This document shows, piece by piece, positions 1 through 64,000 of a stretch of 64,000 nucleotides of DNA. Made by a program: the position numbers and the translations under genes. The notes under the pieces are model-generated. The model saw only the letters and a list, made by a program, of their open reading frames with translations, made no database searches and had not been told where the DNA came from. Location of the stretch: positions 418 to 64,417 of the forward strand of contig JAQVTI010000002.1 in assembly GCA_028700115.1 (NCBI GenBank), given 5' to 3'. The first letter of the stretch is position 1. Each line of letters opens with the position of its first letter. Source of the stretch: Candidatus Iainarchaeum sp. (GTDB lineage: Archaea > Iainarchaeota > Iainarchaeia > Iainarchaeales > CSSED10-239).

Positions 1-62
1 AATTTTTGCTAAAGCTTTTTGAAAGTAAGGCTTATTTCTAATATTTTTTAAAAGATGATTTG

Positions 63-431
63 ATGAAACTTGAAAAAAATGTAATTTATTTTACTGGTTA
101 TATTGAAATAAATGAACTTGTGTGTAATTTTTTAAAAGAACTTGATGATTTGCAAAATTTTCAAAATAATTTTATTATAATAAATCTTAAAAATAAATGT
201 GTTTGTTTAATTGAAAATTTTTCAAAAGGTTATTCTAGATTTTATAAAAAAGATAAATGTTTTTTTTATTCTAAATCTAAAGATAATCTTTCAGAAATTA
301 TCTCAAATTTACTTTTATTATATAAATTTGATATTTTTACAAAAGAACAATTTGATAGATATGTTTATTTATTTAATTTGAAATTTTCTATTTTTAATGG
401 TTTATTAAAAAAATTTGAAAAAAATGAATAA
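63..431 (+). CDS. hypothetical protein (upstream neighbour of the DGR core)
   Basis: ORF track 60-431. The TTG at 60 is followed at once by an ATG at 63. No recognisable motifs. Confidence 0.3.
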   Translation: MKLEKNVIYFTGYIEINELVCNFLKELDDLQNFQNNFIIINLKNKCVCLIENFSKGYSRFYKKDKCFFYSKSKDNLSEIISNLLLLYKFDIFTKEQFDRYVYLFNLKFSIFNGLLKKFEKNE

Positions 432-433
432 AT

Positions 434-766
434 ATGTTATCTGATTTAAAACTTTATAATGAAACTTATAATCTCATATTATGGTTATATCCTATTTTTA
501 AAAAATATCCTAAATCAGATAAATATAGTCTTGGTAAAAAACAAAAAGATATTTTATTAGAGGTTATGTCTGATATTATATTATTTAGTAAAAATAATAA
601 TTTAGATTATCTTAAAAAAATTGATTTAAATTTAGAACTTTTAAGAATTTCTTTTAGGCTTTCTAAAGATTTGAAAATAATAAATTTTAATAAATATGAA
701 ATTATTTCCAAAAAAATAACTTCATTAGGTTCTTTAGTTGGTGGCTTGATTAAGAAATATTTATAA
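434..766 (+). CDS. avd: Avd-like accessory variability determinant (four-helix-bundle / 23S rRNA-intervening-sequence protein family)
   Basis: 110 aa and basic. The pattern LYPIFKKYPKSDKYSLG ... LRISFRLSKD ... LGSLVGGLIKKY resembles bAvd and PF05635-type proteins. It lies directly upstream of the TR and RT. Confidence 0.75.
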   Translation: MLSDLKLYNETYNLILWLYPIFKKYPKSDKYSLGKKQKDILLEVMSDIILFSKNNNLDYLKKIDLNLELLRISFRLSKDLKIINFNKYEIISKKITSLGSLVGGLIKKYL

Positions 767-819
767 ATTGTTTATAGTATATACATTTGTCTTAAAAGAC
801 AAAGGTAGTATACAGTAAA

Positions 820-954
820 TTTCGTGCCTTTCTTGTGGGTGGTAATTGGAACAATGGTTCAAATGCCGGAGTTCTATCTCGGAATTTGAACAATAGTCCT
901 TCGAACCGGAACTATAACATCGGTTTCCGGTGTGTAGTAGTTTTTTCCTTTTAG
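820..954 (+). repeat. DGR template repeat (TR), a non-coding copy of a C-type-lectin-fold variable region
   Basis: GC-rich island in AT-rich DNA. The frame starting at 820 reads FRAFLVGGNWNNGSNAGVLSRNLNNSPSNRNYNIGFRCVVVFSF* with ten AAY Asn codons. It has no start codon, and stop codons lie just upstream. Confidence 0.75.
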
Positions 955-1152
955 GTTAAATTATGAGTAATTATATTTAAGGATATAATTAGTATTTTTA
1001 AAAAACTACATCTGTATAAACCTGATTTGTGTTTTATTTTTAAAACACCTTTTGGAAATACCAAGAGTTTAAGTCAAAAAATTTTTTTAAAATTATAATT
1101 TTTAGTAGTTTTTGATAAAATGAAATTAATTATAATTTTCTTTTGATTTTTT

Positions 1153-2214
1153 ATGAAGTCATATAATAATTTGTGGTCTGAATTTATTTCTTTTAGAAAT
1201 TTATTTCTTGCTTTTAAAAAAGCAAGAAAAGTAAAACCTAATTCTAAACAAGTTTTAGATTTTTCTTTTAATTTAGAAAAAAATTTATTTTCTCTTCAAA
1301 AAGAATTAATTGAAAATAAATATTCTGTAAGTGCTTATAATGTTTTTACTATTTTTGAACCTAAAGAAAGGATAATTAAATCTTTGCCTTTTAAGGATAG
1401 AGTTGTTCAACATGCTTTAATAAATATTATTGAACCAATTTTTGAAAAATCTTTTATTTATGATTCTTTTGCTTGTAGAAAAAATAAAGGTATTCATTTT
1501 GGATTAAATCGATTAAAAAAAGTAATTCAAAATAAATCTTGTCTAAAATATTTTTTAAAAGCAGATATTAAAAAATATTTTTTTTCAATAGATCATTCTA
1601 TTTTAAAAGAAATTATTTTTAAAAAAATCAAAGATAAATCTCTTCAAAATTTAATATCCATAGTTATAGATAGTGATTGTTCTAATTTATCTATAAATAA
1701 AGGTGTGCCTATTGGTAATTTAACTTCTCAGTTGTTTGCAAATATTTATCTTAATGAATTTGATCAATATATAAAACACAATTTATTTGTTTCTAAATAT
1801 TTTAGATATGTAGATGATTTTTTAATATTTTCTAATTCTAAAAAAGACTTAAATAAAATTTTATATTGCTGTCGTGTTTTTTTAAAAAAAGAATTAAAAT
1901 TAAAAATTCCTTTTAAGAAAGCAAATATTTATTTAACTAATAATGGAGTTGATTTTATTGGTTATGTTATTTATCCAAATTTTATTAAAGTTAGAACTAA
2001 AAGTTTAAAAAGATTTTATAAGGTTTCTAAAAAAAATATTTATTTATATGATATTGACTATATTTCTAAAGTTCAACTTGAGTCTTCTATTTGTTCTTTT
2101 TTAGGTTTTTTTAAATTTTCTAGTTCTTATAATGCTGTAATAAATATTTTTAATAATAATATTATATTTTATAATTATTTTTATTTATTTAATAAAATTT
2201 ATTTTAGTTTTTAA
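1153..2214 (+). CDS. DGR-type reverse transcriptase
   Basis: RT motifs KDRVVQHAL, LKADIKKYFFSIDH, GVPIGNLTSQLFANIYL (DGR signature [ILV]GxxxSQ), catalytic YVDD (1806-1817) and thumb FIGYVI. Confidence 0.85.
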   Translation: MKSYNNLWSEFISFRNLFLAFKKARKVKPNSKQVLDFSFNLEKNLFSLQKELIENKYSVSAYNVFTIFEPKERIIKSLPFKDRVVQHALINIIEPIFEKSFIYDSFACRKNKGIHFGLNRLKKVIQNKSCLKYFLKADIKKYFFSIDHSILKEIIFKKIKDKSLQNLISIVIDSDCSNLSINKGVPIGNLTSQLFANIYLNEFDQYIKHNLFVSKYFRYVDDFLIFSNSKKDLNKILYCCRVFLKKELKLKIPFKKANIYLTNNGVDFIGYVIYPNFIKVRTKSLKRFYKVSKKNIYLYDIDYISKVQLESSICSFLGFFKFSSSYNAVINIFNNNIIFYNYFYLFNKIYFSF

Positions 2215-2731
2215 GATAAGAAGTTGTCATTTTCTCAATAATCTTGTTAATTTCTTTTTTTCCTCTTTCTATTTTATAAAAAGAAAGTGCATTTTCTTTA
2301 TTATATTTATTTTTTCTAATAACTTTAATATCTAATTCTTTAATAATTTCTTTTTTTTTTTTTTTGTCAATAATTTTATTAGATACAATATTTATAAAAT
2401 AATTATTTTCCCCTTTTTTTAAATACCAGTTTTTTGAAATTTTATTAATTTGATCTGAACAGTTTAAAGTTAATAGCATTTCAGTAAATCTATTTTTTGA
2501 TATATTAATTTTATCTATAAATTTAGAATATGTGATATATATCGCATAATTTAGGTGTATTTTGTTGTATATATGTGTGTTTGGGACAATAAATATTTCT
2601 ATTTTATGATTTTGGTTATTTTTTATGTTTTCAATTCTTTTTAAATAGTTTTCTATATTATAAATATCTATTGTACAAAATATATTTTCAATATAATATT
2701 TTTTGTTATTAATATTAAATCTTTCTCTCAT
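2204..2731 (-). CDS. hypothetical protein, convergent with the RT and overlapping its 3' end by 11 nt
   Basis: ORF track only. Lys/Asn-rich, with no motif I recognise. Confidence 0.3.
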   Translation of the reverse strand: MRERFNINNKKYYIENIFCTIDIYNIENYLKRIENIKNNQNHKIEIFIVPNTHIYNKIHLNYAIYITYSKFIDKINISKNRFTEMLLTLNCSDQINKISKNWYLKKGENNYFINIVSNKIIDKKKKKEIIKELDIKVIRKNKYNKENALSFYKIERGKKEINKIIEKMTTSYLKN

Positions 2732-2780
2732 AATAAAATAATATGATCGTAACTGTTTTAAAATTTATAGGTGAACTAAC

Positions 2781-3176
2781 ATGGTTGAATGGAGACAAAT
2801 TTCTAAAAGAAAAAAAACTGGTGGAATCAATAATGCAGTAAATGCAAAAACAAAGTCTTTAAGTAATAAAGGTGGAACTTTTGTAAAGACAACAGTAAAT
2901 GATGTTGAAAAAAGATTTCAAGAAAGAACTATTGGTGGGAATAAGAAAGTTAAACTTTCCCAAACAAATATTGCTTTAATTTCTATTGCAGGAAAATCTA
3001 AAAAGGTAAAAATTTTAGATGTTTTAGAAAATGAAGCAAATAAACATTTTGTAAGGCAAAAAGTTATTACAAAAGGGTGTATTATAAAAGTAGATATTGA
3101 TGGAAAAGAAGAAAAAGCAAAAGTTACTTCTAGACCAGGTCAATTTGGACAAGTTTCTGCTATTTTAGTTAAATAA
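2781..3176 (+). CDS. rps8e: 30S ribosomal protein S8e
   Basis: N-terminus WRQISKRKKTGG and a size typical of eS8. Confidence 0.85.
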   Translation: MVEWRQISKRKKTGGINNAVNAKTKSLSNKGGTFVKTTVNDVEKRFQERTIGGNKKVKLSQTNIALISIAGKSKKVKILDVLENEANKHFVRQKVITKGCIIKVDIDGKEEKAKVTSRPGQFGQVSAILVK

Positions 3177-3185
3177 ATTTAATTT

Positions 3186-3737
3186 ATGTTTTCTAAATTT
3201 AAACAAACTTTAAAAACAGATTTTAATAATAAAAAAAAAAGATTAGTTTCTCTTTATTTTTTATTTCTTTTTCTATTTTTCTTTATTATATTTTTTTTAT
3301 TATTTTCAAAAACTTTTATTTATAGTTATATAAATTATTTTTATGGTATTTCTTCTTTTTTCATAATCAAAAATATTTTTCTAATTAGTTCTAGTTTTGT
3401 TTTTGATAGTTTGAATAATGTTTCTATTATTTTAATTTCTTCTTTAAATTATCCTGTTTTTATTACTTTTTTATGTACTGGTATACTTGAACTTAGTTTA
3501 ATCTTTTCTGCTATAGTGTCTTCTTTTAATTTTTCTATTATAAAAAGATTAAAAGGTTTATTTTTAGCTTTATTTGTTGTTATTATTTTTAATATATTTA
3601 GAATAAGTATAACTATTTTTATTATTACAAAATTTAATTTAGGTATTGCAAATTTAATGCATGGTTTTTTATTTAGATTATTTATAATTATAATTGTTAT
3701 TGGTACATATTATTTTTGGACTAAGAAAATAAAATAA
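3186..3737 (+). CDS. exosortase/archaeosortase family protein (small form)
   Basis: Polytopic membrane protein with an ordered Cys ... Arg ... His signature: FLCTGILELS, IFNIFRISITI, LMHGFLFRLF. Confidence 0.6.
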   Translation: MFSKFKQTLKTDFNNKKKRLVSLYFLFLFLFFFIIFFLLFSKTFIYSYINYFYGISSFFIIKNIFLISSSFVFDSLNNVSIILISSLNYPVFITFLCTGILELSLIFSAIVSSFNFSIIKRLKGLFLALFVVIIFNIFRISITIFIITKFNLGIANLMHGFLFRLFIIIIVIGTYYFWTKKIK

Positions 3738-4121
3738 TTATTTATTTTCTTTAATAATTTTTTTAACTTGAGAAATAGTTGCGTATTCTAATGGATTAAT
3801 ATTATCTATAATATATTTCATTTCTTTTAAGTCTTCTTCTTTTGCAAATTTTTTTGAAAAAAGTTCTAAAGAATGTTCAAGGTGTTCTATTTTTTTTTCA
3901 ATATTATCCATTCTTTTTGTAATGTCTTTAATCTCTTGAAAGTTTAGTCCTGTACTATTATTTGTAGTTTCTGTTTTTGATGCAATTTTTTTATTTAAAA
4001 CAAGTATATTTCTTCCCAAGATTTTTTCATTATGAACTAAATATTTTATTTTTTGTCTTAATACTAAAAGACTTGATTGTAAGGCTTTAATATCTTGATA
4101 TATTCCAGATTGTTCAGGCAT
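3738..4121 (-). CDS. hypothetical coiled-coil protein
   Basis: ORF track. Heptad-like, K/E/L-rich sequence. Confidence 0.3.
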   Translation of the reverse strand: MPEQSGIYQDIKALQSSLLVLRQKIKYLVHNEKILGRNILVLNKKIASKTETTNNSTGLNFQEIKDITKRMDNIEKKIEHLEHSLELFSKKFAKEEDLKEMKYIIDNINPLEYATISQVKKIIKENK

Positions 4122-4302
4122 ATTTAATCTTTTTTATTTTTCTTATTTAATATATATTGTATATTTTCTTTTAAAGCTTTTTCTTTTTCTTTTTTTAGTT
4201 TCGCGTAATTAATTTTATTCAGTTATTAAATTAAATACCTTTATAAATACTTTCTCTCTATATATTATTACAAACCACATTTGGTTTTTGGAGGTATAAT
4301 TT

Positions 4303-4707
4303 ATGAAAAAAGTGTTTTTTATTTTTATGATTTTATTAGTTTCTTTATTTTCAGCATTTATTTTTGCAGAAGATTTTGATATTACTGATGTTTCATATTC
4401 TTATGTTACTTATGATTATCCAATATATCCAAATGTAAGTTATCAAAGAAATTATTCTCAAGCAGGTTATGATTATATAAATACATATAATTCATATGCT
4501 ACAATAAATCCATATTCTGGAACTTATTATAATTCTTATCCAGCATATAATTATTATGCTTATAATAATTATCCTGTATATACTTATTATCCTACACATA
4601 GTTCGTATATAACTCCAGTTTATTCTTCTTATACAAATTATTATCCATATAATTCTAATAATTTATCTTATTCAAATGGAAATTCTTATGTTTCTTTTAC
4701 ATGGTAG
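4303..4707 (+). CDS. secreted Tyr/Asn/Ser/Pro-rich low-complexity protein
   Basis: Signal peptide MKKVFFIFMILLVSLFSAFIFA, followed by about 110 aa dominated by Y, N, S and P. SD GGAGGT lies upstream. Confidence 0.55.
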   Translation: MKKVFFIFMILLVSLFSAFIFAEDFDITDVSYSYVTYDYPIYPNVSYQRNYSQAGYDYINTYNSYATINPYSGTYYNSYPAYNYYAYNNYPVYTYYPTHSSYITPVYSSYTNYYPYNSNNLSYSNGNSYVSFTW

Positions 4708-4757
4708 TTTTTATTTTTAAAAAATGTTTTTTTTAATTTATTAATGTGTGATTTAAA

Positions 4758-7700
4758 ATGAAGTTTAAAATTTATTTAATATTTATTATTTTAGTTTTTA
4801 TATCAAGCACACTATGTGCTTCATATATAGGTTTTGAATATACTGAGGTTAGAAGTACTAGTTATTATACTTTTTCAAATACCCAATATTCAAATTACTA
4901 TGAACCAATTGATTTAAGATTTTCTGCATATTCATCAGGTTTTAATAATTATGTTCCAGTCAGAGTAACTCCAAGAGTTTATGGGGTTCTGCCAAATGGG
5001 CAATTAAACTTTGTTTATACTCTCCCAACTTCTTCATATTTATTATATCCAAACCTTCCAATTTCATATACTTATAATAATTTATTTTATTTTGACCCAG
5101 AATATCAATTTTATGAAATAAAATTAGATATTGTAACTACAGATGGTGTATATTCAGATACAGATACATCTTATGTTTATTTTGAAGAAAATGGAACTTC
5201 AGGTAATTCTGGAAATTCTGGTAATACAAATGATCTTGAAGTTATAGATTGTTCTAAATTTTCTTTATCTGGATTTTATGATATTTATTTAGAGGAAGAT
5301 AAAGAAGATACCTATGATTTATATATTTATAATTCTGTTGATTTCCCATTAGATATTTTATCTGTTATAACAAATGATCTTTCTGAACTTGATGTTGAAG
5401 ATATAACTTATCCTTATACAATTTCTTCTTATCAAACAAGAAGTGCTCAAATTGATTTATTAGCAGATACAGTTTCAGATGATTATTCTTCTTTTATGGA
5501 TGTTTATGTGACTGCAAAATACGGAGATTTAGTTTGTAATAAAGAATTTAGAGTAAACTATACAATTGAAGATAAAGAAAATCCTTCAACTGCGGATTGT
5601 TCTGATATAGATTTTGAAAATATATCTTTTGAGATTATGGAAGATTCAAGTGATAGATTTGAAATTGATATTACAAATAATTCTTATGATTATGAATTTG
5701 AGATAGAATCAGTTTCTATAAATGATTCTGAAAATTTAGATGTAGATGTTTCATATTATCCTTCAAGAATAAATGTTGATCAAACAAGAACTTTAAAAAT
5801 AAATGTTGATTCAGAAGAAATTGATTCAAGTACAACTGAGGAAATTGAAGTTAAAGTTAAAGGGGTTATGACTAGAGACGGAAGAGAAGATAAAACTTGT
5901 AAAGTAAACCAAGATTTTAGATTTAGAATAATTGATTCTGAAAATACCTCTGGTTTTGGAGAATGTTCTGATATTAAGATTTATACTTCACAAATTTCTC
6001 AAGTAGAAAATATTTCTAAAGATTATTCTCTTCAAGATGGTTTTTATATTTATAATTCTTCAAATAAAGATTTTATTATTACAAACATAGTTTTTGATGA
6101 TAGATCTAGTGATTATGATATTTCAAAAAATCCAATGTCTTATACAGTTAATGCTTTTTCAAAAAATTCACTTAATTTCAATTTAAAGACTTATGATGTT
6201 TTTAATGATTTATATAAATCTAAGGTAAATGTATATGGTAAGTTTGAAAATGGAGTAAGTTGTTTATATTCTGATATTTCAAAAGAGTTTAATATATATA
6301 TAGGTAAAGAACAAAATCAATGTAGTTTAATTAAACCTGATAGTATAAATGTAAATGAAGGTAAAAATACTTTAAGAGTATATAATAATTCTAATCTTGA
6401 TTTTATTGTAAATGATGTTTTGAAATCTAATCTTTCTGATTTAGATATTGATGTAATTGACAATTCATTTACAATTAATAAAAATTCATATAAAGATATT
6501 GAATTTGGAGTTTTAGGTAAATCTGGTTATGCTGAGCTTTTATATAAGGGTGGATTTGAAAATGGAGTTAGTTGTTCTTATACAGATATTTCAAAGTCTA
6601 TTTTAAAAAGTAATAATTATTATTTATCTGGTGATTGTGAATTTTCTTTTGATTTTCCAAAATATTTAACTTTAAATTCTAATCAAGATATTAAATCTTT
6701 TGAAATTTTTTTTAAAAATAAAACAAATAAGTCTGGTTACATAGAATTAACTACAGATGGTGCTAATATTTCTCCTTCTTTTTTATATTTTTCAAGTTTT
6801 GAGGATTTTACAAATAATGTTTTTATTTCTGATTTTATTAATTCTACTATTATTAATTATAATATTAAATTAAGTGATTGCCCTAAAGTGAATTATTCTA
6901 CTTTTTTAAAAAAAGAAATAATTTTAGATAATAGTTTAGAGTTATTGTCTTTTTCAAATGAAATTAGTTCTACAAGTAATCAAATAGATACATCTGTTGT
7001 TTTAAGAAATAATTCTGATTTTTCAAAAACTTTTGTTGTAGCCCTTTCTGGTTTTCCTTCTAGTTTGTCTTATTTAGTTTCTGATAATCTTAATTTTTCT
7101 AATAGTAATAATGTTTTTACAATTGCCCCACATCAAGAAAAGATTTTATATTTTAGAATAAATTCAAGTATTTTAACAAATAATTCTTTTAATGGATTTT
7201 TTGAATTTTTTATAGATGATTCTTTAGTTTTGCAAAAGCCTTTAAAAATAACATTAATTTCAAATCATGTTGTTGAATTTTTAATGTCTGTTGATGTTTT
7301 AGATTCTTCTAATAGTTTTTCTAAGTTTATTTCTATAGATGTTGTTAATAATTCTTTAAATGATATTAATTCTGTAATTGTATTTAATAATCTTAAAGAA
7401 AATATGGATGTTTTAGGAGATGATTTGAATTTTTTTATTTTGAAAAATTCAAATATTATTAAACAATATGAAATTAAAAGTAGTAGTTTTTTTCCAAAGG
7501 ATTATAATTTAGATGTTATGTTATATGATTTTGATAAAAATATACCTTTAGCATCTACAAATGTTGTTTTTAATAGAAAAGGTAGTTTATTTAATACAGG
7601 TTTTTTTTCTTTAGGCGTTTTTAATAGTATTACTTTGATTTTTTTGATAATTTTATTTTTAATAATAATTGTATATTTTATTAAAAAACATAAAAATATT

Positions 7701-7985
7701 ATGCCTATTAAAAATATTTTTTTAAAAAGAAAAAATTCTTTAATTTTGGATGATTCTAATAATTTTAAAAAGATTGTTTTAGATAAGAAAGATGTTTTAG
7801 ATAAGAAAGATGTTTTAGATAAGAAAGATGTTTTAGATAAGAAAGATGGTTTTAAGTTAGTTTATGATTCTTTTTTAATTAATAATAATTCTAATATCAA
7901 AAGAAAGTCTCTAAATATGGTTGATAATAAAAAAATGGTTTCTAAAAAGAATTTAGATAGTTTTAATTTTTCTAAAAATTTTTAG
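4758..7985 (+). CDS. large modular cell-surface protein (signal peptide, repeated beta-sandwich-like modules, C-terminal TM and Lys-rich tail)
   Basis: N-terminal signal peptide. Repeated modules of about 110 aa begin with CS(D/K/L) and end with G.FENGVSC.Y.DISK. TM segment ITLIFLIILFLIIIVYF. VLDKKD x4 in the tail. Confidence 0.55.
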   Translation: MKFKIYLIFIILVFISSTLCASYIGFEYTEVRSTSYYTFSNTQYSNYYEPIDLRFSAYSSGFNNYVPVRVTPRVYGVLPNGQLNFVYTLPTSSYLLYPNLPISYTYNNLFYFDPEYQFYEIKLDIVTTDGVYSDTDTSYVYFEENGTSGNSGNSGNTNDLEVIDCSKFSLSGFYDIYLEEDKEDTYDLYIYNSVDFPLDILSVITNDLSELDVEDITYPYTISSYQTRSAQIDLLADTVSDDYSSFMDVYVTAKYGDLVCNKEFRVNYTIEDKENPSTADCSDIDFENISFEIMEDSSDRFEIDITNNSYDYEFEIESVSINDSENLDVDVSYYPSRINVDQTRTLKINVDSEEIDSSTTEEIEVKVKGVMTRDGREDKTCKVNQDFRFRIIDSENTSGFGECSDIKIYTSQISQVENISKDYSLQDGFYIYNSSNKDFIITNIVFDDRSSDYDISKNPMSYTVNAFSKNSLNFNLKTYDVFNDLYKSKVNVYGKFENGVSCLYSDISKEFNIYIGKEQNQCSLIKPDSINVNEGKNTLRVYNNSNLDFIVNDVLKSNLSDLDIDVIDNSFTINKNSYKDIEFGVLGKSGYAELLYKGGFENGVSCSYTDISKSILKSNNYYLSGDCEFSFDFPKYLTLNSNQDIKSFEIFFKNKTNKSGYIELTTDGANISPSFLYFSSFEDFTNNVFISDFINSTIINYNIKLSDCPKVNYSTFLKKEIILDNSLELLSFSNEISSTSNQIDTSVVLRNNSDFSKTFVVALSGFPSSLSYLVSDNLNFSNSNNVFTIAPHQEKILYFRINSSILTNNSFNGFFEFFIDDSLVLQKPLKITLISNHVVEFLMSVDVLDSSNSFSKFISIDVVNNSLNDINSVIVFNNLKENMDVLGDDLNFFILKNSNIIKQYEIKSSSFFPKDYNLDVMLYDFDKNIPLASTNVVFNRKGSLFNTGFFSLGVFNSITLIFLIILFLIIIVYFIKKHKNIMPIKNIFLKRKNSLILDDSNNFKKIVLDKKDVLDKKDVLDKKDVLDKKDGFKLVYDSFLINNNSNIKRKSLNMVDNKKMVSKKNLDSFNFSKNF
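7776..7847. repeat. perfect 18-bp tandem repeat x4 (encodes VLDKKD x4)
   Basis: gttttagataagaaagat is repeated four times head to tail. Confidence 0.9.
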
Positions 7986-8387
7986 TTATTTTTATATTTT
8001 ATTAATATTCTGAGTTTTTTTAGAATGTTTTTTTAGGTTTTGAAATCTTTTGCACCTTATTTTTGCATTTAAAGCTTATTTTATTCTTTTAAGTTTTTTT
8101 TGTGCAAATTGAGTGCTTTTTAGGTTGTTTTTTGGCAATCTATTTATAAAGTTTTCTATTCAGTTAATTATTATATAAACAATATAAGCTTTGTACACTG
8201 CTAGTTAACAGGTACAATATATTAACTTTTTTAATTAAAAGTTAACATGTAAATGCAAAGCAAGATTTATGTGTTTTTTTAAAAATTTTAAAAAAGTAGA
8301 TTTATGTTTGTGCATTTTTATAAAAAATGATTTAATATATTTAAAAAAATTTAAAAATATTTTAAAAAATAATAATGTGTTTTTAAT

Positions 8388-9371
8388 ATGCCAAGAAGAT
8401 ATAAACCAAGAGCTGGTTCTATGGCTTTTTACCCTAGGGTAAAAGCAAAATCAATTATTCCTAAGTTTAATAGTTTTGGAGATATTGTAAATAATTCAGA
8501 TTGTAAGCCTCTTTGTTTTTTTACAATTAAAGCAGGTATGGCCCAAGTAATTGGTAAAGATGCTCATAAGAAGAGTTCTACTTATGGTCAAGAAGTTGTA
8601 ACTTCTGTAACTTTACTTGATGCTCCTGATTTGAAGGTTGTAGGAGCCAGATTTTATAAAGATAATAAAATTATTTTTGGGAAAAAAGCTGTTTTTGAAT
8701 TTTTAAATTTTGATAATTTAATTTCACGAAAAATAAAAGGTAAAAATTCAAAAAAAACAATTTCTTTAGATGATATTTTAAAAAGAAAAGATGAAGCAAA
8801 TTCTTTAGTTTTATTAGCTTATTTAGATTCTAAAAAAACATCTACTGGTCAAAAGAAACCAATTTTAGCAGAGATTCCTTTGTCAGGAGATTATGATTCT
8901 CAAATAAATTATTTAAAAGAGAAATTAAATAAAACCATTTCTGCTTTAGAAGTTTTTAATGCTGATACTTATTTAGATGTTAAGTCTATTTCTAAAGGAC
9001 ATGGAACAACAGGTCCTGTTAAAAGATTTAATATAAAAACATTAAGACCAAAACACCAACAAATAGAAAGACATGTTGGTTCAATTGGTCCATGGCATCC
9101 TGCTACAATAATGTATACTGTTCCTAGAGCAGGTCAACATGGTTTCCATAATAGAACTGCTTATAATAAAAAATTATTAATGATAGATTCAGATGTAAAT
9201 AAAGTTAATTTTAAAGCAGGTTTACAAAATTATGGGGTTTTAAAAAATAATTATCTTGTGGTTGCTGGTTCTGTTCCAGGTCCTGTTAAAAGAGTTGTAG
9301 TTTTAAGAAATGCAACAAGACCACAAAGAAATTTAGTAGAGTTAACAGATATAAAAATTATAGTTAATTAA
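8388..9371 (+). CDS. rpl3: 50S ribosomal protein L3
   Basis: MPRRYKPRAGSMAFYPR and KGHGTTGPVKRF motifs. First gene of the conserved operon. Confidence 0.95.
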   Translation: MPRRYKPRAGSMAFYPRVKAKSIIPKFNSFGDIVNNSDCKPLCFFTIKAGMAQVIGKDAHKKSSTYGQEVVTSVTLLDAPDLKVVGARFYKDNKIIFGKKAVFEFLNFDNLISRKIKGKNSKKTISLDDILKRKDEANSLVLLAYLDSKKTSTGQKKPILAEIPLSGDYDSQINYLKEKLNKTISALEVFNADTYLDVKSISKGHGTTGPVKRFNIKTLRPKHQQIERHVGSIGPWHPATIMYTVPRAGQHGFHNRTAYNKKLLMIDSDVNKVNFKAGLQNYGVLKNNYLVVAGSVPGPVKRVVVLRNATRPQRNLVELTDIKIIVN

Positions 9372-9382
9372 AGTGGGTTTTT

Positions 9383-10201
9383 ATGAAAACAAATGTTTTT
9401 AATTTAGAAGGAAAAGTAATTAAGGAAATTAATTTGCCAAGCTTTTTTGAAGAAAATTATAGACCTGATCTTATTAAAAGAGCAGTAATTTCAAGTCAAT
9501 CAAAAAGTTATCAACCAAAAGGTAATTCTCCTTATTCAAATAGACTAAATACTGCTGAATATAGAGGTGTAAGAAAACCAAGTAGAATGAAAAATTCTAT
9601 TAATACAGGTCATGCAAGACTTCCAAGATTAAAAAATAGAACAGTTCTTATGGCTGGAAGAGTTGCAGGGGTTTCTCAAGCATTAGGTGGACCTAGAGCG
9701 CATCCTCCAAAAGTTTCAAAAATTTTAGTTAAAAAAATAAATTCAAAGGAAAGAACAAAAGCAATTTTAAGTGCAATTTCTGCAACTGCAAGTAAGTCTA
9801 TTGTAAGTGTTAGAGGTTCTTTACTTCCTGAAACAATAAAAACTCTCCCAATTATTGTTGATTCTTCTTTAGAAGATGTTTTAAAAACAAAAGATGTTGA
9901 TTCTTTTTTAGAAAAATTAGGATTAATTGAAAATATACAAAAAGCTAAAGATGCAAAAACTTTTAGAGCAGGAAGAGGAAAAACAAGGGGTAGACGATAT
10001 AAAAGAAGAAAAAGTATTTTGTTTGTTTTAGGAGATAATAAAAATTATAAGTCCTTTTTAAATATTGAAGGTGTTGATGTAATTAATGCAAAATATCTTT
10101 CAATTAATGAACTTGCTCCTGGAACACATGCAGGAAGATTAACAATTTATACTGAAAATGCAATTGAAGAGTTAAAAAACAGATTTTCTAAGGTGAATTA
10201 A
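9383..10201 (+). CDS. rpl4: 50S ribosomal protein L4
   Basis: Operon position. RAGRGKTRGRRYKRRKS motif. Confidence 0.9.
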   Translation: MKTNVFNLEGKVIKEINLPSFFEENYRPDLIKRAVISSQSKSYQPKGNSPYSNRLNTAEYRGVRKPSRMKNSINTGHARLPRLKNRTVLMAGRVAGVSQALGGPRAHPPKVSKILVKKINSKERTKAILSAISATASKSIVSVRGSLLPETIKTLPIIVDSSLEDVLKTKDVDSFLEKLGLIENIQKAKDAKTFRAGRGKTRGRRYKRRKSILFVLGDNKNYKSFLNIEGVDVINAKYLSINELAPGTHAGRLTIYTENAIEELKNRFSKVN

Positions 10202-10202
10202 A

Positions 10203-10472
10203 ATGAAAATTATAGAATATTATGATGTTGTAGAATATCCTGTTATTACAGAAAAAGCTGTTGATTTAATTTCAACTGCAAATAGATTAACTTTTGTTGT
10301 TAATAAAAAGTCTACAAAAGCACAAATTAAAGATGCTGTCGAAAAAATGTATAATGTGAAAGTTAAAACTATTAATACTTTATTAGATAGAAAAAATAGA
10401 AAAAAAGCATTTGTTACTCTTTCAAAGGAAAATAATGCCCAAGATGTAGCAAATAAGCTTGGAATATTATAG
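10203..10472 (+). CDS. rpl23: 50S ribosomal protein L23
   Basis: Operon position. YPVITEKA ... LTFVV motif. Confidence 0.9.
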   Translation: MKIIEYYDVVEYPVITEKAVDLISTANRLTFVVNKKSTKAQIKDAVEKMYNVKVKTINTLLDRKNRKKAFVTLSKENNAQDVANKLGIL

Positions 10473-10497
10473 ATATTAATTTTTAAAGGTAATTACT

Positions 10498-11202
10498 ATG
10501 GGAAGAAGATTAAAACTTCAAAGAAGAGGAAAAGGAAGTCCAAAGTATAAATCTACTATTCATGCAAAAGTAGATATTAGGTATAATCATTTTAAAGAAC
10601 TTGTAAAAGCACAAGTTATAGAAATGATTACAGATCCAGTAAGGTCTGCGCCTATTGCAAAAATTCTTTTAGAAACTGGACAAACAGATTATGTAATATG
10701 TTCTGAAGGTCTTTTAACTGGTCAAAAGTTAGAGTTTGGGCAAGGTGCTAGTCAAAAAGTTGGTAATGTTTTATTTTTAGAAGATATTGCTCCTGGTACT
10801 CAAATATTTAATATTGAAAAAAACTTTGGAGATGGTGGGAAATTTGTTAGAGCAAGTGGACAATCTGCAGTTTTAGTTTCAAAAAAAGAAAAAGCTATGG
10901 TGAAATTACCTTCTGGACAATTAAAAACATTTCCATTAGGAGTTAGAGCTACAATTGGTGTTGTAGCTGCTTCAGGAAGAACAAATAAACCATTTGTTAC
11001 TGCTGGTAGTAAATTCCATGCAATGAAAGCAAAAAGCAAACCTTATCCAAGAGTTAGAGGTGTTGCTATGAACCCTGTTGATCATCCTTTTGGTGGTTTT
11101 CAACATCATGTAGGGCATTCTAAGTCTACTTCAAGACATGCTCCTGCTGGTAGAAAAGTTGGTTCAATTGCATCAAAGAGAACTGGAAGAAAGAAGAAGT
11201 AA
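10498..11202 (+). CDS. rpl2: 50S ribosomal protein L2
   Basis: RGVAMNPVDHPFGG motif. Confidence 0.95.
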   Translation: MGRRLKLQRRGKGSPKYKSTIHAKVDIRYNHFKELVKAQVIEMITDPVRSAPIAKILLETGQTDYVICSEGLLTGQKLEFGQGASQKVGNVLFLEDIAPGTQIFNIEKNFGDGGKFVRASGQSAVLVSKKEKAMVKLPSGQLKTFPLGVRATIGVVAASGRTNKPFVTAGSKFHAMKAKSKPYPRVRGVAMNPVDHPFGGFQHHVGHSKSTSRHAPAGRKVGSIASKRTGRKKK

Positions 11203-11214
11203 ATGTGAGTTTAA

Positions 11215-11601
11215 ATGGAAGAACCAAATGATTTTTTATATAAAGGTAAATCTTTAGATGATTTAAAAAAATTATCTTTAAAAGAGTTTGCAAGTTTAGT
11301 AAATTCTAGAGCTAGACGAAATATTATTAGAAATGAATCTGATCAGTTTTATCAAAGAGTTGAAAAAGATATAAAGCAAAATAATATTAGAACACATAGA
11401 AGAGATTTAATTGTGACTCCTAAAATGGTTGGAAAGACAATAAGTATTTATAATGGAAAAGAGTTTAAACCAGTTTTTATTGTTTCAGAAATGCTTGGGC
11501 ATTATTTAGGGGAATTTGTTCTTACTAGAAAAAGATTAATTCATGGTAAAGCAGGAATTGGTGCTACAAAGTCAAGTACTGCAATAAGTGAAAGAAAGTA
11601 A
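11215..11601 (+). CDS. rps19: 30S ribosomal protein S19
   Basis: VGKTISIYNGKEF and GHYLGEF motifs. Confidence 0.95.
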   Translation: MEEPNDFLYKGKSLDDLKKLSLKEFASLVNSRARRNIIRNESDQFYQRVEKDIKQNNIRTHRRDLIVTPKMVGKTISIYNGKEFKPVFIVSEMLGHYLGEFVLTRKRLIHGKAGIGATKSSTAISERK

Positions 11602-11613
11602 AGGTAGATTAAT

Positions 11614-12084
11614 ATGACTTTAAAAAATTATAATTATCAAAAACCTTTGGATGAAAAAAGAATTGCAAAGGCATCTAGGCAAAATGCAAAAGTTTCTACA
11701 AAATATTCAATAGAATTTTGTAATTATTTTAAAAATATGCCATTAAAAAAAGCAATAAAAATTTCTCAAGATATTCAAGATAAAAAAGATTTTCTACCAT
11801 TAGTTAGATTTAATAAAAAAGTTGGGCATAGAAAAGGTCAATCTAAAAGAGGAGTTTCTTCAGGAAGATATCCTATTAAATGTGCTGCTTTAGTAAAAGA
11901 GTTATTAAAAGATGTTTCTTCTAATGCAGAAGATAAAAATTTAGATATTAATAAATTAAAAATCATTCACATGTTTGCTTCAAAAGGAGTAACTAGATCT
12001 AAATTGCAACCTCTAGGAAGAGTTAGCGGTAAGCAAAGAGAGTCTAAATCAACAAACATAGAAGTGATTGTTCTGGAGGAATAA
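11614..12084 (+). CDS. rpl22: 50S ribosomal protein L22
   Basis: Operon position. Typical uL22 pattern. Confidence 0.9.
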   Translation: MTLKNYNYQKPLDEKRIAKASRQNAKVSTKYSIEFCNYFKNMPLKKAIKISQDIQDKKDFLPLVRFNKKVGHRKGQSKRGVSSGRYPIKCAALVKELLKDVSSNAEDKNLDINKLKIIHMFASKGVTRSKLQPLGRVSGKQRESKSTNIEVIVLEE

Positions 12085-12087
12085 TCT

Positions 12088-13083
12088 GTGAAGGAAAATA
12101 TTTTTGTAAAAGATAAATTAAAAAAGATTGCAATTGCAAACTATCTTAAAAAAAAACTAAAAAGTGCAGGATTTATAGATGTTGAAGTTGTTAAAACTTC
12201 TTTTAATACAAGAATTGTAATTTATTCTTTAAAGCCTGGTTTTATTATTGGTAAAAAAGGTGCAAATATCAGAGAACTTACTAATGATTTAGAAAATAAG
12301 TTTGGATATTCAAAAGTTCATATAGAAATTGGAGAAATTCCAAATAAAAATTTAGATGCAAAAGTAATAATAGAAAATATTGAAGCAAATATTTCTAAGG
12401 GAATTTCTTGGAAAAGCGTTGTATATTCTGCATTAAGACAAATTAAAAATGCTGGTGCAATTGGTGCTGAAATTGTTGCAAAAGGAAACACTGCGGGAAA
12501 AGGTCAAAGAAAAAGAAAATCTAGATTCTTTTTTGGATATATGAAAAAAGCAGGAGATCAAAAAGATCTTGTAAGTTTTGAGAAAAAAACTACTTTTCCT
12601 GGTCTTGGAACAATTGGTATAAGACTTAGAATTGTAAAACCAGATATTATGTTTAGTGATAAAGTAGATGTTTCTGAACTTTGTAGAGATTTTAAAATAA
12701 AAATGGAAGAAGAAATTTTAGAAAAATCTAAAGAAAAAATTGATAATGTAGATAAAAGTTCAAAAGATATTAAAGAAAAAGATATTAAAGAAAAAGATAT
12801 TAAAGAAAAAGATATTAAAGAAAAAGATATTAAAGAAAAAGATATTAAAGAAAAAGATATTAAAGAAAAAGATATTAAAGAAAAAGATATTAAAGAAATT
12901 TCTAATGATAAAAAAAGTTTATCTAAAAAGAAAGTTTCTAAAGAAAATAGTTCTTTAAAAAAAGATATTTCTAAAAAAGTAACTTCAAAAGTAAAAGATG
13001 TTTTAAAAACAAAAGATGATAGTAAAAATTTATCTATATCTAATGATTCTAAATTAGATGATTTAATAAAAGTAGATAAATAA
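12088..13083 (+). CDS. rps3: 30S ribosomal protein S3 with a long Lys-rich C-terminal extension containing a tandem repeat
   Basis: KH-domain motif GFIIGKKGANIREL. GTG start 8 nt after GGAGG. The last ~120 aa are low complexity. Confidence 0.9.
   Translation: MKENIFVKDKLKKIAIANYLKKKLKSAGFIDVEVVKTSFNTRIVIYSLKPGFIIGKKGANIRELTNDLENKFGYSKVHIEIGEIPNKNLDAKVIIENIEANISKGISWKSVVYSALRQIKNAGAIGAEIVAKGNTAGKGQRKRKSRFFFGYMKKAGDQKDLVSFEKKTTFPGLGTIGIRLRIVKPDIMFSDKVDVSELCRDFKIKMEEEILEKSKEKIDNVDKSSKDIKEKDIKEKDIKEKDIKEKDIKEKDIKEKDIKEKDIKEKDIKEISNDKKSLSKKKVSKENSSLKKDISKKVTSKVKDVLKTKDDSKNLSISNDSKLDDLIKVDK
12766..12900. repeat. 15-bp tandem repeat (gatattaaagaaaaa), 8 perfect copies and 1 imperfect copy, inside rps3
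   Basis: Read directly from the sequence. Encodes (DIKEK)n. Confidence 0.9.
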
Positions 13084-13104
13084 TTATTTAAGAGTTGATT
13101 TTAA

Positions 13105-13332
13105 ATGGTTAAAAAAAGAAAAATTGAATACAATTCAATTGAAGAGATTGATAATAAAGTTAAAAAATTAAAATTAGATCTTGCTAAACATAAAGGTATG
13201 CTTGCTTCTAAGACAAAAACTAACAATACTTCTAAAAAAGGTGAACTTAAAAAAGAAATTGCAAGACTTTTAACTAAAAAAAATCAATTATCTAAATTAA
13301 ATTTAGTTAATGCCGTGGAGGGTAAGAAATAA
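13105..13332 (+). CDS. rpl29: 50S ribosomal protein L29
   Basis: Operon position, size and coiled-coil character. Confidence 0.85.
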   Translation: MVKKRKIEYNSIEEIDNKVKKLKLDLAKHKGMLASKTKTNNTSKKGELKKEIARLLTKKNQLSKLNLVNAVEGKK

Positions 13333-13634
13333 TGAAAGATATAAGTTCTGTTAGTCATCTTTCAAATGAGATTTTTGATTTAAATTCTATTTCAAAAGAA
13401 TCTCAACAAATAAAAATTACAATTGAAAGAAAAAAATTTAAAAAATTTGCAACATTAATTTCTGGGTTTTCAAAAACTTCAGAAGCAAAAGATGTTGAAA
13501 AATATTTAAAAAAAAAGCTTGCTTGTGGTGGTACAACAAAGAATAATGTTGTTGAAATTCAAGGTAATCAAAAAGATAAAGTTAAGCTTTTATTAATTGA
13601 AAAAGGTTATCAAGAGGAATTAATTGATGCTTAA
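13332..13634 (+). CDS. sui1: translation initiation factor SUI1 (aIF1)
   Basis: KLACGGT and EIQG motifs. Conserved position after L29. Confidence 0.85.
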   Translation: MKDISSVSHLSNEIFDLNSISKESQQIKITIERKKFKKFATLISGFSKTSEAKDVEKYLKKKLACGGTTKNNVVEIQGNQKDKVKLLLIEKGYQEELIDA

Positions 13635-13815
13635 TTTAAAAGATATTGAAATGATTGGAAAAAGTTATAAAATAGAAAATGCTTCAGATCCTTCAAAAAT
13701 TGGGTTTATTGGAAGAGTAATTTTTATAACTAATGATGAAATTGTATTTGATGATTCTCAAAAAATTTTTAAAATTAAAAAAAATGAAATTATTAAATTA
13801 AAAAAAATTATGTGA
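13627..13815 (+). CDS. rnp1: RNase P protein component 1 (Rpp29/Pop4-like), minimal 62-aa form
   Basis: Conserved position between SUI1 and S17. Sm-like pattern IGKSYKIENASDPSKIGFIGRVIFITNDEIVF. Much shorter than typical Rpp29. Confidence 0.5.
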   Translation: MLNLKDIEMIGKSYKIENASDPSKIGFIGRVIFITNDEIVFDDSQKIFKIKKNEIIKLKKIM

Positions 13816-13820
13816 TTTTT

Positions 13821-14102
13821 ATGGTAAATAATAAACAAACAAATAATTTAAGTGTTAGAGGAAAAATGGTAGAGGGAAAAGTTATTAGAATGAAGTCTAA
13901 AAAAACTGCTCAAATTGAAATCTCTAGAACTAAATTTATCCCAAAATATGAAAGATATTTATTTGAAAAAAGTAAATTTGCTGCACATGTTCCTGATGGA
14001 TTAGAAATTTCTGTAGGGGATAATGTTTTATGTGGTGAAACTAGAAAAATAAGTAAAACTAAATCCATGATTGTTATTAAAAAACAAGATATTAAAAATT
14101 AA
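13821..14102 (+). CDS. rps17: 30S ribosomal protein S17
   Basis: Operon position. The ATG at 13821 follows a GTGAT SD, so the track start at 13812 lies inside the SD. Confidence 0.9.
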   Translation: MVNNKQTNNLSVRGKMVEGKVIRMKSKKTAQIEISRTKFIPKYERYLFEKSKFAAHVPDGLEISVGDNVLCGETRKISKTKSMIVIKKQDIKN

Positions 14103-14125
14103 TTTTTTAAAAAAGGTGTATAAGT

Positions 14126-14524
14126 ATGAAACAAATAAGTGCAAATGTTACAAGAGGGCTTTGTACAAAGTCTCAATGTGTGTGTACAGATAATAGTGGT
14201 GCAAAAATTGTTGAAATTATTTCTGTTTATAAATTTAAAAATAGAAAAACACAATTTCCTTCTGCAGGAATAGGATCTCTTGTAAATGTTGTTGTTAAAA
14301 AAGGTACCCCTAATATGAAAAAAAAAATTGAAAAAGCAGTAATTGTTAGAGTAAAAAAAGAATATAGAAGAAAAAATGGTAAAAGAATTTGTTTTGAAGA
14401 TAATGCTGTTGTTTTAACAGATTTAAAAGGATTTCCAAAAGCATCTGAAGTTAAAGGATGTGTTGCTAAAGAAGTTGGTGAAAGATATCCAAAGATAGCA
14501 GGGCTTTCTTCTGCTGTTATATAA
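14126..14524 (+). CDS. rpl14: 50S ribosomal protein L14
   Basis: CTDNSGAK motif. Confidence 0.95.
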   Translation: MKQISANVTRGLCTKSQCVCTDNSGAKIVEIISVYKFKNRKTQFPSAGIGSLVNVVVKKGTPNMKKKIEKAVIVRVKKEYRRKNGKRICFEDNAVVLTDLKGFPKASEVKGCVAKEVGERYPKIAGLSSAVI

Positions 14525-14560
14525 ATTTATTTTTAAAAAAATTATAAAGAATGATTGTTA

Positions 14561-14923
14561 ATGAATACTAAAACTAAAAACCCAGGAAAACAAAGAAAAT
14601 TGTTTTTTAAGGCCCCACTTCATCTTAAAAGAAAGCAAGTTGTTGCTCCAATTGATAAAAAGAAAGCTTTAGAAATTGGAAAAAAAGCTTTACCTATAAG
14701 AAAAGGTGATACTGTAAAAGTACTTGTTGGAAAATATAAGGGTAAAAGTGGAAAAGTTGAAAAAGTAAGTTATATTAAATCTAAAGTTTATATAAAAGAT
14801 TTAGTTTATAAAAATTTAAAAGGTCAAGAAAAATTTGTTCCTTTTACACCATCTAATTTAGTTATTTTAGATGTAGTTTTAAGTGATTCTAAAAGATTTA
14901 AAAAATCACCAAAGGTGAAATAG
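14561..14923 (+). CDS. rpl24: 50S ribosomal protein L24
   Basis: KOW motif IRKGDTVKVLVGKYKGKSGKV. The start could instead be the TTG at 14555. Confidence 0.9.
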   Translation: MNTKTKNPGKQRKLFFKAPLHLKRKQVVAPIDKKKALEIGKKALPIRKGDTVKVLVGKYKGKSGKVEKVSYIKSKVYIKDLVYKNLKGQEKFVPFTPSNLVILDVVLSDSKRFKKSPKVK

Positions 14924-14924
14924 T

Positions 14925-15614
14925 ATGGCAAATAAAGGCGAAACTAAATGTTTAAAAATAAGTAGTGTTAGAGTTGTTTCTGGGCTTGATAAAACAAAAA
15001 GATTTATATATAAACAAAATCCAGGAAAACATACATCTAATACTTCATTAAGTGTAGGTTATATTTTAAAAGATATCTTACATCTTGCAGATAATACTAG
15101 AGAAGTAAAATATATTATAAAAAATAGAGAAATTTATATTGATAAAAAGAAAGTTAAAGATCATAGATTCCCTGTTGGATTATATGATATTTTTGAAATT
15201 CCTAAATTAAATAAATTTTATAGAATTTATTATAAATTAAATGGTTCTTTATCTTTAAAAGAAATCACTAAAGAAGAAGCAACTTTTAAAATTTGTAAAA
15301 TTAAATCTAAAAAGATTTTAGGAAAAGAAAAAGTTCAATTAACTACAAATGATGGTAGAACAATAATTACTACAAATATTGCTTATAAACCAAAGGCTTC
15401 TATAAAATTAGATTTAGAAGAAAATGTTATAAAAGAATATTTTCCTTTAGAAAAAGGAAGAGAAGTTTTAGTTATTGGTGGAAAACATATTGGTCAAATT
15501 GCAAAAATTGAATCAATTAAGCCAAGTAATATGCAAAGACAAATGTTGATTCAATTAAAAGAAAGTGGAATTGACTTTGAAACTACAGAAAAAAATATAG
15601 TTGTAATAAATTAA
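14925..15614 (+). CDS. rps4e: 30S ribosomal protein S4e
   Basis: Operon position. Pattern DHRFPVGLYDIF. Confidence 0.9.
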   Translation: MANKGETKCLKISSVRVVSGLDKTKRFIYKQNPGKHTSNTSLSVGYILKDILHLADNTREVKYIIKNREIYIDKKKVKDHRFPVGLYDIFEIPKLNKFYRIYYKLNGSLSLKEITKEEATFKICKIKSKKILGKEKVQLTTNDGRTIITTNIAYKPKASIKLDLEENVIKEYFPLEKGREVLVIGGKHIGQIAKIESIKPSNMQRQMLIQLKESGIDFETTEKNIVVIN

Positions 15615-15628
15615 TTAATGTGATTTTT

Positions 15629-16156
15629 ATGCCTGAAGAAAAATCAAAAAATAATCCAATGAAAGAAATTTATATTGATAAAGTTGTTGTAAACATAGGT
15701 GTTGGAGAAGGAGGTGCAGAATTAGAAAAATCTGCAAAAATTCTTGAACTTGTTACTAAAAAACATGTTGTTAAAACAATTTGTAAAGTTAAACTTCCAA
15801 CTTGGGGAATTAGACCTGGGCTTCCTATTGGTTGTAAAACAACTCTTAGAGGAAAAGAAGCTATTGATTTTATAACACTTACACTTAAAGCAAAAAGAAA
15901 TAAATTAAAAGCAAAGTCTTTTACAAAAGAAGGTAATTTTTCATATGGTATTCATGAATATTTAGATGTTCCTGGTATTAAATATGATCCAGAACTTGGA
16001 ATTAGAGGGTTTGATGTTTGTATAAATCTTAGAAGAAGAGGTTATAGAATTAAATTAAGAAAATATAATCAACAAAAATTAGGTAAAAAACAAATTGTTT
16101 CAAAAAATGAAGCAATTGATTTTATTAAACAAAAATTTGGGGTTGTGGTTGAATGA
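15629..16156 (+). CDS. rpl5: 50S ribosomal protein L5
   Basis: KVVVNIGVGE and GFDVCI motifs. ATG after a GTGAT SD. Confidence 0.95.
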   Translation: MPEEKSKNNPMKEIYIDKVVVNIGVGEGGAELEKSAKILELVTKKHVVKTICKVKLPTWGIRPGLPIGCKTTLRGKEAIDFITLTLKAKRNKLKAKSFTKEGNFSYGIHEYLDVPGIKYDPELGIRGFDVCINLRRRGYRIKLRKYNQQKLGKKQIVSKNEAIDFIKQKFGVVVE

Positions 16157-16341
16157 CTACAAATAAAGAAAATAAAGGTGTGACTAAAAAAATTAGTCCA
16201 ACAAGTAAAGAAACTAAAAGAAGTAAAGCATGTAGATTTTGTGGATCTCATAGAGGAGTTATTACAAAATATAATTTATACATCTGTAGAAGATGTTTTA
16301 ATGATCATGCAGAAGAATTAGGTTTTAAAAAATATAATTAA
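16153..16341 (+). CDS. rps14: 30S ribosomal protein S14 (zinc-binding type)
   Basis: CRFCGSHRGVITKYNLYICRRCF. Confidence 0.9.
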   Translation: MTTNKENKGVTKKISPTSKETKRSKACRFCGSHRGVITKYNLYICRRCFNDHAEELGFKKYN

Positions 16342-16364
16342 ATAATTAGCATTTGGGTGAGTCG

Positions 16365-16754
16365 ATGAGTTTAAATGATCCTATAGCGGATGCATTAAAT
16401 AATTTAAATAATGCAGAAAATGTTGCAAAAAGTAATTGCGTTCTAAACTATTCAAAGTTATTAATATCTATTTTGGATGTTTTAAAAAATGAAGGATATA
16501 TTAATAATTATAAAATTATTGATAGTAGACCTCATAAAAAAATAGAAGTTAATCTCGGTGGGAAAATAAATAAATGTAAAGCAATAAAACCTAGATTTGC
16601 TGTAAAAAATAATGATTTTGAAAAGTTTGAAAAGTCTTATTTAATATCTAGAGATGTTGGTCTATTAGTAGTAAGTACTACAAATGGTTTAATGACTCAT
16701 AAAGATGCAAAAAAGTTAGGTCTTGGTGGTAGATTACTTGCATATATTTATTAA
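16365..16754 (+). CDS. rps8: 30S ribosomal protein S8
   Basis: LNDPIADALNNLNNAE at the N-terminus and GGRLLAYIY at the C-terminus. Confidence 0.95.
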   Translation: MSLNDPIADALNNLNNAENVAKSNCVLNYSKLLISILDVLKNEGYINNYKIIDSRPHKKIEVNLGGKINKCKAIKPRFAVKNNDFEKFEKSYLISRDVGLLVVSTTNGLMTHKDAKKLGLGGRLLAYIY

Positions 16755-16784
16755 ATAGTTTATAAAAATTTAATGTTGATCTTT

Positions 16785-17336
16785 ATGACTGAAGAAAAAA
16801 AAATTAAAGAAATTAAAAAAAATATTATAGATGTTTCTAAAGATATTTCTATAAAAATAGAAAAAAATATAATTATTTTAGAAAAAGCAGGTGTTTCTCA
16901 AGAAATTGTTTTTAATCCTGTTTATATATATATAGATGTCTTAGATAATCAAATAATAATTACCCCTAGAAATAAAAAAAGGAAGTTTGTGTCTGTATCA
17001 AATACTATTAAAAAAATTATTATGAATGCAATTAATGGTTTTGATAAAGAATATGTTTATACTTTATCAATAGTTTATTCTCACTTTCCAATAACAGTTA
17101 AAGTAGATGGGACAAATATAATAATCTCAAATTTTTTAGGAGAAAAAAAACCTAGAAAAACAAAAATTGCCCCAGGTTGTGTAGTTCAAGTTAATGGTAA
17201 GGAGATTATTGTTAAAGGTAAAAATAAATATGCAGTTGGACAAACTGCAGGTAGTCTAGAATCTACTGCAAGAGTAATTGGTAGAGATTATAGAGTTTTT
17301 GATGATGGTATTTATATTACTGGTAAAAATATATAG
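16785..17336 (+). CDS. rpl6: 50S ribosomal protein L6
   Basis: Operon position. The ATG at 16773 is an alternative start. Confidence 0.9.
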   Translation: MTEEKKIKEIKKNIIDVSKDISIKIEKNIIILEKAGVSQEIVFNPVYIYIDVLDNQIIITPRNKKRKFVSVSNTIKKIIMNAINGFDKEYVYTLSIVYSHFPITVKVDGTNIIISNFLGEKKPRKTKIAPGCVVQVNGKEIIVKGKNKYAVGQTAGSLESTARVIGRDYRVFDDGIYITGKNI

Positions 17337-17359
17337 ATTTAATTATAATGTGAATAATT

Positions 17360-17701
17360 ATGAGTAAAGATACACCAAATTTTAGAGGGCATTTTCCTCT
17401 TACAACTAGAAGAAGAAAAAAAAGAAGAGATGTTACTAAATGGAGAAGACCTAGAGGAATTGATAGTACACTTGCAACTCCAAGAGGACCTATTCCTAAA
17501 GTAGGATATGGTCATAAAAACGAAGATAAATATAAACATCCTTCTAATTTAAAAGAAGTTTTAGTTTGTTCTATGACTGATTTTGATAATATCTTTTTAG
17601 AAGAACCTGTAGCTATTAGATTTTCATCTACTTTAGGTAAAAAGAAAAAAGAAGATATTAGAAAATTAGCAATGGAAAAAAATATTAAAGTTTTAAATTA
17701 A
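17360..17701 (+). CDS. rpl32e: 50S ribosomal protein L32e
   Basis: WRRPRGIDS and GYGHK motifs. Confidence 0.9.
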   Translation: MSKDTPNFRGHFPLTTRRRKKRRDVTKWRRPRGIDSTLATPRGPIPKVGYGHKNEDKYKHPSNLKEVLVCSMTDFDNIFLEEPVAIRFSSTLGKKKKEDIRKLAMEKNIKVLN

Positions 17702-17713
17702 AATGTGACTTTT

Positions 17714-18163
17714 ATGAAATTAAATAAAATTAAAGAAACTGCTGGTAAGATTCTAAAAAAAGGAAAACATAAGTTAGTTATCAATTTAGAAAAATTTGAA
17801 GAAAATAAAAAACAAGTTACTGATGCAATTACAAGAAGTGATGTTAAAGATATTATTTCAAAAGGAATTATAGATATTAAAAAAAATACAGGACAATCAA
17901 GAGGAAGAGCAAGAGATCTTTTAGAAAAAAAGAAACTTAAAAGGAAAAAAGGTCCTGGAAAAAAAAAGGGTACTTTGAAAGCAAGACAAAAAGATAATGT
18001 TTATAATTTGAAAGTTAGAGGTCTTAGAAAAAGATTAAAAGAGTTAAAAAAAGAAGATAAATTAAATGATAAAAATTATAAAAAATTATATTTAATGATT
18101 AAAGGTAATTATTTTAGAGGAAAAAAACATTTAGAAGAATATATTAATGGTGAAAATAAATGA
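17714..18163 (+). CDS. rpl19e: 50S ribosomal protein L19e
   Basis: Operon position. Pattern SRGRAR ... KGPGKKKGT. Confidence 0.9.
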   Translation: MKLNKIKETAGKILKKGKHKLVINLEKFEENKKQVTDAITRSDVKDIISKGIIDIKKNTGQSRGRARDLLEKKKLKRKKGPGKKKGTLKARQKDNVYNLKVRGLRKRLKELKKEDKLNDKNYKKLYLMIKGNYFRGKKHLEEYINGENK

Positions 18164-18669
18164 AAAGCGGTCCTACTTATAAAGTTTCTTTTAAAAGAAA
18201 AAGAGAACAAAAAACTGATTATAAAAAGAGACTTGCATTTTTAAAGTCTGGGGAATATAGATTTATTACTAGAATTTCTAATAATCTTGTAAGATGTCAA
18301 GTTATTTCTTATGAAGTTAATGGAGATAAAACAATTGTTTCTATTACATCTAATGATTTAAAAAAGTTAGGATGGAATTATAGTTTAAAAAGTACTCCTG
18401 CAATATATCTTACTGCATTATTACTTGCAAAAAAATTAAAAGAAAAAAATATTACAAAAGTTATTTTTGATACTGGTCTTAGAAATTATAAATCTAAGTC
18501 TAAAATATATGCTGCATTAAAAGCAATTGTAGATTTTGGTATAATTTGTCCTCATGATCCAAAGGCTTTTCCAAATGATGATAGAATAAATGGTTTGCAT
18601 ATAGATAATTTTTTAAAAAATAATATTTCTAAAAAGTTTGAAGAAATTAAAAATAGTTTATTAAAATAA
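18160..18669 (+). CDS. rpl18: 50S ribosomal protein L18
   Basis: FKRKREQKTDYKKRL motif. Confidence 0.9.
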   Translation: MKSGPTYKVSFKRKREQKTDYKKRLAFLKSGEYRFITRISNNLVRCQVISYEVNGDKTIVSITSNDLKKLGWNYSLKSTPAIYLTALLLAKKLKEKNITKVIFDTGLRNYKSKSKIYAALKAIVDFGIICPHDPKAFPNDDRINGLHIDNFLKNNISKKFEEIKNSLLK

Positions 18670-18685
18670 AATTAATGTGAAAATT

Positions 18686-19375
18686 ATGCCTGTTGAAAGA
18701 AAAGATTCAAAAATAAAAAGAAGAAGTCCAAAAGAAAGATCTTTAAATCCAGAATTTGATAGAGATTCTTGGGTTCCAAAAACAAATCTTGGTAGAAAAG
18801 TGAAATCTGGAGAAATTAGTTCTTTAGATGAAGCTTTTAAGTTTGGGGTTATTATGGAACCACAAATTGTTGATTTTTTAATTCCTGATATTAAAATAAA
18901 AGTAATTGATGTTAAAAAAACAACTAGAGTTACTAGAGCTGGGAGACATTTTTCTTTTAGAGTTTCTGCAATTGTAGGAGATGGAAATGGGCATGTAGGT
19001 ATTGGTACTGGTAAAAATTTAGAAAGATTTACAGCACAAGAAAAAGCAATTCAAAATGCAAAATTAAAAATGGTTTCTGTTAAAAGTGGTTCAGGTAGTT
19101 GGGAAAGTAATACTTTTGATGATAATTCTATTCCTTTTAGAACTGTTGGGAAATGTTCTTCTTTAAGAGTTGAACTTTTACCAGCCCCAAAAGGAGTTGG
19201 TCTTGCAGTAAGTGATACTATTAAACCTGTTTTTGAACTTGTAGGAATTTCTAATATTTGGTCAAAAACAAGAGGTGCAACAGATACAAAGTTAAATTTT
19301 GTAAAAGCTGCAATTGATGCTTTATCAAATTTAAATAAAATAAAAAGTTTAAATAAAAAAGAAGATGTTGAATAA
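18686..19375 (+). CDS. rps5: 30S ribosomal protein S5
   Basis: VGDGNGHVGIGTGK motif. Confidence 0.95.
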   Translation: MPVERKDSKIKRRSPKERSLNPEFDRDSWVPKTNLGRKVKSGEISSLDEAFKFGVIMEPQIVDFLIPDIKIKVIDVKKTTRVTRAGRHFSFRVSAIVGDGNGHVGIGTGKNLERFTAQEKAIQNAKLKMVSVKSGSGSWESNTFDDNSIPFRTVGKCSSLRVELLPAPKGVGLAVSDTIKPVFELVGISNIWSKTRGATDTKLNFVKAAIDALSNLNKIKSLNKKEDVE

Positions 19376-19399
19376 ATTTATTTTTAAATGTGAATTGAT

Positions 19400-19855
19400 A
19401 TGTTTGTAATACTTAGAGTTAGAGGAAAAATTGGGGTTAGAGAAAACATAGAACGATCTATGGAGTTATTAAATCTAACTAGAGTTAATCATTGTGTTTT
19501 ATATAATGATAATCCTAAAATTAAAGGAATGCTTAAAAAAGCAAAAGATTATATTACTTGGGGAGAAATTTCAAAGGATGTTTTAATTAAACTTTTAAAA
19601 AAAAGAGGGAAAGTTTATACAAAAGAAGGGAAATTAATTAAAATTTCTGAGCAAGAAAAAGATTTTGAAAAACTTGCAGAAGATATTCTTTCTTCTAAGA
19701 AAAATATTAAAGAGTTAAATATTAAACCAGTTTTTAGATTAAAACCTCCTTCTAAAGGTTATGATAAAAAAGGTATTAAAAAAACTTTTAAAGAAGGCGG
19801 AGTTTTAGGATATAGAGGAGAAAATATTAATTCTCTTTTAAGAAGAATGATTTAG
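19400..19855 (+). CDS. rpl30: 50S ribosomal protein L30
   Basis: Operon position. ILRVRGKIGV at the N-terminus. Confidence 0.9.
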   Translation: MFVILRVRGKIGVRENIERSMELLNLTRVNHCVLYNDNPKIKGMLKKAKDYITWGEISKDVLIKLLKKRGKVYTKEGKLIKISEQEKDFEKLAEDILSSKKNIKELNIKPVFRLKPPSKGYDKKGIKKTFKEGGVLGYRGENINSLLRRMI

Positions 19856-19868
19856 AAAGGTAATTTTT

Positions 19869-20237
19869 ATGAGTAAATCAAAAACAGATAGATTAAGAGG
19901 AAAAAGAACTTTTGGGAAAGGAAATACAAAAAATAATAGAGGAGGCGGTTCTACTGGTGGTAGAGGTAGAGGTGGTTCTTTTAAACATAAGTTTGGTAAA
20001 TTTTCTTCAACAATAGGAATTAAAGTAACTCTAAAACCTAAAAATAAATTAAAAACTATAACTTTAAAAGATTTAAGTTTATTAATAAAAGATTCTAAAG
20101 AAATTAATTTAAAAAATTTAGGATACGATAAAGTTTTAGGAACTGGGAATATTAATAAATCAGTTGTTATTAAGAATGCTAAATTTACAGAAACAGCAAA
20201 AGCAAAGATTGAAGCAGCTGGAGGGAAGTTTGAATGA
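19869..20237 (+). CDS. rpl15: 50S ribosomal protein L15
   Basis: Gly/Arg-rich N-terminus GGGSTGGRGRGG. Operon position. Confidence 0.9.
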   Translation: MSKSKTDRLRGKRTFGKGNTKNNRGGGSTGGRGRGGSFKHKFGKFSSTIGIKVTLKPKNKLKTITLKDLSLLIKDSKEINLKNLGYDKVLGTGNINKSVVIKNAKFTETAKAKIEAAGGKFE

Positions 20238-21568
20238 GTTTCATTAATTTGATGCAAAAAATTTTGCCATCTGTAAAAGATCCAATAAAAGTACCAAATC
20301 TTAAAAAAAAATTAATTTGGACTGGTTTGGTTTTAGCTGTATTTTTTATATTAGGTAATATAGAAATTATAGGTGTTGCCCCAGAAGCACTTTTACAACT
20401 AGAATATCTTCAATTAGTTATGGCTAGTCAATTAGGAACTCTTATTACTTTGGGAATTGGGCCCATAGTTTTAGCATCCATTATTTTACAATTATTAGTT
20501 GGGGTTAAAATTTTTAATTTAGATTTTTCAAATCCCCAAGATAGAGCTAAATTTGGAATTTGGCAAAAAGTTTTAGCAATAATTTTAGCTTTTGTAGAAG
20601 CAATTGTTTCTGTAAAAGTAGGTATGCTTGTTCCTCTTCCAGGAATGACAATGCTTGTTATTTTACAAGCTGCATTAGGTACAATAGTTTTATTGTATTT
20701 AGATGAAGTAGTTTCAAAATATGGAATTGGTTCAGGAATAGGTCTTTTCATTGCTGCAGGAGTTTCCCAAACAATTCTTTGGAGAATTTTTATGTTTCCT
20801 GCAATTGCAAATGGTCAGGTAGGGTTAATAGGGATTGCAATTAATGCTATTAAAACAGGTGCATTAACTACTCTTTTATTAAGTGTTATTATTCCTATTT
20901 TAGTAACTTTAGTTGTATTTTTTGTAATTGTTTATGTTGAAGGAATGCATGTTAATATTCCATTAACTGTTGGACGTAGTGGTATGGGTGCAAAATATCC
21001 TGTTAAACTTTTATATGTTTCAAATATGCCAGTTATTTTAGCATCTACTCTTTTTGCAAATGTACAGTTATTTGTAAATCTTGCAAAAGATACTGCTCTT
21101 GAAAATTTAGTTTTTAAAATATCTGAGTTTTTAACCCCACAATATGATTTAATTTCCAAAACAATTTTAGGAAGTGTTACAGGTAATGCTTGGCTTCAAG
21201 CTTTTGGATATATGATTGTTTTTGTTTTAGTTTGTGTTATTTTTGGAAAATTTTGGGTTCAAGTTGGGGGGCAAAATTCAGAATCTGTTGCAAAACAATT
21301 ACAATCTTCTGGGATGTCAATTCCTGGTTTTAGAAGAGATCAAAGAGTTTTAACAACAGTTTTAAAAAGATATATCCCAACAATTACAATTTTAGGTTCC
21401 ATTTTTGTTGGTCTTTTAGCATTTTTTTCAGATCTTACTGGTGCAATTGGTTCAGGAATTGGAATTTTATTAACTGTCGGAATTATTTATAGATTTTATG
21501 AACAAATGGCAAAAGATCAAATGTTTGAATCTAGTGCTCTTGTAAAACAATTAATGGGTAAAAAATAG
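20234..21568 (+). CDS. secY: preprotein translocase subunit SecY
   Basis: Ten-TM profile. Conserved position after L15. Confidence 0.95.
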   Translation: MSFINLMQKILPSVKDPIKVPNLKKKLIWTGLVLAVFFILGNIEIIGVAPEALLQLEYLQLVMASQLGTLITLGIGPIVLASIILQLLVGVKIFNLDFSNPQDRAKFGIWQKVLAIILAFVEAIVSVKVGMLVPLPGMTMLVILQAALGTIVLLYLDEVVSKYGIGSGIGLFIAAGVSQTILWRIFMFPAIANGQVGLIGIAINAIKTGALTTLLLSVIIPILVTLVVFFVIVYVEGMHVNIPLTVGRSGMGAKYPVKLLYVSNMPVILASTLFANVQLFVNLAKDTALENLVFKISEFLTPQYDLISKTILGSVTGNAWLQAFGYMIVFVLVCVIFGKFWVQVGGQNSESVAKQLQSSGMSIPGFRRDQRVLTTVLKRYIPTITILGSIFVGLLAFFSDLTGAIGSGIGILLTVGIIYRFYEQMAKDQMFESSALVKQLMGKK

Positions 21569-21658
21569 TTTTTGTTTTTAATTATTGTGTTTTTAATTTT
21601 TTTAAAAATTAAAAATTGGTTATTAAAAAATATTAAAATTTAAAAAAGGTAAGAATTA

Positions 21659-22111
21659 ATGTTTGAAGTTCCTGTTATAAGTTATTGGGTTGATTTAATA
21701 ATTATTGTTTTATTTTATGCTTTTGCATATAAATTTATTCAACATTTAACTGTAAATCCAAAAGAATATTTTAAATTTAAATATGAAAGTAAAAAAATAA
21801 ATGAAGAATTAAAAAAATTATCTAAAGAACAAAAATTAGATGAAATGAAAGCAAAACAAAAAGAATCTTTTAAGATGGTTGGAAAACAATTTAAAATGAC
21901 TCAAAAATCTATGTTTGTTATGATGATTGTTGCTCTGCCTATTCTTTGGGTTATTAAAGAATATTATGGGAAAATAGTTTATGATTTTATAATTTTTTCA
22001 GTAAATGGTTTGTGGGCTTATATTATTTTAGGTGTTATTGTATCTATGATAATTAATAATATTTATGATAAAAAATTAGGTAAAAAATATTATGCAGAAT
22101 TTGAAAAATAG
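21659..22111 (+). CDS. DUF106 / EMC3-YidC-like membrane insertase homologue
   Basis: TM, then a Lys/Glu coiled coil, then TMs, as in MJ0480-type proteins. Conserved neighbourhood downstream of secY. Confidence 0.55.
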   Translation: MFEVPVISYWVDLIIIVLFYAFAYKFIQHLTVNPKEYFKFKYESKKINEELKKLSKEQKLDEMKAKQKESFKMVGKQFKMTQKSMFVMMIVALPILWVIKEYYGKIVYDFIIFSVNGLWAYIILGVIVSMIINNIYDKKLGKKYYAEFEK

Positions 22112-22168
22112 TTTTTAAAAATAGTATATAAAAAAGGATTGTTATATAATATTTAAAAGGTGAAATAT

Positions 22169-22510
22169 ATGCCAAGTGCAAGTATAAGAAATAGAAAATT
22201 AAAAACAGTAAGAACACCAAGTGGTAAGTCAAAAATAATTATTAAAAAGAAAAAAACAAATAAGCATATTTGTGCAATATCTAAAAAACCATTATCAGGT
22301 ATGCCACATGGAAAAAGAGTTTTTGAAGTTTTAAGAATGTCAAAAACACAAAGAAGACCAGAAAATCCATTATCTTCTATGCTTTCTTCAAAAGTTAGAG
22401 ATGATGTTTATCTTCAAGCGGTAATGCTTAAATATAATTTAATTACAAAAGATGATGTAGATTATAGATATAAAAAATATATTGATATGATTTATAATAA
22501 AATTGAATAA
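22169..22510 (+). CDS. rpl34e: 50S ribosomal protein L34e
   Basis: RNRKLKTVRTPSGK ... CAISKKPLSG pattern. Confidence 0.85.
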   Translation: MPSASIRNRKLKTVRTPSGKSKIIIKKKKTNKHICAISKKPLSGMPHGKRVFEVLRMSKTQRRPENPLSSMLSSKVRDDVYLQAVMLKYNLITKDDVDYRYKKYIDMIYNKIE

Positions 22511-22521
22511 GTGTGGTATTT

Positions 22522-22677
22522 ATGGGAATTTTAAAACCTGGAAAAGAATGTATTTTAATTAAAGGAAATGATTTTGGTAAAAAAATTAAAATAGAAAAAA
22601 TAGAAAATAATTTTGTTTATTTTAAAGAAAAAGATAAAGAAAAAAAGGTAGGTATTTATCATATCTTTCCTTTATAA
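22522..22677 (+). CDS. rpl14e: short KOW-type protein, probably 50S ribosomal protein L14e (51 aa, absent from the ORF track)
   Basis: ATG at 22522 after a GTGTGG SD. The translation is MGILKPGKECILIKGNDFGKKIKIEKIENNFVYFKEKDKEKKVGIYHIFPL. It occupies the conserved position after L34e. Confidence 0.45.
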   Translation: MGILKPGKECILIKGNDFGKKIKIEKIENNFVYFKEKDKEKKVGIYHIFPL

Positions 22678-22697
22678 TTTGAAAATGTGTGTTTATT

Positions 22698-23324
22698 ATG
22701 GCTAAAGCAAAGGCAAAAGGAAAAGTAAATAATTCTAAATCAAAAAGTGGAAATAAAAAACCACAAAAAAATACAAGAAAGAAAGAAAGTTCTATTGTTA
22801 AAGTTACAAAAACTGAAAGAGTTTTTAAACAAAAAACAAGAAATATTCCTTCTCATTTAGATTTAAGTAAAGAAAAAGATGATTTTAAGCATGTTGTAAG
22901 AATTTCAAATAGGGATATCCCAGGATATATGTCTATTGGAAATGGGCTTGAATTAATTTATGGAATTAGTAATAGATTAGGGAAAGCAATAGAAGTTATT
23001 TTTTATAAAAAAACAAATCAAGAAAGTTTAAAAATAGGTTATTTAAAAGAAAATGATATTGAAGTTTTAAATGATATTATTTTAAATTTAGATAAAGAAG
23101 TTCCATCTTGGCTTTTAAATAGAGCAAAAACAATTGATGGAGATGGAAAAAAACATTTAATAATGGCTGATTTGAAATTAGAACTTAGAAAAAATCTTCA
23201 AAGACTTGGAAAAATTAAAAGTTATAGAGGTCTTAGATTACAATGGGGTCTTCCTGTTAGAGGTCAAAAAACAAAATCTACTTTTAGAAATGGTGGAGTT
23301 GTAGGAGTTTCTAAGAAAAAATAG
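22698..23324 (+). CDS. rps13: 30S ribosomal protein S13 with a ~60-aa Lys-rich N-terminal extension
   Basis: The core runs from FKHVVRISNRDIPG to KSYRGLRLQWGLPVRGQKTK. Confidence 0.9.
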   Translation: MAKAKAKGKVNNSKSKSGNKKPQKNTRKKESSIVKVTKTERVFKQKTRNIPSHLDLSKEKDDFKHVVRISNRDIPGYMSIGNGLELIYGISNRLGKAIEVIFYKKTNQESLKIGYLKENDIEVLNDIILNLDKEVPSWLLNRAKTIDGDGKKHLIMADLKLELRKNLQRLGKIKSYRGLRLQWGLPVRGQKTKSTFRNGGVVGVSKKK

Positions 23325-23355
23325 TTTTTTTATTTTTTTTTAAATGTGATAAATT

Positions 23356-23943
23356 ATGGGTGAACCAAAAAGATTAAATAGATTATACGATGTTCCTAGA
23401 ATGAAGTGGAATAAACAAAAAATAAAAGCAGATAATAAAATCATTAATGATTATGGTCTTAAAAGAAAAAAAGAAATCTGGAAAGCAGAAACTATGGTTA
23501 GAAACTATAGAAAAAAAGCAAGACTTCTTTTAGCTGGAAGAGTAGATGATTATGCTACTAGAAAAGATGAATTATTAAATAGGCTTATAAGATTAGGTAT
23601 TTTTACTAAAGATCATAAAATTGAAGATGTTTTAAAAATTAGTGCAAATGATGTTTTAGATAGAAGACTTCAAACATTAGTTTTTAGAAAAGGACTTTCA
23701 TTAACACCAACTCAAGCAAGACAATTAATTACACACGGACATATTCTTGTAAATGGAAAAATAAGAAAGACTCCAAGTTCTTTAATTTATAAAGATGATT
23801 CTATATCTTATTCAAATACTAAAATAAAAAATGAAATTGAAAAATCAATTGAAACTAAAGGAAAATCTTTTGTTCCAAAAGAAGATAAATCAAAAGTAGA
23901 TTTAGATTCTAAAAAAGAAGAAACAAAAGAAGTTAAGGAGTGA
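23356..23943 (+). CDS. rps4: 30S ribosomal protein S4
   Basis: RRLQTLVFRKGL and HGHILVNG (S4 domain). Confidence 0.9.
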   Translation: MGEPKRLNRLYDVPRMKWNKQKIKADNKIINDYGLKRKKEIWKAETMVRNYRKKARLLLAGRVDDYATRKDELLNRLIRLGIFTKDHKIEDVLKISANDVLDRRLQTLVFRKGLSLTPTQARQLITHGHILVNGKIRKTPSSLIYKDDSISYSNTKIKNEIEKSIETKGKSFVPKEDKSKVDLDSKKEETKEVKE

Positions 23944-23949
23944 TTCTAG

Positions 23950-24339
23950 ATGGCTGGGAATGATAAGATTGGTTTAATAAATATTTTTGCATCTAGAAAT
24001 AATACTATAATGGTTTTAACAGATGAGACTGGTGCAGAAGTTATTGCAAAATCATCAGGTGGGCAATTAACTAAATCACAACATAAAGAAGGTTCTCCTT
24101 ATGTTGCTATGAAAATGTCTCAAGTTATTGCAGAAAAAGCAAAAGAAAAAGGAATTAAAGAAGTTCATGTTAAAATTAGAGCTCCTGGAGGAAATTTATA
24201 TAATAATCCTGGTCAAGGTGCTGAGCCTTCTATTAAGTCTTTAACAAGACATGGATTAAAGATATTAAGTATAACAAATACAACTCCAATACCTCATGAT
24301 GGTTGTAGAAAGAAAAAATGTTATAGAAGAAAAAAATAA
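23950..24339 (+). CDS. rps11: 30S ribosomal protein S11
   Basis: IFASRNNTI and TPIPHDGCR motifs. Confidence 0.95.
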   Translation: MAGNDKIGLINIFASRNNTIMVLTDETGAEVIAKSSGGQLTKSQHKEGSPYVAMKMSQVIAEKAKEKGIKEVHVKIRAPGGNLYNNPGQGAEPSIKSLTRHGLKILSITNTTPIPHDGCRKKKCYRRKK

Positions 24340-24376
24340 TTTATATAAATATAATTTTTTATCTGTGTGATTAAAT

Positions 24377-25108
24377 ATGACTAAAATAAAATTTTTAGAA
24401 ACTGAGTTTCAAAATAATAAGTTTCTTGTTGAAAATATAGATCCAATAATTTTAAATACATTAAGAAGAATGATAAGTTATCTTCTTCCAATATATGCAG
24501 TTGAAGAAATTGATTTTCATATAAATGATTCTGTTGTGATTGATGAGATGCTTGCTAATAGAATAGGTCTTTGTCCTATTAAAACTCCTTTAATCAATAC
24601 TGGTAAAAAAGTTACTTTATCTTTAGATAAACAAGGTCCATGTACAGTTTATTCAAAGGATTTTATTTCAAATGATCCTGATATTGTAATGGCATATGAT
24701 AATATACCTATTACAAAATTAAATGAAGGTGAAAAAATAAATCTAGATTGTTTTGCAGTTATAGGTTCTGGTAAAGATCATGTAAAATATTCTTCTTCAA
24801 TTGTTTCATATTCTCAACTTTTTGAAGTTGATTCTTCTAGAACATGTGAAGATTGTAAAAATATTTTAGATTTAGTTTCTAAAAATGCATTAAATAATTC
24901 AAAACCATATTTAATAGATTCTAATATGCAAGATTTAGTAGTTTTACAAATTGAAAAATGTGATAAAAACTGTTTAAAAATTAATTCTACTAATAATTAT
25001 ATATTAAATTTAGAATTAATTGGTCAAATAGATATTAAAGATTTAATTAAATTATCAAAAAGATATGTTAAGGAGTATTTTTCTGTTTTAAAGAAAAAAA
25101 TAAAATAA
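24377..25108 (+). CDS. rpoD: DNA-directed RNA polymerase subunit D (Rpo3)
   Basis: Conserved position after S11. NTLRRMI and ANRIGLCPI motifs. Confidence 0.85.
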   Translation: MTKIKFLETEFQNNKFLVENIDPIILNTLRRMISYLLPIYAVEEIDFHINDSVVIDEMLANRIGLCPIKTPLINTGKKVTLSLDKQGPCTVYSKDFISNDPDIVMAYDNIPITKLNEGEKINLDCFAVIGSGKDHVKYSSSIVSYSQLFEVDSSRTCEDCKNILDLVSKNALNNSKPYLIDSNMQDLVVLQIEKCDKNCLKINSTNNYILNLELIGQIDIKDLIKLSKRYVKEYFSVLKKKIK

Positions 25109-25126
25109 ATGTTTTAAATTTTATTT

Positions 25127-25208
25127 GCTGGGGTTCCCGAGTGGTCAAAGGGGCAGGACTTAAGATCCTGTGCTTAGTGCTTCGCAGGTTCGAATCCTGT
25201 CCCCAGCA
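25127..25208 (+). tRNA. tRNA-Leu (anticodon TAA)
   Basis: Acceptor gctgggg/ccccagc, anticodon arm cagga-cttaaga-tcctg, long variable arm, T-loop ggttcgaatcc. Confidence 0.9.
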
Positions 25209-25256
25209 TTTTATTTAAGATGTTTTAAAAATTTTATAAAATTTAGGTGTTTTTAT

Positions 25257-25616
25257 ATGACTATTAAAAAAAGTTTGAAAAATAATGAAAAAGTTGAAAT
25301 GATTGATAAATTATATAAAGCTTATAAGCAAAATAATAAAGATATTTATAAAAGAGTTGCAAAGCTTTTAGAAAAAAGTGTTAGAAAAAATATTTCTGTA
25401 AATTTATCTAAGCTTGAAAAATTAAATGTAGTTAAAGATGGATCTATTGTTGTTGTTCCTGGGAAAATATTAGGTGCTGGGGAAGTTTCAAAAAAAATTA
25501 CAGTTTATGCTTATAAATATTCAGATTCTGTAAAAAATAAAATTCATTCAATAAAATCTTTTGATGATTTTTGTAAGGATAAAATTGACTATAAAAATAC
25601 TTTAATAATTATTTAA
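25257..25616 (+). CDS. rpl18e: 50S ribosomal protein L18e
   Basis: Conserved position before L13. The track start at 25170 overlaps the tRNA-Leu gene. The ATG at 25257 follows an AGGTG SD. Confidence 0.8.
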   Translation: MTIKKSLKNNEKVEMIDKLYKAYKQNNKDIYKRVAKLLEKSVRKNISVNLSKLEKLNVVKDGSIVVVPGKILGAGEVSKKITVYAYKYSDSVKNKIHSIKSFDDFCKDKIDYKNTLIII

Positions 25617-25636
25617 ATTAATAATTGGTGACTAAA

Positions 25637-26053
25637 ATGATATTAATTAATGCAGAAAATAAAATTTATGGAAGACTTGCATCTGATGTTGCAAAAAAAC
25701 TTTTATCTACTGATGATAAAATAGTTGTAGTTAATTCTGGACTTATTATTGTTTCTGGAGATGGGACTTTACTTTTAAAAAAAATCAGTGATAAAAGAGA
25801 AAGAGGGGGAAAAGGAAATCCACTTCATAATCCAAAACAACCAAGATATCCAGATTTGTTATTTAAAAGATCTGTAAGAGGTATGCTCCCAAGAAGTCCA
25901 AAAGGTCTAAATGCTTTAAAAAGATTAACAGTTTATATAGATGTTCCTGAAGAATTTTCAAAAAATTTAGAAAAAGCAGTAGATAAAAAAAATATAGAAC
26001 ATACAACATTAAATGCTCTTTGTAAAAAATTAGGGGCTAAATTAAAATTATAA
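25637..26053 (+). CDS. rpl13: 50S ribosomal protein L13
   Basis: GRLASDVAKKLL and RGMLP motifs. Confidence 0.9.
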   Translation: MILINAENKIYGRLASDVAKKLLSTDDKIVVVNSGLIIVSGDGTLLLKKISDKRERGGKGNPLHNPKQPRYPDLLFKRSVRGMLPRSPKGLNALKRLTVYIDVPEEFSKNLEKAVDKKNIEHTTLNALCKKLGAKLKL

Positions 26054-26067
26054 AAATAGGTTATATT

Positions 26068-26472
26068 ATGGTAAAAATATATAATGTTAAAGCGAATAGA
26101 AAAAAGGCAAAGGCAAGAGCTGTAATTAAGTCTGGAAAAGGGAATATTAGAATTAATAATACTTCTGTAGATTCTTTTTATACAGGTTATAAACAATCTC
26201 TAGTTTTAGAACCCACTCATATTGCTCCAGAAGAATTTTCAAAATTTGATTTTTTAATAAATGTATCTGGAGGGGGAGTTTCTGGGCAAGTACAAGCTGT
26301 TAGAAGTTGTATTGCAAAAGGAATTGTTCTTGCAAATGGTAGTAAAAAAACATTAAAAGATAAATTTTTAATATATGATAGATATTTATTAATTGATGAT
26401 GTTAGAAATAAAGAACCTAAAAAACAATTAGGAAGAGGAGCTAGAAGTAAAAAGCAAAGCTCTAAAAGGTGA
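26068..26472 (+). CDS. rps9: 30S ribosomal protein S9
   Basis: [12 protein letters not shown] motif and a basic C-terminus. Confidence 0.95.
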
Positions 26473-26476
26473 TTTT

Positions 26477-26671
26477 ATGATTATTCCTATAAGGTGTTTT
26501 TCTTGTGGTCAAGTTATTGCAAATAAATATGAAGAGTTTATAAAGCTTGTAAATGAAGAAAAATTATCTCCTGAAAAAGCACTTGATAAGCTTGGTATTA
26601 AAAAATATTGTTGTAGAAGAATGTTATTATCTCATGTTGAAACCATTGATGAGATAATGATGTATAATTAA
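26477..26671 (+). CDS. rpoN: DNA-directed RNA polymerase subunit N (Rpo10)
   Basis: [14 protein letters not shown] ... YCCRRML. Confidence 0.95.
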
Positions 26672-26698
26672 AATGAAAATATATAAAGAGTTGATATA

Positions 26699-27388
26699 AT
26701 GGTTGAAAAAAATGATAGTTCTAAAGGAACTTTAGTAAATATAGATTTATATCTTAAAAATGGTATTCATATAGGTACAAAATATAAAAATGGAGCTATG
26801 AGAAGATTTATCTTTAAATCAAGAAGTGATAAATTAAATGTAATGGATGTTCAAATAATTGATAAAAGAATTGCTATTGCTATAGATTTTTTATCAAAAT
26901 ATGATCCTAAAGATGTTATTTTTGTTTCAAGAAAAAAATATTCTCTTACAGGTATTAAACTTTTAGAAAAAACTTTTGGATATAATTCAAAAGTAGGAAG
27001 ATTTATTCCAGGTACTTTTACAAATCCAGAATCTGAACATTTTGTAGAGCCTAAATTAGTATTTATTGTAGATCCAAATATAGATAGACAGGCAATATTA
27101 GAAGCAAAAAAAATAAGAGCCCCTATTGTTGCTCTTGCTACAACTTCTAGTAATATTAGAAATATAGATTTTATTATTCCATTTAATAACAAAGGTAGAA
27201 AATCTGTTGCACTTTTCTTTTGGTTATTAAATAGAGAATTACAATTAAAAAATGGATTTATTAAAAAACCAGAAGAATTTAGTTATAAAGTTGAAGATTT
27301 TATTTTTGATGATGATAATAAAGATAAAAAAGATAAAAAAGATATTACACCAAGACCAAGATTTAGAAAAAAATTTAATAAAAATTAA
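26699..27388 (+). CDS. rps2: 30S ribosomal protein S2
   Basis: Conserved position. VDPNIDRQAILEAKKIRAPIVAL motif. Lys/Asp-rich C-terminal tail. Confidence 0.9.
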   Translation: MVEKNDSSKGTLVNIDLYLKNGIHIGTKYKNGAMRRFIFKSRSDKLNVMDVQIIDKRIAIAIDFLSKYDPKDVIFVSRKKYSLTGIKLLEKTFGYNSKVGRFIPGTFTNPESEHFVEPKLVFIVDPNIDRQAILEAKKIRAPIVALATTSSNIRNIDFIIPFNNKGRKSVALFFWLLNRELQLKNGFIKKPEEFSYKVEDFIFDDDNKDKKDKKDITPRPRFRKKFNKN

Positions 27389-27517
27389 TTTTTTTATTTT
27401 TTTTAAATTAAAAAGTATTTTTATTTTTTTTATAATTATATTTTTTTATATTTAATTATTATTAGTTAATTATATAAAGTATTTCAACATATTATATATA
27501 TAAAATAAGTGGTTTAT

Positions 27518-28243
27518 ATGAAAGATACTTCTATTGTTTCTCTTTTAAGAGATTTAAATTTAACAGAATATGAAGCAAAAGCATTAACTACTTTATTTAA
27601 ATTTTCTGAATCTGATGCTCCAACAATTAGTAGAAATTCTCAAATTCCAAAAACAAGAATTTATGATGTTTTAGATAAGCTTAAAGCAAAAGGTTTAGTT
27701 TTAGAGGTTTATAAATCTCCAAAAACTTTTAAAGTTATTAATCCTAATGAAATTTTTAGTCAACTAATTGATTCTAAGAAAAAAGAATTTGACTTACTTT
27801 CTAAAAAAGTAGATGATGTTGTAGCAAATAAAAATTGGGATGTTGAACTTTCTTCTAATAAGGAAAAAATTTTGCAAGTTAATAATTTAAATGATTATAA
27901 TAAATATTTATCTCAAGAATTAAATTCTGCTGAAAAAGAAGTTTTGGGATTTACTCATATTGATCAAAGAATTGATTCTTTAAAGTCTCTTATTCCTAGA
28001 GATAATTTAGGCATTAAGATTTTAACAAATCCAATGACTAAAGTCCATAATTTACCTAAACATTTTTCAGTTCAAGAAATTAATCATTCTATGGATGCTT
28101 TTGTTTTAGATAAACATAAAGTTATTATGGCTCTTACAGATCTTTCTGAAGCCAAAAAAAGTTATCATTTAACTGTTTTAGAAAATAATCTATCTCTTGC
28201 AAATGCTTTATCTACTCATTTTAATTCTTATTGGAAAAAATAG
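27518..28243 (+). CDS. TrmB-family winged-helix transcriptional regulator
   Basis: LNLTEYEAKALTTL ... ISRNSQIPKTRIYDVLDKLKAKGLV. Confidence 0.7.
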   Translation: MKDTSIVSLLRDLNLTEYEAKALTTLFKFSESDAPTISRNSQIPKTRIYDVLDKLKAKGLVLEVYKSPKTFKVINPNEIFSQLIDSKKKEFDLLSKKVDDVVANKNWDVELSSNKEKILQVNNLNDYNKYLSQELNSAEKEVLGFTHIDQRIDSLKSLIPRDNLGIKILTNPMTKVHNLPKHFSVQEINHSMDAFVLDKHKVIMALTDLSEAKKSYHLTVLENNLSLANALSTHFNSYWKK

Positions 28244-28323
28244 TTTTATTTTTTAAATACATTCTCTTTTTATATTTTTCTAATTATATATTTTTATAAA
28301 AAATTAAAAAAAAGTTTTATAAT

Positions 28324-28785
28324 ATGTGTTTATTTAAAAAAAAAGGAAAAATAGATATTAAATTAGATTCTTATAATTTAAAATATGATGATTTTATTAA
28401 AGGTAAATTATTTATAAATATTAATAAAGATTTAATTGGAAAAGAATTATATATTAAATTAATTTCCTATAAATATGTAAAAGAATATGATTCTAATGGT
28501 AAAGCTTATAAAAATAAAAAAATTTTGTTTAATTTTAAACAATCTTTAGATAGTTTGAAAAATTATTCAAAAACAATTTCTCCTTTAGAATATTCTTTTA
28601 AAATTAAAATTCCTTCAAAAAATTCTATAGATCCATTAAATTCAACTAAAGTTGGGAATATTATTAATAAGATTTCTATATTTACAGGAAATAATTCAAA
28701 ACTTTATTGGGATTTAGAATCTAAATTAGTTGTAAAAAAAAGTCTCTTTAATATTAAAAAAAAAATTGATTTAAATATTAATTAA
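28324..28785 (+). CDS. hypothetical protein (possibly an arrestin/Spo0M-like beta-sandwich)
   Basis: ORF track. Only a weak pattern resemblance. Confidence 0.25.
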   Translation: MCLFKKKGKIDIKLDSYNLKYDDFIKGKLFININKDLIGKELYIKLISYKYVKEYDSNGKAYKNKKILFNFKQSLDSLKNYSKTISPLEYSFKIKIPSKNSIDPLNSTKVGNIINKISIFTGNNSKLYWDLESKLVVKKSLFNIKKKIDLNIN

Positions 28786-29265
28786 TTTTTTTTAACAGAA
28801 TATTTATATTTATAAAAATTTATATTTTCTATTTTTATATATTAATAATTATAATAAATTTATTTAAATTTATTTTATAATATATTTTGAAAAAAAATTA
28901 AATTAATTTTATTTTTTATTTTTTATTTTATTTTTTTAGTTATATAATAAAATTTAGGTTATATTTTTTTGAAAATCCTAATTTTTTTAACATAAATTTT
29001 AAATAATTAATATAAATATACATATTAGTTTAATAGTTATAGATGATCATAATTATGATATATTATTATATATATTATTTTATCTTTGTTAAGTTTATTT
29101 TATAAATAATAATATATCTTAAGAATAATATTTTTTATTTTTAATTTTTTTATAATATTTTTTTTAAAAAAATCTATTTATAAAGCTTATTGTGCTTATA
29201 TTATATATTACTTTTTTTATTTTACAAAATAAAATAAACCGATGACATTTAAGGAGGTAGTTTGT

Positions 29266-29694
29266 ATGTCTGAATTTGTAAAATTTACTGTGTCAGATGA
29301 TCTATTAAATCTTCAAACTGAAGTTTTTAAAAAAATATCTAAGTCTGGTAAAGTAAAAATTGGTATAAATGAAGTTACTAAAGCTGTAGAGAGGTCTAAT
29401 GCAAAATTAATTGCTATTGCAGAAGATGTTACTCCTGTAGAAATTGTAATGCATTTACCAATAATTTGTAAAGAAAAAAATATACCTTTTACTTATTTTA
29501 AAACAAAAGATGATTTAGGAAAAGCTGTAGGTATATCTGCAAAAGCAAGTTCTATTGCTATTTTAGATGCTGGAGTTGCTCAAAAAGAATTAACTTCATT
29601 AATTACAAAAATTAATGATTTAATTGGTGGAAAAAAAGAAGAAAAACCAAAAGAAGTTAAAGAAAAACCAAAAGAAGCTGAAGATAAAGAGTAG
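29266..29694 (+). CDS. rpl7ae: 50S ribosomal protein L7Ae with a Lys/Glu-rich C-terminal tail
   Basis: GINEVTKAVERSNAKLIAIAEDV motif. ATG at 29266 after an AAGGAGGT SD. Confidence 0.9.
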   Translation: MSEFVKFTVSDDLLNLQTEVFKKISKSGKVKIGINEVTKAVERSNAKLIAIAEDVTPVEIVMHLPIICKEKNIPFTYFKTKDDLGKAVGISAKASSIAILDAGVAQKELTSLITKINDLIGGKKEEKPKEVKEKPKEAEDKE

Positions 29695-29707
29695 TGGGGT
29701 GTTTTAA

Positions 29708-29917
29708 ATGGCTGATGAAGGAATACCTGCAGAAGTTGTAGAAATTGTAGGTAGAACTGGTTCAAGAGGAGAAGCTACTCAAGTTCTTTGTAAAGTTTTA
29801 GATGGTTATGAAAAGGGAAGAATAAAAAAAAGAAATGTTAAAGGTAATGTTAGACTTGGAGACATTTTATTATTATTAAACCCTGAAACAGAAGCAAAGG
29901 ATATTAATTCTAGGTGA
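29708..29917 (+). CDS. rps28e: 30S ribosomal protein S28e
   Basis: GRTGSRGEATQV and RNVKGNVRLGDIL motifs. Confidence 0.9.
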   Translation: MADEGIPAEVVEIVGRTGSRGEATQVLCKVLDGYEKGRIKKRNVKGNVRLGDILLLLNPETEAKDINSR

Positions 29918-29922
29918 TTGTT

Positions 29923-30117
29923 ATGAAATGTACATTTTGTGGTAAAGAAATTCCAGAAGGTTCTGGAATTATATATGCTAAAAAAGATGGTACTGTTTAT
30001 AACTTCTGTTCTAGTAAATGTAAAATAACTGTTCTTAATAAAAAATATAAACCACATAGAACAAAATGGACAGATAAATATCATCTTGAAAAATCAAGAA
30101 TTAAGAAAAAAATTTAA
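29923..30117 (+). CDS. rpl24e: 50S ribosomal protein L24e
   Basis: CTFCGKEIPEGSG ... FCSSKC zinc ribbon. Confidence 0.9.
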   Translation: MKCTFCGKEIPEGSGIIYAKKDGTVYNFCSSKCKITVLNKKYKPHRTKWTDKYHLEKSRIKKKI

Positions 30118-30168
30118 TTTTTTTCTTTTCTCTTCTTTAAAAAATATAATTTTTAATTTGGTGATTTA

Positions 30169-31908
30169 TTGTATAGGCAACCTATAATAACAATTATGGG
30201 TCATATAGACTCTGGTAAAACCACTTTTCTAGATAAAATTAAAGGAAGTAGTATTGCAAAATTAGAAGCTGGAAAAATTACTCAACATATTGGTGCTACA
30301 GAGATTACTTTAGATGTTATTAAAAAAATGTGTTTTCATTTATTTAATAAATATAAATTTGATGTTACTATTCCTGGGTTATTATTTATAGATACTCCTG
30401 GGCATAATGCTTTTGATAATTTAAGAGAAAGAGGTGGATCTCTTGCAGATCTTGTTGTTTTAGTTATAGATATTAATAAAGGTTTACAAGCTCAAGATAT
30501 TGAAACTTTAGAAATTTTAAAAATGTATAAAGTTCCTTTTATTATTTTAGCAAATAAAGTTGATTTAATTAAAGGATGGTATCAAGAAGGAAAAGATATT
30601 TCTTTTTCTTTATCAAAACAATCTAAAAATATTTCAGATTATTTAGATGAATTAATCTACAAAATTGTTGGGCAATTATATGATAAAGGATTTTCTGCAG
30701 AAAGATTTGATAGAGTTTCTGACTTTAAAAAACAAATTGCAATTATTCCTACTTCTGCAGAAAAAGAATGGGGGCTTACAGAATCAATTTTATTTCTTGC
30801 CACTTTAAGTCAAAAATTTTTAGGTACAAGAATAACAATTCAAGAATTTCAAAAAGCACAAGGTACCATTTTAGAACTTGGTGAAGTTAAAGGTATTGGA
30901 ACTGCAGCAGATGTAATTATTTATCAGGGAATTTTGAAATTAAAGGATAGAATTTCTTTTTTAACAAAACAAGGTATTATTGAATCAAAAGTTAAAGCTT
31001 TATTAAAAATTAATGTTTTAAGTGCAATTAATAAAAAAACAAATTTTGAAAATGTTGAATTTGTTTCTGCTGCAAGTGGTGTTAAAATTATTGCTCCAGA
31101 TTTAGATAAATGTCTTCCAGGTAGTGTTATTGTTTCTTCAGAAGATTTAGATGCTATTAAAAATTTAAAAGAAAGACCTCTTTCTTGTGTAATTAATTCT
31201 GAACAAGAAGGTGCTTTTATAAAAACAGATACTTTAGGGTCTTTAGAAGCTTTAACAAAGCTTTTAGAAAAAAATAATATTTGTATTGCAAAAGCAGATA
31301 TTGGTGAAGTTACACAAAAAGATTATCTTGAATTAAAAATTTTAAATGAACAAAATAAAAAAAAAGGTGTTTTATTTTTATTTAATTCTAAAATTTCAAA
31401 AGATTTAGAAGAAAAATCAGAAAAAGATAAAATACCTATATTTAAAAATAATATTATCTATAAATTAATTGAAGATTATAATGATTGGCTTTTAAAAATA
31501 AATGATGATGAAAGAAATAAAATTTTAAAAGAAATAGTTTATCCTTGTAAATTTAAAATTTTAAAAAATCATATTTTTAGAACAAGTAAACCTGCTATCG
31601 TAGGAATTAAAGTTTTAATTGGTAAATTAGTTGTTGGTGCAAGAATTATTAATTCTGGAAATAAAGAAATTGGTGTTATTCAAGGTATTCAAAATGATGG
31701 AAAAGCAATTTCTGTTTTAGAAGAAGAAAAAGAATCTGCAATTTCAATCAAAAATGCAGTTTATTTAAAAGATTTTAAAGAAGAAGATGTTTTTGAAGTT
31801 TTATTAACAAATGATTCTTTAGAAAAATTAGATTCTTTAAAAGATGAATTAACAGATAAAGAATTAGAGCTTATTTCTAAAGCTAAAATGAGAAGATATA
31901 GTTTATAA
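30169..31908 (+). CDS. infB: translation initiation factor aIF5B (IF2 family GTPase)
   Basis: GHIDSGKTT, DTPGH and NKVD G-motifs. TTG start after a GGTGA SD. Confidence 0.9.
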   Translation: MYRQPIITIMGHIDSGKTTFLDKIKGSSIAKLEAGKITQHIGATEITLDVIKKMCFHLFNKYKFDVTIPGLLFIDTPGHNAFDNLRERGGSLADLVVLVIDINKGLQAQDIETLEILKMYKVPFIILANKVDLIKGWYQEGKDISFSLSKQSKNISDYLDELIYKIVGQLYDKGFSAERFDRVSDFKKQIAIIPTSAEKEWGLTESILFLATLSQKFLGTRITIQEFQKAQGTILELGEVKGIGTAADVIIYQGILKLKDRISFLTKQGIIESKVKALLKINVLSAINKKTNFENVEFVSAASGVKIIAPDLDKCLPGSVIVSSEDLDAIKNLKERPLSCVINSEQEGAFIKTDTLGSLEALTKLLEKNNICIAKADIGEVTQKDYLELKILNEQNKKKGVLFLFNSKISKDLEEKSEKDKIPIFKNNIIYKLIEDYNDWLLKINDDERNKILKEIVYPCKFKILKNHIFRTSKPAIVGIKVLIGKLVVGARIINSGNKEIGVIQGIQNDGKAISVLEEEKESAISIKNAVYLKDFKEEDVFEVLLTNDSLEKLDSLKDELTDKELELISKAKMRRYSL

Positions 31909-31931
31909 TTTTTAAAAAATGAGGTGTAATT

Positions 31932-32321
31932 ATGAAGTTAAATATTTCAGATCCAAAAACATCTAAAACCTATTCTGTAGATGCAGATGAAAAAATGGAA
32001 TTATTGTTATTAGGTAAAAAATTAAAAGATGAAATTGAATTATCTTTTATAACTCCTGGTTTAAAAGCAATAATTACTGGCGGGGCTGATAAAGATGGTT
32101 TTCCAATGCATCCTTCTTTTGATTCTGAGCTTAGAAAAAAAATGCTTCTTTCTGGAGGAGTTGGATTTAAACCTAAAAGAAAAGGTGAAAGAAGAAGAAA
32201 AAGAGTTTGTGGTAGAATTATATCTAAGCATATTCAGTTAGTTAATTTAAAAATTACTTCTGGGGATACAAAAATTTTAGATGAAAAATATATTAAACCA
32301 AAAGAAGAAAAGAAAGAATGA
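31932..32321 (+). CDS. rps6e: 30S ribosomal protein S6e
   Basis: GGADKDGFPM and KGERRRK motifs. Confidence 0.9.
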   Translation: MKLNISDPKTSKTYSVDADEKMELLLLGKKLKDEIELSFITPGLKAIITGGADKDGFPMHPSFDSELRKKMLLSGGVGFKPKRKGERRRKRVCGRIISKHIQLVNLKITSGDTKILDEKYIKPKEEKKE

Positions 32322-32406
32322 TTTTTAGATTAAGACTTTATTAGATATTTTTAAGTTAAAAAATATTTAAATATAAAATTATTTTATAAAAAAAGGATTT
32401 GTTAAA

Positions 32407-33600
32407 ATGAATAAATTAAAACAAGCAGAAGTAAATATTGGTGTTATAGGACATGTTGACCATGGGAAAACAACTTTAACATCTAAACTTACAGGTAGAT
32501 GGACAGATAGGCATTCAGAAGAAATAAAACAAGGTATTTCTATAAAGCTTGGATATGCTGATGCTGAGTTTTATAAAGATCCTACAATTGAAGGTATTAC
32601 TTCATATTGTTCTTCTAAAAAACATCCTTTAACAGGAAATAAAACTGAACTTGTAAGAAAAGTTTCTTTTGTAGATACTCCTGGTCATGAAACATTGATG
32701 GCAGTTATGCTTTCTGGGGCAACTTTATTAAATGGTGCAATTTTAGTTGTTGCTGCAAATGAAGAATGCCCACAACCAAGAACTATTGAACATCTTATGG
32801 CTTTAAAGATGCATGGTTTAAAAAATATTGTAGTTGCACAAAATAAAATTGATTTAGTTTCAAAAGATAAAGCTATTGAAAATTATAATAATTTACGAGC
32901 TTTTTTAGATAAAGAAGGATATAAAGATGCTCCAATTATTCCTACATCTGCGCATTTTGATACAAATATAGATGCTTTGATTTATGCTTTAATAAAATAC
33001 ATACCTGTTCCTAAATTTAAAGAAGATGTTCCTTTAAGAATGCAAATAGTAAGGTCTTTTGATGTTAATATACCTGGTACAAATATAAATGATTTAAAAG
33101 GTGGTATTTTAGGGGGGGCTATTTTAGAAGGGAATATAAAGGTTGGTCAAAAAGTATTTATTTATCCAGGTATTGAAAAACCTTTAGAATTTGAAGTAGT
33201 TTCTTTAAATGCAGGAGATTGTTCTATAGATAAAGCAATTCCTGGTGGGCTTATTGCAGTTGGTACAAAGCTTGATCCTTTTATATGTTATTCAGATAAA
33301 ATGGTTGGTCAAATTATTTGTGATGAAAAATCAAAGCCAATAGTTTCAAATAATTTTGATATAATTTATAATGCTGTTGAAATTTTAAAAGATTCTAATA
33401 AAACAAAAATAAAAGTTGGAGAAAAAATTGTAATTGTAATTGGTTCTGCAGCTCATTTAGCTTTAGTTAAGAAAGTTAAAAATGATTTTATGGAATTAAT
33501 TTTATCAAAACCTGCTGTTTTTTATAAATTAGATAAAGTTGCAATTAGTAGAAATATAAATAGTAGATGGAGACTTTCAGGTTATGGTGAAGTTAAATAA
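32407..33600 (+). CDS. eif2g: translation initiation factor aIF2 gamma subunit
   Basis: GHVDHGKTT, DTPGHE and QNKIDL motifs. Confidence 0.95.
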   Translation: MNKLKQAEVNIGVIGHVDHGKTTLTSKLTGRWTDRHSEEIKQGISIKLGYADAEFYKDPTIEGITSYCSSKKHPLTGNKTELVRKVSFVDTPGHETLMAVMLSGATLLNGAILVVAANEECPQPRTIEHLMALKMHGLKNIVVAQNKIDLVSKDKAIENYNNLRAFLDKEGYKDAPIIPTSAHFDTNIDALIYALIKYIPVPKFKEDVPLRMQIVRSFDVNIPGTNINDLKGGILGGAILEGNIKVGQKVFIYPGIEKPLEFEVVSLNAGDCSIDKAIPGGLIAVGTKLDPFICYSDKMVGQIICDEKSKPIVSNNFDIIYNAVEILKDSNKTKIKVGEKIVIVIGSAAHLALVKKVKNDFMELILSKPAVFYKLDKVAISRNINSRWRLSGYGEVK

Positions 33601-33991
33601 AGTTTTAATAGATACAAATGTATTAATTTATATGTATGAAAATAAAAAAGATATTTTTGATGAGGTAAATATTATAATCCCAGATGCAGAATTTTTTATA
33701 TTAGATAAAGTTTTTGAAGAACTTTCTAAAGTTTTAAAAAACAAACCAAATAAATGCAGATTAATTATAAATTATTTAAAAAAATTATTAGATTTAAATA
33801 AATTTAAAATTTTAGAAGTAAATTCTGAAATTATTAACAAACATCCAAAATTTCAAAAAATAGATAACTTATTAATATATTTTAGTAATAAATATATAAT
33901 ATATACAAATGATAAAAAATTAAAAGATAAAATAAAAAAATTTAGAAATAGAGTTTTAGTTTTAAAAAATAATGGAGTTTTATTATCTTAA
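33584..33991 (+). CDS. PIN-domain protein
   Basis: VLIDTNVLIY N-terminal PIN motif. Conserved archaeal position between aIF2gamma and Rpo7. Confidence 0.7.
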   Translation: MVKLNKVLIDTNVLIYMYENKKDIFDEVNIIIPDAEFFILDKVFEELSKVLKNKPNKCRLIINYLKKLLDLNKFKILEVNSEIINKHPKFQKIDNLLIYFSNKYIIYTNDKKLKDKIKKFRNRVLVLKNNGVLLS

Positions 33992-34060
33992 TTATTTTAA
34001 AAAAGTATTTTAATTTTTAAAATAAAAAATTTAAGTAAATTTAAAAAAGGTGTATTTTGA

Positions 34061-34675
34061 ATGTATAATAAATATAATATAGATGGTATTGTTGCAGTAT
34101 CTCCATTAAGTCTTTCTGGGGAATTAAAAGATATTATTTTAGATCAATTAAGTAAAGATTATGAAGGTATTATGGATAAAGATATTGGTCTTATCTTATG
34201 TGTTACTGATGTTTTAGAACATAGTGATGGAGAAATTATTGCAGGAGATTCAAATGTTTTTTTTAAAGTTAAATTTTCAGTAGTTTCTTTTATGCCAAAA
34301 CTTCATGAAATTATAAGAGGTAAAGTTTCACAAGCAACAGATTTTGGTGCATTTATAAATATAGGTCCTTTTGAAGGTCTTTGTCATGTTTCTCAAGTTA
34401 TGCCTGATTTTAATTCTTATAATCCAGAACTCCCAGGTTTTTCTGCAAAAGATAGTAATAAAATTTTAGTTGTTGAAGATAAAGTTCTTACTAGAATTGC
34501 AAATATTAGTTTTAAAAAAACAATTGCAGATACAAAAATTGGTCTTACAATGAGACAAGATGGACTTGGAAAAGAAGAATGGCTTTTAATGGATTCAAAA
34601 TCTACTAAAAAGAAAACTTCTAAAAGAAATATATCTTCTAAAGAATCCACAAGAAAAAAAGGTGGTAAAAAATGA
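34061..34675 (+). CDS. rpoE: DNA-directed RNA polymerase subunit E' (Rpo7) with a Lys-rich tail
   Basis: S1-domain motif GKVSQATDFGAFINIGPFEGLCHVSQ. Confidence 0.85.
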   Translation: MYNKYNIDGIVAVSPLSLSGELKDIILDQLSKDYEGIMDKDIGLILCVTDVLEHSDGEIIAGDSNVFFKVKFSVVSFMPKLHEIIRGKVSQATDFGAFINIGPFEGLCHVSQVMPDFNSYNPELPGFSAKDSNKILVVEDKVLTRIANISFKKTIADTKIGLTMRQDGLGKEEWLLMDSKSTKKKTSKRNISSKESTRKKGGKK

Positions 34676-34896
34676 ATAAAAAAGTTTGTAGAAAATGTAG
34701 AAAAATAATTGAAGAAACAGAACCTAATAATTCTGGAAAAGAAGAATATTTAAAAATTTGTCCTGTTTGTGGTTCTTCTAATTTTACTACATTTTGGAAA
34801 GGTACTGCATTGATTATAGATTTTGAGAAATCAGAAATTGGAAAAGCAATGGGAGTAGAAACTCCTGGTAAATATGCTTTAAGATTAAGTAGATAA
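34672..34896 (+). CDS. spt4: transcription elongation factor Spt4 (RpoE'')
   Basis: CRKC ... CPVCGS zinc ribbon. Position after Rpo7. Confidence 0.8.
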   Translation: MNKKVCRKCRKIIEETEPNNSGKEEYLKICPVCGSSNFTTFWKGTALIIDFEKSEIGKAMGVETPGKYALRLSR

Positions 34897-34903
34897 TTTT
34901 TAT

Positions 34904-35005
34904 TTAAAAATATAATATACTTAAAAATATAATATACTTAAAAATATAATATACTTAAAAATATAATATATTTAAAAATATAATATACTTAAAAACATAA
35001 ATATG
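34904..35005. repeat. 17-bp tandem repeat ttaaaaatataatatac x5 plus one degenerate copy (TATA-box-like units)
   Basis: Read directly: units start at 34904, 34921, 34938, 34955 and 34972, and the degenerate copy at 34989. Confidence 0.9.
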
Positions 35006-35097
35006 TTTTAAGAAAAATTTATTAAAATCTACGAAAGTAGTTTTTATAAATTTTAGTTTTTGCTCTCTCACAAAAATTAAGATTTTAGGTGAAAAAT

Positions 35098-35442
35098 ATG
35101 GATATTGAAATTGAAAAATCAAGAAATGATTTATTAAAAAGAACAAATGTTTTTGTAAAAATTAGATCTGCAAAAACTCCAAATAGAAAAGAGCTTTTAA
35201 AAAAAGTTTCTGCTGTTTTAGGAGTTAATGACAATTTAATTGTTATTGATAAAATTGTTCAAAATTTTGGTGAAAGAATATCAAATGCATATATTAAAGT
35301 TTATGATGATTTAAAAACATTAAAAGAATTAGAACTTGAATATAAGATTAAAAGAACAGGGATAATTGAAGAAGTTAAAGAAAAAATAGCTGATGATACA
35401 AATGATGATGCAAAAGATATTTTAAAAGAGGATAAGGAGTGA
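35098..35442 (+). CDS. rps24e: 30S ribosomal protein S24e
   Basis: NDLLKRTNVFVKI ... TPNRKEL ... KVYDD pattern. Confidence 0.85.
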   Translation: MDIEIEKSRNDLLKRTNVFVKIRSAKTPNRKELLKKVSAVLGVNDNLIVIDKIVQNFGERISNAYIKVYDDLKTLKELELEYKIKRTGIIEEVKEKIADDTNDDAKDILKEDKE

Positions 35443-35448
35443 TTTTTA

Positions 35449-35676
35449 ATGGCTAAAAAGAAAGGATCAAAAGGCGAAAAAAAAGGAAAAAAAGTTATTA
35501 AAAAAACTGTTAATATTAAAAAAAGTCAATTTTATAAAATATCTGGAGAAACTGTTCAAAGACTTGGAAAAGATTGTCCTAAATGTGGTGTCGGTGTAAA
35601 AATGGGTGCTCATAAATCTAATGATGGTAGAACTAGATATTCTTGTGGAAATTGTGGTATGACTATTTGGGAATAA
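35449..35676 (+). CDS. rps27ae: 30S ribosomal protein S27ae
   Basis: CPKCG ... CGNCG zinc ribbon after a Lys-rich N-terminus. Confidence 0.85.
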   Translation: MAKKKGSKGEKKGKKVIKKTVNIKKSQFYKISGETVQRLGKDCPKCGVGVKMGAHKSNDGRTRYSCGNCGMTIWE

Positions 35677-35884
35677 TTTTATTTAAAAAGGTGTTATTAT
35701 TGATATAATATTAGACCTTTTTCTTTTTTTCTTTCCAATTTATTTTATTTATTTTTTTAATAGAAAAATAAAGTTTAAAGATTTATTAAAAGAATTAGGT
35801 ATATCTAAAATTAATTTTAAAGTTTGTTTTAAAAAAAGTATAATTTTATATACTTCAATTTTTTTATTAAGTGTTTTATTAAGT

Positions 35885-36226
35885 TTGTTTTTTTTAATTT
35901 TTGGAATTGAAAATGATTTGCATCTTGTTGGGGATATTATAATTTCTTTTCCAATATTTTATATAATATATTTATTTGTAATTAGAGTTTTTTTAGAAGA
36001 ATGGTTTTTTAGAGCTTTTTTAACTAAAAAAACAGGAATTGTTATTTCTTCTTTAATTTTTGGTTTTGCACATTTTTCATATGGTTCTATTTTTGAAATA
36101 ATTGGTGCTTTTTTATTAGGTTTATTGCTTTCTTATAATTATAAAAAAAATAAAAATATTTTTCCAAATTATATTGCCCATTTACTTTATAATTTTACTG
36201 CTTATGCATTATTATTTATTGTATAA
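35885..36226 (+). CDS. CPBP-family (CAAX-type) intramembrane protease; the frame is open upstream to 35687 without a canonical start
   Basis: Motifs EEWFFRAF (EExxxR), FGFAHF (FxxxH) and HLLYNF (HxxxN). Confidence 0.65.
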   Translation: MFFLIFGIENDLHLVGDIIISFPIFYIIYLFVIRVFLEEWFFRAFLTKKTGIVISSLIFGFAHFSYGSIFEIIGAFLLGLLLSYNYKKNKNIFPNYIAHLLYNFTAYALLFIV

Positions 36227-36240
36227 TTTTTTAGAAATTT

Positions 36241-36972
36241 TTAATAATTCATAATCTTTTTAATATCTATTTTTTTATTATCTAAATTTTTAATTAAACC
36301 AGGAACATGTCCTGCCCCAACAACAATTACAATTTTATTAAATTCATCTTTTCTAAGAACTTGTTGTATTTGGAAAGCCATGTATTTATCTCTTTCATCA
36401 ATTAAAACTCTTTTAATAGTTTTATGTTTTTTAAGAAATATTTTTAAAATTTTATCAACAGTTTCACTTTGTTTTTTACTTTCTACATCTTTTAATAAAC
36501 TATCTACATTAAAATCTTTTCCAAGTTCTTTTTTTGTATTAAATCCTGAAAAAAATAATTTTAATTTATCTCTAAAAGTTAAAGATTTAATTAATTTATT
36601 TATGGTAAATTGTGCATTTCTATCTGCTAGAAGAATTTTTGCATTTACATTTTTTGCAGAAACTGCTGCTTGCATCATCTCTACACCTGGCTTTATTCCA
36701 AATCTTGCTGCCATTTTTTGTTGTGTTTTTCCTAAAATGTAGTATACTAAAAATAAAAAAGGTTTTTTTGCTCTAAAAACATCTTTTAATTTTGCTTCTT
36801 TTTTGTCTTTACTTGTCATTGATCTAAATCTTTCTATATCTAGTTCAATTGCAACAATGTCTGGAAGTTCTTTTTCAATTATTTCTTTTACTTGCATTGC
36901 ATTTTTTTTAGAAATGTGTGCTGTTCCAATAATTGTTATTTTTTTTCCTTCTTTTTCTATTTTTTTAATCAT
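36241..36972 (-). CDS. TraB/PrgY-family protein
   Basis: ITIIGTAHISKKNAMQVKEIIEKELPDIVAIELD N-terminal signature and GAGHVPG near the C-terminus. Confidence 0.75.
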   Translation of the reverse strand: MIKKIEKEGKKITIIGTAHISKKNAMQVKEIIEKELPDIVAIELDIERFRSMTSKDKKEAKLKDVFRAKKPFLFLVYYILGKTQQKMAARFGIKPGVEMMQAAVSAKNVNAKILLADRNAQFTINKLIKSLTFRDKLKLFFSGFNTKKELGKDFNVDSLLKDVESKKQSETVDKILKIFLKKHKTIKRVLIDERDKYMAFQIQQVLRKDEFNKIVIVVGAGHVPGLIKNLDNKKIDIKKIMNY

Positions 36973-37119
36973 TTTAATTCATTTTTTATTTTTTTTCAAA
37001 ATTAAATATATTTTTAAAAGAAATATATTTAAATATGTTTACAACAACTATAAAATATAATATAACTAATAGATGTTAGTTATTTAAAGATATTTAAAAT
37101 ATGTTAAAAAAGATTATTT

Positions 37120-40100
37120 ATGTTAAAAAAAATATTGTTTGTTTTTAGTTTATTATTTGTTTTTAGTTTATTTACAATGTATGCATATACTGTAACTGAT
37201 GTAAATATAGTAAATTCTTATGGAGGAGATTCTGGAAGTAGTTATAAATTTCAAGTAACTGTTGATGATTCTACAGGATTTACTGAAATCCCTGTAATTA
37301 TTGATTCTGATAAAGAAACAACTCCAATTGATTTTAATATAAATGTGAAAGATGGTGATGTTTTTACTGGTTTTTTTTATATAGATTATGATTCTTCATC
37401 TTCTTCTTTTAAAGAACCAGAAGGTTATCCTAAAATAATTGTAAATGATGTTGATGAAATTGTTGTTTCTGCAGGAGGTCAAAATGATTCTTTGACTGTA
37501 GATATTATTTCTCCAGTTATTGGAGATTATACAATTGAGTCTTTAGGAAGTAATTATGAAAATTATTATTCCGGAGATATTAATTTTACTATGAGTGGTT
37601 ATTCAGATGCAGATTCTGGACTTGTATATTATGTTGCTGATTTAATTGAAGATGGTTATGAATTAGATTATTGTGAACTTCAATCAAATTTACTTTTATC
37701 TGTGTTATTTGATTTACAAATTTCTGTACATCCTGATAATGAAATTAATGTGGATACTACTGAGTATACAGATGGAAATTATTTTTCATTAATAGGAGTT
37801 TTAGATGCTGCTTCTAATTCTGGATCTTTAGATGATACTATTGCTACTAATAAAAATATAATTGTAGACAACACCTCCCCAACAATTAGTTCTTTTAATT
37901 TAGGAACTTTAGAAGATGGTTCTACTTATTATACAGATTCAAATGATTTTGTTATACAAATTGTTTTAGAAGATAACTTGTCAGGAATAAATCCAGTAAA
38001 TCCAAATTCCTTAATTACAGTTGTTGATCCAAATTCAACAACATATGCTTCTTATAGAGATTTTAATACAGAAATAAATGGTTTTTATGTACCTGTTGAA
38101 TCATCTTTTACAGATGGACAAGTTTTTGAAGTTTCTTTTGATGTAAATGATTATGTTAATAATAATATTTCAAAAAGTTTTGATATACAAATAGATTCAC
38201 AAGTTCCAACAACTCCTACTGAAGCAACTCTTACAAGAGATGTTGATAATAATATAACAATTGTAAGTTGGGGGACTTCAACTGACTCTGGAAGTGGAAT
38301 AAAAGAATATAAAGTTTATAGATCTGAAAGTGATTTTACAAATGTAACTTCTCAAACTTTAATTTGTACAGTTTCTTCTTCAGCAACAAAGTCTTGTGAA
38401 GATACTTCTGAAAAAGATGATGATACAAGATACTATTATGGTGTTGTTGCAATTGATAATGCAGGAAATATATCTCAAGTAGATTCTTCTAGTGTGAAGA
38501 CAGGTCCTGATTTATTTGTTGAAATTGAATCTGATTATACAAATAATGCTACTCCAGATATTAATTTAGAATTTAGTAATGATGTAAATTTAATTAGATT
38601 TAGTTGTAATGCTTCAACTTTTACTTCTTGGATTGAAGTTTCAGGAGATTCAGAAGTTTATAATGAATTTAATATAACTTCTGGAAATGGTTGTAATTCT
38701 GATGATGGTAAAAAAACAATATATGTTGAAGCAAAAAGTGAAGATGATCCTTATTTAGTTACTAGAAAATCAGATGATGTTAAATATGATGGTCATGCAC
38801 CAGATAAACCTACAAATGTAGATGTAAGTTCAAGAACAAATGGTTCTTTATATCTTACATGGGATGAATCTGATGATAATTATAGTGGTATAGATTATTA
38901 TAAAGTATATTATTCAAATTTAGATGCAGTAGGAATAAATTCAGAATATGAGACTACATATAATGAAACTTATGTTTTCGATCCAAATATTAATGAGACT
39001 TATTATTTAAAAATTTCTGCAGTTGATGAAGCTGGAAATGAATCTGATTTAAGTAGTTTAGTTTCTGGAGAAACTAAAAGATTTGGACCTACTTTTACAA
39101 TGTCTGTTTCTCCAAAATCTAATATAGAAGATATTATTTATTTAAATAAAGGCATTTCTAGTTTTACATTTGTTTCAGATGAAACTTTAAAACAAAAACC
39201 AACTGTTAAAATAAAACTTGATAATTCTTCTCTAAAAACAATTTCTTCTGGAGTTTGGGATCAAGATAAAACTTTAACTTTAGATTATAATTTCTTTGAA
39301 GAAAATGGTGATTCTGAAATTCAAATAACAGGTGTTAATTTATCTGATGAAGAATCAACAGATATATTTGAGTTTGTTTTAGATACTACACTTCCAGATT
39401 TTAATTATATTTATGATTTTAATAATCCAAATTTAAATATTAATATTTCTTCTTTTTCTGAAGATATTACAAAGTTTCAATATTTATTAAATGATACAAT
39501 TTCTCTTTGTTTAAAAGAAGATTCTACAGATTATAATTGTAGTGTATTAACTACTGATTATGAAGATGGTAACCATATAGTTTCAGTTGTTGCATATGAT
39601 CCTGCATTAAATGTGGTTGTAAAAAAATTTAATATAATTTTTGATAATGTAGATGAAGAAATAGTTAATTTAGAAAATATAATTACACAAGTAAATCAAA
39701 AATATGATGATATAATTTCTAAATTAAAAATTTTTGATCAACTTTTAATAATTATTTCTAAAGATATTTTAAATAGTTTAAATGTTATTGATATTGATTT
39801 AAATGTTGCTGAAGAATTATATAATAAAAAAAGTGTCTTAGAAGCAACAAATCTTTATAATAAAATTAATTCTGATCTTGATAAAGTTATAGATATTCTT
39901 CCAAAAGAATCAATTATACAAACTATTGATTTTAATTATTCTTTTGATCAAAATTCTTTTGTAAATGTTTTGCCTATTGTTATTGATCAAAATATATTGA
40001 CAGATACAAATATATTGTATTTAGAAAATAGTATAATTTCTTCTAGAACTTTTTCAGTTTTAGAAATTGATTCTGAAAAATTTCTTTCTATAAATCTTTC

Positions 40101-40725
40101 TTTTAAAAATATTTCTAAAAAGGAAAAAACAATTACTTTTATTGAAAATATTCCAAAAAATTTTGCAAGTGATATAAAAGATTTAATTTTTAGTCATGAA
40201 GTAAAAGTTCTTTTAGATGATCCTATAATTATATATACAATTGTAATCCCTGCAGAAAGTAATTTTTCTTTAAGTTATAAAAATTTAAATCCAATTACAG
40301 ATTTTGATGTAGCTACTAATTTTAATCAAATTGAGTTTAGTTCTCCGATTGTTTTAAATGGAGTTGTTACTTCTAAAGATATTGATTTAAACATTATTAA
40401 AAGTAATTCTTTAGTTTCATATTTTGCAGTTGGTTTAGTTGCTTTAATATTTTTATTAATAATTATTTGGTTAATTGTTTCTGCTACAAAAAAGAAAAGA
40501 GATTTAGTTAATCCTACAAAATCAGATGATATAAATAATATTTTGGGTAAGAACAATTCTTCTTTAGAAAATAATGATGATAATTTAAAATCTTCAGATT
40601 ATCCTTCTAAAAAATCTTTAGAAGATAAAAATTCTTCTTTAGAAAATGATTATGGTATTTCCAATAATACTTTTGAAAGTAATTATGAGTTTATTTTAGA
40701 TGCTGTTAAAAGAGTTAAAAAATGA
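37120..40725 (+). CDS. large cell-surface protein with fibronectin-III-like domains, a C-terminal TM and a tail
   Basis: Signal peptide. Two FN3-like modules (IVSWGTSTDSGSGIKEYKVYRS ... YYYGVVAIDNAGNIS and LYLTWDESDDNYSGIDYYKVYYS ... YLKISAVDEAGNES). TM segment FAVGLVALIFLLIIIWLIV. Confidence 0.6.
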   Translation: MLKKILFVFSLLFVFSLFTMYAYTVTDVNIVNSYGGDSGSSYKFQVTVDDSTGFTEIPVIIDSDKETTPIDFNINVKDGDVFTGFFYIDYDSSSSSFKEPEGYPKIIVNDVDEIVVSAGGQNDSLTVDIISPVIGDYTIESLGSNYENYYSGDINFTMSGYSDADSGLVYYVADLIEDGYELDYCELQSNLLLSVLFDLQISVHPDNEINVDTTEYTDGNYFSLIGVLDAASNSGSLDDTIATNKNIIVDNTSPTISSFNLGTLEDGSTYYTDSNDFVIQIVLEDNLSGINPVNPNSLITVVDPNSTTYASYRDFNTEINGFYVPVESSFTDGQVFEVSFDVNDYVNNNISKSFDIQIDSQVPTTPTEATLTRDVDNNITIVSWGTSTDSGSGIKEYKVYRSESDFTNVTSQTLICTVSSSATKSCEDTSEKDDDTRYYYGVVAIDNAGNISQVDSSSVKTGPDLFVEIESDYTNNATPDINLEFSNDVNLIRFSCNASTFTSWIEVSGDSEVYNEFNITSGNGCNSDDGKKTIYVEAKSEDDPYLVTRKSDDVKYDGHAPDKPTNVDVSSRTNGSLYLTWDESDDNYSGIDYYKVYYSNLDAVGINSEYETTYNETYVFDPNINETYYLKISAVDEAGNESDLSSLVSGETKRFGPTFTMSVSPKSNIEDIIYLNKGISSFTFVSDETLKQKPTVKIKLDNSSLKTISSGVWDQDKTLTLDYNFFEENGDSEIQITGVNLSDEESTDIFEFVLDTTLPDFNYIYDFNNPNLNINISSFSEDITKFQYLLNDTISLCLKEDSTDYNCSVLTTDYEDGNHIVSVVAYDPALNVVVKKFNIIFDNVDEEIVNLENIITQVNQKYDDIISKLKIFDQLLIIISKDILNSLNVIDIDLNVAEELYNKKSVLEATNLYNKINSDLDKVIDILPKESIIQTIDFNYSFDQNSFVNVLPIVIDQNILTDTNILYLENSIISSRTFSVLEIDSEKFLSINLSFKNISKKEKTITFIENIPKNFASDIKDLIFSHEVKVLLDDPIIIYTIVIPAESNFSLSYKNLNPITDFDVATNFNQIEFSSPIVLNGVVTSKDIDLNIIKSNSLVSYFAVGLVALIFLLIIIWLIVSATKKKRDLVNPTKSDDINNILGKNNSSLENNDDNLKSSDYPSKKSLEDKNSSLENDYGISNNTFESNYEFILDAVKRVKK

Positions 40726-40731
40726 TGAATT

Positions 40732-41919
40732 ATGATCAGAGGTATTGAAAAAAGAATTATAATTGTAGGTGCAGGCCCTATTGGGCTTTATTGTGCATAT
40801 CTTCTTAAAAAAAATAATCCTTCTATTTATGTATCTATTTTTGAAAAAAATTCAGATTCTGGGGAAAATATTTCTTGTGGTGGGCTTATAAGTAAAGATG
40901 GTTTTAATAATTCTTTTCTTTCAAAAATATTAGACCCTAAAGATTTTGTAATTAATAATTTAGGGGCTGTTAAAATTTATTCTCCATATAAATTTTTTTT
41001 AGATATAAATTCTAAAAAAGATATGGCATATGTAATTGATAGAGATAAATTTGATAAAATTTTAAGAGATCTTGCAAAATCTGTTGGTGTTGAAATAAAT
41101 TATAATTGTATTGTTGAAAAAATCTATTCAAACAATTTAGAATATAAAGATTTAAAAACTTCTATAAAAAAAGAAATTTATTTTGATGTTTTAGTTGGCG
41201 CTGATGGACCAAATTCTATAGTTAGAAAAAGTATTCCTTTTAACTATGATAATTCAGAAAATATTCATGCATATCAAGTTTTAGCAGAAGGAAATTTTAA
41301 TTCAAAAAAAGTATTTATTTATTTAGGTGCCCCTTCTAAATCTTTTTTTTCATGGATAATTCCAATTAATAAAAATCTTGCAAAAATTGGTGTTGGTTCT
41401 ATTTTGGGTCAAAATCCTAAAGAAGTTTTTAGTTCATTTATTTCTAAAAGAAATATTCTTTTTACAAAAATAGTTTCTGAAAGTTCTGGAATTATTCCTA
41501 TTTCAAAACCTTTTAAGAATTATGTTTTTAAAAATAAAATAATTATAGGAGATTCTGCATTTTTTGTAAAAGCAACTACTGGAGGTGGAATTAATTTTGG
41601 TCTTTTATCTTGTGAATATGCTCAAAAAGCAATTTATGATTTTTTAAAATATAAAAAACCATTAAGTAATTATAATATTTTAATTTCCAAACTTCTAAAA
41701 GAATTAAAATTACATTATAAAATTAAAAAATATATTTTTTCAAAAACAGATCCTGAATTAGAAGATTTTATTATTAAATTAAAATCTATAGATTTAGATA
41801 AATTTTTAGAAAAAAAAGGAAATATGGATTATCCGTCTCTATTTTTTACAAAGCTTTTTTTAAAACCAAAAATATTTAAATTATTTCCAGAAATTATTAA
41901 ATTTTTTAAATCATCTTAA
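40732..41919 (+). CDS. geranylgeranyl reductase family FAD-dependent oxidoreductase
   Basis: IIIVGAGPIGLYCA (FAD), VGADGPNSIVRK and GDSAFFVKATTGGGI motifs. Confidence 0.8.
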   Translation: MIRGIEKRIIIVGAGPIGLYCAYLLKKNNPSIYVSIFEKNSDSGENISCGGLISKDGFNNSFLSKILDPKDFVINNLGAVKIYSPYKFFLDINSKKDMAYVIDRDKFDKILRDLAKSVGVEINYNCIVEKIYSNNLEYKDLKTSIKKEIYFDVLVGADGPNSIVRKSIPFNYDNSENIHAYQVLAEGNFNSKKVFIYLGAPSKSFFSWIIPINKNLAKIGVGSILGQNPKEVFSSFISKRNILFTKIVSESSGIIPISKPFKNYVFKNKIIIGDSAFFVKATTGGGINFGLLSCEYAQKAIYDFLKYKKPLSNYNILISKLLKELKLHYKIKKYIFSKTDPELEDFIIKLKSIDLDKFLEKKGNMDYPSLFFTKLFLKPKIFKLFPEIIKFFKSS

Positions 41920-42508
41920 TTTTAATATTTTTTATTTGTTTTTCAATTTCTTTCCAGTTTTTCACAATTATTATTTTTTTATGTTTTATTTTTTTTTTAG
42001 TTTGAAAATTATGATTTTTATTTTTTAGTAATATTACAAAAATACCATTCTCTGCACATTTATAGGCATTATCTAAATTATCTTCAATAATTAGGTCAAT
42101 TTTTATTTTTTTACAAATTTCAAATTTTTCATCTTTCTTTTTATTTGTATAGTTTAAAAATATAATTTTTTTAAAGCAGTTTTTAAAATATTTATTTAAT
42201 AAAAATAAAGTTTCTTTTTTAATTAAATTATTTCTTGCTGTTATTATATATAATTCGTTTTCTTTTTTTATTTTTTTAATTATTTCTATAGAATCTTCAA
42301 TTGGTTTTATTTTTTCATGGTATTTTGTTTTTGAAAAAATAATAAATCTATTAATATATTCAGTATAATCTATTTTTAAATAATCATATATTTTTTCGTC
42401 TTCTTTTTTTTTATAATTTATTTTAGTTTTAAATTTAGCATTATGAAAATCTATAAATTTCTGTTTAGAATAAAAAATAGTTTCATCAAAATCTATTGCT
42501 ATTTTCAT
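41906..42508 (-). CDS. HAD-superfamily phosphatase (5'(3')-deoxyribonucleotidase-like)
   Basis: MKIAIDFDETIF (DxDxT). The track's N-terminal extension to 42577 overlaps a tRNA gene. Confidence 0.55.
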   Translation of the reverse strand: MKIAIDFDETIFYSKQKFIDFHNAKFKTKINYKKKEDEKIYDYLKIDYTEYINRFIIFSKTKYHEKIKPIEDSIEIIKKIKKENELYIITARNNLIKKETLFLLNKYFKNCFKKIIFLNYTNKKKDEKFEICKKIKIDLIIEDNLDNAYKCAENGIFVILLKNKNHNFQTKKKIKHKKIIIVKNWKEIEKQIKNIKIKMI

Positions 42509-42547
42509 ATTATATCCTATTTTTATTTTTTTAAGAAATAAATTAAA

Positions 42548-42620
42548 TAGTCTGGAGGAGATTCGAACTCCTGTCATAAGATCCAGGGTCTTATATGCTT
42601 AGCCACTACACTACCAGACT
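42548..42620 (-). tRNA. tRNA-Gln (anticodon CTG), with an atypical anticodon loop CCCUGGA (C33)
   Basis: Reverse complement: agtctgg ta gtgt agtggctaa gcat a taaga ccctgga tctta tgac aggag ttcgaatc ctcct ccagact a. Paralogous to the tRNA-Gln(TTG) at 62951. Confidence 0.65.
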
Positions 42621-42652
42621 TTTGGAAACTTAAATATATTTTTTAAAATTTT

Positions 42653-43798
42653 TTATTTTTCCCACATTTGTTTTGCAAGTTTCCCAGAATACATATATTT
42701 ATTTAGATCTTTTTTATTTTTTTCTTTGTTTTCTTTATGTTTTTTAATAAATAAAATTATTTTTTCAATTAATATTTTTTTTAATTCTCCACTTGTGAGT
42801 TTACCAGTTTTATAATTTTTATAAATCTCATTAATTTTATTATCTTCTTCTTCAAATAATATATTTAACCAATTATAGCATACATCAATTTCAGGAATTC
42901 CCCCATATTTTCTATGTTCTTCTAGAGTTGGTTTTCCTCCTGAAAATGCATATTTATTTATTTTATTTTTTATAGTTTTTTCATCATCATCTAAAAATAT
43001 AGCACTATTTTCATTTGATGAAGACATTTTTCCATTTATTCCTTGTATTGGGGATAATAATTTATTATGTATTGCTGTGACTTTTTTAAAGTTTAATTTT
43101 TCGGAAATATCTCTTTGAATTCTCCAATAAGGATCTTGATCTATTCCTGCAGGTATTAAACAATATTTATCTCTTTCAAAAGTTGTAGGTACTATTTGAA
43201 TCATTGTATAAAATATATGACCTAAATTAGTTTCATTATTAAATCCAAAAATTGCTTTTGCAGTTGATAAATTTGTTCTTTTTGCAAATTTTAAAGCAGT
43301 TTTATACATTTTAGATATATATTCTGTATTTTTAAAAAAGAAAGTTTTATCAGGATCAAATCCAATTGCAGCAATTTCTTCAAAATTTTGTATACTTATT
43401 TTATTTATCTCTTCTAGGTTTAATTTTTTTGAAATTAAATATTTTTCATCATCTGAAAGCATAATATAAACATTACATCCAAATTCGTCTTGAAACCATT
43501 TTGCAGTTATAAATGAAATTAAATGACCTATGTGCATTTTTCCAGAAGGCCCTCTTCCTGTATAAATATAAAAATTATTATTTTCTATGTTTTCTACAAT
43601 TTTATTAAAATCTCTATGTGAATATATAAAATTTCTTCTAAAAAATAAATGTAGTTTTTTACTTTTTGTTTTGTTTTCTAAGTCTTTTTTTAATTTTTCA
43701 GTTAATTTGGTTGTTCCGAATTGAGAAATTAATTTTTCATAGTCTATTTCTCCAGAAACTTGCCAAGGTGTAACTATTTGTTCTTTTTTTATATTCAT
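42653..43798 (-). CDS. trpS: tryptophanyl-tRNA synthetase
   Basis: VTPWQVSGEIDYEKLISQFG N-terminus, HIGH motif (KMHIGH), KMSSS loop. Confidence 0.85.
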   Translation of the reverse strand: MNIKKEQIVTPWQVSGEIDYEKLISQFGTTKLTEKLKKDLENKTKSKKLHLFFRRNFIYSHRDFNKIVENIENNNFYIYTGRGPSGKMHIGHLISFITAKWFQDEFGCNVYIMLSDDEKYLISKKLNLEEINKISIQNFEEIAAIGFDPDKTFFFKNTEYISKMYKTALKFAKRTNLSTAKAIFGFNNETNLGHIFYTMIQIVPTTFERDKYCLIPAGIDQDPYWRIQRDISEKLNFKKVTAIHNKLLSPIQGINGKMSSSNENSAIFLDDDEKTIKNKINKYAFSGGKPTLEEHRKYGGIPEIDVCYNWLNILFEEEDNKINEIYKNYKTGKLTSGELKKILIEKIILFIKKHKENKEKNKKDLNKYMYSGKLAKQMWEK

Positions 43799-43844
43799 TT
43801 TATTTCCTTCTTTTTTTAAATGTTTTTCTTTAATATATTTATAT

Positions 43845-43920
43845 ATTATATATTTATAAGTATTTTTATATTTGTTAATTATATATTTATAAGTATTTTT
43901 ATATTTGTTAATTATATATT
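43845..43920. repeat. 33-bp direct repeat x2 plus a partial third copy in the divergent trpS/sufS intergenic region
   Basis: attatatatttataagtatttttatatttgtta occurs at 43845-43877 and 43878-43910. Confidence 0.85.
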
Positions 43921-43981
43921 TTAATCAAATTTAATTTTTTTAGGAAATATAAAAATTAAATATAATTTAAAGTGAATTTTA

Positions 43982-45196
43982 ATGAATTTTGAAAAATTAA
44001 GAAAAGATTTTCCAGTTTTAAGAAATAATAAAAATTTAGTATATTTTGATAATGGTGCTACTTCTCTTAAACCTGATTGCGTAATTGAAAATATAAATAA
44101 ATATTATAAAGAATGTACTTCAAATGTACATAGAGGAATACATAGGCTTTCTATGGAATCTTCTGTAATTTATGAAAACACACATGAAAAGGTTGCAAGA
44201 TTTATCAATTCTAAAAAAACAGAAGTTATTTTTACATTAAATAGTACAGATTCAATTAATCAAGTTATGTATTTTTTATACACTTCTGATTATTTTAAAA
44301 AAAATGATAAAATAATTTCTAGTGTTATGGAACATCATGCAAATATAGTTCCTTGGCAGTTTATTTCTAAAAAGTTAAATTTAAATTTAGAATTTATAGA
44401 AGTTGATTCTAATTTTAAACTTGACTTAAATGATTTTGAAAAAAAATTAGATGAAAGTACAAAGCTTGTAACAATTACATATATATCAAACACAATAGGA
44501 ACAATTAATCCTGTTAAAGAAATTATTAAAAAAGCACATGAAAAAAATGCACTTGTTTTAATTGATGCTTCTCAAGCATGTCCTCATATGAAGATTGATT
44601 TTAAAGAATTAGATTGTGATTTTTTAGTTTTTACAGCACATAAAATGCTTGGGCCTACTGGAATTGGATTTTTAATTGCAAAAGAAAGTCTTTTAGAAAA
44701 ATTTAATCCATTTAGATATGGTGGAGATATGATTAAAAATGTAACTTTAGAGAAAAGTGAATGGAATAAACTACCTTTAAAGTTTGAAGCAGGAACTCCA
44801 AACATAGCAGGGGCTTTTGGTGCTTTTTCTGCAATTGATTATTTAGAAAATATTGGAATGGATAATATTTCTAAAAATGATTCTAAGCTTTTAGATTATT
44901 TATTAGAAAAAACTTCTTCAATAAAAAATTTAGAAGTCTTTAATCCAAAAGATTCTAAAATACAAGCTCCTATTTTATTGTTTAATCTTAAAGGTTTTGA
45001 TCCAAGAGTAGTTTCTTCTCTTTTAGATGAAGTTTCTGATATTGCTACTAGATCAGGAACACATTGTGCTCAGCCTATAGTTACTAGGTATAATCCAAAA
45101 GGTTTAGTTAGAGCTTCTTTATATTTCTATAATACTTTTGAAGAAATTGATAAGTTTGTAGAAACAATTAAAGTTATTGATAAGGATTTTAGATAA
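43982..45196 (+). CDS. sufS: cysteine desulfurase (SufS-like class V aminotransferase)
   Basis: FTAHKMLGPTGIG (PLP lysine) and RSGTHCAQP (catalytic Cys). Confidence 0.85.
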   Translation: MNFEKLRKDFPVLRNNKNLVYFDNGATSLKPDCVIENINKYYKECTSNVHRGIHRLSMESSVIYENTHEKVARFINSKKTEVIFTLNSTDSINQVMYFLYTSDYFKKNDKIISSVMEHHANIVPWQFISKKLNLNLEFIEVDSNFKLDLNDFEKKLDESTKLVTITYISNTIGTINPVKEIIKKAHEKNALVLIDASQACPHMKIDFKELDCDFLVFTAHKMLGPTGIGFLIAKESLLEKFNPFRYGGDMIKNVTLEKSEWNKLPLKFEAGTPNIAGAFGAFSAIDYLENIGMDNISKNDSKLLDYLLEKTSSIKNLEVFNPKDSKIQAPILLFNLKGFDPRVVSSLLDEVSDIATRSGTHCAQPIVTRYNPKGLVRASLYFYNTFEEIDKFVETIKVIDKDFR

Positions 45197-45364
45197 TTTT
45201 TTTTAAAATTTTTAATTATTTTTTTTAATAACCTTATTTTTTAAATTTTAGGTTTTCATAGCTTTTTAAATACTTTTCTTTCTATAAATATATTTAGAGA
45301 TTTATATAGAGATATCTATATTTATTTTAAATAGATATACAAAAATTTTACAAAAGGTGGAAAA

Positions 45365-45643
45365 ATGGACAATGTTGAAGGTAACACAATTTTTATAGGT
45401 AAAAAAGGTACTATGTCTTATGTTCTTGCTGTAATAACTCAATTTAATCAAGGTGCAAATATAGTGGTTATTAAAGCTAGAGGAAAGACAATTTCAAAAG
45501 CAGTAGATGTTTCAGAAATTGTTAAAAATAAATTTGTAAATACTTTAAAAATTGAAAATATATTAATTTCTACAGAAGAAATCTCTACAGAAAATAATAC
45601 TCCTATGAAAGTTTCTGCAATAGAAATTGTTTTATCTAAATAA
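45365..45643 (+). CDS. albA: DNA/RNA-binding protein Alba
   Basis: NTIFIGKKGTMSYVLAVITQF ... IKARGKTISKAVDVSEIVKN. Confidence 0.9.
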   Translation: MDNVEGNTIFIGKKGTMSYVLAVITQFNQGANIVVIKARGKTISKAVDVSEIVKNKFVNTLKIENILISTEEISTENNTPMKVSAIEIVLSK

Positions 45644-45700
45644 TATAATTTTTAAATAATTAAATTTTTTTGTTATTTATTTTATTTGGAGGTGTATAAA

Positions 45701-45895
45701 ATGAATAGAAATGTAGTTGATTGGGTTGCTTTAATTCTTTTAATAGTTGGGGGTCTAAATTGGCTTTTAGTTGGTTTTTTTAAATTTGATTTAGTACAAG
45801 CTATTTTAGGAAGTATACCTGTTTTAAGAGATATTGTTTATATCTTAGTAGGTATTTCTGCTATTTGGACTATTATTAGAATAAAAAATATTTAG
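45701..45895 (+). CDS. DUF378-family small membrane protein
   Basis: VDWVALILLIVGGLNWLLVGFF motif. ATG after a GGAGGTG SD. Confidence 0.7.
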   Translation: MNRNVVDWVALILLIVGGLNWLLVGFFKFDLVQAILGSIPVLRDIVYILVGISAIWTIIRIKNI

Positions 45896-45955
45896 TTTCT
45901 ATAAAGAAACTAAATTTTTAAAAAATATAATCTTACAGTTACTATCTTATTTTTT

Positions 45956-47404
45956 TTAATTTGTAATTAATCTTGGAATAGGTAAATTAATTTTAGGGAA
46001 ATAATTATTTATTTTTTTAATAAAGTTTTTATCTTTTGTATAAATTTTTTGATCATTGTAAATAAATCTATATTTATTTTCACTAACTTTAATTAAAGTA
46101 TCTTTTTGTAAATAAATTATATTTTCTGAAACTAAAGGATCATAAAATTTTGTATTTTTGTGAACCATAAATCTTGGTATTTCTTCTAATAAATCATTTA
46201 ATAACTTATATTCTGTAATATATAATATAAAATTAGGAGTATTTTCAAGACCATTTGCTAAAGTGTTTACATTATTTGCAGAATTACTAAGATTAATTGA
46301 TATTTCAATATTTGTTAGTCTTTTTTTTAAATCATGTATTATTTCAGATACAAATGATTCTTTTTCTCTACAATACCAATTTAATGAATTTTTTTTATTT
46401 GTAATTTTTATATCTTTTTCTTTTGTAAGATTAAAAGCATCTATTAAAGGAATTTGTTCTTTTTGATTTTCATAGAATGGTCCAATAGGTATTTCATTTA
46501 ATTTGTTTATTTTCATAAAATTAATTCTATTTTCTTTATTTTTATTATTTTTATGAAAATAATTTCCCCAATTTTTATTTTTTGAAATAAAATAATACCC
46601 ATTTTTTAAAAAATTTACTTCTATTAAAGAACTTGATAAAACATTTGTTTCAAAAATACTTTTTGGTTTACAGCATTTACAATTCATAGTTTCATATGAA
46701 ATATTATTATATTCCTTTTGTAATAAATATGGCCAAATATTTGAAAAATCTAAATCAATTGTTTTTTTATTAGATAAATATTTTTTTTTGTATTCTATTT
46801 TTGATAAATTTTTTAGAACTAATTTTTTTTTAAAAAAATTATTTTCAAATAAAATATTTAATATTTGTTCATTTCTTATGTTTTCATAAGGTTTAGTTTT
46901 TAATATGTTTGAAAGAATTAATCTTTTTGCAACAATTGGAATTAATATTTTTTGTTCATTAAAATCTAAGTTTTTAATATATTCTTTAATTGCTAGATTT
47001 ATTTTATTTTCATTATTTATTTTTTTAATTTTATTTTTTGAAATTACAGTAAACATATCAAAATAGCTCCATTCTTTTTTAATCAAAAATTGCCTTTGTG
47101 GTTCTATTAAAATTATGTTTTTGTTTGTAGATATACTTAAAATTTTAGAGCATTTTTGTAGAATAGTGTAATTTTTTGCAAAAATTATACATTTATTTTC
47201 TTCTTTTTCAATTTTTATATTTTTTTTAAAATCAGAAAGTAGATTTTCACAAATCTCTTTTGATATATCTATTATAAAAGAAGGATTAAATTTTTCTATA
47301 TAGATAAATTCTTTTTTCTTTGTAAGTGGGTTTTTTGAAAAATATAATATTATTCTATTTTTTTCTTCTTCATAAATATTATCTATTAAATATAATTTAT
47401 TCAT
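45956..47404 (-). CDS. hypothetical protein; degenerate, probably inactive, family-B DNA-polymerase-like protein (tentative)
   Basis: By-eye resemblance to archaeal PolB. N-terminus LYLIDNIYEEEKNRIILYF. IDLDFSNIWPYLL ... NISYETM compares with motif A LDFxSLYPSII ... NVSPDTL. NWYCREKESFVSEI compares with RWYCKECAESVT. LYITEYK sits where YIDTDG would be. Confidence 0.35.
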   Translation of the reverse strand: MNKLYLIDNIYEEEKNRIILYFSKNPLTKKKEFIYIEKFNPSFIIDISKEICENLLSDFKKNIKIEKEENKCIIFAKNYTILQKCSKILSISTNKNIILIEPQRQFLIKKEWSYFDMFTVISKNKIKKINNENKINLAIKEYIKNLDFNEQKILIPIVAKRLILSNILKTKPYENIRNEQILNILFENNFFKKKLVLKNLSKIEYKKKYLSNKKTIDLDFSNIWPYLLQKEYNNISYETMNCKCCKPKSIFETNVLSSSLIEVNFLKNGYYFISKNKNWGNYFHKNNKNKENRINFMKINKLNEIPIGPFYENQKEQIPLIDAFNLTKEKDIKITNKKNSLNWYCREKESFVSEIIHDLKKRLTNIEISINLSNSANNVNTLANGLENTPNFILYITEYKLLNDLLEEIPRFMVHKNTKFYDPLVSENIIYLQKDTLIKVSENKYRFIYNDQKIYTKDKNFIKKINNYFPKINLPIPRLITN

Positions 47405-47578
47405 ATCTATTACCTTTTTTAAAAGATTAAATTTCACCTATTTTTTAAGAAATTAATTTTGGCAGAAATATATTTTCTTAAATTTTTAATAGATATGTAG
47501 TTTTTAGTTTATATATGATTTTTTTAGCACGGTATATGACCGAGAAAGTCCTTTTTCAATTTTAAAAACCTTTTTAAT

Positions 47579-47638
47579 ATATATTATATCTAATTTATAT
47601 ATATTATATTTAATTTATATATATTATATTTAATTTAT
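47579..47638. repeat. 20-bp tandem repeat x3 upstream of the GT2 gene
   Basis: atatattatat(c/t)taatttat occurs at 47579, 47599 and 47619. Confidence 0.85.
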
Positions 47639-47670
47639 TAACTTTTATATAATAAAAAAGGTAATTTTTA

Positions 47671-48999
47671 ATGAAAAAGAGCACAGTTTACATTCTTAAA
47701 AAATCTTTATTTTTTTTCTTTATTTTCTCTTTAATTGTAGGTATTTTTCTAGTTAGTCTTAGAGTTAGTATGTTTGGATTTCTAATAATCTCTTCATTTT
47801 ATTTATATTTATTAATTACTTTTTTATTTGTTTATTATTATTATCCAAATATTGAAAAAAAAGGAGATTTTCCAAAAAAAGCACCTACAGTTGCAGTTGT
47901 AACTTATGCTTATAATGATTTTAAACCTATAGAAAAAACAATTAAGCAACTTAAAAAATTAAAATACCCTATTCCTTTTACAATTTATGTTTTAACAGAT
48001 GGAACTTGTAAATTTTTACAAAAATATAAAAATGTAAAACTAATTCCTGTTTCAAAAGATCATTTTCAAAAAGGAAGAAATATTAAAGCAGAAATTATGA
48101 ATGAAGGTCTAAAGAAAATAAATGAAGAAAACTTATTTTGTTTAGATGGGGATACAATAGTTAATCCTAATGCATTAATTGAGATGACTAAGCTTCTAAA
48201 AGGAAAAGTTGCTGTAGTTAACACAACTTTAGTTCCAGCAAACACAAATAATTTTTTAGAAAAACTACAAATGTTTGAATATCATATTAATTGGGGTATG
48301 GCTATGAGAGTTTTATCTGCACTTAACTCTATTAGTATACCTGTTGGGGGATTATTTTTAATAAAAAATAAAGTATTTAGAGAATTAGATGGTTATGATA
48401 TTTATAATTTAACAGAAGATAGGGAGTTAGGATATAGGCTTTTAGAAAAAGGATATATTATAAGATATGTTTCAAAAGCAAAATCTTATACAATAAATCC
48501 TAATAATATAAAAGAATGGTATAGACAAAGACTTAGATGGACTAGAGGAGAACTTACAACTATTTTCAAACATAAACATTTTTTCTTTAACTCTAAATTA
48601 GGAACATTTGGTTCATTAGTTTTACCTTTTACATTTATTTTACAAACTATTGGAATTGCAATGGCTGCTGGTTTGATTTTAAACTTTTTTAGAAGATATT
48701 TCCATTCTATGTTTTTCTTAATTTTAGAAAGTATTAAGCAAGGAGTTTTTATTTTTAGAGTTCCAAATTTGTTTATTTTACCTTCAACTATGTATCTTGC
48801 AATTTTTTCAATAATTTTATTTATGATATATGCATTAAATGCATTTGGTTTAAGTGGGTTTAAATTTAAAGTTAAAGACATTTTACCATTTTGTTTATTT
48901 TTATTATTTTATACATTTTTTGTAGGAGGAGTTTATGTATGGTCTATATTTTTAGAAATTATAAACTATCCTTCACCTGTATTTAAAAGAAAAACTTAA
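47671..48999 (+). CDS. membrane-embedded processive family-2 glycosyltransferase (cellulose/chitin-synthase-like)
   Basis: CLDGDTIV, LTEDRELGYRL and QRLRWTRG (QxxRW) motifs, with flanking TM helices. Confidence 0.8.
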   Translation: MKKSTVYILKKSLFFFFIFSLIVGIFLVSLRVSMFGFLIISSFYLYLLITFLFVYYYYPNIEKKGDFPKKAPTVAVVTYAYNDFKPIEKTIKQLKKLKYPIPFTIYVLTDGTCKFLQKYKNVKLIPVSKDHFQKGRNIKAEIMNEGLKKINEENLFCLDGDTIVNPNALIEMTKLLKGKVAVVNTTLVPANTNNFLEKLQMFEYHINWGMAMRVLSALNSISIPVGGLFLIKNKVFRELDGYDIYNLTEDRELGYRLLEKGYIIRYVSKAKSYTINPNNIKEWYRQRLRWTRGELTTIFKHKHFFFNSKLGTFGSLVLPFTFILQTIGIAMAAGLILNFFRRYFHSMFFLILESIKQGVFIFRVPNLFILPSTMYLAIFSIILFMIYALNAFGLSGFKFKVKDILPFCLFLLFYTFFVGGVYVWSIFLEIINYPSPVFKRKT

Positions 49000-49014
49000 A
49001 ATATGTGATTTTAT

Positions 49015-49773
49015 ATGGTTAGAAAAAAAGAAATTAAGAAAAAAAAGAAAAAAGAATGTTATGATATTGATTTTTGTGAAAAACAAGAACATAAATTTAA
49101 TAGAAATATATTGTTTGTAACTTTGTTAATTTTATTAATTTTTATGGTTGCAATCTATTCTGGAATTGTTTTATATGATAAATATAAAAAACAACAAATT
49201 GTTGATGAAATGTCTTTATTAAATCAACAAATTATTTTAGATGATTTATATAATAGTTATTTAAAAGATATTAATTCATTAGAAGAAAAATGTGAAGTTT
49301 TGAATAATCAGTTAACCTCACAATTAAAAATAAATGAAAAACTTTTTGAAAATTTAAAAAATATAAATAGAAATGCAATTGTTGAAACTGATAATGAATT
49401 AAAATTTATGTATGTTTTAACAAATATCAAATTATGGCTTCATTATACAGAAATTGAAAAAAGTTGTATAACTGAAACAAAAACAGGACTTTATTTTTAT
49501 CCAGAGTATGCAGGTTATTCTAGTGAGAAAGCACAAAAAGATGCAGAAACTAGAGTTTTTGAAAAAAAATTAAGTAATTTTTTAGATGATTGTGGGAATT
49601 TTAGATCTATATCACTTCCATATATTGATTACATACCTATTTTAGATCAAATTATAAATGATTTAAATATTACAAAAGCACCTGCATTTTATTATAATGG
49701 TAAAGTGTATTATGATGTTCCTGTAGACCCAACACAAGAATTTTATGATTCATTTGGATGTATTAAAAAATAA
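49015..49773 (+). CDS. membrane-anchored hypothetical protein (coiled coil; C-terminus possibly thioredoxin-fold-like)
   Basis: Lys-rich N-terminus and a single TM. The C-terminal pattern ITKAPAFYYNGKVYY only weakly recalls DsbA-like proteins. Confidence 0.3.
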   Translation: MVRKKEIKKKKKKECYDIDFCEKQEHKFNRNILFVTLLILLIFMVAIYSGIVLYDKYKKQQIVDEMSLLNQQIILDDLYNSYLKDINSLEEKCEVLNNQLTSQLKINEKLFENLKNINRNAIVETDNELKFMYVLTNIKLWLHYTEIEKSCITETKTGLYFYPEYAGYSSEKAQKDAETRVFEKKLSNFLDDCGNFRSISLPYIDYIPILDQIINDLNITKAPAFYYNGKVYYDVPVDPTQEFYDSFGCIKK

Positions 49774-49814
49774 TATTTAACGAAAAATTGTTTTAAAATA
49801 TTAAAAAAAATATT

Positions 49815-50111
49815 TTGTTATATATAGCTATTGGGGTTTTAGCTTTAATAATTTTAATATTATTATTTAGCTCGGGCTCAGATAGTTTAAATAAAAAAAT
49901 CTATAAAAATTTAAATAAAAATGATTGGAAGATTTATGAAGATGAACAAATAAATCTTGCAATTGCTTATCCAAATTCTTTTTCTTATGAAAATTTAGAA
50001 AATTCAACAATTTTTCCAGATTCTCAAAAACCTGATTTTTATTATACATTTGATCCAATTGTTTTATATATTTATTTATTGTTTTCTATATTTTTTAAAT
50101 TATTTTGTTAG
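49815..50111 (+). CDS. hypothetical small membrane protein, possibly a truncated gene
   Basis: TTG start, one TM, and a low-complexity end. Confidence 0.2.
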   Translation: MLYIAIGVLALIILILLFSSGSDSLNKKIYKNLNKNDWKIYEDEQINLAIAYPNSFSYENLENSTIFPDSQKPDFYYTFDPIVLYIYLLFSIFFKLFC

Positions 50112-50127
50112 ATAGGCATTAAGTTAA

Positions 50128-50346
50128 ATATATTTAATAGATAATAGTTTTTGGGATGTTACAGTTTTAAATTATGGTTCTTCTGGAGCAGATAATTATG
50201 GTGTAACTGGAAAAACTGCAACTGAATTAAAAACACTTGTAACATATAGTGATTGGAATATTTCTACAACACAAGGAGATAGTTCTGTTATTTGGTATAT
50301 TGATGATGGAAATTATTATCCTCATTTACAATGGGAGTATCAATAA
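50128..50346 (+). pseudogene. orphan C-terminal fragment of an adhesin-like protein (no start codon)
   Basis: The open frame reads ... FWDVTVLNYGSSGADNYGVTGKTATELKTLVTYSDWNISTTQGDSSVIWYIDDGNYYPHLQWEYQ*. There is no ATG, GTG or TTG in frame. The motif matches the common adhesin C-terminal ending. Confidence 0.5.
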
Positions 50347-50348
50347 AT

Positions 50349-50999
50349 TTATTTTGTTTTATTTTTGAAATTACAAAATTTATTTATTTTACAATTTCTA
50401 CAAATTGGAGAAATAGGTTTGCATATGTTTTGGCCTAACATAACAAATAAATAATTAGTTTTATTCCATAAATCTTCTGGGATTTTTTTTCTTAAAACCA
50501 TTTCTGTTTCTAAAGGATTTTCGGTTTTAATAAATTCTATTCTATTAAAAATTCTGTGAACATGCGTGTCTACACAAATACCTGGAAGATTAAAGGCAAC
50601 TGATCTTACAAGATTAGCTGTTTTTCTTCCAACTCCTGGAAGTTTAATTAAATCTTCAATTTCAGAAGGTATTTGTTCATTAAATTCGTTGTTAATTACT
50701 TCTGGTAATTTTTTTAGAAATTCTGCTTTTTGTTTATAGAAACCTACTGGGTATAATAATTTTTCTAATTTTTTAATTTCTATTTTTTCTAGGTCTTTAA
50801 AATTTTTAATTTTTTTAAAAAGTTTATTACAAACCTTTGCAGTAGTTTCATCTTTTGTTCTAGCTGAAAGAATAGTTCCAATTAAAACAAAAAATGGTTT
50901 TTTTGTTTTAACTTGTATTTGTTCTGCAAGAGGTATTGTGTAATCTTTTAGACTTTCTTCTAAAATTTCATAAACTTCATATATGTCTTTTGAGTTCAT
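50349..50999 (-). CDS. nth: endonuclease III (HhH-GPD DNA glycosylase with an Fe-S cluster)
   Basis: LPGVGRKTANLV, VDTHVHR and C-x6-C-x2-C-x5-C (CKPISPICRNCKINKFC). Confidence 0.9.
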   Translation of the reverse strand: MNSKDIYEVYEILEESLKDYTIPLAEQIQVKTKKPFFVLIGTILSARTKDETTAKVCNKLFKKIKNFKDLEKIEIKKLEKLLYPVGFYKQKAEFLKKLPEVINNEFNEQIPSEIEDLIKLPGVGRKTANLVRSVAFNLPGICVDTHVHRIFNRIEFIKTENPLETEMVLRKKIPEDLWNKTNYLFVMLGQNICKPISPICRNCKINKFCNFKNKTK

Positions 51000-51001
51000 T
51001 T

Positions 51002-52303
51002 CTAAATTAATTTTCTTTTATTTAGTTTTGCAAATGAAAATAAAGAACTTCCTGAAAATTTTTGTTCTTTAGAAAACTCGCAATTTTTATAAACATCCAT
51101 TATGTTTCCTGCAAAGTTTAAATTTGTAATTGTTTCTTTATATTTTCCATTCTCAATTACTTTTCCACTATTAATTACTAATGTAAATTCTCCTGTATCA
51201 ATTTTATTAGTATGCATTCCAAGTATACTATAAACTAAAATTCCTTTTTTAGTTTTTGAAACTATATCTTCAATTGATTTTTTTCCAGGTTCTTGTAAAA
51301 TATTTGTGTGTCCTGTTAAGATTTGATTAATTAAAGTATTCCTAAATCCATTTCCAGTTGGTTTTTCTGAAAACTTAAGAGCATTTTCTTGATCGTATAT
51401 TTCTTTTTTGAAAACTCCTTTTTCAAATATCTTTTTTCTTGAAGTTTTAAATCCTTCATCATCAATTGCTTGGCTTCCTAAAAAATAATCTAAAAAAGGT
51501 TCTTCGTATAAGCTAAGTTTTTCTGAAAAAATTTGTTTATTTTTTTTATCTAATAAATATGATCTTCCTTTTTTTATATCTTCTCCAATACTTGCTTCTA
51601 GTAAAAATTTACTTAGAATTTGTTTGTTAACCTCAGGAGTTAAAATTATATCATATTCTCCTTTTTTTCCTACTTTTGGAGATAATTGATTATATGCATT
51701 AAATTTTGCTTGATTAAATACATTTTTTACATTTATATCTTTTTCTTTTGTAAAAGTTTGATAATGCCATCCATTTGAAGATTTATTATTTTTTTTTGTA
51801 ACAATGTAAGTTGATAAATCTATATATGAAGATTCTTGTTTATATGAGGTATATGGATTAAAATAACTTTCATATGAATTTATTTTATTTGCTTCACCTA
51901 TATAGTTTTTAAAATATTTTTCTTTAGTTAGATTTTTTTTAATTTCTGGAATTAGATCTCTTGCATTTAGGTCTTTTATGTCTTTGTCTTGTTTTATTTT
52001 TCTTTTAGAAGTTTGATTTCCAAAATCTGTAATTAAAGTTTTTGTTTTTAATTTAGAAATTTTTAAAGTTTTTCTAATAGCTTCAAGTATATTTTTTTTA
52101 GAAATATCTGTAATTGTAGTATCTGCAATTTTTCCTTTATTAATTGTTCTTACAAATAGTCTTTGAGATTCTTTATTTTCTACTTTATTTATATCAAATT
52201 TTTCAAAATTTATATTTTCTGAGTTTATTTCTCTATACATTATTTCAACATGCTTGTCTTCTGCTAATTTTTTACAATAATTATAAATTTCTTCTTTATT
52301 CAT
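51002..52303 (-). CDS. pmbA: TldE/PmbA-family metalloprotease subunit
   Basis: Paired with tldD and of family-typical length. ATG at 52303 after a GGAGGT SD. Confidence 0.75.
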   Translation of the reverse strand: MNKEEIYNYCKKLAEDKHVEIMYREINSENINFEKFDINKVENKESQRLFVRTINKGKIADTTITDISKKNILEAIRKTLKISKLKTKTLITDFGNQTSKRKIKQDKDIKDLNARDLIPEIKKNLTKEKYFKNYIGEANKINSYESYFNPYTSYKQESSYIDLSTYIVTKKNNKSSNGWHYQTFTKEKDINVKNVFNQAKFNAYNQLSPKVGKKGEYDIILTPEVNKQILSKFLLEASIGEDIKKGRSYLLDKKNKQIFSEKLSLYEEPFLDYFLGSQAIDDEGFKTSRKKIFEKGVFKKEIYDQENALKFSEKPTGNGFRNTLINQILTGHTNILQEPGKKSIEDIVSKTKKGILVYSILGMHTNKIDTGEFTLVINSGKVIENGKYKETITNLNFAGNIMDVYKNCEFSKEQKFSGSSLFSFAKLNKRKLI

Positions 52304-53663
52304 GTGTACTACCTCCAATTACAACATCTTTAATTTTCATGTATGGTCCAGAGTCATCTACATTTACTGATTGACCACCTTTTCCACAATATCCTGGTTC
52401 CCATTCATATGTGTTTCCTATGTCTTGGATGTTGTTTAGGTATTTTAATATACTTCCAGAAATTGAAGCTTGTTTGAAGTTATCAATAACTTCTCCTTTT
52501 TCATATTTTATAGCTTGTCTTATTCCAAACATAAAAGTTCCAACTGCAGGATCTACTTGTCCTCCAAAAGGTCTTTTTAATAGGTAACCTGTAAAGTCTT
52601 TTAATAAGTCTTTATTTTTCTTAGTTCCTTTTTTAAAATAAGTATTACTCATTCTAACAATTGGAATGTATATGTAGCTTTGAGCTCTTGCAGATCCATT
52701 TGATTTTTCTCCAAGAGTTGTTGCAGTTTCTATATCTTTTAGATATTCATTTACAACTCCATTTTTAATTAAATATTTTGGTCTTGATTTAAATCCTTCA
52801 TCATCATATGCAAAGTAACCATGTTTTTTAAGAGTAGGGTCATCTATTAAATTTATATTTTTATTTTTAGAAACAACTTGTCCCTTTCTTAAAACACTAT
52901 CCTCTAAAACTATAGCATCAGCTTCACTAGAATGCCCTATTGCTTCATGAGCTAGAAGTCCAGAAGTTTCTGAATCAATAATTACATTTGATTTTATTGC
53001 TGGACAAAGTTTAGCATTTATTTGTTTTTTTGAAAAATTGTAATTTTCATTTATTAATTTTGTGTAATCTGTTATATTATAAGTTTCAAGTCCACCCACA
53101 TTTGCAAACTTTTGATAATTACTTTCTATTTTATTATCTTTTTTTAAATTTATAAAATTTGCAATTGTGCTTGTAGGTGTTTCTTGATATATGAATGAAT
53201 AGGGGCTTACAAAGTATTTTTTTAAAATTTCCTCTTTTTTAAAAAGTTTTGTGTTTTTTACATATTCTTTTGAGAAATTTTCTGAATTAATTTTTTTAAG
53301 CTCTTTAACTTTTTTTTCAATATCTTTTTCTTCAAAATTTTTATATTTAAAAATAGCTTTTGCTTTATTTTTTGAAAAGTTTTCAAGATTTATTTTTTGA
53401 GTTATCTTTTTTGTGTTTTCTATACATTCATTAATTATTTTTTTATAATTTTCAATTTTATTAGTTGAACAAAAACCAATTTTTTTATCTAAGTAAACTC
53501 TAATACCAATTCCATTAATTTTTTCTTTTTTAATATCTTTTACATCTTTATTTTCTATTTCAATATAAGTTAGTTCTTTTTCTTCAATTCTAAAATCATA
53601 ATAATCTAAGTTTTTTGATTCAAGAAATTTTTTAATTTCATCAATTTTTTCTTCATAATTCAT
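52296..53663 (-). CDS. tldD: TldD-family metalloprotease
   Basis: HEAIGHSSEAD (HExxxH) and the C-terminal GGxxx ... GG pattern. Confidence 0.85.
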   Translation of the reverse strand: MNYEEKIDEIKKFLESKNLDYYDFRIEEKELTYIEIENKDVKDIKKEKINGIGIRVYLDKKIGFCSTNKIENYKKIINECIENTKKITQKINLENFSKNKAKAIFKYKNFEEKDIEKKVKELKKINSENFSKEYVKNTKLFKKEEILKKYFVSPYSFIYQETPTSTIANFINLKKDNKIESNYQKFANVGGLETYNITDYTKLINENYNFSKKQINAKLCPAIKSNVIIDSETSGLLAHEAIGHSSEADAIVLEDSVLRKGQVVSKNKNINLIDDPTLKKHGYFAYDDEGFKSRPKYLIKNGVVNEYLKDIETATTLGEKSNGSARAQSYIYIPIVRMSNTYFKKGTKKNKDLLKDFTGYLLKRPFGGQVDPAVGTFMFGIRQAIKYEKGEVIDNFKQASISGSILKYLNNIQDIGNTYEWEPGYCGKGGQSVNVDDSGPYMKIKDVVIGGSTHE

Positions 53664-53769
53664 ATTTTATCATTTTATAGATTTATATATATTATTTCTA
53701 TTTTTTTAGTATTTATATTAATATAGAAATATTTATATTATATTTTATTATATATTTATATATATTATT

Positions 53770-53850
53770 TTTTTTTAATATAATTTATTTTTTTTTAAAT
53801 ATAATTTATTTTTTTTTAAATATAATTTATTTTTTTAAATATAATAAAAT
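53770..53850. repeat. ~21-bp AT-only tandem repeat (aatataatttattttttttta-like) x3-4
   Basis: Read directly. Boundaries are approximate. Confidence 0.7.
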
Positions 53851-53912
53851 CTTTAAATAATTTTTTAAAAATAAAATAATATAATATATAATATTTTAAT
53901 AAATATGACGCT

Positions 53913-54434
53913 ATGACACAAAAAAAAATAACAGATTTTAAATATATTTCTAATAAAAAATATAGTTTTTCAAAATCTTTACTTTCTATTAAAAAAAATT
54001 CTTTTTTACATAATGTATATTATAGATTAATTGAAATTTCTATATTGTATAAATATAAAAATAGAATAAAATATGGTTTTATTTCATTAATAGGAGAATT
54101 TACTGATATTTTTATTTTATTTATTTTAACTCATTTTTTTAATTTTTATTATTTATTTTCTGCATTAATCTCTTATTTTTGTGCAATTTTTATTAATTTT
54201 AATTTAAATAAAAAATTCACATTTAAATATAATGAAAAAAATTTAAAAGAATATTTTTTATGTTTTCTAAAATATTTTTTAATTTCTATTGGTGGAATGA
54301 TAATTAATTTATCTCTTTTGGCATTTTTAGTAGAATTTTTTAGTATAAATTATTTAATTTCAAAATTAATTGTAAATATTATTGTTTTTATTTTTATATA
54401 TAAAGGGCATTCTTTTGTTTTAAAATTAAATTAA
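53913..54434 (+). CDS. GtrA-family membrane protein
   Basis: Four TMs with the FINFNLNKKFTFKY motif typical of GtrA-like proteins. Confidence 0.65.
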   Translation: MTQKKITDFKYISNKKYSFSKSLLSIKKNSFLHNVYYRLIEISILYKYKNRIKYGFISLIGEFTDIFILFILTHFFNFYYLFSALISYFCAIFINFNLNKKFTFKYNEKNLKEYFLCFLKYFLISIGGMIINLSLLAFLVEFFSINYLISKLIVNIIVFIFIYKGHSFVLKLN

Positions 54435-54451
54435 TATTTTTTTGATTTTTT

Positions 54452-54507
54452 ATAATTTTGTTCTAATTTTGTCATAATTTTGTTATAATTTTGTTATAAT
54501 TTTAATT
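54452..54507. repeat. ~11-bp tandem repeat (ataattttgtt) x5, degenerate, upstream of the pilin-like gene
   Basis: tataattttgttctaattttgtcataattttgttataattttgttataatttt. Confidence 0.7.
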
Positions 54508-54603
54508 TATCTTAAAATTAAATAAATTATATACCTTTTTATTTCTTTCTATTTACATATTTTTTTATTTATTTATTATTAAAATAAAAAAGGTGATATA
54601 AAT

Positions 54604-55077
54604 ATGAATAAAAAAGCAATTTCACCACTTATTGCAACAGTTTTGTTAATTGTTGTTGCAGTTGCATTAATTGCAATTGTTTTAAGTTGGGGAAAATCAT
54701 TTACAACACAAGGACTTTCAGAAACTGGAAATGTAGTTGATACAACTTGTACTGGTGCTACTATTACTATTCCTTCATGTAGTGTTAAAGATGGGAATAT
54801 AATATTTTATGTAACAAATAATAGTTCTACATATGATTTTGCAACATCAGATAATTTTGTATTTGATGTAACTAGTGATACTGGGGTTTATAATGCTGAT
54901 AATAATTTAAGTACATATACTTCAGAAGCATGGGCTGGATTATCAACAGGTGCAACTGTTCAAGTATCAGCATCTTTAACAACATTAGCTGTTACAGGAA
55001 ATAGTTATGATGTTGCTGTAAGATCTTCTATTTGTTCTTCTGATGCAGTTTATACATTTAAGAATTGTCATAGTTAG
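54604..55077 (+). CDS. archaeal type IV pilin-like protein (class III signal peptide)
   Basis: MNKKAISPLIATVLLIVVAVALIAIVLSWG N-terminus. SD AGGTGA upstream. Confidence 0.8.
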   Translation: MNKKAISPLIATVLLIVVAVALIAIVLSWGKSFTTQGLSETGNVVDTTCTGATITIPSCSVKDGNIIFYVTNNSSTYDFATSDNFVFDVTSDTGVYNADNNLSTYTSEAWAGLSTGATVQVSASLTTLAVTGNSYDVAVRSSICSSDAVYTFKNCHS

Positions 55078-55203
55078 ATAATTCTTTTCTTTTTTTTTAA
55101 TTAATTTTATTGCCGGGCATATTCTTAAATATAAATTTAATGTAATATATTTATGGATTATAATTTTAATAAAAAAGCAATCTCACCATAAATTGCAACT
55201 GTT

Positions 55204-57327
55204 TTGTTAATTGTTGTTTGTGTTGCAATGGTTGTAATTATTTTAAACTGGGGAAAAATGTTTACACATGATAGTGTAAAAGTTATAGATTATGCTTCTT
55301 TTACAGAATCTGATTTAGAAGGTTATGTTTTTGTAAAAAATATATTTGAATCAACTGATGGATCAGATAGTAAATTAATTTTAGATAATAGAAATAAATT
55401 AAAAGATGCAAATATAATTGCATATAAAATATTAGATTTAGACCCTTCTAAATCTGGAATTACAGATATTTATTATGAATATGATACTCCTGTTTTATTA
55501 CAACACGGGCATTCAAAAGATCTAAATGTTATTTGTTTTCCTTCAAATGAGTTTGATATTGAGTTTTATACATCTGATGAAAAATGTTTTAAAGTAAATG
55601 TTTTTGATTCATCTCTTTCTTGTCAATCTTGTTTAAATCTCCCATATTGTGGAGATAGTTCTTGTAATGGAGATGAGACTGCAAACACATGTTATTCTGA
55701 TTGTGGAAGTTGTGGAGATGGAATTTGTACATCTGGAGAAGAAAATATGACTTCTTGTTATACAGATTGTGGAACTTGTGGAGATGGAATTTGTACATTT
55801 GGAGAAGAAAATGCTACAACTTGTTATGATGATTGTGGTGAATGTGGAAATTCTATTTTAGAAGGACCAGAGACTTGTGATTCAGATACAGAAAGTTGTA
55901 CAACTTCTGTTTCAGGAATAACTTATGTTGGAACACATACTTGTTTAGGAGATTGTTCTGCATATGGAACTTGTACTACTACTAAATCTTGTGGAGATGG
56001 AATTTGTCAAAACACAGGTGGAGATGGAGAAACTGTAAGTAATTGTGTAGTTGATTGTCATTCTTGTGGAGATGGTATTTGTAGTGATGGTTATGAAACT
56101 GAAGTTTCTTGCCCTGCAGACTGTTTACAATATACTTGTAGTCTAGGAGATACAGATAATGGTGATGGAACTTGTACTGCTTTAATAGATGCAAGTTATG
56201 ATAATAGTTTAAAATATACCACTTCTAATTTTGATTATGATGCAACTACTGGAGTAGTTAATGGTGGTACTTATGTTTCTGTAGGTTCTTATGAATTTGG
56301 AGGTGCTGCCCCTGCATTATGTGTTTTAGAAGACACTTTAATTAATGTTTTAAGAAATGATGAAGAAAAAGAAATGTTTGTTCAAGATGTTTTATTGTCT
56401 GATTATATTTTATCTTGGGACTTTAATCAAAATGAATATATATATGTTCCTGTTTTACAAAAATTTAATAATACTATTAATGAATACTATATTATTAATA
56501 ATAAATTAAAAGTTACTTCATTACATCCAATATATATTAAAGATAAAGGATTTATTTATCCAGAAGAAATTACATATAATGATTATTTATTAAATAGTAA
56601 TGGTGATTTTGAGAAAGTAAATAGTGTTAAATTTGTTGAAAATGTAGATGAAAATATTTATAATTTTGAAACAGGAAATCATTTTTATTTTGCTAATGGT
56701 TATTTAACACATAATCCAGCACCTATGTCTCCTTATTTATATTATATACATAGATCTTATTTCTTTTTTGATACTTCTTATATTTCTAGTTATGGAACTG
56801 TAAATTCTGCAGATTTTAAATTTACTGTTAGTCAATATGATGAAATTACTAGTTATAGTTTTATTTTACAAAAAACAGATAATTCAACTTATCCTCATAA
56901 TCCTTTACAAACTGGAGATTTTGATGAATCTTATTATAGTGGTAATTTAGGATCTATTTCAAATTCTAGTTTTGGTTCTCCTTCTATTGTTAGTTTAAAT
57001 TCAACAGGACTTACAGAAGTTACAAATAGTTTAGGAGATACTTTTAAATTTGTTTTAAGATCTGATTGTGATGTAGGTCATTCTTGTGATGATGAGCATA
57101 AATTAGCTTATATTTATAGATATAATTCTGCAAATCCTCCTCAATTAGAAATAACTTATTCCCCTACATCTCAAGTATACTGTGGAAATGGTGTTGTTGA
57201 GACAGGTGAAGATTGTGAATGTGGTGTGGGTGCTTTTGATATGGGTAATGTAGGGGAAAATAGTTGTGTAAATTATTCTTCTGATACTTGTATAAATTGT
57301 GTTTATACTGGTGGATTTGGTAATTAA
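55204..57327 (+). CDS. Cys-rich surface protein with an embedded Hint domain; its pilin-like class III signal peptide (from the ATG at 55153) is interrupted by an in-frame TAA at 55189-55191, so it may be a pseudogene
   Basis: The frame from 55153 reads MDYNFNKKAISP*IATVLLIVVCVAMVVIILNWG, paralogous to the N-terminus of 54604. The 2.1-kb ORF downstream is intact. Confidence 0.55.
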   Translation: MLIVVCVAMVVIILNWGKMFTHDSVKVIDYASFTESDLEGYVFVKNIFESTDGSDSKLILDNRNKLKDANIIAYKILDLDPSKSGITDIYYEYDTPVLLQHGHSKDLNVICFPSNEFDIEFYTSDEKCFKVNVFDSSLSCQSCLNLPYCGDSSCNGDETANTCYSDCGSCGDGICTSGEENMTSCYTDCGTCGDGICTFGEENATTCYDDCGECGNSILEGPETCDSDTESCTTSVSGITYVGTHTCLGDCSAYGTCTTTKSCGDGICQNTGGDGETVSNCVVDCHSCGDGICSDGYETEVSCPADCLQYTCSLGDTDNGDGTCTALIDASYDNSLKYTTSNFDYDATTGVVNGGTYVSVGSYEFGGAAPALCVLEDTLINVLRNDEEKEMFVQDVLLSDYILSWDFNQNEYIYVPVLQKFNNTINEYYIINNKLKVTSLHPIYIKDKGFIYPEEITYNDYLLNSNGDFEKVNSVKFVENVDENIYNFETGNHFYFANGYLTHNPAPMSPYLYYIHRSYFFFDTSYISSYGTVNSADFKFTVSQYDEITSYSFILQKTDNSTYPHNPLQTGDFDESYYSGNLGSISNSSFGSPSIVSLNSTGLTEVTNSLGDTFKFVLRSDCDVGHSCDDEHKLAYIYRYNSANPPQLEITYSPTSQVYCGNGVVETGEDCECGVGAFDMGNVGENSCVNYSSDTCINCVYTGGFGN
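56320..56715 (+). other. Hint (intein-like, BIL-type) autoprocessing domain, 132 aa
   Basis: Begins with Cys (ALCVLEDTLINV), has a TxxH block (VTSLHP) and ends YLTHN. It is followed by Pro, not Cys, Ser or Thr. Confidence 0.65.
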
Positions 57328-57418
57328 TAATATTTTTCTAATTTTTAAAAAACTTGTTTTAAAACAAGTTTTTTATTAATGTCTATTTATATATTACATA
57401 TTATATATGTGATTATTT

Positions 57419-58798
57419 ATGAGTTTAGACTTAAAAAAAGAAGATATTGGTAAATTACTTGAAATAAATTTAAAAGAAAAAGCAAAAGATGGAAAACAAA
57501 TTATCCATAAGGGCTTTTTAGTTGAATTTAATTCTAATGATTTAAAAGTAAAATTAGAAGATAATGGTTATAATATAGGAATTGATTTAAAACATATAGA
57601 AAAAATTAATTTCTTAGACAAAAAAGTAACTTTAGGAAAACCTTCTAAAATAAATCTAAAAGAAAACAAAGATTTACCAAATGTTTATTATATAGGAACA
57701 GGAGGAACAATTGGAACACATGTGGACTATAATACAGGTGGAGTTTATATGTGTAGGTCTCCTGAAGAAATAATTTCAACAACTCCAGAAATTGCAAATA
57801 TAATAAATATAAAACAAACTTCTTCTGTTGTTATGAAAGGATCAGAAGACATGACTTTTAATGACTGGGCATTAATTTCAAGTGAAGTTTTTAAAGCTAT
57901 AAGTGATTCAAATATAGATGGTGTTATAATTACACATGGAACTGATACTTTAAGTCTAACTGGTTCTGCAATTTCATTTATGATTGAAGGAATAAATAAA
58001 CCTGTTTTATTAATTGGAGCACAGAGATCTCCAGATAGAGCTAGTTTTGATGGGTCTATGAATCTAATATGTGCATCTCATTTTATTAAAGAAAAAATAC
58101 CAGGTGTATTTACTGTTATGCATGGTTCAATGAATGATGATTTTTGTTATGTTATTAGAAGTACAAAATCTAAAAAAATGCATACTTCTAGAAGAGATTC
58201 TTTTAGAGCAGTAAATGATAAGCCAATTGCTAAAGTTTATAAAAATGGAAAAATTGAATATTTAAAAGATAAAAAAGAATTAATTTTAGAATATCAAAAG
58301 AAATTTGAAAAACCTGTTTTAAAAAATAAATTTTCTGAAAAAGTAGAAATCATTAAAGCATATCCTTCATCAAATCCAGAAGTTATTGATTTTTTTGTTG
58401 AAAAAGGTTGTAAGGGTTTAATAATTGAAGGAACTGCTTTAGGACATGTTCCTACTTTGTATGATAAAGATAAAGATTCTTATGGAAAAGAAAGTTGGAT
58501 ACCTTCTATTAAAAAAGCAGTTGAAAAAGGATTAATTATTATTATGACTTCACAGTCTGTTTTTGGAAGAGTTAATAGTAAGGTTTATGCAAATTTAAGA
58601 TATGCAAAAAACGCAGGGGTGAATTATTTAGATTCACACGATATGCTTTGTGATGTTGCTTATATTAAATTAAGTTTAGCTTTAGAAAGATTTAAAGAAA
58701 AACAAGACGTTTTAGAATACATGAAAACAAATGTTTCTGGTGAGATTTCTGAAAAAGAACTTGCAGATTCATTTGAGAGTTCTTTAGAAAATTTATAA
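57419..58798 (+). CDS. gatD: Glu-tRNA(Gln) amidotransferase subunit D
   Basis: Asparaginase-type motifs GTGGTIG and HGTDT. Paired with gatE. Confidence 0.9.
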   Translation: MSLDLKKEDIGKLLEINLKEKAKDGKQIIHKGFLVEFNSNDLKVKLEDNGYNIGIDLKHIEKINFLDKKVTLGKPSKINLKENKDLPNVYYIGTGGTIGTHVDYNTGGVYMCRSPEEIISTTPEIANIINIKQTSSVVMKGSEDMTFNDWALISSEVFKAISDSNIDGVIITHGTDTLSLTGSAISFMIEGINKPVLLIGAQRSPDRASFDGSMNLICASHFIKEKIPGVFTVMHGSMNDDFCYVIRSTKSKKMHTSRRDSFRAVNDKPIAKVYKNGKIEYLKDKKELILEYQKKFEKPVLKNKFSEKVEIIKAYPSSNPEVIDFFVEKGCKGLIIEGTALGHVPTLYDKDKDSYGKESWIPSIKKAVEKGLIIIMTSQSVFGRVNSKVYANLRYAKNAGVNYLDSHDMLCDVAYIKLSLALERFKEKQDVLEYMKTNVSGEISEKELADSFESSLENL

Positions 58799-58820
58799 AT
58801 TTAAAAAATAATGATTAGAT

Positions 58821-60740
58821 ATGAAAACAATTACAGTGCAAGATATTAAAGACTATAAAGAATATGGTTTAAGATGTGGTTTAGAGATTCATCAACAGTT
58901 AGATACACATAAACTTTTTTGTAAATGTAAGTCTAAACTTATAAAAGAGGATAGAAAACCTGACAAAATTATAAAAAGAGAACTTAGAGCAGTTTCTTCT
59001 GAATCTGGAGAAATGGATCTTACTGCAAAAGCTGAAAGTTCAAAGAAAAAAACTTTTATTTATCAATTTTATAATGAATGTAATTGTTTAGTAGAAACTG
59101 ATTCACAGCCTCCTTTTCCAATTAATAAAGAAGCACTTGAAACTTCTGTAATTATTTCTAATCTTACACATTCTAATTTAGTAGACAAATCTTATGTTAT
59201 GAGAAAACAAGTAGTTGATGGGTCTAATGTTTCTGGTTTTCAGAGAACTACTATGATTTCTACAGATGGATATTTAGATTTTGATTTTGGTAGAGTTAGA
59301 ATTGATAAAATTTTATTAGAAGAAGATGCTGCAAGAGCAATTGAGAGAAAAGAAAATGAAGTTATTTATAATCTAGATAGACTAGGAGTTCCTTTAATTG
59401 AACTTGTTGCTTGGCATGATATTTATACACCTGAAGATGTAAAGAAAGTTGCATTGTATCTTGGACAAATGTTTAGATCTACTGGTCTTACTAAAAGAGG
59501 GCTTGGAACTATTAGACAGGATATAAACATTTCAATTACAAATGGTTCAAGAATAGAACTTAAAGGAACACAAGAACTTGATTTAATTCCTGAGATTGTA
59601 AAAAGAGAAGTTATTAGACAATTAAATTTATTAGAAGTTAAAAAAGAATTAGAAAATAGAAATATTTCAAAAGTTTTTTTAGAAAAAAAAGATATAAGTG
59701 ATTTGTTTAAGACTTGTGATTCTAAAATAATCTCACAAGCTTTTAAAAATTCAAAAAAAGTTTATGCTTTTTCTCTAAAAGGTTTTAAAGGAATTATTGG
59801 TTTTGAAGTTCAACCAAACAGAAGAGTTGGAACTGAACTTGCTGGGATTTTAAAAAAGCATACTTCTCTAAAAGGAATATTTCATTCAGATGAACTTCCA
59901 AATTATGGAATTACAGAAGATTATAAAAAACAAGTTTATAATAATTTAAATTTAGATGAAAATAAGGATGCTTATCTTTTAAGTGTGTGTGATTCTAAAG
60001 AAATTGATTTAGTTAAAGAACTACTTGAAAACAGATTAAATCAATTACTTAAAGGAATTCCAAAAGAGACTAGAATGGTAAATATTGAAGGAAATTCAGA
60101 ATACCAAAGACCTCTTTCAACTTCTTCTAGAATGTATCCTGAAACTGATTTATTACCAATTACTTTTTCTAAAGAATTTTTAGAAAAAGCAAAATCTAAA
60201 ATTCCATTAAGTATAAAAGAAAGACTAGATCTTTATGTAAATAAGTTTAAAATCTCAACTCAGTTAGCAGAAAAAATGAAATTAGACAATTTTGCTCCTT
60301 TATTTGAGAATTTAGTAAAGTCTACAAAGATCAATCCAACTACTTTGTGTGTTTTCTTACTTGAGGATTTAGTTAAAGCAAGTAGAGATAACAAACTTGA
60401 TCTGGATAATTTAGATAAATCTAAAATTATTGAGTTTTTTAAATCTGAAGATATAGAAAAAGTTCCAAAACAAAGACTAATTGATGCATTTATTTATTTT
60501 GAAAATAAAGATGTATCTCTAAAACAAGTAATTAATGATCTAGGACTAGATTCATCAGACATCGATCTTGATAAAATTGTAGATGATGTGTTTAATGATA
60601 ACTTAGAGTTTATAAAAAAGCAAGGACTTAGAGCAAGTGGTCTTTTAATGGGTAGAGTGATGTCAAAAACTAAGGGTTTAGTTGATGGGAAAACTGTGTC
60701 TGAGAAAATAAGTTCTAAATTAAAGGATTTTGTTAAATAG
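58821..60740 (+). CDS. gatE: Glu-tRNA(Gln) amidotransferase subunit E
   Basis: GLRCGLEIHQQL N-terminus and GatB/E-like core. Follows gatD. Confidence 0.9.
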   Translation: MKTITVQDIKDYKEYGLRCGLEIHQQLDTHKLFCKCKSKLIKEDRKPDKIIKRELRAVSSESGEMDLTAKAESSKKKTFIYQFYNECNCLVETDSQPPFPINKEALETSVIISNLTHSNLVDKSYVMRKQVVDGSNVSGFQRTTMISTDGYLDFDFGRVRIDKILLEEDAARAIERKENEVIYNLDRLGVPLIELVAWHDIYTPEDVKKVALYLGQMFRSTGLTKRGLGTIRQDINISITNGSRIELKGTQELDLIPEIVKREVIRQLNLLEVKKELENRNISKVFLEKKDISDLFKTCDSKIISQAFKNSKKVYAFSLKGFKGIIGFEVQPNRRVGTELAGILKKHTSLKGIFHSDELPNYGITEDYKKQVYNNLNLDENKDAYLLSVCDSKEIDLVKELLENRLNQLLKGIPKETRMVNIEGNSEYQRPLSTSSRMYPETDLLPITFSKEFLEKAKSKIPLSIKERLDLYVNKFKISTQLAEKMKLDNFAPLFENLVKSTKINPTTLCVFLLEDLVKASRDNKLDLDNLDKSKIIEFFKSEDIEKVPKQRLIDAFIYFENKDVSLKQVINDLGLDSSDIDLDKIVDDVFNDNLEFIKKQGLRASGLLMGRVMSKTKGLVDGKTVSEKISSKLKDFVK

Positions 60741-60814
60741 TTATAAAATAGTGTTTATTTGGATATTTTATATAAAAAATATCTTTTTAAATATTATTAT
60801 CTTCTTTTTTAAGT

Positions 60815-61567
60815 ATGGATGCTAAGAAAAAAACTTCTGTTAAAAAAAAAGTTACTAAAAGTGCTTTAAAAAAACCTATTGTTAGAAAAAAAACTTCTGT
60901 TCAAAATAAAGTTAGTGCTTTAAAAAGACCTATTGTTAGAAAAAAAGTAAGTATTAAAAAAAAACCAATTTTAAAAGTTATTTCTAAATCCAAAACTTCT
61001 TTATCACAACCTATTTTAATAAAAAATATTAATGATCCTTCAGAAGTAAGAAAATTTTATGAAAAGCATTATTCTCATTCAATTAAGAAAAAAAGTTTTT
61101 TTGATATTTTTTGTAAATCTTTATGGTTTCCTATATGTGTGGTATTTTTTATTATATTTTCTGATTTTATTTTAAAATTAATACTTCATAATTTTTTTTC
61201 ACCAGTTGTAATTTATTTTTCAAAGCAAAGTATATATTATGGATTTTTTATTTTATTTATGGCTATACTAGGTTTTGGGGCATATATTTCTTTATCATAT
61301 GAATCTGTTAAAAGAAGTTTTTCTTATAATAATTTTATAAGAAGTTTATTTAAAATTTCTTTAATTTTTTTATTTTGTGAATTAGTATTATTAATTTTTT
61401 CATATTTTACTATTTTAGTTCCTTATCTTATTTTATTTGGTTTAAATGGTAATTTATCTTATTTAATTTATTTAATTTTATGGTCTTTTATAAAATTTAT
61501 TTTATTTTTTATAATTTCAATAATTAGTTTTATTCTTTTTTCAAATGTAAATTATAACAGAGGTTAA
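60815..61567 (+). CDS. hypothetical polytopic membrane protein with a repeated Lys-rich N-terminus
   Basis: SALK(K/R)PIVRKK(T/V)S repeats followed by 4-5 TM segments. Confidence 0.35.
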   Translation: MDAKKKTSVKKKVTKSALKKPIVRKKTSVQNKVSALKRPIVRKKVSIKKKPILKVISKSKTSLSQPILIKNINDPSEVRKFYEKHYSHSIKKKSFFDIFCKSLWFPICVVFFIIFSDFILKLILHNFFSPVVIYFSKQSIYYGFFILFMAILGFGAYISLSYESVKRSFSYNNFIRSLFKISLIFLFCELVLLIFSYFTILVPYLILFGLNGNLSYLIYLILWSFIKFILFFIISIISFILFSNVNYNRG

Positions 61568-61570
61568 TTT

Positions 61571-62083
61571 ATGAGTTCTATGAAAATTTTATTTGCTCCT
61601 TGGAGAGAAGAATACTGGAATTTATCAACAAAACAAGATTCTAAAAATTTAAATAAATGTGTTTTGTGTAATCCTTTAGAAGAAGAATTAATTTTAATTT
61701 CTAAATATTCTTACATTATTTCAAATAAATATCCTTATGCTTCTGGTCATTTATTAGTTTGTCCAAAAAGACATATAAATAATATAAATGATTTAACTTC
61801 TAAGGAAAAAATTGATTTATTTAATTTAATTGATTTAAGTGTTTATGCTTTAAAATTAAGTCTAAAACCAGAAGGATATAATATTGGTTGTTCTGTTGGA
61901 AAGATTGCAGGAGAGAGTATTAATCATCTTCACTTTCATATCTTACCTAGGTTTAAAGGAGATGTTGGTTGGAATAAGCTTTGTGATTTTGAAGTTATTT
62001 CTGTTTCTCCAGAAAATTTAACTAAAGATTTAAAAAAATTAATTTTAGAAAAAAAGCTAAAAAAGAAATTTGATATAAAATAA
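61571..62083 (+). CDS. HIT-family nucleotide hydrolase/transferase
   Basis: Histidine triad INHLHFHILPR. Confidence 0.8.
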   Translation: MSSMKILFAPWREEYWNLSTKQDSKNLNKCVLCNPLEEELILISKYSYIISNKYPYASGHLLVCPKRHINNINDLTSKEKIDLFNLIDLSVYALKLSLKPEGYNIGCSVGKIAGESINHLHFHILPRFKGDVGWNKLCDFEVISVSPENLTKDLKKLILEKKLKKKFDIK

Positions 62084-62195
62084 GTTTGTTTTTTTAAATT
62101 TTTTTATGTTTTTTTAAATTTTTCTTTTAGCAAATGCTTTTTAAATATAATTAATTATTATATATATAATCTATTTATTTTAGGTGGGGCAAAAT

Positions 62196-62687
62196 ATGTT
62201 TAAGATTTTTAAAAAGACAACTGTTAGACAACATTTAGAGATTGATGATTCATTAATTTCTGAAGCAAAAAAACCAAAAAAAGAAGTTTTCTCAGATTAT
62301 AAAAATTATAGAGATAAATCTATTGATTGGTTAAAAGAACATTTAAAAGTTATTGACGAAGTTGTTAATAATAAAAAACTAGGTTCTAAACAACAAGGTA
62401 ATTTTATTTTAGATGGTAAAAAGATATATAAGTCAGATATAACTAGAGATTTATTTAATAAGATGTTTGATAATTATACAACTTATTATTTTGCTCTTAA
62501 AAGATATATTAATGTTAGAAAAGAACTCGAACAAATTGAAAAAATTAAAAATGAAGAATTTTTAGTTGCTGGAAGAGCTAAAGAATATAACACAGAAGCA
62601 ACTAATATTGAGCAAGAATTAAATAAATGTTTAAGCAATATTTTTAAATTAAAGCAAAAGATTAAAGAAGAAGTTTATTCTTATTAA
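62196..62687 (+). CDS. hypothetical protein
   Basis: ORF track. ATG at 62196 after an AGGTGG SD. Confidence 0.3.
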   Translation: MFKIFKKTTVRQHLEIDDSLISEAKKPKKEVFSDYKNYRDKSIDWLKEHLKVIDEVVNNKKLGSKQQGNFILDGKKIYKSDITRDLFNKMFDNYTTYYFALKRYINVRKELEQIEKIKNEEFLVAGRAKEYNTEATNIEQELNKCLSNIFKLKQKIKEEVYSY

Positions 62688-62714
62688 TTTTATAAAATAT
62701 AGATTTAAAAGGAA

Positions 62715-62915
62715 TTAAATCATTCCTTTTGCCATTCCTTTTGCAGATCTTAAACATTTTTTATGCCAGTATTGTCCACCCCATTTTTTATCACAACCAG
62801 GTTTATTACAAAGAGCACAATTTTCGGTAGGATATTTACATGTTGTTAAATCTATTTCTTGAACTTTATTTTTTTCTTCAGTTTTTTCTTTTTTTTTAAA
62901 TAAATTTAATCCCAT
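62715..62915 (-). CDS. small Cys-rich (zinc-binding?) hypothetical protein
   Basis: CKYPTENCALCNKPGCDKKWGGQYWHKKC. Confidence 0.35.
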   Translation of the reverse strand: MGLNLFKKKEKTEEKNKVQEIDLTTCKYPTENCALCNKPGCDKKWGGQYWHKKCLRSAKGMAKGMI

Positions 62916-62950
62916 ATTTCTTTTCCTTTAAATTATTTTTAAATATTAAA

Positions 62951-63023
62951 TAGTCCGGAGGAGATTCGAACTCCTGTCGCCAGGTTCAAAGCCTGAAATG
63001 CTTGGCCACTACACTACCGGACT
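62951..63023 (-). tRNA. tRNA-Gln (anticodon TTG)
   Basis: Reverse complement: agtccgg ta gtgt agtggccaa gcat t tcagg ctttgaa cctgg cgac aggag ttcgaatc ctcct ccggact a. Confidence 0.9.
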
Positions 63024-63194
63024 TTTATTTTTTAATTTTTTTTTTGATTTTATATAAATATAAGAAAAAGAAGTATTTTTATATCTTTTCAAATAACATA
63101 TTTATGAGTAGAAATATTTAAATTCTTTTAGATTCATAATTTATTTATAATTTAAATTATTTTAACTTTTTTTATAAAAAGAGATTATATTTTA

Positions 63195-63270
63195 GGGAGT
63201 TTAGCTTAGTCTGGTTTTGAGCACTCGACTGATAATCGAGAGGTCGCAGGTTCGAATCCTGCAATTCCCA
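63195..63270 (+). tRNA. tRNA-Ile (anticodon GAT)
   Basis: Acceptor gggagtt/aattccc, anticodon arm ctcga-ctgataa-tcgag, T-arm gcagg-ttcgaat-cctgc. Confidence 0.9.
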
Positions 63271-63398
63271 TTTTATATTTTTTTAATTTAATTTTTAATA
63301 TACATTATTTTTTTTAAAAAAACCTTTCTTTTATAAATTTAATTACTATTAATTATCTAATTAAATATTGTTAATAAAATATAAAATGTGAATAAAAT

Positions 63399-63596
63399 AT
63401 GAATAATATAGTTTTTTGTAAGTCTAATGATTTTTTAGAATATATATCCTTAGATATGGATTATAATCCTTCAGATTATGATTATGATCAAGATCCAAAA
63501 AATAATATAGATGATGATTCTTTAGATTCTTCAGATGAAGAAATAGAAGATGATTGGGATGATGATTCTTCTGATTATGATTCTGATTCTGAATAG
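63399..63596 (+). CDS. small, extremely acidic (Asp/Ser/Glu-rich) protein
   Basis: ORF track. ATG after an ATGTGA SD. The C-terminal half is almost entirely D, S and E. Confidence 0.4.
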   Translation: MNNIVFCKSNDFLEYISLDMDYNPSDYDYDQDPKNNIDDDSLDSSDEEIEDDWDDDSSDYDSDSE

Positions 63597-63736
63597 TTTT
63601 TTTAATTTCTTTTTTTTTCTTTTTTTTATATCATAAGATATTTAAATAGTTTGTGACTATATTATATTATATAAAATTAAGTTTATTTTTATAAATTATT
63701 TTATAAATAAAAAAAGGGGTTTTATGGTGATTTTTT

Positions 63737-64000
63737 ATGAGTGATATAGAAAATAAAGAACAAAATAATGAAATTATAGAGCAAGATTTATCTTTAGAAG
63801 ATGAAGATGTTGAAGAAGATGATGATAAACTTCCTTTTCCAAATGCAAGAGTTGTAAGATTAATGAGAGAGAGTTTAGATTCTCATAAACAAATTAAATC
63901 TATTGTTAAGAAAGAAATGAATATTTTTTTAGGAAGACTTGTTGAAACTATTTGTAAAAAAATGAATGAATTTGATTATTCTTATGTTGATTATGGTATG
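63737..64000 (+). CDS. histone-fold protein with an acidic N-terminal extension (partial; runs off the window)
   Basis: ATG at 63737 after a GGTGA SD. LPFPNARVVRLMRE ... compares with the archaeal histone LPIAPIGRIIK. An acidic tail of ~30 aa precedes the fold. Confidence 0.55.
   Translation, partial: MSDIENKEQNNEIIEQDLSLEDEDVEEDDDKLPFPNARVVRLMRESLDSHKQIKSIVKKEMNIFLGRLVETICKKMNEFDYSYVDYGM

Follow-up and report, generated by a model that had tools for sequence, protein, structure and literature searches.

Evidence that an AT-rich archaeon of the DPANN type carries the helper genes and template of a chromosomal diversity-generating retroelement

Introduction

Does the reverse transcriptase (RT) gene near the 5' edge of the DNA analysed here belong to a diversity-generating retroelement (DGR) and, if so, where does the element begin, what would it diversify, and is it a working part of a cellular genome? 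The question was raised by a preliminary description of this DNA (a stretch of 64,000 nucleotides, called the window throughout), which claimed a DGR core of avd, template repeat (TR) and RT gene at positions 434-2214. We found all three elements at those positions, but the start at 434 did not stand: the cassette begins at 63, because a second gene of the Avd superfamily (63-431, here termed HB) belongs to it. We consider it very likely that positions 63-2214 hold one half, the helpers and the template, of a DGR that resides in the chromosome of an AT-rich, DPANN-type archaeon. The complete cassette reads, in order, target gene with its variable repeat (VR), short repeats and a hairpin, HB, avd, TR, spacer and RT. 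Paul et al. 2017 reportedly treated the DGRs found in DPANN archaea and CPR bacteria; the class is already known in DPANN archaea, and this locus adds another case that leaves the known picture of DGRs unchanged. Its interest lies in the detail with which a chromosomal DGR of an ultra-small, AT-rich archaeon could be resolved, every part being mapped to the base. The avd-TR-RT core corresponds to architecture B of Wu et al. 2018 (PMC5758913), and the order target(VR)-avd-TR-spacer-RT is common to this element and to that of Bordetella phage BPP-1 (mtd-avd-TR-brt; structures 8ub7 and 4dwl), although the phage element lacks the extra four-helix-bundle gene upstream of avd, and is phage-borne where that of the window is cellular and archaeal.

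The reverse transcriptase

The open reading frame at 1153-2214 on the + strand, the sole RT within the window, encodes an intact protein of 353 aa that matches RVT_1 at 1.3e-28. The convergent Cgi121 gene (2204-2731, minus strand) overlaps the final 11 nt of this reading frame. An RT with YVDD had been claimed at this position, and the reading frame and its motifs were as described, with IGNLTSQ at 1711-1731 and YVDD at 1807-1818. The best match in the PDB, and hence the closest solved RT, was that of the Bordetella phage (bRT, 8ub7_A; 172 bits, E=2.7e-49). In this alignment IGNLTSQ, which represents the motif 4 pattern [ILV]GxxxSQ, falls on bRT I181-Q187, and YVDD on the bRT YMDD with D215/D216; the counterparts of R74, I181, Q187 and D215/D216 are all conserved, the first three of these being bRT residues with reported contacts to template and dNTP. 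By these scores the window RT groups with DGR RTs, and it appears to belong to the DGR clade.

Could the enzyme instead be a group II intron maturase, a retron RT or a DRT/Abi defence RT, with the neighbouring features present by coincidence? The top named NCBIfam model was indeed that for group II intron RTs (group_II_RT_mat), at 143.9 bits against a cut-off of 300; a DGR RT model was absent among the NCBIfam matches, the Drt2, Drt3 and retron models lay far below their cut-offs, and the matches from PADLOC, to generic RT and DRT only, were uninformative. Yet bRT was 100 bits ahead of any group II, retron or DRT structure (GsI-IIC, the best of the group II RTs, reached 71.7 bits, and retron-type and DRT enzymes scored lower), the RT gene is adjoined by an Avd equivalog and accompanied by a TR/VR pair changed at adenines only, and a search of positions 1-3000 with Rfam found no intron RNA, msr/msd or other family. 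Furthermore, the majority of the relatives of this RT are DGR-associated: among 80 relatives taken from the genome collection, about two thirds have adenine-specific TR/VR pairs, defined as pairs with at least 75% of mismatches at adenines. Assignment to one of the other RT classes is thus effectively refuted. The closest RT in the genome collection is 60% identical, and an exact-protein look-up found the identical protein on an 8.5-kb and a 2.6-kb contig only.

Template and variable repeats

The preliminary description had noted a GC-rich non-coding island at 820-954. The island is real, but its bounds were not exact; alignment of TR with VR places the TR at 822-942 on the + strand. GC content, taken over segments of 100 nt, reaches 39-41% at 801-950 and 12-22% around it, and the TR island (822-944) has 43% GC as compared with 18% for the remainder of 1-3000. 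The TR, of 121 nt, contains 28 adenines and 10 AAY codons, has no codon that an A-to-N change would turn into a stop, and has a theoretical diversity of ~4e13 peptides.

We detected no VR within the window, either by an adenine-tolerant scan of both strands that allowed up to 6 non-A mismatches per 60 nt or by a general repeat search. The VR was located on a separate contig (L001) that is 100% identical to window positions 1-8243 and extends beyond them; it occupies L001 4-123, or 136-254 nt upstream of window base 1. The proposal that the island would pair with a cognate sequence through adenine-specific mismatches was borne out by this VR, which differs from the TR by 10 substitutions, 10/10 of them at TR adenines, and by one 1-nt gap. 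If substitutions fell at random over the 121 TR bases, the probability of such a result would be ~4e-7. Adenine specificity of TR/VR differences is likewise a property of BPP-1. TR and VR have in common an adenine-poor 3' end of 24 nt, ATCGGTTTCCGGTGTGTAGTAGTT, a candidate for an IMH-like homology, beyond which they diverge. The gap is a deletion in the VR corresponding to TR G881, and it brings in a premature TGA, ~20 codons early as assembled. L001 is the only assembly that extends to the VR of this organism. The deletion may be a genuine frameshift; since it lies within the first 62 nt of the contig, at its tip, an error of assembly is also possible.

Downstream of the VR are short tandem GACGG repeats (L001 163-205) and, behind them, a hairpin, CTTGCC-GTAA-GGCAAG (L001 240-255), which is conserved in locus L003. 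In BPP-1 a hairpin with a GNRA loop directly follows the VR, whereas in the present element ~110 nt separate the two, and the hairpin might just as well act as a terminator. We also considered G-rich repeats 3' of the VR as a general DGR trait and rejected this, since at most other loci the VR is immediately followed by the classical hairpin; the GACGG repeats are limited to the window species and to Candidatus Forterrea multitransposorum (CP045477.1), an archaeon with two DGR loci (L004 and L006), hereafter Forterrea.

RNA elements flanking the template repeat

In BPP-1, priming of cDNA synthesis is by a nucleotide of the spacer (bioRxiv 10.1101/2023.10.23.563531), and template:primer and cPRT-stop elements have been described for BPP-1 and 207 other DGRs. 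The non-coding DNA on both sides of the archaeal TR suggests a comparable arrangement. Upstream, a putative hairpin evident in the sequence and in alignment A6, TTTGTCTT-AA-AAGACAAA (786-803, + strand), directly precedes a segment that we call U (GGTAGTATACAG, 804-815, + strand); the structure of this hairpin, though not its sequence, appears conserved in relatives. Downstream, the putative spacer RNA (943-1152, + strand) spans the 210 nt between TR and RT. From its 5' end, folding predicts a small hairpin at 947-955 and a 10-bp stem with a tetraloop at 968-991, which is a candidate Avd-binding stem-loop. These are followed by S1 (AAAAAACTAC, 1000-1009), complementary to the TR 3' end GTAGTTTTTT (937-946); by the unpaired A1010 and T1011 directly after S1 (1010-1011); by S2 (1012-1022), which pairs with U; and by two further predicted stem-loops at 1029-1048 and 1049-1067, all on the + strand. 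The fold of 1023-1075 has z=-3.7. Blocks of the spacer such as AAAAACTACATC are conserved in alignments A6 and A8, the motif ACTACATC is invariant in 6/6 lineages, and AAAAACTACATCTG is identical between the window and Forterrea; no Rfam family matched the TR/spacer RNA.

The U:S2 duplex has a predicted energy of -11.2 kcal/mol (p=0.0075 relative to shuffles); over the six loci compared, the shuffle test gives p values of 0.0005-0.009. RNAalifold predicts it on its own, and in the alignment 85.7% of cells are paired, as compared with 42-57% when the partner is slid, with five pairs changed on both sides. By analogy, U:S2 would correspond to the duplex (avd:Sp) known as 'cPRT stop' in the DGR RNA of the Bordetella phage, with the difference that the upstream pairing segment lies within the last avd codons in BPP-1 and within avd-TR intergenic DNA in the window. 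The S1:TR duplex consists of 10 bp (-8.4 kcal/mol, p=0.03 relative to shuffles); its shuffle p is 0.007-0.06 in 5/6 loci, the exception being locus L008, where p=0.47. The corresponding helix (helix 2 of the consensus) is 92.6% paired and is recovered by RNAalifold, but it is mostly invariant, and covariation for this reason says little about it. As in BPP-1, the spacer strand directed to the TR 3' end adjoins the strand directed to the segment upstream of the TR, and stem-loops follow. The spacer thus appears to carry template:primer and cPRT-stop duplexes like those of BPP-1, and the nucleotide at or beside 1009-1010 is a candidate for the cis-priming position, comparable to Sp A56 of the phage. 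The priming and stop architecture of the Bordetella phage DGR RNA is recognizable, with covariation, in this small archaeal clade.

The steps of a mechanism can be proposed by analogy with the phage system. A transcript spanning ~786-1070 would be made, in which S2 would pair with 804-815 and S1 with 937-946, and these duplexes would place spacer nucleotide ~1009-1010 as the primer for cDNA synthesis by an RT-Avd complex; of these steps, the complementarity of S1 and S2 to their partners, together with its conservation or covariation, was observed directly. The RT would copy the TR faithfully with the exception of adenines, and the mutagenized cDNA would replace the VR by way of the common GC-rich 3' homology ATCGGTTTCCGGTGTGTAGTAGTT, such that ~15 codons, mostly AAY, would be rewritten at the C-terminus of a surface protein. 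For these later steps the direct observations are the adenine-specific TR/VR differences at this locus and the turnover of the VR between samples in a sister species, described below.

Avd and a second four-helix-bundle protein

The gene at 434-766 (+ strand) encodes a protein of 110 aa with a pI of 9.65, in agreement with its earlier description as a basic, Avd-like protein. It scores above the cut-offs of both Pfam bAvd (69.8 bits; cut-off 40) and the NCBIfam equivalog DivGenRetAVD (86.6 bits; cut-off 80), and so is of the same family as the Avd (accessory variability determinant) of BPP-1. Comparisons of single sequences with the PDB by phmmer gave only noise for Avd and for HB alike, and a profile built from six Avd orthologues was needed before matches to PDB Avd structures emerged; these were to 4dwl, the Avd of the Bordetella phage, and to 8ub7_B only.

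HB (63-431, + strand) encodes 122 aa, and its stop codon is 2 nt ahead of the avd start. An AF2 model (pLDDT 83) has four helices, and a Foldseek search with this model returned 2gsc and 2rld first, followed by Avd structures 4dwl and 8ub7_B, with TM values of 0.7-0.84. At the sequence level, its matches to PF05635 (25.1 bits; cut-off 33.8) and TIGR02436 (21.8; cut-off 24) are sub-threshold, it has no match to bAvd (PF22296 / NF033474), and hhalign of HB with the Avd profile gave a probability of 5%, such that homology is not demonstrable by direct profile comparison. Among 34 HB relatives, 25 match PF05635 and 6 match bAvd; the family is small, with 49 cluster representatives among 1.84 billion. 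Because of the absence of a bAvd match and the 5% hhalign value on the one hand, and the predicted fold resembling Avd and S23p on the other, we have filed HB by its modelled structure as a member of the Avd / 23S-rRNA-IVP (S23p) superfamily, but not as an Avd. Avd itself has been described as structurally similar to the 23S rRNA intervening-sequence protein family. That family (PF05635; PDB 2gsc, 2rld) has its fold in common with HB (TM 0.75-0.89), but its genes lie in the intervening sequence of rRNA, whereas HB, itself below the Pfam and TIGR02436 cut-offs, lies inside a DGR operon.

Five related archaeal cassettes have retained HB in tight linkage with avd, and the gene has the same position in loci L003, L004, L006 and L083. 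The Forterrea loci have the same complete five-part cassette (target-GACGG repeats-HB-avd-TR-spacer-RT), in which identity to the window is 55% for RT, 57-58% for Avd and ~31% for HB. It should be noted that two avd genes were reported in 1/372 DGRs (Wu et al. 2018, PMC5758913), in contrast to the distinct second gene of the superfamily that is fixed in this clade. To judge from its position, HB most likely joins the complex as another subunit of Avd-like type or acts as its partner. A bolder possibility is that HB, together with the GACGG repeats and hairpin, forms a DGR module not previously described, in which a second Avd-like oligomer would direct or regulate cDNA integration by marking either the 3' flank of the target or the operon RNA at its 5' end. 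We regard this as decidedly improbable; if true, the module would represent protein-assisted target recognition, added in this archaeal lineage to the canonical RT-Avd-RNA machine. The conserved gene and the short repeats offer cheap targets for biochemistry.

Target protein and genomic setting

For the window organism only the last 41 codons of the target gene were recovered, frameshifted as assembled. Exact-pattern searches for the gene, two over metagenome contigs and a third over viral contigs, were negative. The frame-repaired VR peptide, used as the query of a protein search, gave no target candidates, and a profile search with the targets of relatives gave 939 homologues, the C-terminal signature of the window being present in 0/10 of the partial or short matches examined. 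The repaired VR peptide does, however, align with the C-terminal ends of targets that contain PF03781, namely those of Forterrea and of the sister species. The N-terminal domain of the Forterrea targets (L004 and L006) is of archaellin/pilin type (TIGR02537, 24.1 bits; cut-off 20), and these proteins also have an FGE-sulfatase domain (PF03781, 29.5 and 37.1 bits; cut-off 23.3). By extrapolation from these relatives, whose RTs are 54-60% identical, the window target is probably a type-IV-pilin-like protein with a C-type-lectin/FGE-sulfatase domain, as opposed to the tail fibre that is the target in BPP-1. Since the Forterrea targets combine a pilin-like part with a variable domain of this kind, the element likely serves to vary a ligand-binding tip at the cell surface, plausibly for attachment to hosts or partners. 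A single nearby C-terminal VR in a domain of C-type-lectin type, which is probable for the window element, is found in DPANN and CPR DGRs, which are chromosomal elements in AT-rich hosts of small genome size, as here (Paul et al. 2015, PMC4372165; PMC5758913; PMC8144416). Roux et al. 2021 (PMC8144416) found archaeal-clade targets usually without a recognizable transmembrane or other domain; the relatives in this lineage, in contrast, have the archaellin/pilin N-terminal domain above a curated cut-off. Because surveys found archaeal DGR targets mostly without recognizable domains, a probable surface adhesin of pilin-like type as the diversified protein is relevant to the ways in which DPANN cells, being host-dependent, could alter their attachment.

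The location beside S8e and an archaeosortase gene, which the preliminary description singled out, is real, but it does not stand out; it is an ordinary chromosomal site for a DGR. The same neighbourhood is kept in a sister species, and the Forterrea relatives lie in other contexts. As candidate targets, the downstream genes for the archaeosortase and for a surface protein of 1075 aa were rejected, because neither has VR-like sequence within it.

Many DGRs are phage-borne, and the element could in principle reside on a virus or mobile element integrated beside ribosomal-protein genes, in which case it would diversify a receptor-binding protein of the virus and not a protein of the cell. The RT gene weakly matches crAss-like phage RTs at the nucleotide level, the recovered sequence stops at the VR, and the two Forterrea copies, whose genomic contexts are unlike that of the window, are in different contexts from each other, one of them beside a transposase-like ORF. 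However, the downstream flank consists of core genes (Cgi121, S8e), and synteny is identical in the sister species even though HB is only 47-49% identical there; among relatives, the target proteins bear signal domains of archaeal pilins and not tail-fibre features, and the TR/VR end motif had no match in the viral contig collection. On balance we think viral carriage highly improbable, and favour a DGR of the archaeal chromosome.

Activity and decay

Contigs of the sister species (L083-L088) have the same gene order as the window, inclusive of Cgi121, S8e and the archaeosortase homologue, and 6/6 of them end at or near the VR. In four samples, the VRs of this species differ at 16-18 TR-adenine sites and at 1-3 other sites; by this turnover of the VR between samples, its DGR is visibly active. 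For the strain of the window, one may ask whether the cassette, though a DGR by descent, is a decaying relic that no longer functions, as the VR deletion and premature TGA of L001, and the decay seen in two relatives (L005 and L007), might suggest. Against this, every part from HB through avd, TR and spacer to the RT is intact, and the RT has a catalytic YVDD; a strain with 97.6% identity overall matches the window at 99% between Avd and RT; the sister-species element is active; the deletion falls at the very end of a contig assembled from short reads, a place prone to errors; and the 10 adenine substitutions record past activity. We therefore consider loss of function unlikely, and an intact chromosomal DGR the better reading. 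The published description of the Forterrea genome makes no mention of a retroelement or reverse transcriptase. In the two decayed relatives the VR is fused straight to the 3' flank of the TR, with loss of the repeats, HB, avd and TR, and the longest RT ORF found in L005 is 71 aa; these loci reveal a route of decay, namely recombination between VR and TR.

Template and variable repeats

Our analyses support the reading of window positions 63-2214 as a complete diversity-generating retroelement (DGR) with the end of its target gene just beyond the window; the evidence from Avd, from the template and variable repeats (TR and VR) and from the reverse transcriptase (RT) all agrees with the Avd-TR-RT core proposed in the preliminary description. 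All three elements occur at the coordinates given there. In the GC-rich non-coding island, 100-nt windows at 801-950 have 39-41% GC versus 12-22% in other DNA, and 822-944 has 43% versus 18% over the remainder of 1-3000. No second copy of the island was found in the window when all adenine positions were left free to differ. Looking up the exact RT protein gave two further contigs that carry it. Contig L001 (GCA_028691725.1, 8,501 bp) matches window 1-8243 at 100% identity and reaches 258 nt farther left, and its first 123 bases, which align to the TR at 822-942, are the VR. We observed 10 substitutions between TR and VR, all at TR adenines (845, 850, 851, 884, 892, 895, 904, 905, 914 and 917), and one 1-nt gap, at TR G881; as 28 of the 121 bases are adenines, 10 random substitutions would all fall on adenines with a probability of ~4e-7. 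The preliminary description had implied a sequence pairing with 820-954 through adenine-specific mismatches, and the L001 VR is such a sequence.

The in-frame TR translation is RAFLVGGNWNNGSNAGVLSRNLNNSPSNRNYNIGFRCVVV. It contains 10 AAY codons, a stop cannot arise by A-to-N change at any codon, and the coding capacity is ~4e13 peptides. An adenine-poor 3' end (ATCGGTTTCCGGTGTGTAGTAGTT) is common to TR and VR, which diverge beyond it, an arrangement that appears IMH/IMH*-like. The 1-nt VR deletion, which lies no more than 62 nt from the tip of the L001 contig, would, whether real or an assembly error, truncate the target as assembled.

Avd and reverse transcriptase

The product of avd (434-766, +), a basic protein of 110 aa (pI 9.65), exceeded the cut-offs of Pfam bAvd (69.8 bits; cut-off 40) and of the NCBIfam equivalog DivGenRetAVD (86.6 bits; cut-off 80). 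Against PDB, a six-orthologue profile matched two sequences only, Avd from Bordetella phage (4dwl) and the Avd chain in the Bordetella phage DGR ribonucleoprotein (8ub7). By curated family criteria the protein described earlier as Avd-like is classed as Avd.

The RT (1153-2214, +; 353 aa, RVT_1) carries YVDD (1807-1818) and the SQ block, IGNLTSQ (1711-1731), on which its description as DGR-type was founded. Its best PDB match was 8ub7 chain A, bRT (172 bits, E 2.7e-49), which Foldseek describes as a DGR ribonucleoprotein reverse transcriptase, followed by group II intron RTs (72 bits or less) and then by retron-type, Cas-fused and DRT enzymes. Equivalents of bRT R74, I181, Q187 and the YMDD aspartates D215/D216, residues discussed, with numbering that agrees with our alignment, in bioRxiv 10.1101/2023.10.23.563531, are kept in the alignment to this chain. 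NCBIfam and PADLOC returned sub-threshold or generic RT matches and nothing more. The window contains no other RT.

Structure of the DGR RNA

The 210-nt TR-RT spacer (943-1152) contains blocks conserved in six lineages, notably AAAAACTACATC. We observed that spacer positions 1000-1009 are complementary to the TR 3' end (937-946) and, after two unpaired bases, that positions 1012-1022 are complementary to 804-815, immediately upstream of TR. The latter duplex occurs in all six lineages with differing sequences (p 0.0005-0.009 versus shuffles). Both helices were predicted by unguided RNAalifold; 85.7% of alignment cells were paired, versus 42-57% with the partner slid, and five pairs had compensatory changes. 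Stem-loops were located behind the TR (947-955 and 968-991) and beyond the second duplex (1029-1048 and 1049-1067; z=-3.7). The spacer mirrors the BPP-1 phage DGR RNA, with its template:primer duplex, cPRT-stop duplex and Avd-binding stem-loop, elements also predicted in 207 other DGRs (bioRxiv 10.1101/2023.10.23.563531). By this analogy, the priming nucleotide would likely lie at ~1009-1010.

Relatives and genomic site

With each species represented by a single genome, a scan gave 118 RT relatives, of which 80 were retained as loci. By locus self-comparison, about two thirds of the 80 contain TR/VR pairs in which adenines account for 75% or more of the mismatches, and the RT family is thus functionally tied to DGRs. 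The nearest relatives belong to DPANN archaea: an archaeon (L003, 60% RT identity), two copies in Candidatus Forterrea multitransposorum (L004 and L006, 55%) and Iainarchaeum/ainarchaeum MAGs (L005 and L007, 54%). DGRs of DPANN archaea are already well known, and candidate novelty is limited to an extra gene, HB, and to repeats, both described below.

A sister species (L083-L088), reached via HB, has the gene order of the window: target-HB-avd-TR-RT-Cgi121(-)-S8e-archaeosortase homologue ... L3-L4. The location beside S8e and the archaeosortase homologue, which the preliminary description had singled out, is therefore real and inherited, and the site beside ribosomal-protein genes is not peculiar. 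The Forterrea cassettes lie in other genomic places. The Cgi121 gene (KEOPS subunit; 2204-2731, -; NCBIfam 44.7 bits, cut-off 40) is convergent with the RT and overlaps its last 11 nt. Farther along are genes for a 183-aa membrane protein with exosortase/archaeosortase signature TIGR04178 (3186-3737, +; 33.5 bits, cut-off 23) and a 1075-aa protein without family match (4758-7985, +) that has KKDVLD repeats close to its C-terminus; no VR-like sequence was found in either gene.

Activity and decay

Sister-species VRs from four samples vary among themselves and from the TR at 16-18 adenine sites versus 1-3 others. These between-sample differences are direct evidence that the element is active in nature in the window lineage; for the window's own strain, we infer activity. 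All six sister-species contigs shown terminate at or inside the VR. More broadly, all contigs examined from several independent assemblies of both species (L083-L088, first 450 nt; L001, L002 and L089, at position 1), one of them 141 kb, stop in the VR or a few hundred bases off, consistent with assemblies breaking at a target gene that is hypervariable or repeated.

At L007 5540-5960 and around L005 9736-10001, a diversified VR is joined straight to the post-TR sequence (spacer and RT), and both loci lack the repeats, HB, avd and TR. To judge from these junctions, the arrangement looks like a deletion via VR-TR homologous recombination. In L005, no RT ORF longer than 71 aa was found, and there are two copies of the spacer motif.

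A putative second helper gene, HB

HB (63-431, +), missing from the preliminary description, ends 2 nt short of the avd start. Its homologues hold this position in L003, L004, L006 and the sister species; in the last of these, HB and avd overlap by 4 nt. Sequence matches to 23S-rRNA-IVP and four-helix-bundle families were sub-threshold, and no confident HB-Avd sequence alignment was obtained. An AF2 model predicted a four-helix bundle (pLDDT 83) with 2gsc and 2rld (S23p family) as best structural matches, then Bordetella phage Avd (TM 0.7-0.84). Exhaustive profile search retrieved 49 cluster representatives out of 1.84 billion; among 34 relatives scanned, PF05635 was detected in 25 and bAvd in 6. 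We read HB as a putative lineage-specific second Avd-superfamily subunit or partner. Two avd genes were reported in one of 372 DGRs (Wu et al. 2018, PMC5758913). HB-like ORFs were also seen a few kb from the resident avd in two CPR-type bacterial DGR loci (L068 7084-7452 and L048 4003-4374; 102.7 and 61.4 bits with the HB profile), and DGRs with a second bundle protein nearby may thus extend beyond the window clade.

The stretch between VR and HB contains short GACGG repeats and a hairpin. The repeats, GACGG(N3-4) in 4-5 tandem copies with a conserved 5' flank TGTATTT(T/A)GACGGG, lie ~40 nt downstream of the VR at L001 163-205 (~54-96 nt left of window base 1), L004 8556-8595 and L006 8583-8622, the only three places with this pattern in 1.07 Mb of fetched loci; they are GC-rich amid genomes of 21-25% GC. 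C/T-rich short repeats take the same place in L083 and L003, and locus L008 has G-rich GGTAGGC repeats. The hairpin, CTTGCC-GTAA-GGCAAG with TCAAATTTTT after it, sits shortly before HB and is nearly identical in L001 (240-255) and L003 (72-88); a different GC-rich hairpin replaces it in the sister species (L083 370-391). It could be a DGR target-site hairpin displaced by ~110 nt, or a target-gene terminator.

Target protein

The Forterrea VR is the end of a 453-457-aa protein that combines two domains: archaellin/type-IV-pilin at the N-terminus (TIGR02537, 24.1 bits; cut-off 20) and FGE-sulfatase (PF03781, 29.5 and 37.1 bits; cut-off 23.3), whose C-type-lectin-like fold is usual among DGR targets. 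Two sequences align to its C-terminus: the window species' VR peptide, after repair, and a 90-aa C-terminal fragment from the sister species. Exact-pattern scans of metagenome and viral contigs and a search with the repaired VR peptide did not recover the window organism's own target gene, and its C-terminal signature was absent from the ten partial or short hits read out of 939 in a profile search; this profile search of target relatives revealed a large family of ~450 aa, named 'flagellin-like' or 'SUMF1/EgtB/PvdO family' in some sources.

Other window features

Other repeats in the window include about ten 15-nt tandem units (GAAAAAGATATTAAA, KDIKE-type; 12701-12925) within ORF 12088-13083, six AT-rich 17-nt units (TACTTAAAAATATAATA; 34884-35019) and five 66-nt units encoding cysteine-rich modules (…CGxCGDGIC…; 55668-56087), the last probably part of a repetitive surface protein. 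An 84%-identical direct repeat is accounted for by two tRNA-Gln genes, 42548-42620 (-) and 62951-63023 (-), with anticodons CTG and TTG; genes for tRNA-Leu (25126-25209) and tRNA-Ile (63195-63270) are also present.

Follow-up and report, generated by a model that had tools for sequence, protein, structure and literature searches.

A DGR template repeat, very probably, in an AT-rich DPANN-type archaeon, with its variable repeat just beyond the analysed sequence

The repeat at positions 822-942 of the window, as we call the whole 64-kb stretch of DNA analysed here, is very probably the template repeat (TR) of a chromosomal diversity-generating retroelement (DGR) in a very AT-rich DPANN-type archaeon, whose variable repeat (VR) lies just off the window. 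We found a reverse transcriptase (RT) of the DGR clade, an adenine-specific TR/VR pair, Avd and a VR of C-type-lectin (CLec) type, and the element is an ordinary and probably functional example of a known system rather than an orphan. The cassette consists, in order, of the presumed 3' end of a target gene with the VR, its stop codon, a GC-rich spacer with a hairpin, an Avd-like gene (63-431), avd (434-766), the TR (822-942), a structured spacer (943-1152) and the RT gene (1153-2214). The window is archaeal, with 22.9% GC, and also contains a Cgi121-like ORF (2204-2731, minus strand), S8e (2781-3176) and, downstream, a ribosomal-protein/SecY cluster. The features of the cassette that fall within the window are the following:

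1-9, plus strand: 3' arm (partial, the rest off-window) of the outer stem of the post-VR hairpin, between the target stop and the Avd-like gene
63-431, plus strand: Avd-like ORF, 122 aa from the ATG at 63 (mechanical ORF from the TTG at 60)
434-766, plus strand: avd, accessory variability determinant, 110 aa
786-803, plus strand: small hairpin upstream of the TR (TTTGTCT-TAAA-AGACAAA), read from the sequence
822-942, plus strand: TR, 121 nt with 28 adenines; its frame from 820 encodes a variable-region peptide of CLec type
918-942, plus strand: 3' segment of the TR, IMH*-like, the same in the VR with its adenines unchanged; TR and VR part right after 942
937-1009, plus strand: predicted long-range RNA duplex between the TR 3' end (937-945, GTAGTTTTT) and the spacer (1001-1009, AAAAACTAC)
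969-990, plus strand: stem-loop just past the TR (AATTATAT-TTAAGG-ATATAATT); its loop is of a conserved TTTAAGGA/TTTACGGA type
1153-2214, plus strand: DGR RT, 353 aa, with motif 4 IGNLTSQ and the catalytic YVDD

The template repeat

Read in frame from 820, the region gives FRAFLVGGNWNNGSNAGVLSRNLNNSPSNRNYNIGFRCVVVFSF*, in which ten of the 44 codons encode Asn, all of them AAY. The translation from 820 with its ten AAC/AAT codons, as given in the initial annotation, agrees exactly with our recomputed frame. Over the 41 codons of the TR this is a clear excess of Asn (binomial P ~7e-4; Asn makes up 7.5% of the residues encoded by the long ORFs of the window). The TR also differs in composition, with 43.8% GC against 22.9% for the whole window: 822-942 is the GC-richest 121 nt of the 64 kb, in which 43% GC is reached solely by 121-nt segments starting at 820-823. 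The repeat had been placed at 820-954, an extent that needs a minor correction, the repeat proper being 822-942. Over its final 25 nt (918-942) TR and VR are identical, and just downstream the VR continues with CCATAA and the TR with TTTTCC. By analogy with described elements, this segment fits a putative IMH/IMH*-like boundary; some DGRs have been reported to have identical IMH/IMH* pairs (PMC5758913).

The frame 820-954 contains no ATG, and a GTG at 835 opens a mechanical ORF of 39 aa (835-954). The earlier description of the stretch as having stops just upstream and no start codon is therefore right in its first part, there being an in-frame TAA at 793-795, and has to be qualified in its second. 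This GTG-initiated ORF is what could be cited for taking 820-954 as a small ORF, or as the 3' end of an expressed gene, a reading that we find barely credible. Because of the in-frame stop at 793-795, and because avd ends at 766 in a different frame, the TR is not the tail of a gene. A Pfam search with the 44-aa peptide from frame 820 gave no match, relatives carry only a truncated C-terminal fragment as their TR equivalent, always between avd and the RT, and a near-identical copy with adenine-only differences stands at what is presumably the true 3' end of an upstream gene. The interpretation of the stretch as a template and not a gene thus holds, given the upstream in-frame stop and a placement between avd and RT as in the relatives.

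The variable repeat lies just upstream of the window

Within the 64 kb the repeat has no second copy. An ungapped scan of both strands using non-A positions only had a best off-target value of 72%, blastn-short with the TR found nothing beyond 16 nt, and in tblastn searches with the TR peptide and the full-length targets of three relatives, the C-termini matched the TR alone. This agrees with the initial annotation, which had reported no VR in the window and had looked in vain at the C-termini of the large ORFs at 4758-7985, 37120-40725 and 55204-57327; we likewise found no VR-like end in any of them.

The first of these ORFs (1075 aa) has no Pfam match and a (DKKDVL)x4 repeat at its C-terminus, the second (1201 aa) contains fn3 and Ig-like domains, and both presumably encode surface proteins. 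The pilin-like N-terminus of the DGR-target family recurs, with tblastn E values of 1e-11 to 1e-13, in the ORFs at 54604-55077 and 55204-57327. The latter, of 707 aa, aligns with the target P0138 over ~250 residues (27% identity), has a weak Pretoxin-HINT match and ends without a CLec/VR region. From their sequences, these two ORFs look like non-diversified paralogues of the N-terminal module of the target.

An exact-sequence look-up of the RT retrieved contig L001 (JAQUYT010000034.1 of GCA_028691725.1, 8501 nt). Its positions 259-8501 are 100% identical to window positions 1-8243, and because there are 0 mismatches over 8243 nt, L001 represents the same genome, reaching 258 nt further upstream. 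The VR is found in this extension at L001 4-123, i.e. 136-255 nt before window position 1, L001 being the one assembly that includes it. It had been predicted to lie just upstream of position 1, in a target-avd-TR-RT layout, and extending the contig upstream had been proposed as a check; the extension does hold a VR, and its substitutions are purely adenine-specific. In the alignment of the TR (822-942) with the VR (121 columns), 10 of the 10 substitutions fall on TR adenines, there is one 1-nt gap, and 0 of the 93 non-A positions of the TR are changed in the VR (hypergeometric P 1e-7, for 28 A among 121). The VR recodes Asn residues of the TR to Ser, Gly, Thr, Tyr, Ser and Ser, a Ser to Gly, and a Tyr to Cys. 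The last base of the repeat is L001 123, and the next six are CCA TAA, with the stop codon 4 nt on; the VR would thus close an ORF ending in ...IGFRCVVVP*, a C-terminus like that of the targets of related DGRs.

L001 itself starts 3 nt before the VR, with the body and start codon of the target ORF off the contig, and two Logan contigs from different runs (L002, L007) both start at window position 27. The ends of independent assemblies therefore cluster here within some tens of bases, as the window start corresponds to L001 259, which suggests a graph branch or a change of coverage near the hairpin and VR in the sampled population. An assembly that fragments in this way might also be wrongly joined: TR/VR repeats invite mis-joins, of which L017 (see below) is a possible example, and some family targets, e.g. 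P0199, have no RT nearby. The 258-nt extension could in that case be a chimera, the real target lying at a remote site, but we consider this very improbable. The VR differs from the TR at adenines alone, and so belongs to this TR. Moreover, the extension matches the complete contigs of relatives in its succession of VR, stop, tandem-repeat spacer, hairpin and Avd-like gene, and the outer stem of the hairpin crosses the window junction (L001 223-233 with 257-267, the latter being window -1 to 9).

Several searches were made for the rest of the target gene. The pattern CGTGCCTTTCTTGTGGGTGGT, an A-free 5' part of the repeat, gave three unrelated bacterial matches among genome contigs, the locus not being found, and no match in metagenome and viral contig collections. 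A protein search with the repaired VR peptide returned no candidates, other window proteins used as queries for longer contigs returned just L001 and the Logan contigs starting at 27, and homologues of a relative's target did not lead to the target gene body of this genome: the candidates among them, the partial 'ainarchaeum' proteins P0139 and P0199, belong to two other MAGs (GCA_028702685.1 and GCA_028685115.1). Every assembly breaks off at the VR, so that none contains the body of the target gene. That the VR seemed to be missing is due to the edge of the window and of the assembly, and does not denote an orphan DGR. A TR found alone at the edge of a contig or window should not be taken for a sign of decay, since DGR loci systematically cause assemblies to break off at the VR.

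A one-base deletion in the assembled variable repeat

The single gap in the alignment is the loss from the VR of the TR G at 881, which abuts an AAT codon (CGG AAT in the TR, CG- ACT in the VR). The upstream VR frame consequently reaches a TGA at L001 68-70, 19 codons short of the natural stop, while after the gap the VR is still in the family frame through its last codons. This could reflect a target pseudogene or disabled allele in this strain, or an assembly error at the contig end. TR/VR length differences occur in ~7% of DGRs, nearly half of them frameshifting and mostly beside AAC codons, and have been put down to RT slippage (PMC5758913).

Taken at face value, the 1-nt deletion and its premature TGA would fit a DGR that has decayed or lost its activity in this strain, with a pseudogene as target and the TR, RT and avd as relics. 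A locus with an RT 62% identical (L017), in which the target is fused to the TR 3' flank and avd genes are missing, points in the same direction by indicating that collapse is possible in genomes or assemblies. We nevertheless judge decay to be unlikely. The lack of any non-adenine substitution (0/93), the intact RT, avd and Avd-like ORFs, and the family frame kept past the deletion to ...IGFRCVVVP* all argue against it, as does the occurrence of TR/VR indels, including frameshifting ones, in that ~7% of catalogued DGRs, usually beside AAC where here the codon is AAT (PMC5758913). Furthermore, the deletion lies close to where the contig ends, and populations are heterogeneous in this region; the next homing event would also be expected to overwrite the frameshift.

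Reverse transcriptase and accessory genes

The RT matches Pfam RVT_1 (E 1.3e-28), and its IGNLTSQ motif and the Y-DD of YVDD are invariant among 30 homologues. The best PDB match is the 328-aa RT in entries 8ub7-8ube (E 2.7e-49), which we take to be bRT, with group II intron and retron RTs at 1e-18 or weaker, and the protein is ~40% identical to phage DGR RTs, Bordetella phage records included. Both motifs expected of the DGR clade, [I/L/V]GxxxSQ and YxDD, are thus present in a protein nearer to DGR RTs than to group II or retron RTs. We rejected three other assignments from NCBIfam scores: group II intron RT (143.9, cut-off 300), retron RT (44.5, cut-off 235) and Drt, for whose models the RT is below the cut-offs. 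An Rfam search of L001 1-1500 gave chance-level miRNA/snoRNA matches alone, with no intron RNA or msr/msd family.

On its profile matches, the ORF at 434-766 is a bona fide Avd (Pfam bAvd E 3.4e-19, 69.8 bits with a cut-off of 40; NCBIfam DivGenRetAVD 86.6 bits with a cut-off of 80). The ORF ahead of it (63-431) is probably a divergent four-helix-bundle protein, to judge from sub-threshold matches to 23S_rRNA_IVP (E 2e-5) and to the TIGR02436 four-helix-bundle profile (E 1.6e-4). Its comparison with the Avd profile was weak (hhalign E 1e-3, probability 19%), a single-sequence AlphaFold prediction gave no usable fold (pLDDT 44), and PDB sequence searches with Avd and the Avd-like ORF returned nothing informative. 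Orthologues occupy the same position in L008 (446-826, 126 aa), L011 (6228-6605, 125 aa), L020 (2786-3247) and L026 (2290-2736). The Avd-like ORF is conserved across the RT sub-clade, with a GY(S/N)-(F/Y)-KKDK-like motif in common.

Related DGR loci

We detected 6266 RT homologues in metagenomes at E <= 1e-20, with labels that include Woesearchaeota, 'ainarchaeum' and Patescibacteria. Adenine-specific TR/VR pairs were present in ~45 of the 76 metagenome loci of related RTs that were examined (80 scanned), the VRs lying on the same strand as the TR and 360-1850 nt (mostly ~400-1000) upstream of it; several of these contigs start inside the VR. The closest relative (L008-L010, L016), with an RT 65% identical, has the same cassette in a syntenic arrangement (RT - Cgi121 - S8e - ... 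- L3/L4), and its contigs all stop in or just before the VR. These breaks are evidence that VRs systematically break assemblies. In three samples of this relative, the VRs differ mainly at TR adenines, with a few non-adenine differences, and such differing sequences are evidence that the DGR of the lineage is active. Another relative (L011-L013, RT 60% identical) is complete, with a 451-aa target, a 125-aa Avd-like protein, a 113-aa Avd, the TR and the RT.

Some related loci depart from this arrangement. In L017 (2377-4001), a 473-aa target is joined directly to the 3' flank of the TR, with the RT after it; the locus has neither avd gene, and the target C-terminus is frameshifted (...YRTTASAFVV*). 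VR and TR have collapsed to one copy, through recombination that really deleted the rest or through a jump of the assembler across the repeat. In L015 (1-1127, from GCA_028685115.1), the genes downstream of the one for P0199, a CLec protein of the target family, are those for GtrA, asparaginase and GatB, in place of avd, TR and RT. In several MAGs, target-family proteins (P0139, P0172, P0187, P0199) have near-identical N-terminal halves and differing C-terminal halves. There are hints here of remote or multiple targets, or of domain shuffling, in the target family.

The target protein family

Against all PDB sequences, the TR peptide matched the Mtd VR (1yu4 residues 338-374, E 6e-4) and TaqVP (5vf4). 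It is 58% identical to the C-terminus of P0121 and 54% to that of P0138, and the VR matches the C-termini of the relatives' targets, which are ~450 aa long. P0121, the complete target of the L011 relative, has an FGE-sulfatase Pfam match (E 3e-7) as well as a weak match to archaeal Pilin_N (E 0.006), and its N-terminus resembles archaeal flagellin-like chains. Modelled with 56 homologues (pLDDT 87, pTM 0.83), it comprises a helix (17-49), a beta-sandwich (~65-146) and then a CLec-like domain; the top structural matches of the model are TaqVP (Foldseek E 4e-9), formylglycine-generating enzymes (FGE) and Mtd. The earlier remark that an ending of the type ...NIGFRC is typical of CLec/FGE-fold VRs is well founded in view of the Mtd/TaqVP sequence matches and of the TaqVP, FGE and Mtd hits of the relative's model. 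The sequence matches support a CLec/FGE-type assignment for the TR peptide, and the predicted structure supports a fold of this type for P0121; by extension, this genome's own target would also be of CLec/FGE type.

CPR homologues of the target have a bacterial type IV pilin N-terminus (PF07963), and by analogy with its relatives the target of this genome would carry a pilin-like helix and a beta-sandwich in its N-terminal part. It is possible, although we put this forward only tentatively, that this DPANN DGR sub-clade is a variant in mechanism and function, in which two different Avd-family proteins take part in the RT complex and the diversified tip belongs to a type-IV-pilin-like surface protein (class-III-signal-like helix, beta-sandwich, CLec), in effect a programmable adhesin. 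If so, an episymbiotic archaeon could use it to bind changing hosts, and pilin-anchored CLec adhesins would be a convergent theme of ultra-small symbionts, the CPR targets with PF07963 being the counterpart.

RNA elements and hairpins around the cassette

No Rfam family covers the RNA elements around the TR. L008 and L011 likewise have a small hairpin ahead of the TR, its loop A/T-rich and of TTAAA type, and the one at 786-803 probably belongs to the DGR RNA. In the spacer, the motif at 1001-1009 is followed by an invariant ACATC-type motif (A-T-C). Its duplex with the TR 3' end (937-945) was predicted by RNAalifold from 7 relatives; in an alignment of 11 relatives, 89% of cells are paired, with 3 compensatory pairs, making it a candidate template:primer duplex. 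The stem-loop at 969-990 is paired in 92% of cells across the 11 relatives, with both-side changes in 6 of 8 pairs, and is a candidate Avd-binding stem-loop by analogy with a described system (bioRxiv 10.1101/2023.10.23.563531). Taken together, the two helices are paired in 90% of cells in the 11 relatives, versus 39-51% in slid controls, with both-side changes in 9 of 17 pairs; none of 500 shuffles reached the observed values.

The hairpin after the VR has an inner part, CTTGCC-GTAA-GGCAAG, at L001 238-253, and the outer stem given above. The DNA fold of L001 129-275 has an energy of -22.6 kcal/mol (z = -3.0). L008 and L011 have hairpins of other sequence at the same position, with loops of 3 and 6 nt, and in L001, L008 and L011 alike the hairpin is followed by an A/T-rich run, which in L001 and L011 includes a T-run. 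The phage DGR hairpin has a GC-rich stem of 7-10 bp and a 4-nt GRNA loop, and lies 4-34 bp after the VR (PMC3240598); with its GTAA loop and a distance of 115 nt from the VR, the one found here does not fit this pattern. As a phage-type hairpin is present in 34% of DGRs (PMC5758913), it does not define DGR membership. The hairpin at L001 238-253 may instead be the terminator of the target gene.

Between the target stop and the hairpin, all three loci have 7-8-nt tandem repeats (2.3-2.8 copies), different in sequence each time: L001 171-192 (67-88 nt before the window start), L008 310-325 and L011 6132-6151, with units AGACGGCA, TGCCGCT and TATCTGTC. The spacer after the VR has 42% GC in a genome of 23% GC.

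Possible mechanism and significance

If the locus works as BPP-1 does, a transcript covering the TR and its flanks would fold back on itself, bringing the TR 3' end (937-945) into a duplex with 1001-1009 of the spacer, and this RNA would assemble with the RT and Avd (PMC6182149; bioRxiv 10.1101/2023.10.23.563531). By the same analogy, cDNA synthesis would start at the TR 3' end, with RT and Avd misincorporating opposite adenines, and the cDNA would replace the VR, changing as many as ~12 codons, most of them for Asn (AAY). The recoded residues would then lie on the ligand-binding face of the CLec domain, at the C-terminus of a surface protein. We infer these reverse-transcription and homing steps, and current activity, from what is known of such elements.

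The locus would give one more DPANN archaeon the ability to hypermutate the ligand-binding tip of a surface protein, which bears on partner recognition by host-dependent cells. The second, Avd-like gene, the covarying duplex between TR and spacer, and the stem-loop could guide work on how reverse transcription is primed and controlled in DGRs outside phages.

Comparison with known systems

The prototype is the DGR of BPP-1 (mtd - avd - TR - brt), and the genes of the present cassette follow each other in the same way: the VR, presumably closing the target gene, then avd, TR and RT. The two are also alike in that TR/VR differences are adenine-specific and concentrated in AAY codons, and in that the TR peptide aligns to residues 338-374 of the Mtd VR. 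They differ in several respects. The BPP-1 element is carried by a phage, whereas here it is chromosomal, in an archaeon, and an extra Avd-like ORF precedes avd. BPP-1 has a hairpin with an 8-bp GC stem and a GAAA loop directly after the VR, in contrast to the distant hairpin with GTAA loop and T-run described above. The IMH-like and IMH*-like segments are here identical over 25 nt, unlike those of BPP-1. Finally, Mtd is a trimeric tail-fibre tip, while the targets of the relatives are of monomer type, with a pilin-like helix, a beta-sandwich and a CLec domain.

The model of the relative's target finds its best structural match in the Thermus aquaticus prophage protein TaqVP (PDB 5VF4), and the two can be aligned in sequence over their C-terminal VR segments. 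TaqVP, from a bacterial prophage, consists of a single domain, to which the relatives' targets add an N-terminal hydrophobic pilin-like helix and a beta-sandwich.

Close parallels are also found among the DGRs of DPANN archaea and CPR bacteria from groundwater metagenomes, such as the CPR set of Wu et al. 2018 (PMC5758913) and the Nanoarchaeota AvpA (PMC5006420). Here too the host is an ultra-small, AT-rich archaeon, the cassette is chromosomal and sits beside housekeeping genes (S8e, Cgi121, ribosomal proteins), and the target is of CLec type. AvpA has been reported to fall outside the FGE subtype (PMC6328139), whereas the VR here is of the FGE/Mtd/TaqVP subtype. Among catalogued DGRs, two avd genes were recorded in 1 of 372 (PMC5758913), in contrast to the tandem of Avd-like gene and avd that is conserved in this sub-clade. 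DGRs are abundant in DPANN archaea and CPR bacteria (PMC5758913, PMC8144416, PMC5006420), and the cassette described here therefore adds one more case of a known system.

What the first reader, a model, noticed from the sequence alone, without database searches (positions are those of the whole stretch)
56320..56715. A Hint (intein-like) autoprocessing domain that cannot splice, embedded in a pilin-signal surface protein
Residues 373-504 of the 55204 ORF have the hallmarks of a 132-aa mini-intein. Cys is the first residue (ALCVLEDTLINV). A TxxH block is present (KVTSLHPIY). The domain ends with the motif NFETGNHFYFANGYLTHN. The residue after the terminal Asn is Pro, not Cys, Ser or Thr. Canonical protein splicing is therefore impossible, although N-terminal thioester formation and Asn-cyclisation cleavage remain feasible. 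As I recall, this is the logic of bacterial intein-like (BIL) domains, which occur in variable secreted proteins. I am not aware of such a domain described within an archaeal pilin-signal adhesin. It could release or re-ligate the Cys-rich N-terminal half.
Basis: partly seen in the sequence, partly recalled or inferred. Interest (0 to 1): 0.65.

Follow-up and report, generated by a model that had tools for sequence, protein, structure and literature searches.

The report
Self-cutting Hint domain inside archaeal adhesin
A pilus-type surface protein of a tiny uncultured archaeon carries a complete intein-like self-cutting module wedged into a hairpin of its sugar-binding-like tip domain; it lacks the residue that normal protein splicing needs, so it belongs with the bacterial intein-like self-cleaving domains, and this genome's copy of the gene has a stop codon in its export signal.

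Summary
Bases 56320-56715 encode a 132-aa Hint domain with Cys1, a T-S-L-H block and a terminal His-Asn, followed by Pro. It matches Pfam PT-HINT (E=1.2e-6) and solved inteins and a BIL domain (E=5e-6 and 3e-5). A profile of its nearest relatives hits a pretoxin-type Hint and the A-type BIL 2LWY about 30 bits above any true intein. All 93 complete Hint ends among those relatives are HN; the next residue is Lys in 65, Ser or Thr in 6 and never Cys.

Two things are new. First, the Hint is not placed in front of a cargo. It sits at the turn of a beta-hairpin inside a CBM-like (DNRLRE-type) jelly-roll that is contiguous in about 100 Hint-less homologues. Second, against a 75%-identical orthologue with Ala at +1, the Hint is under purifying selection (dN/dS 0.17). 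The jelly-roll part after it evolves fast (0.78-0.92).

Most likely it works by N-S acyl shift plus Asn cyclisation. That either nicks the tip domain or re-joins it by the non-canonical aminolysis route reported for A-type BILs.

Caveat: this genome's copy has an in-frame TAA in its pilin-type signal peptide and may be dead. I rate it a new variant of a known kind.

The parts
54604..55077 (+). Neighbouring small pilin-like gene (157 aa). Its head, MNKKAISPLIATVLLIVVAV, is nearly the same as that of the Hint-bearing gene.
   Evidence: NCBIfam TIGR02537 archaellin/type IV pilin N-terminal domain: E=8.8e-7, 28.3 bits, cut-off 20. ORF listed.
55153..55203 (+). Start of the class III (pilin-type) signal peptide of the adhesin gene, broken by an in-frame TAA at 55189-55191. 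The orthologue has TTA (Leu) there.
   Evidence: Sequence read. DNA comparison with L003 and the neighbour gene. An independent Logan contig of run X2 (3384 nt, depth 6) is identical over 54900-57400.
55204..57327 (+). Open frame of the surface protein (707 aa from TTG). In order: hydrophobic pilin-like helix, N-terminal domain, Cys-rich CGDGIC-type modules, split CBM-like domain holding the Hint, and a Cys-rich tail.
   Evidence: The orthologue P0003 (908 aa) has an intact head, MNTNINKKSISPLIATVLLIVV. Its locus L003 is syntenic: tldD, gtrA, pilin, (DUF285), adhesin, gatD.
56155..56319 (+). N-terminal piece (aa 318-372) of the CBM-like/DNRLRE-type jelly-roll, ending in the strand TYVSVGSYE and the linker FGGAAPAL. 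The segment with detectable homology is 56227-56292 (NFDYDATTGVVNGGTYVSVGSY).
   Evidence: An HMM of the N-part of Hint-less homologues scores 10.0 bits here; 5 of 5000 shuffles reach that. For P0003 it scores 11.2 bits (3 of 5000). hhalign places the segment on template columns 30-52, in line with the C-part.
56320..56715 (+). Hint domain of 132 aa. Cys1 is at 56320-56322, block B Thr at 56515-56517 and His at 56524-56526, and the terminal His-Asn at 56710-56715.
   Evidence: dN/dS is 0.17 against the orthologue.
56716..57159 (+). C-terminal piece (aa 505-652) of the CBM-like jelly-roll. It starts with the +1 Pro and the linker PAPMSP, then the strand YLYYIHRSYFFFD.
   Evidence: NCBIfam DNRLRE_dom E=0.008, covering profile positions 31-164 of 164. 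The HMM of Hint-less homologues scores 114-120 bits. AF2 pLDDT is 80-93. Foldseek finds the chondroitin-sulfate-binding CBM 8WAB at E=7.7e-5. dN/dS is 0.78.
57160..57327 (+). C-terminal Cys-rich tail (YCGNGVVETGEDCECG...) and the stop codon.
   Evidence: dN/dS is 0.92 and identity to the orthologue is 52%.

Best explanation
This is an A-type-BIL / pretoxin-HINT-class autoprocessing Hint domain. It has been inserted, with short Gly/Ala/Pro linkers, at the turn of a beta-hairpin inside a CBM-like (DNRLRE-type) jelly-roll. That jelly-roll sits at the distal end of a type-IV-pilin-headed, Cys-rich-stalk surface protein of a small-genome (DPANN-like) archaeon.

Proposed mechanism (inferred, not shown):
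1. After folding or export, Cys373 attacks the Leu372 carbonyl (N-S acyl shift), assisted by Thr438/His441. This gives a thioester.
2. Asn504, assisted by His503, cyclises and breaks the Asn504-Pro505 bond.
3. There is no +1 Cys/Ser/Thr, so the trans-esterification of canonical splicing cannot occur.
4. The two new ends belong to neighbouring strands of one hairpin. Either the thioester is hydrolysed, which excises the Hint and leaves a nicked two-chain tip domain that can hold together or shed its fast-evolving outer part. Or the freed +1 amine attacks the thioester, which is the aminolysis splicing reported for A-type BILs, and restores a continuous jelly-roll.

I rank cleavage or nicking as the more likely outcome and aminolysis splicing second. 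Splicing is more plausible in the orthologue, which has Ala at +1, than here, with Pro.

In this particular genome the gene carries a TTA>TAA stop in its signal peptide, so the product may not be made or exported.
For: Hint identity:
- Pfam PT-HINT E=1.2e-6, above the cut-off on the domain alone.
- PDB intein and BIL hits at 5e-6 and 3e-5.
- All eight family-invariant residues are present.
- The family profile scores 6TMM/6Y75 at 83.8 bits and 2LWY at 80.2 bits, against 52.2 bits or less for true inteins.

No splicing nucleophile:
- +1 is Pro here and Ala in P0003.
- The relatives' ends are all HN, followed mostly by Lys.

Nested position:
- 62 Hint-less representative copies and 77 domain hits in 80 metagenome loci are contiguous.
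- Where measured (62 and 39 copies), they have 7-21 residues between the conserved Gln and Arg, against 154 here.
- The N-part HMM hits the N-flank with p of about 0.001 for both orthologues.
- hhalign of the Hint-deleted pair runs through the junction.
- The AF2 model of a Hint-less homologue (pLDDT 95.6) shows strand 43-51, a two-residue turn, then strand 54-65, exactly at the insertion point. Its N-part has pLDDT 90-99.
- The whole domain aligns to the CBM 8WAB at E=1.2e-6, TM 0.64-0.68.

Function retained:
- dN/dS is 0.17 in the Hint, against 0.78-0.92 downstream. Cys1, TSLH and HN are kept in the orthologue.

Chemistry of BILs (literature):
- They lack the +1 nucleophile and give mainly cleaved products (PMC7664689).
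- A-type BILs have His-Asn and lie in hypervariable secreted proteins (PMC7765530).
Against: - There is no biochemical, transcript or protein evidence.
- The AF2 model of the window's own segment has low confidence for the Hint (pLDDT 37-56) and the N-flank (27-42), because no alignment could be supplied there. The nested fold is therefore inferred from a homologue.
- The N-flank homology is weak. It does not significantly raise the whole-domain HMM score (70 of 1000 and 290 of 1000 shuffles reach it). hhalign of the N-flank alone gives only E=0.028.
- Only two full sequences of this exact arrangement are available.
- Pro at +1 may hinder Asn cyclisation. This is my recollection of intein-vector guidelines and is unverified.
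- The TAA in the signal peptide stands in the assembly and in an independent contig, so this copy may be a pseudogene.
Confidence: 0.6

Rival explanations
1. Dead gene in this genome. The TTA>TAA change in the signal peptide stops translation after 12 codons. Whatever the Hint does in relatives, nothing functional is made or exported here.
For: In-frame TAA at 55189-55191, where the orthologue has TTA and the neighbour gene has CTT. The same base stands in an independent Logan contig at depth 6. A restart at TTG 55204 or ATG 55228 would lack the charged n-region and the prepilin cleavage site.
Against: The remaining 707 codons are open in DNA of 23% G+C. dN/dS differs strongly between regions (0.16-0.22 against 0.78-0.92), which relaxed decay would not produce. 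If the stop is real it is therefore recent, or polymorphic in the population. Only contigs, not reads, could be inspected.
Confidence: 0.4
2. Thioester hand-over device. The Hint is not there to cut or re-join its host. It makes a thioester at Leu372 that an outside nucleophile captures. That nucleophile could be a sugar or amine bound by the CBM-like tip, another pilin subunit, or the partner cell's envelope. The stalk is then covalently tethered, in the manner of Hedgehog cholesterol transfer or thioester-domain adhesins.
For: The Hint sits inside a carbohydrate-binding-module-like tip on a pilin-headed protein of an organism with a 0.96-Mb genome. The same Hint type recurs on pilin-headed proteins of both archaeal and bacterial type. 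Cys1 and TxxH are conserved under purifying selection.
Against: The terminal His-Asn is also strictly conserved. That points to C-terminal cleavage as well, which a pure transfer device like Hedgehog does not need. No acceptor is known and there is no experimental hint.
Confidence: 0.12
3. Degenerate intein relic. A former true mini-intein lost its +1 nucleophile and is now tolerated as an inert loop insertion, because its ends are adjacent in space.
For: The position is intein-like, inside a domain that is contiguous in homologues. The genome does hold true inteins: two in a PorB-like gene, with Ser and Thr at +1.
Against: It is only 24% identical to the genome's own mini-intein. Its nearest relatives are a large family that almost never has a nucleophile at +1. 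The family profile prefers BIL and pretoxin Hints by about 30 bits. Catalytic residues are retained and dN/dS is 0.17 at dS of about 0.29. The host is a variable surface protein, not a conserved enzyme.
Confidence: 0.1
4. Polymorphic-toxin-style release. As in bacterial pretoxin-HINT proteins, the Hint releases the variable C-terminal domain as a diffusible effector.
For: The best Pfam model is PT-HINT. The part downstream of the Hint evolves much faster than the rest. HINT peptidases lie just upstream of C-terminal toxin domains in polymorphic toxins (PMC3482391).
Against: The downstream part is two thirds of a CBM-like jelly-roll, not a toxin fold. It lacks its first strands, which lie upstream of the Hint. 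No immunity-type gene follows: gatD starts 92 bases after the stop.
Confidence: 0.07

Closest known systems
A-type bacterial intein-like (BIL) domains, e.g. the Clostridium thermocellum BIL domain (PDB 2LWY; Amitai et al. 2003, Dassa et al. 2004, Aranko et al. 2013)
   Same: Mini-intein-sized Hint with an N-terminal Cys, a TxxH block and a C-terminal His-Asn, and no nucleophile at +1 (the orthologue has Ala). It lies in a variable secreted protein. The window's Hint hits 2LWY at E=3.1e-5 directly and its family profile hits it at 1.5e-21 over the full length. Block F has Asn (IYNFE) as in 2LWY (VYNFK). The true inteins aligned have Asp there.
   Different: The host is archaeal, whereas BILs are described as bacterial (PMC7765530). 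The protein has a type-IV-pilin-type head. The Hint is nested in a hairpin of a folded CBM-like domain rather than sitting between domains or in a variable linker. This copy has Pro at +1.
Pretoxin HINT (Pfam PF07591) of bacterial polymorphic toxins, e.g. the Hint of an ADP-ribosyltransferase protein (PDB 6TMM/6Y75)
   Same: It is the best-scoring Pfam family and the best PDB match of the family profile (1e-22). The region downstream of the Hint evolves fast.
   Different: There is no toxin domain after it and no immunity gene. The whole protein scores 25.4 bits, below the 27.7-bit cut-off. What follows is the rest of the domain it interrupts.
Canonical class 1 mini-inteins (e.g. Spl DnaX, gp41-1, or the two inteins in this genome's PorB-like gene)
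   Same: Same fold family and same catalytic blocks A, B and G. It is inserted in frame inside a domain whose homologues are contiguous without it.
   Different: The +1 residue is Pro or Ala, not Cys/Ser/Thr. The host is a non-conserved surface protein. The family profile scores inteins at least 28 bits lower than BIL and pretoxin Hints. There is no homing endonuclease and no sign of an empty-site allele among close relatives.
Hedgehog C-terminal (Hog) autoprocessing domain
   Same: A Hint fold that uses only the N-terminal thioester, on an exported protein, without splicing (PMC7664689).
   Different: Hog domains lack the C-terminal His-Asn cleavage step and carry a sterol-recognition region. 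Here His-Asn is invariant and no adduct-recruiting region is seen.

Membership tests
HINT (Hedgehog/intein) superfamily | Significant match to Hint profiles or to solved Hint structures | tested here: met
   PT-HINT E=1.2e-6. PDB NrdJ-1 intein 4.9e-6 and BIL 2LWY 3.1e-5. The family profile gives 40 PDB Hint chains at E<=1e-3.
HINT (Hedgehog/intein) superfamily | Block A nucleophile (Cys/Ser1), block B TxxH, block G His-Asn | tested here: met
   C1, T66-S-L-H69 and H131-N132 are all present. They are invariant in the alignment with 17 relatives and the orthologue.
HINT (Hedgehog/intein) superfamily | Horseshoe-like all-beta Hint fold | tested here: inconclusive
   The AF2 model of the window's segment had no alignment depth over the Hint. 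pLDDT was 37-56; the region was predicted mostly as beta-strand but is not trustworthy.
Canonical (class 1) intein | Cys, Ser or Thr at +1 to accept the N-extein | tested here: not met
   +1 is Pro505 here and Ala in orthologue P0003.
Canonical (class 1) intein | Inserted in frame in a host domain that is contiguous in intein-less homologues | tested here: met
   About 100 measured Hint-less copies have 7-21 residues at the hairpin, against 154 here. None of 77 domain hits in 80 metagenome loci carries an insert. N-flank homology has p of about 0.001. hhalign runs through the junction.
Canonical (class 1) intein | Host is a conserved, usually essential, protein, with the insertion at a conserved site | tested here: not met
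   The host is a variable surface protein. It is absent from all 6 same-genus species genomes, and dN/dS is 0.78-0.92 just after the insertion.
A-type BIL domain | Intein-like N-terminal nucleophile and C-terminal His-Asn, but no +1 nucleophile | tested here: met
   The definition is taken from PMC7765530 and PMC7664689.
A-type BIL domain | Closer in sequence to known A-type BILs than to inteins | tested here: met
   The family profile, which includes the window's Hint, scores 2LWY at 80.2 bits over the full length. The best true intein scores 52.2 bits. The single sequence alone does not separate them: 27.6 bits for the BIL against 30.1 bits for NrdJ-1.
A-type BIL domain | Located in a hypervariable region of a non-conserved secreted bacterial protein | tested here: inconclusive
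   The protein is secreted, variable and non-conserved. But the organism is archaeal (GatD/GatE neighbours; the closest named record is 'uncultured archaeon'). And the Hint lies inside a folded domain rather than in a linker.
A-type BIL domain | Autocleavage at the N and/or C end, with occasional splicing | not testable with these tools
   This needs expression and mass spectrometry of the precursor.
Pfam PT-HINT (PF07591), pretoxin HINT | Score at or above the gathering cut-off (27.7 bits) | tested here: inconclusive
   29.3 bits for the domain alone, 25.4 bits for the whole protein, and 23.6 bits for orthologue P0003.
Pfam PT-HINT (PF07591), pretoxin HINT | Lies immediately upstream of a C-terminal toxin domain, with an immunity gene downstream | tested here: not met
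   Downstream is the remainder of a CBM-like jelly-roll plus a Cys-rich tail. The next gene is gatD.
Archaeal type IV pilin-like protein (class III signal peptide) | N-terminal K/R-rich n-region, prepilin cleavage motif and hydrophobic helix matching TIGR02537/Pilin_N | tested here: inconclusive
   The neighbour gene scores 28.3 bits on TIGR02537 (cut-off 20). Orthologue P0003, with a near-identical head, scores 14.9 bits (E=0.014). The G009 Hint protein scores 21.6 bits. The window's own head is cut by TAA.

The most novel reading that the evidence does not exclude
The Hint is a chemical warhead at the tip of a pilus-like adhesin. After export it converts the Leu372-Cys373 bond into a thioester inside a carbohydrate-binding-like head. 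When the head binds its ligand on a partner cell, an amine or hydroxyl of that surface captures the acyl group. This would covalently tether an ultra-small, possibly episymbiotic, archaeon to its host. It would be an enzyme-free, ATP-free ligation outside the cell, akin to Hedgehog lipidation or to thioester-domain adhesins of Gram-positive bacteria.
Probability: 0.1. Interest if true: 0.85.

Novelty: new variant of a known kind. Interest (0 to 1): 0.55.

Why it matters
BIL and pretoxin Hint domains are described as bacterial modules that sit between domains and release what lies downstream. Here the same chemistry is found in an archaeon, on a pilin-headed surface protein, and in an intein-like position: the turn of a hairpin inside a folded sugar-binding-type domain.

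That geometry holds the two cleavage ends side by side. It makes two little-studied outcomes directly testable. One is splicing without a nucleophilic side chain. The other is a self-nicked, two-chain tip domain.

The same Hint type recurs on pilin-like proteins of related archaea and of bacteria with GFTLVE-type pilin heads. A cheap in vitro cleavage assay on this small construct would therefore bear on a whole undescribed class of surface proteins of ultra-small microbes. Such self-excising or self-ligating modules that work without Cys/Ser/Thr at +1 also interest protein engineers.

Tried and rejected
1. One AF2 job with alignment depth over both the Hint and the jelly-roll. MAFFT misplaced the rows in every combined design I tried: Hint rows plus host rows, C-part rows, N-part rows, and 20 'bridging' copies. 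I ran two separate jobs instead. The job on the window's own segment stayed uninformative for the Hint and the N-flank.

2. In-silico removal of the Hint did not raise the NCBIfam DNRLRE score (15.4 against 16.3 bits). It did not significantly raise my whole-domain HMM score either. Only the dedicated N-part HMM and hhalign detect the N-flank.

3. Searches for more orthologues with the Hint-in-jelly-roll arrangement:
- Genome contigs and metagenome contigs with the single protein found none;
- the word-indexed protein search with the Hint alone found only the window's protein and P0003;
- 0 of 6 same-genus genomes hold it.

4. The host domain has no relative in PDB by sequence.

5. Considered and rejected:
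- a canonical intein (+1 is Pro or Ala);
- a copy of the genome's own PorB inteins (24% identity);
- a recent foreign insertion, because GC3 is 2-7% along the gene body, Hint 5%;
- a polymorphic toxin cassette (no toxin fold, no immunity gene).

6. Pfam Pilin_N did not hit the window's or P0003's head at E<=1.

7. Literature searches for BIL or Hint domains in archaeal or DPANN surface proteins found nothing relevant.
Full report
**Observation.** Window 56320-56715 (+) translates to 132 residues without a stop. The peptide starts CVLEDTLINV, contains KVTSLHPIY and ends NFETGNHFYFANGYLTHN. These are residues 373-504 of the ORF 55204..57327, which is 707 aa from a TTG start. The next residue is Pro (THN|PAPMSP).

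**It is a real Hint domain.**
- Pfam PT-HINT (PF07591) matches the domain alone at E=1.2e-6 and 29.3 bits, above the 27.7-bit gathering cut-off. The whole protein scores 25.4 bits. Intein_splicing and Vint give only faint hits.
- phmmer against all PDB chains finds the NrdJ-1 intein (4.9e-6), the Clostridium thermocellum bacterial intein-like domain 2LWY (3.1e-5) and the Spl DnaX mini-intein (6e-3).
- An exhaustive phmmer of residues 330-707 against 1.84 billion representative proteins gave 1616 hits at E<=1e-3.
- The nearest Hint relatives (E of about 1e-19) form one family that starts C[FL]xxGT and ends LVHN. All 93 complete Hint ends finish with HN. The following residue is Lys 65 times, Ser 5, Ala 5, Thr 1, Pro 1 and never Cys. 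Of 72 proteins, 24 carry two or more such Hints, often head to tail.
- In a clean alignment with 17 of these relatives and the orthologue, the window's domain has every invariant column: C1, T6, D28, N60, T66, H69, H131, N132.
- A profile of that alignment hits the Hint of an ADP-ribosyltransferase protein (6TMM/6Y75) at 1e-22 and 83.8 bits, and the A-type BIL 2LWY at 1.5e-21 and 80.2 bits over its full length. The best true intein, Spl DnaX, reaches 52.2 bits.

By sequence and by its +1 residue the domain therefore belongs with BIL / pretoxin Hints, not with splicing inteins. The genome does hold canonical inteins. A PorB-like gene on another contig carries one large and one mini intein, with Ser and Thr at +1. 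The window's Hint is only 24% identical to that mini-intein.

**The gene and its setting.** A 75%-identical orthologue, P0003 (908 aa, from an ENA metagenome assembly), has an intact head, MNTNINKKSISPLIATVLLIVVAV, and the same Hint with Cys1, TSLH and THN, but with Ala at +1. Its locus is syntenic: tldD, gtrA, a 157-aa pilin-like gene, an extra DUF285 gene, the adhesin, then gatD.

In the window the neighbouring 157-aa gene (54604..55077) matches the archaellin/type IV pilin N-terminal model TIGR02537 at 28.3 bits (cut-off 20). P0003's near-identical head scores 14.9 bits.

In the window's own gene the head is broken. The frame from ATG 55153 reads MDYNFNKKAISP*IATVLL. The TAA at 55189-55191 differs by one base from the orthologue's TTA. 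An independently assembled Logan contig from a landfill metagenome run is identical over 54900-57400, including this stop, at depth 6.

A more distant relative, with GatD 60% identical and titled 'uncultured archaeon', has gtrA directly followed by gatD. The pilin and adhesin pair is therefore a variable insert. The genome is 0.96 Mb in 47 contigs and encodes archaeal GatD/GatE next to the gene.

**The Hint is nested in a CBM-like domain.** This is the main new point.
- The segment after the Hint matches NCBIfam DNRLRE_dom weakly (E=0.008), and only over profile positions 31-164 of 164.
- The same domain occurs without any Hint in many proteins: 62 copies in the representative hits and 77 domain hits in 80 metagenome loci. 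It always has about 50 more residues in front (SSSDGyi ... aatGtv ... l.iGQ), which lead into Y.iYRsf.yFDTS.
- Where measured, in 62 and 39 of those copies, 7-21 residues separate the conserved Gln from the conserved Arg. The window has 154: the 132-aa Hint plus 22 others.
- An HMM of only the N-terminal part of the Hint-less domain hits the window's N-flank (NFDYDATTGVVNGGTYVSVGSY, ending 9 residues before Cys1) at 10.0 bits, reached by 5 of 5000 shuffles. It hits the orthologue's flank at 11.2 bits (3 of 5000).
- hhalign of the Hint-deleted pair against the Hint-less family aligns straight through the junction, query 28-205 to template 30-197 at E=1e-25. The N-flank alone lands on the same template columns, but at only E=0.028.
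- The flank does not significantly raise the whole-domain HMM score. The sequence evidence is consistent but modest.
- An AF2 model of a Hint-less homologue (L014:1339-1932, with a 41-row alignment) is very confident: pLDDT 95.6 and pTM 0.91. It shows strand 43-51 (NALIGQLYS), a two-residue turn (AP) and strand 54-65 (NYSIWRSYLYFD). The N-terminal part has pLDDT 90-99.
- The window's insertion maps to exactly that turn: TYVSVGSYE-FGGAAPAL-[Hint]-PAPMSP-YLYYIHRSYFFFD.
- The whole model aligns to the chondroitin-sulfate-binding CBM 8WAB (E=1.2e-6, TM 0.64-0.68, about 205 columns) and to the alginate-binding CBM 7VBO.
- The window's own C-part folds confidently (pLDDT 80-93) and finds the same CBM. 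In that job the Hint and the N-flank had no alignment depth and stayed below pLDDT 56, so the nested fold of the window's protein itself is inferred, not shown.

**Selection and distribution.** Against the orthologue, dN/dS varies strongly by region.

| Region | dN/dS |
|---|---|
| Hint (aa identity 90%, dS 0.29) | 0.17 |
| N-flank | 0.16 |
| N-terminal and Cys-rich parts | 0.21-0.22 |
| Jelly-roll part after the Hint | 0.78 |
| Cys-rich tail | 0.92 |

This heterogeneity argues that the Hint is kept by selection and that the stop codon is recent.
- GC3 is 2-7% along the gene body (11% in the short Cys-rich tail) and 5% in the Hint, so the Hint is not compositionally foreign.
- Contigs from two other metagenomes (algae-associated and wastewater) also cover the Hint.
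- The orthologue is absent from all six same-genus species genomes.
- Only 5 of 215 genomes of the phylum have a Hint within E<=1e-5 of this one, and 4 of those 5 are in the window's own family.
- One of these (G009) is a 473-aa protein with a pilin head (TIGR02537 21.6 bits) and a PT-HINT at E=4.5e-17. Its Hint is followed by only 18 residues, LNYYAYVDHIRMTVYYTN, which look like a last beta-strand.
- Others end LVHN|ELPVTKIELREVYISFTFNF and VVHN|PAKPV.
- Among the 74 Hint-family proteins of the representative search, two have archaeal pilin heads and three have bacterial GFTLVE-type pilin heads.
- Earlier notes of this scan report the same pilin-plus-BIL theme in other lineages. I treat these as leads only.

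**Mechanism.** Shown here: the catalytic residue set, the missing +1 nucleophile, the family placement, the position in the host domain (by homology) and purifying selection. Inferred: the chemistry.

By analogy with inteins and BILs (PMC7664689; PMC7765530), the steps would be as follows.
1. Cys373 forms a thioester with Leu372, helped by Thr438 and His441.
2. Asn504 cyclises, helped by His503, and cuts the Asn504-Pro505 bond.
3. Without Cys/Ser/Thr at +1 there can be no branched intermediate.

Because the two ends belong to adjacent strands of a hairpin, there are two possible outcomes. Hydrolysis would leave a nicked, two-chain jelly-roll that may stay assembled or shed its fast-evolving outer piece. 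Alternatively, the freed +1 amine attacks the thioester and re-joins the chain. That is the nucleophile-free splicing indicated by the titles of Dassa et al. 2004 and Aranko et al. 2013. I recall its details from memory: the native +1 of the C. thermocellum BIL is Ala, as in the orthologue here.

Pro at +1 in the window's copy may slow the Asn step. This too is from memory and unverified. HN|P does recur in two other family members.

**Comparison and verdict.** The domain works like, and by sequence belongs with, A-type BIL / pretoxin-HINT domains. It fails the defining +1 test for canonical inteins and the 'upstream of a toxin plus immunity gene' context of PT-HINT. It differs from described BILs in three ways: the host is archaeal, the carrier is pilin-headed, and the position is intein-like, inside a folded CBM-like domain.

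I found no paper describing this, although only open literature was searched. I rate it a new variant of a known kind. Interest is moderate to fairly high, because a small construct would test nucleophile-free splicing against self-nicking directly. That is tempered by the probable inactivation of this genome's copy and by the lack of any experimental or structural data on the window's own protein.

Noticed in passing
window 55153-55206: There is an in-frame TAA (55189-55191) inside the pilin-type signal peptide of an otherwise open 2.1-kb gene. It is one base away from the orthologue's TTA (Leu). The same base stands in an independent Logan contig at depth 6.
   Followed up: partly
L002 (own genome, contig C38, around 142504-142704): A PorB-like thiamine-diphosphate enzyme gene (FGGDGG motif) carries two canonical inteins. 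One is large, with a LAGLIDADG-type insert and Ser at +1. The other is a 162-aa mini-intein, CLSTDS...GIVVHN|T.
   Followed up: partly
window 54604-57327 compared with L010 and L003: The pilin gene and the adhesin gene lie between gtrA and gatD. A relative with 60%-identical GatD has gtrA directly followed by gatD. The orthologous locus L003 has an extra 609-aa DUF285 gene between pilin and adhesin. This is a variable surface-protein islet.
   Followed up: partly
window about 56044 (aa 280), compared with P0003 / L003 5001-7727: The orthologue has 186 extra residues, an additional domain plus further CGDGVC modules, inserted after aa 280 of the window's protein. The Cys-rich stalk gains and loses modules.
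   Followed up: no
window 56716-57324: The jelly-roll part after the Hint and the Cys-rich tail have dN/dS of 0.78 and 0.92 against the orthologue, while the rest of the gene has 0.16-0.22. The linker right after the Hint (PAPMSPYLYYI against APGEPEDILY) is the most changed spot.
   Followed up: partly
L005/L093 (G016), and proteins P0051, P0067, P0102, P0114, P0136, P0055: A sub-group of Hint-family proteins ends about 20 residues after HN with an amphipathic strand-like tail that finishes in Phe or Trp (e.g. KAFVGGYITSVSIKISFTF, ELPVTKIELREVYISFTFNF). The tail may be the last strand of the domain in front of the Hint, or a sorting signal.
   Followed up: no
proteins P0030, P0058, P0155 (bacterial GFTLVE-type heads) and P0109 (archaeal RAVSPVIATIL head): Hints of the same family occur on proteins with type IV pilin N-termini of both the bacterial and the archaeal kind. 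Of 72 family proteins, 24 carry tandem Hints joined by ...HNKG(G)C....
   Followed up: partly
window 56406-56623, compared with run X3 (wastewater metagenome): A 218-nt contig from an unrelated wastewater metagenome is identical to the window inside the Hint. Contigs of the same run over the flanking gene parts differ by 3-7%.
   Followed up: no
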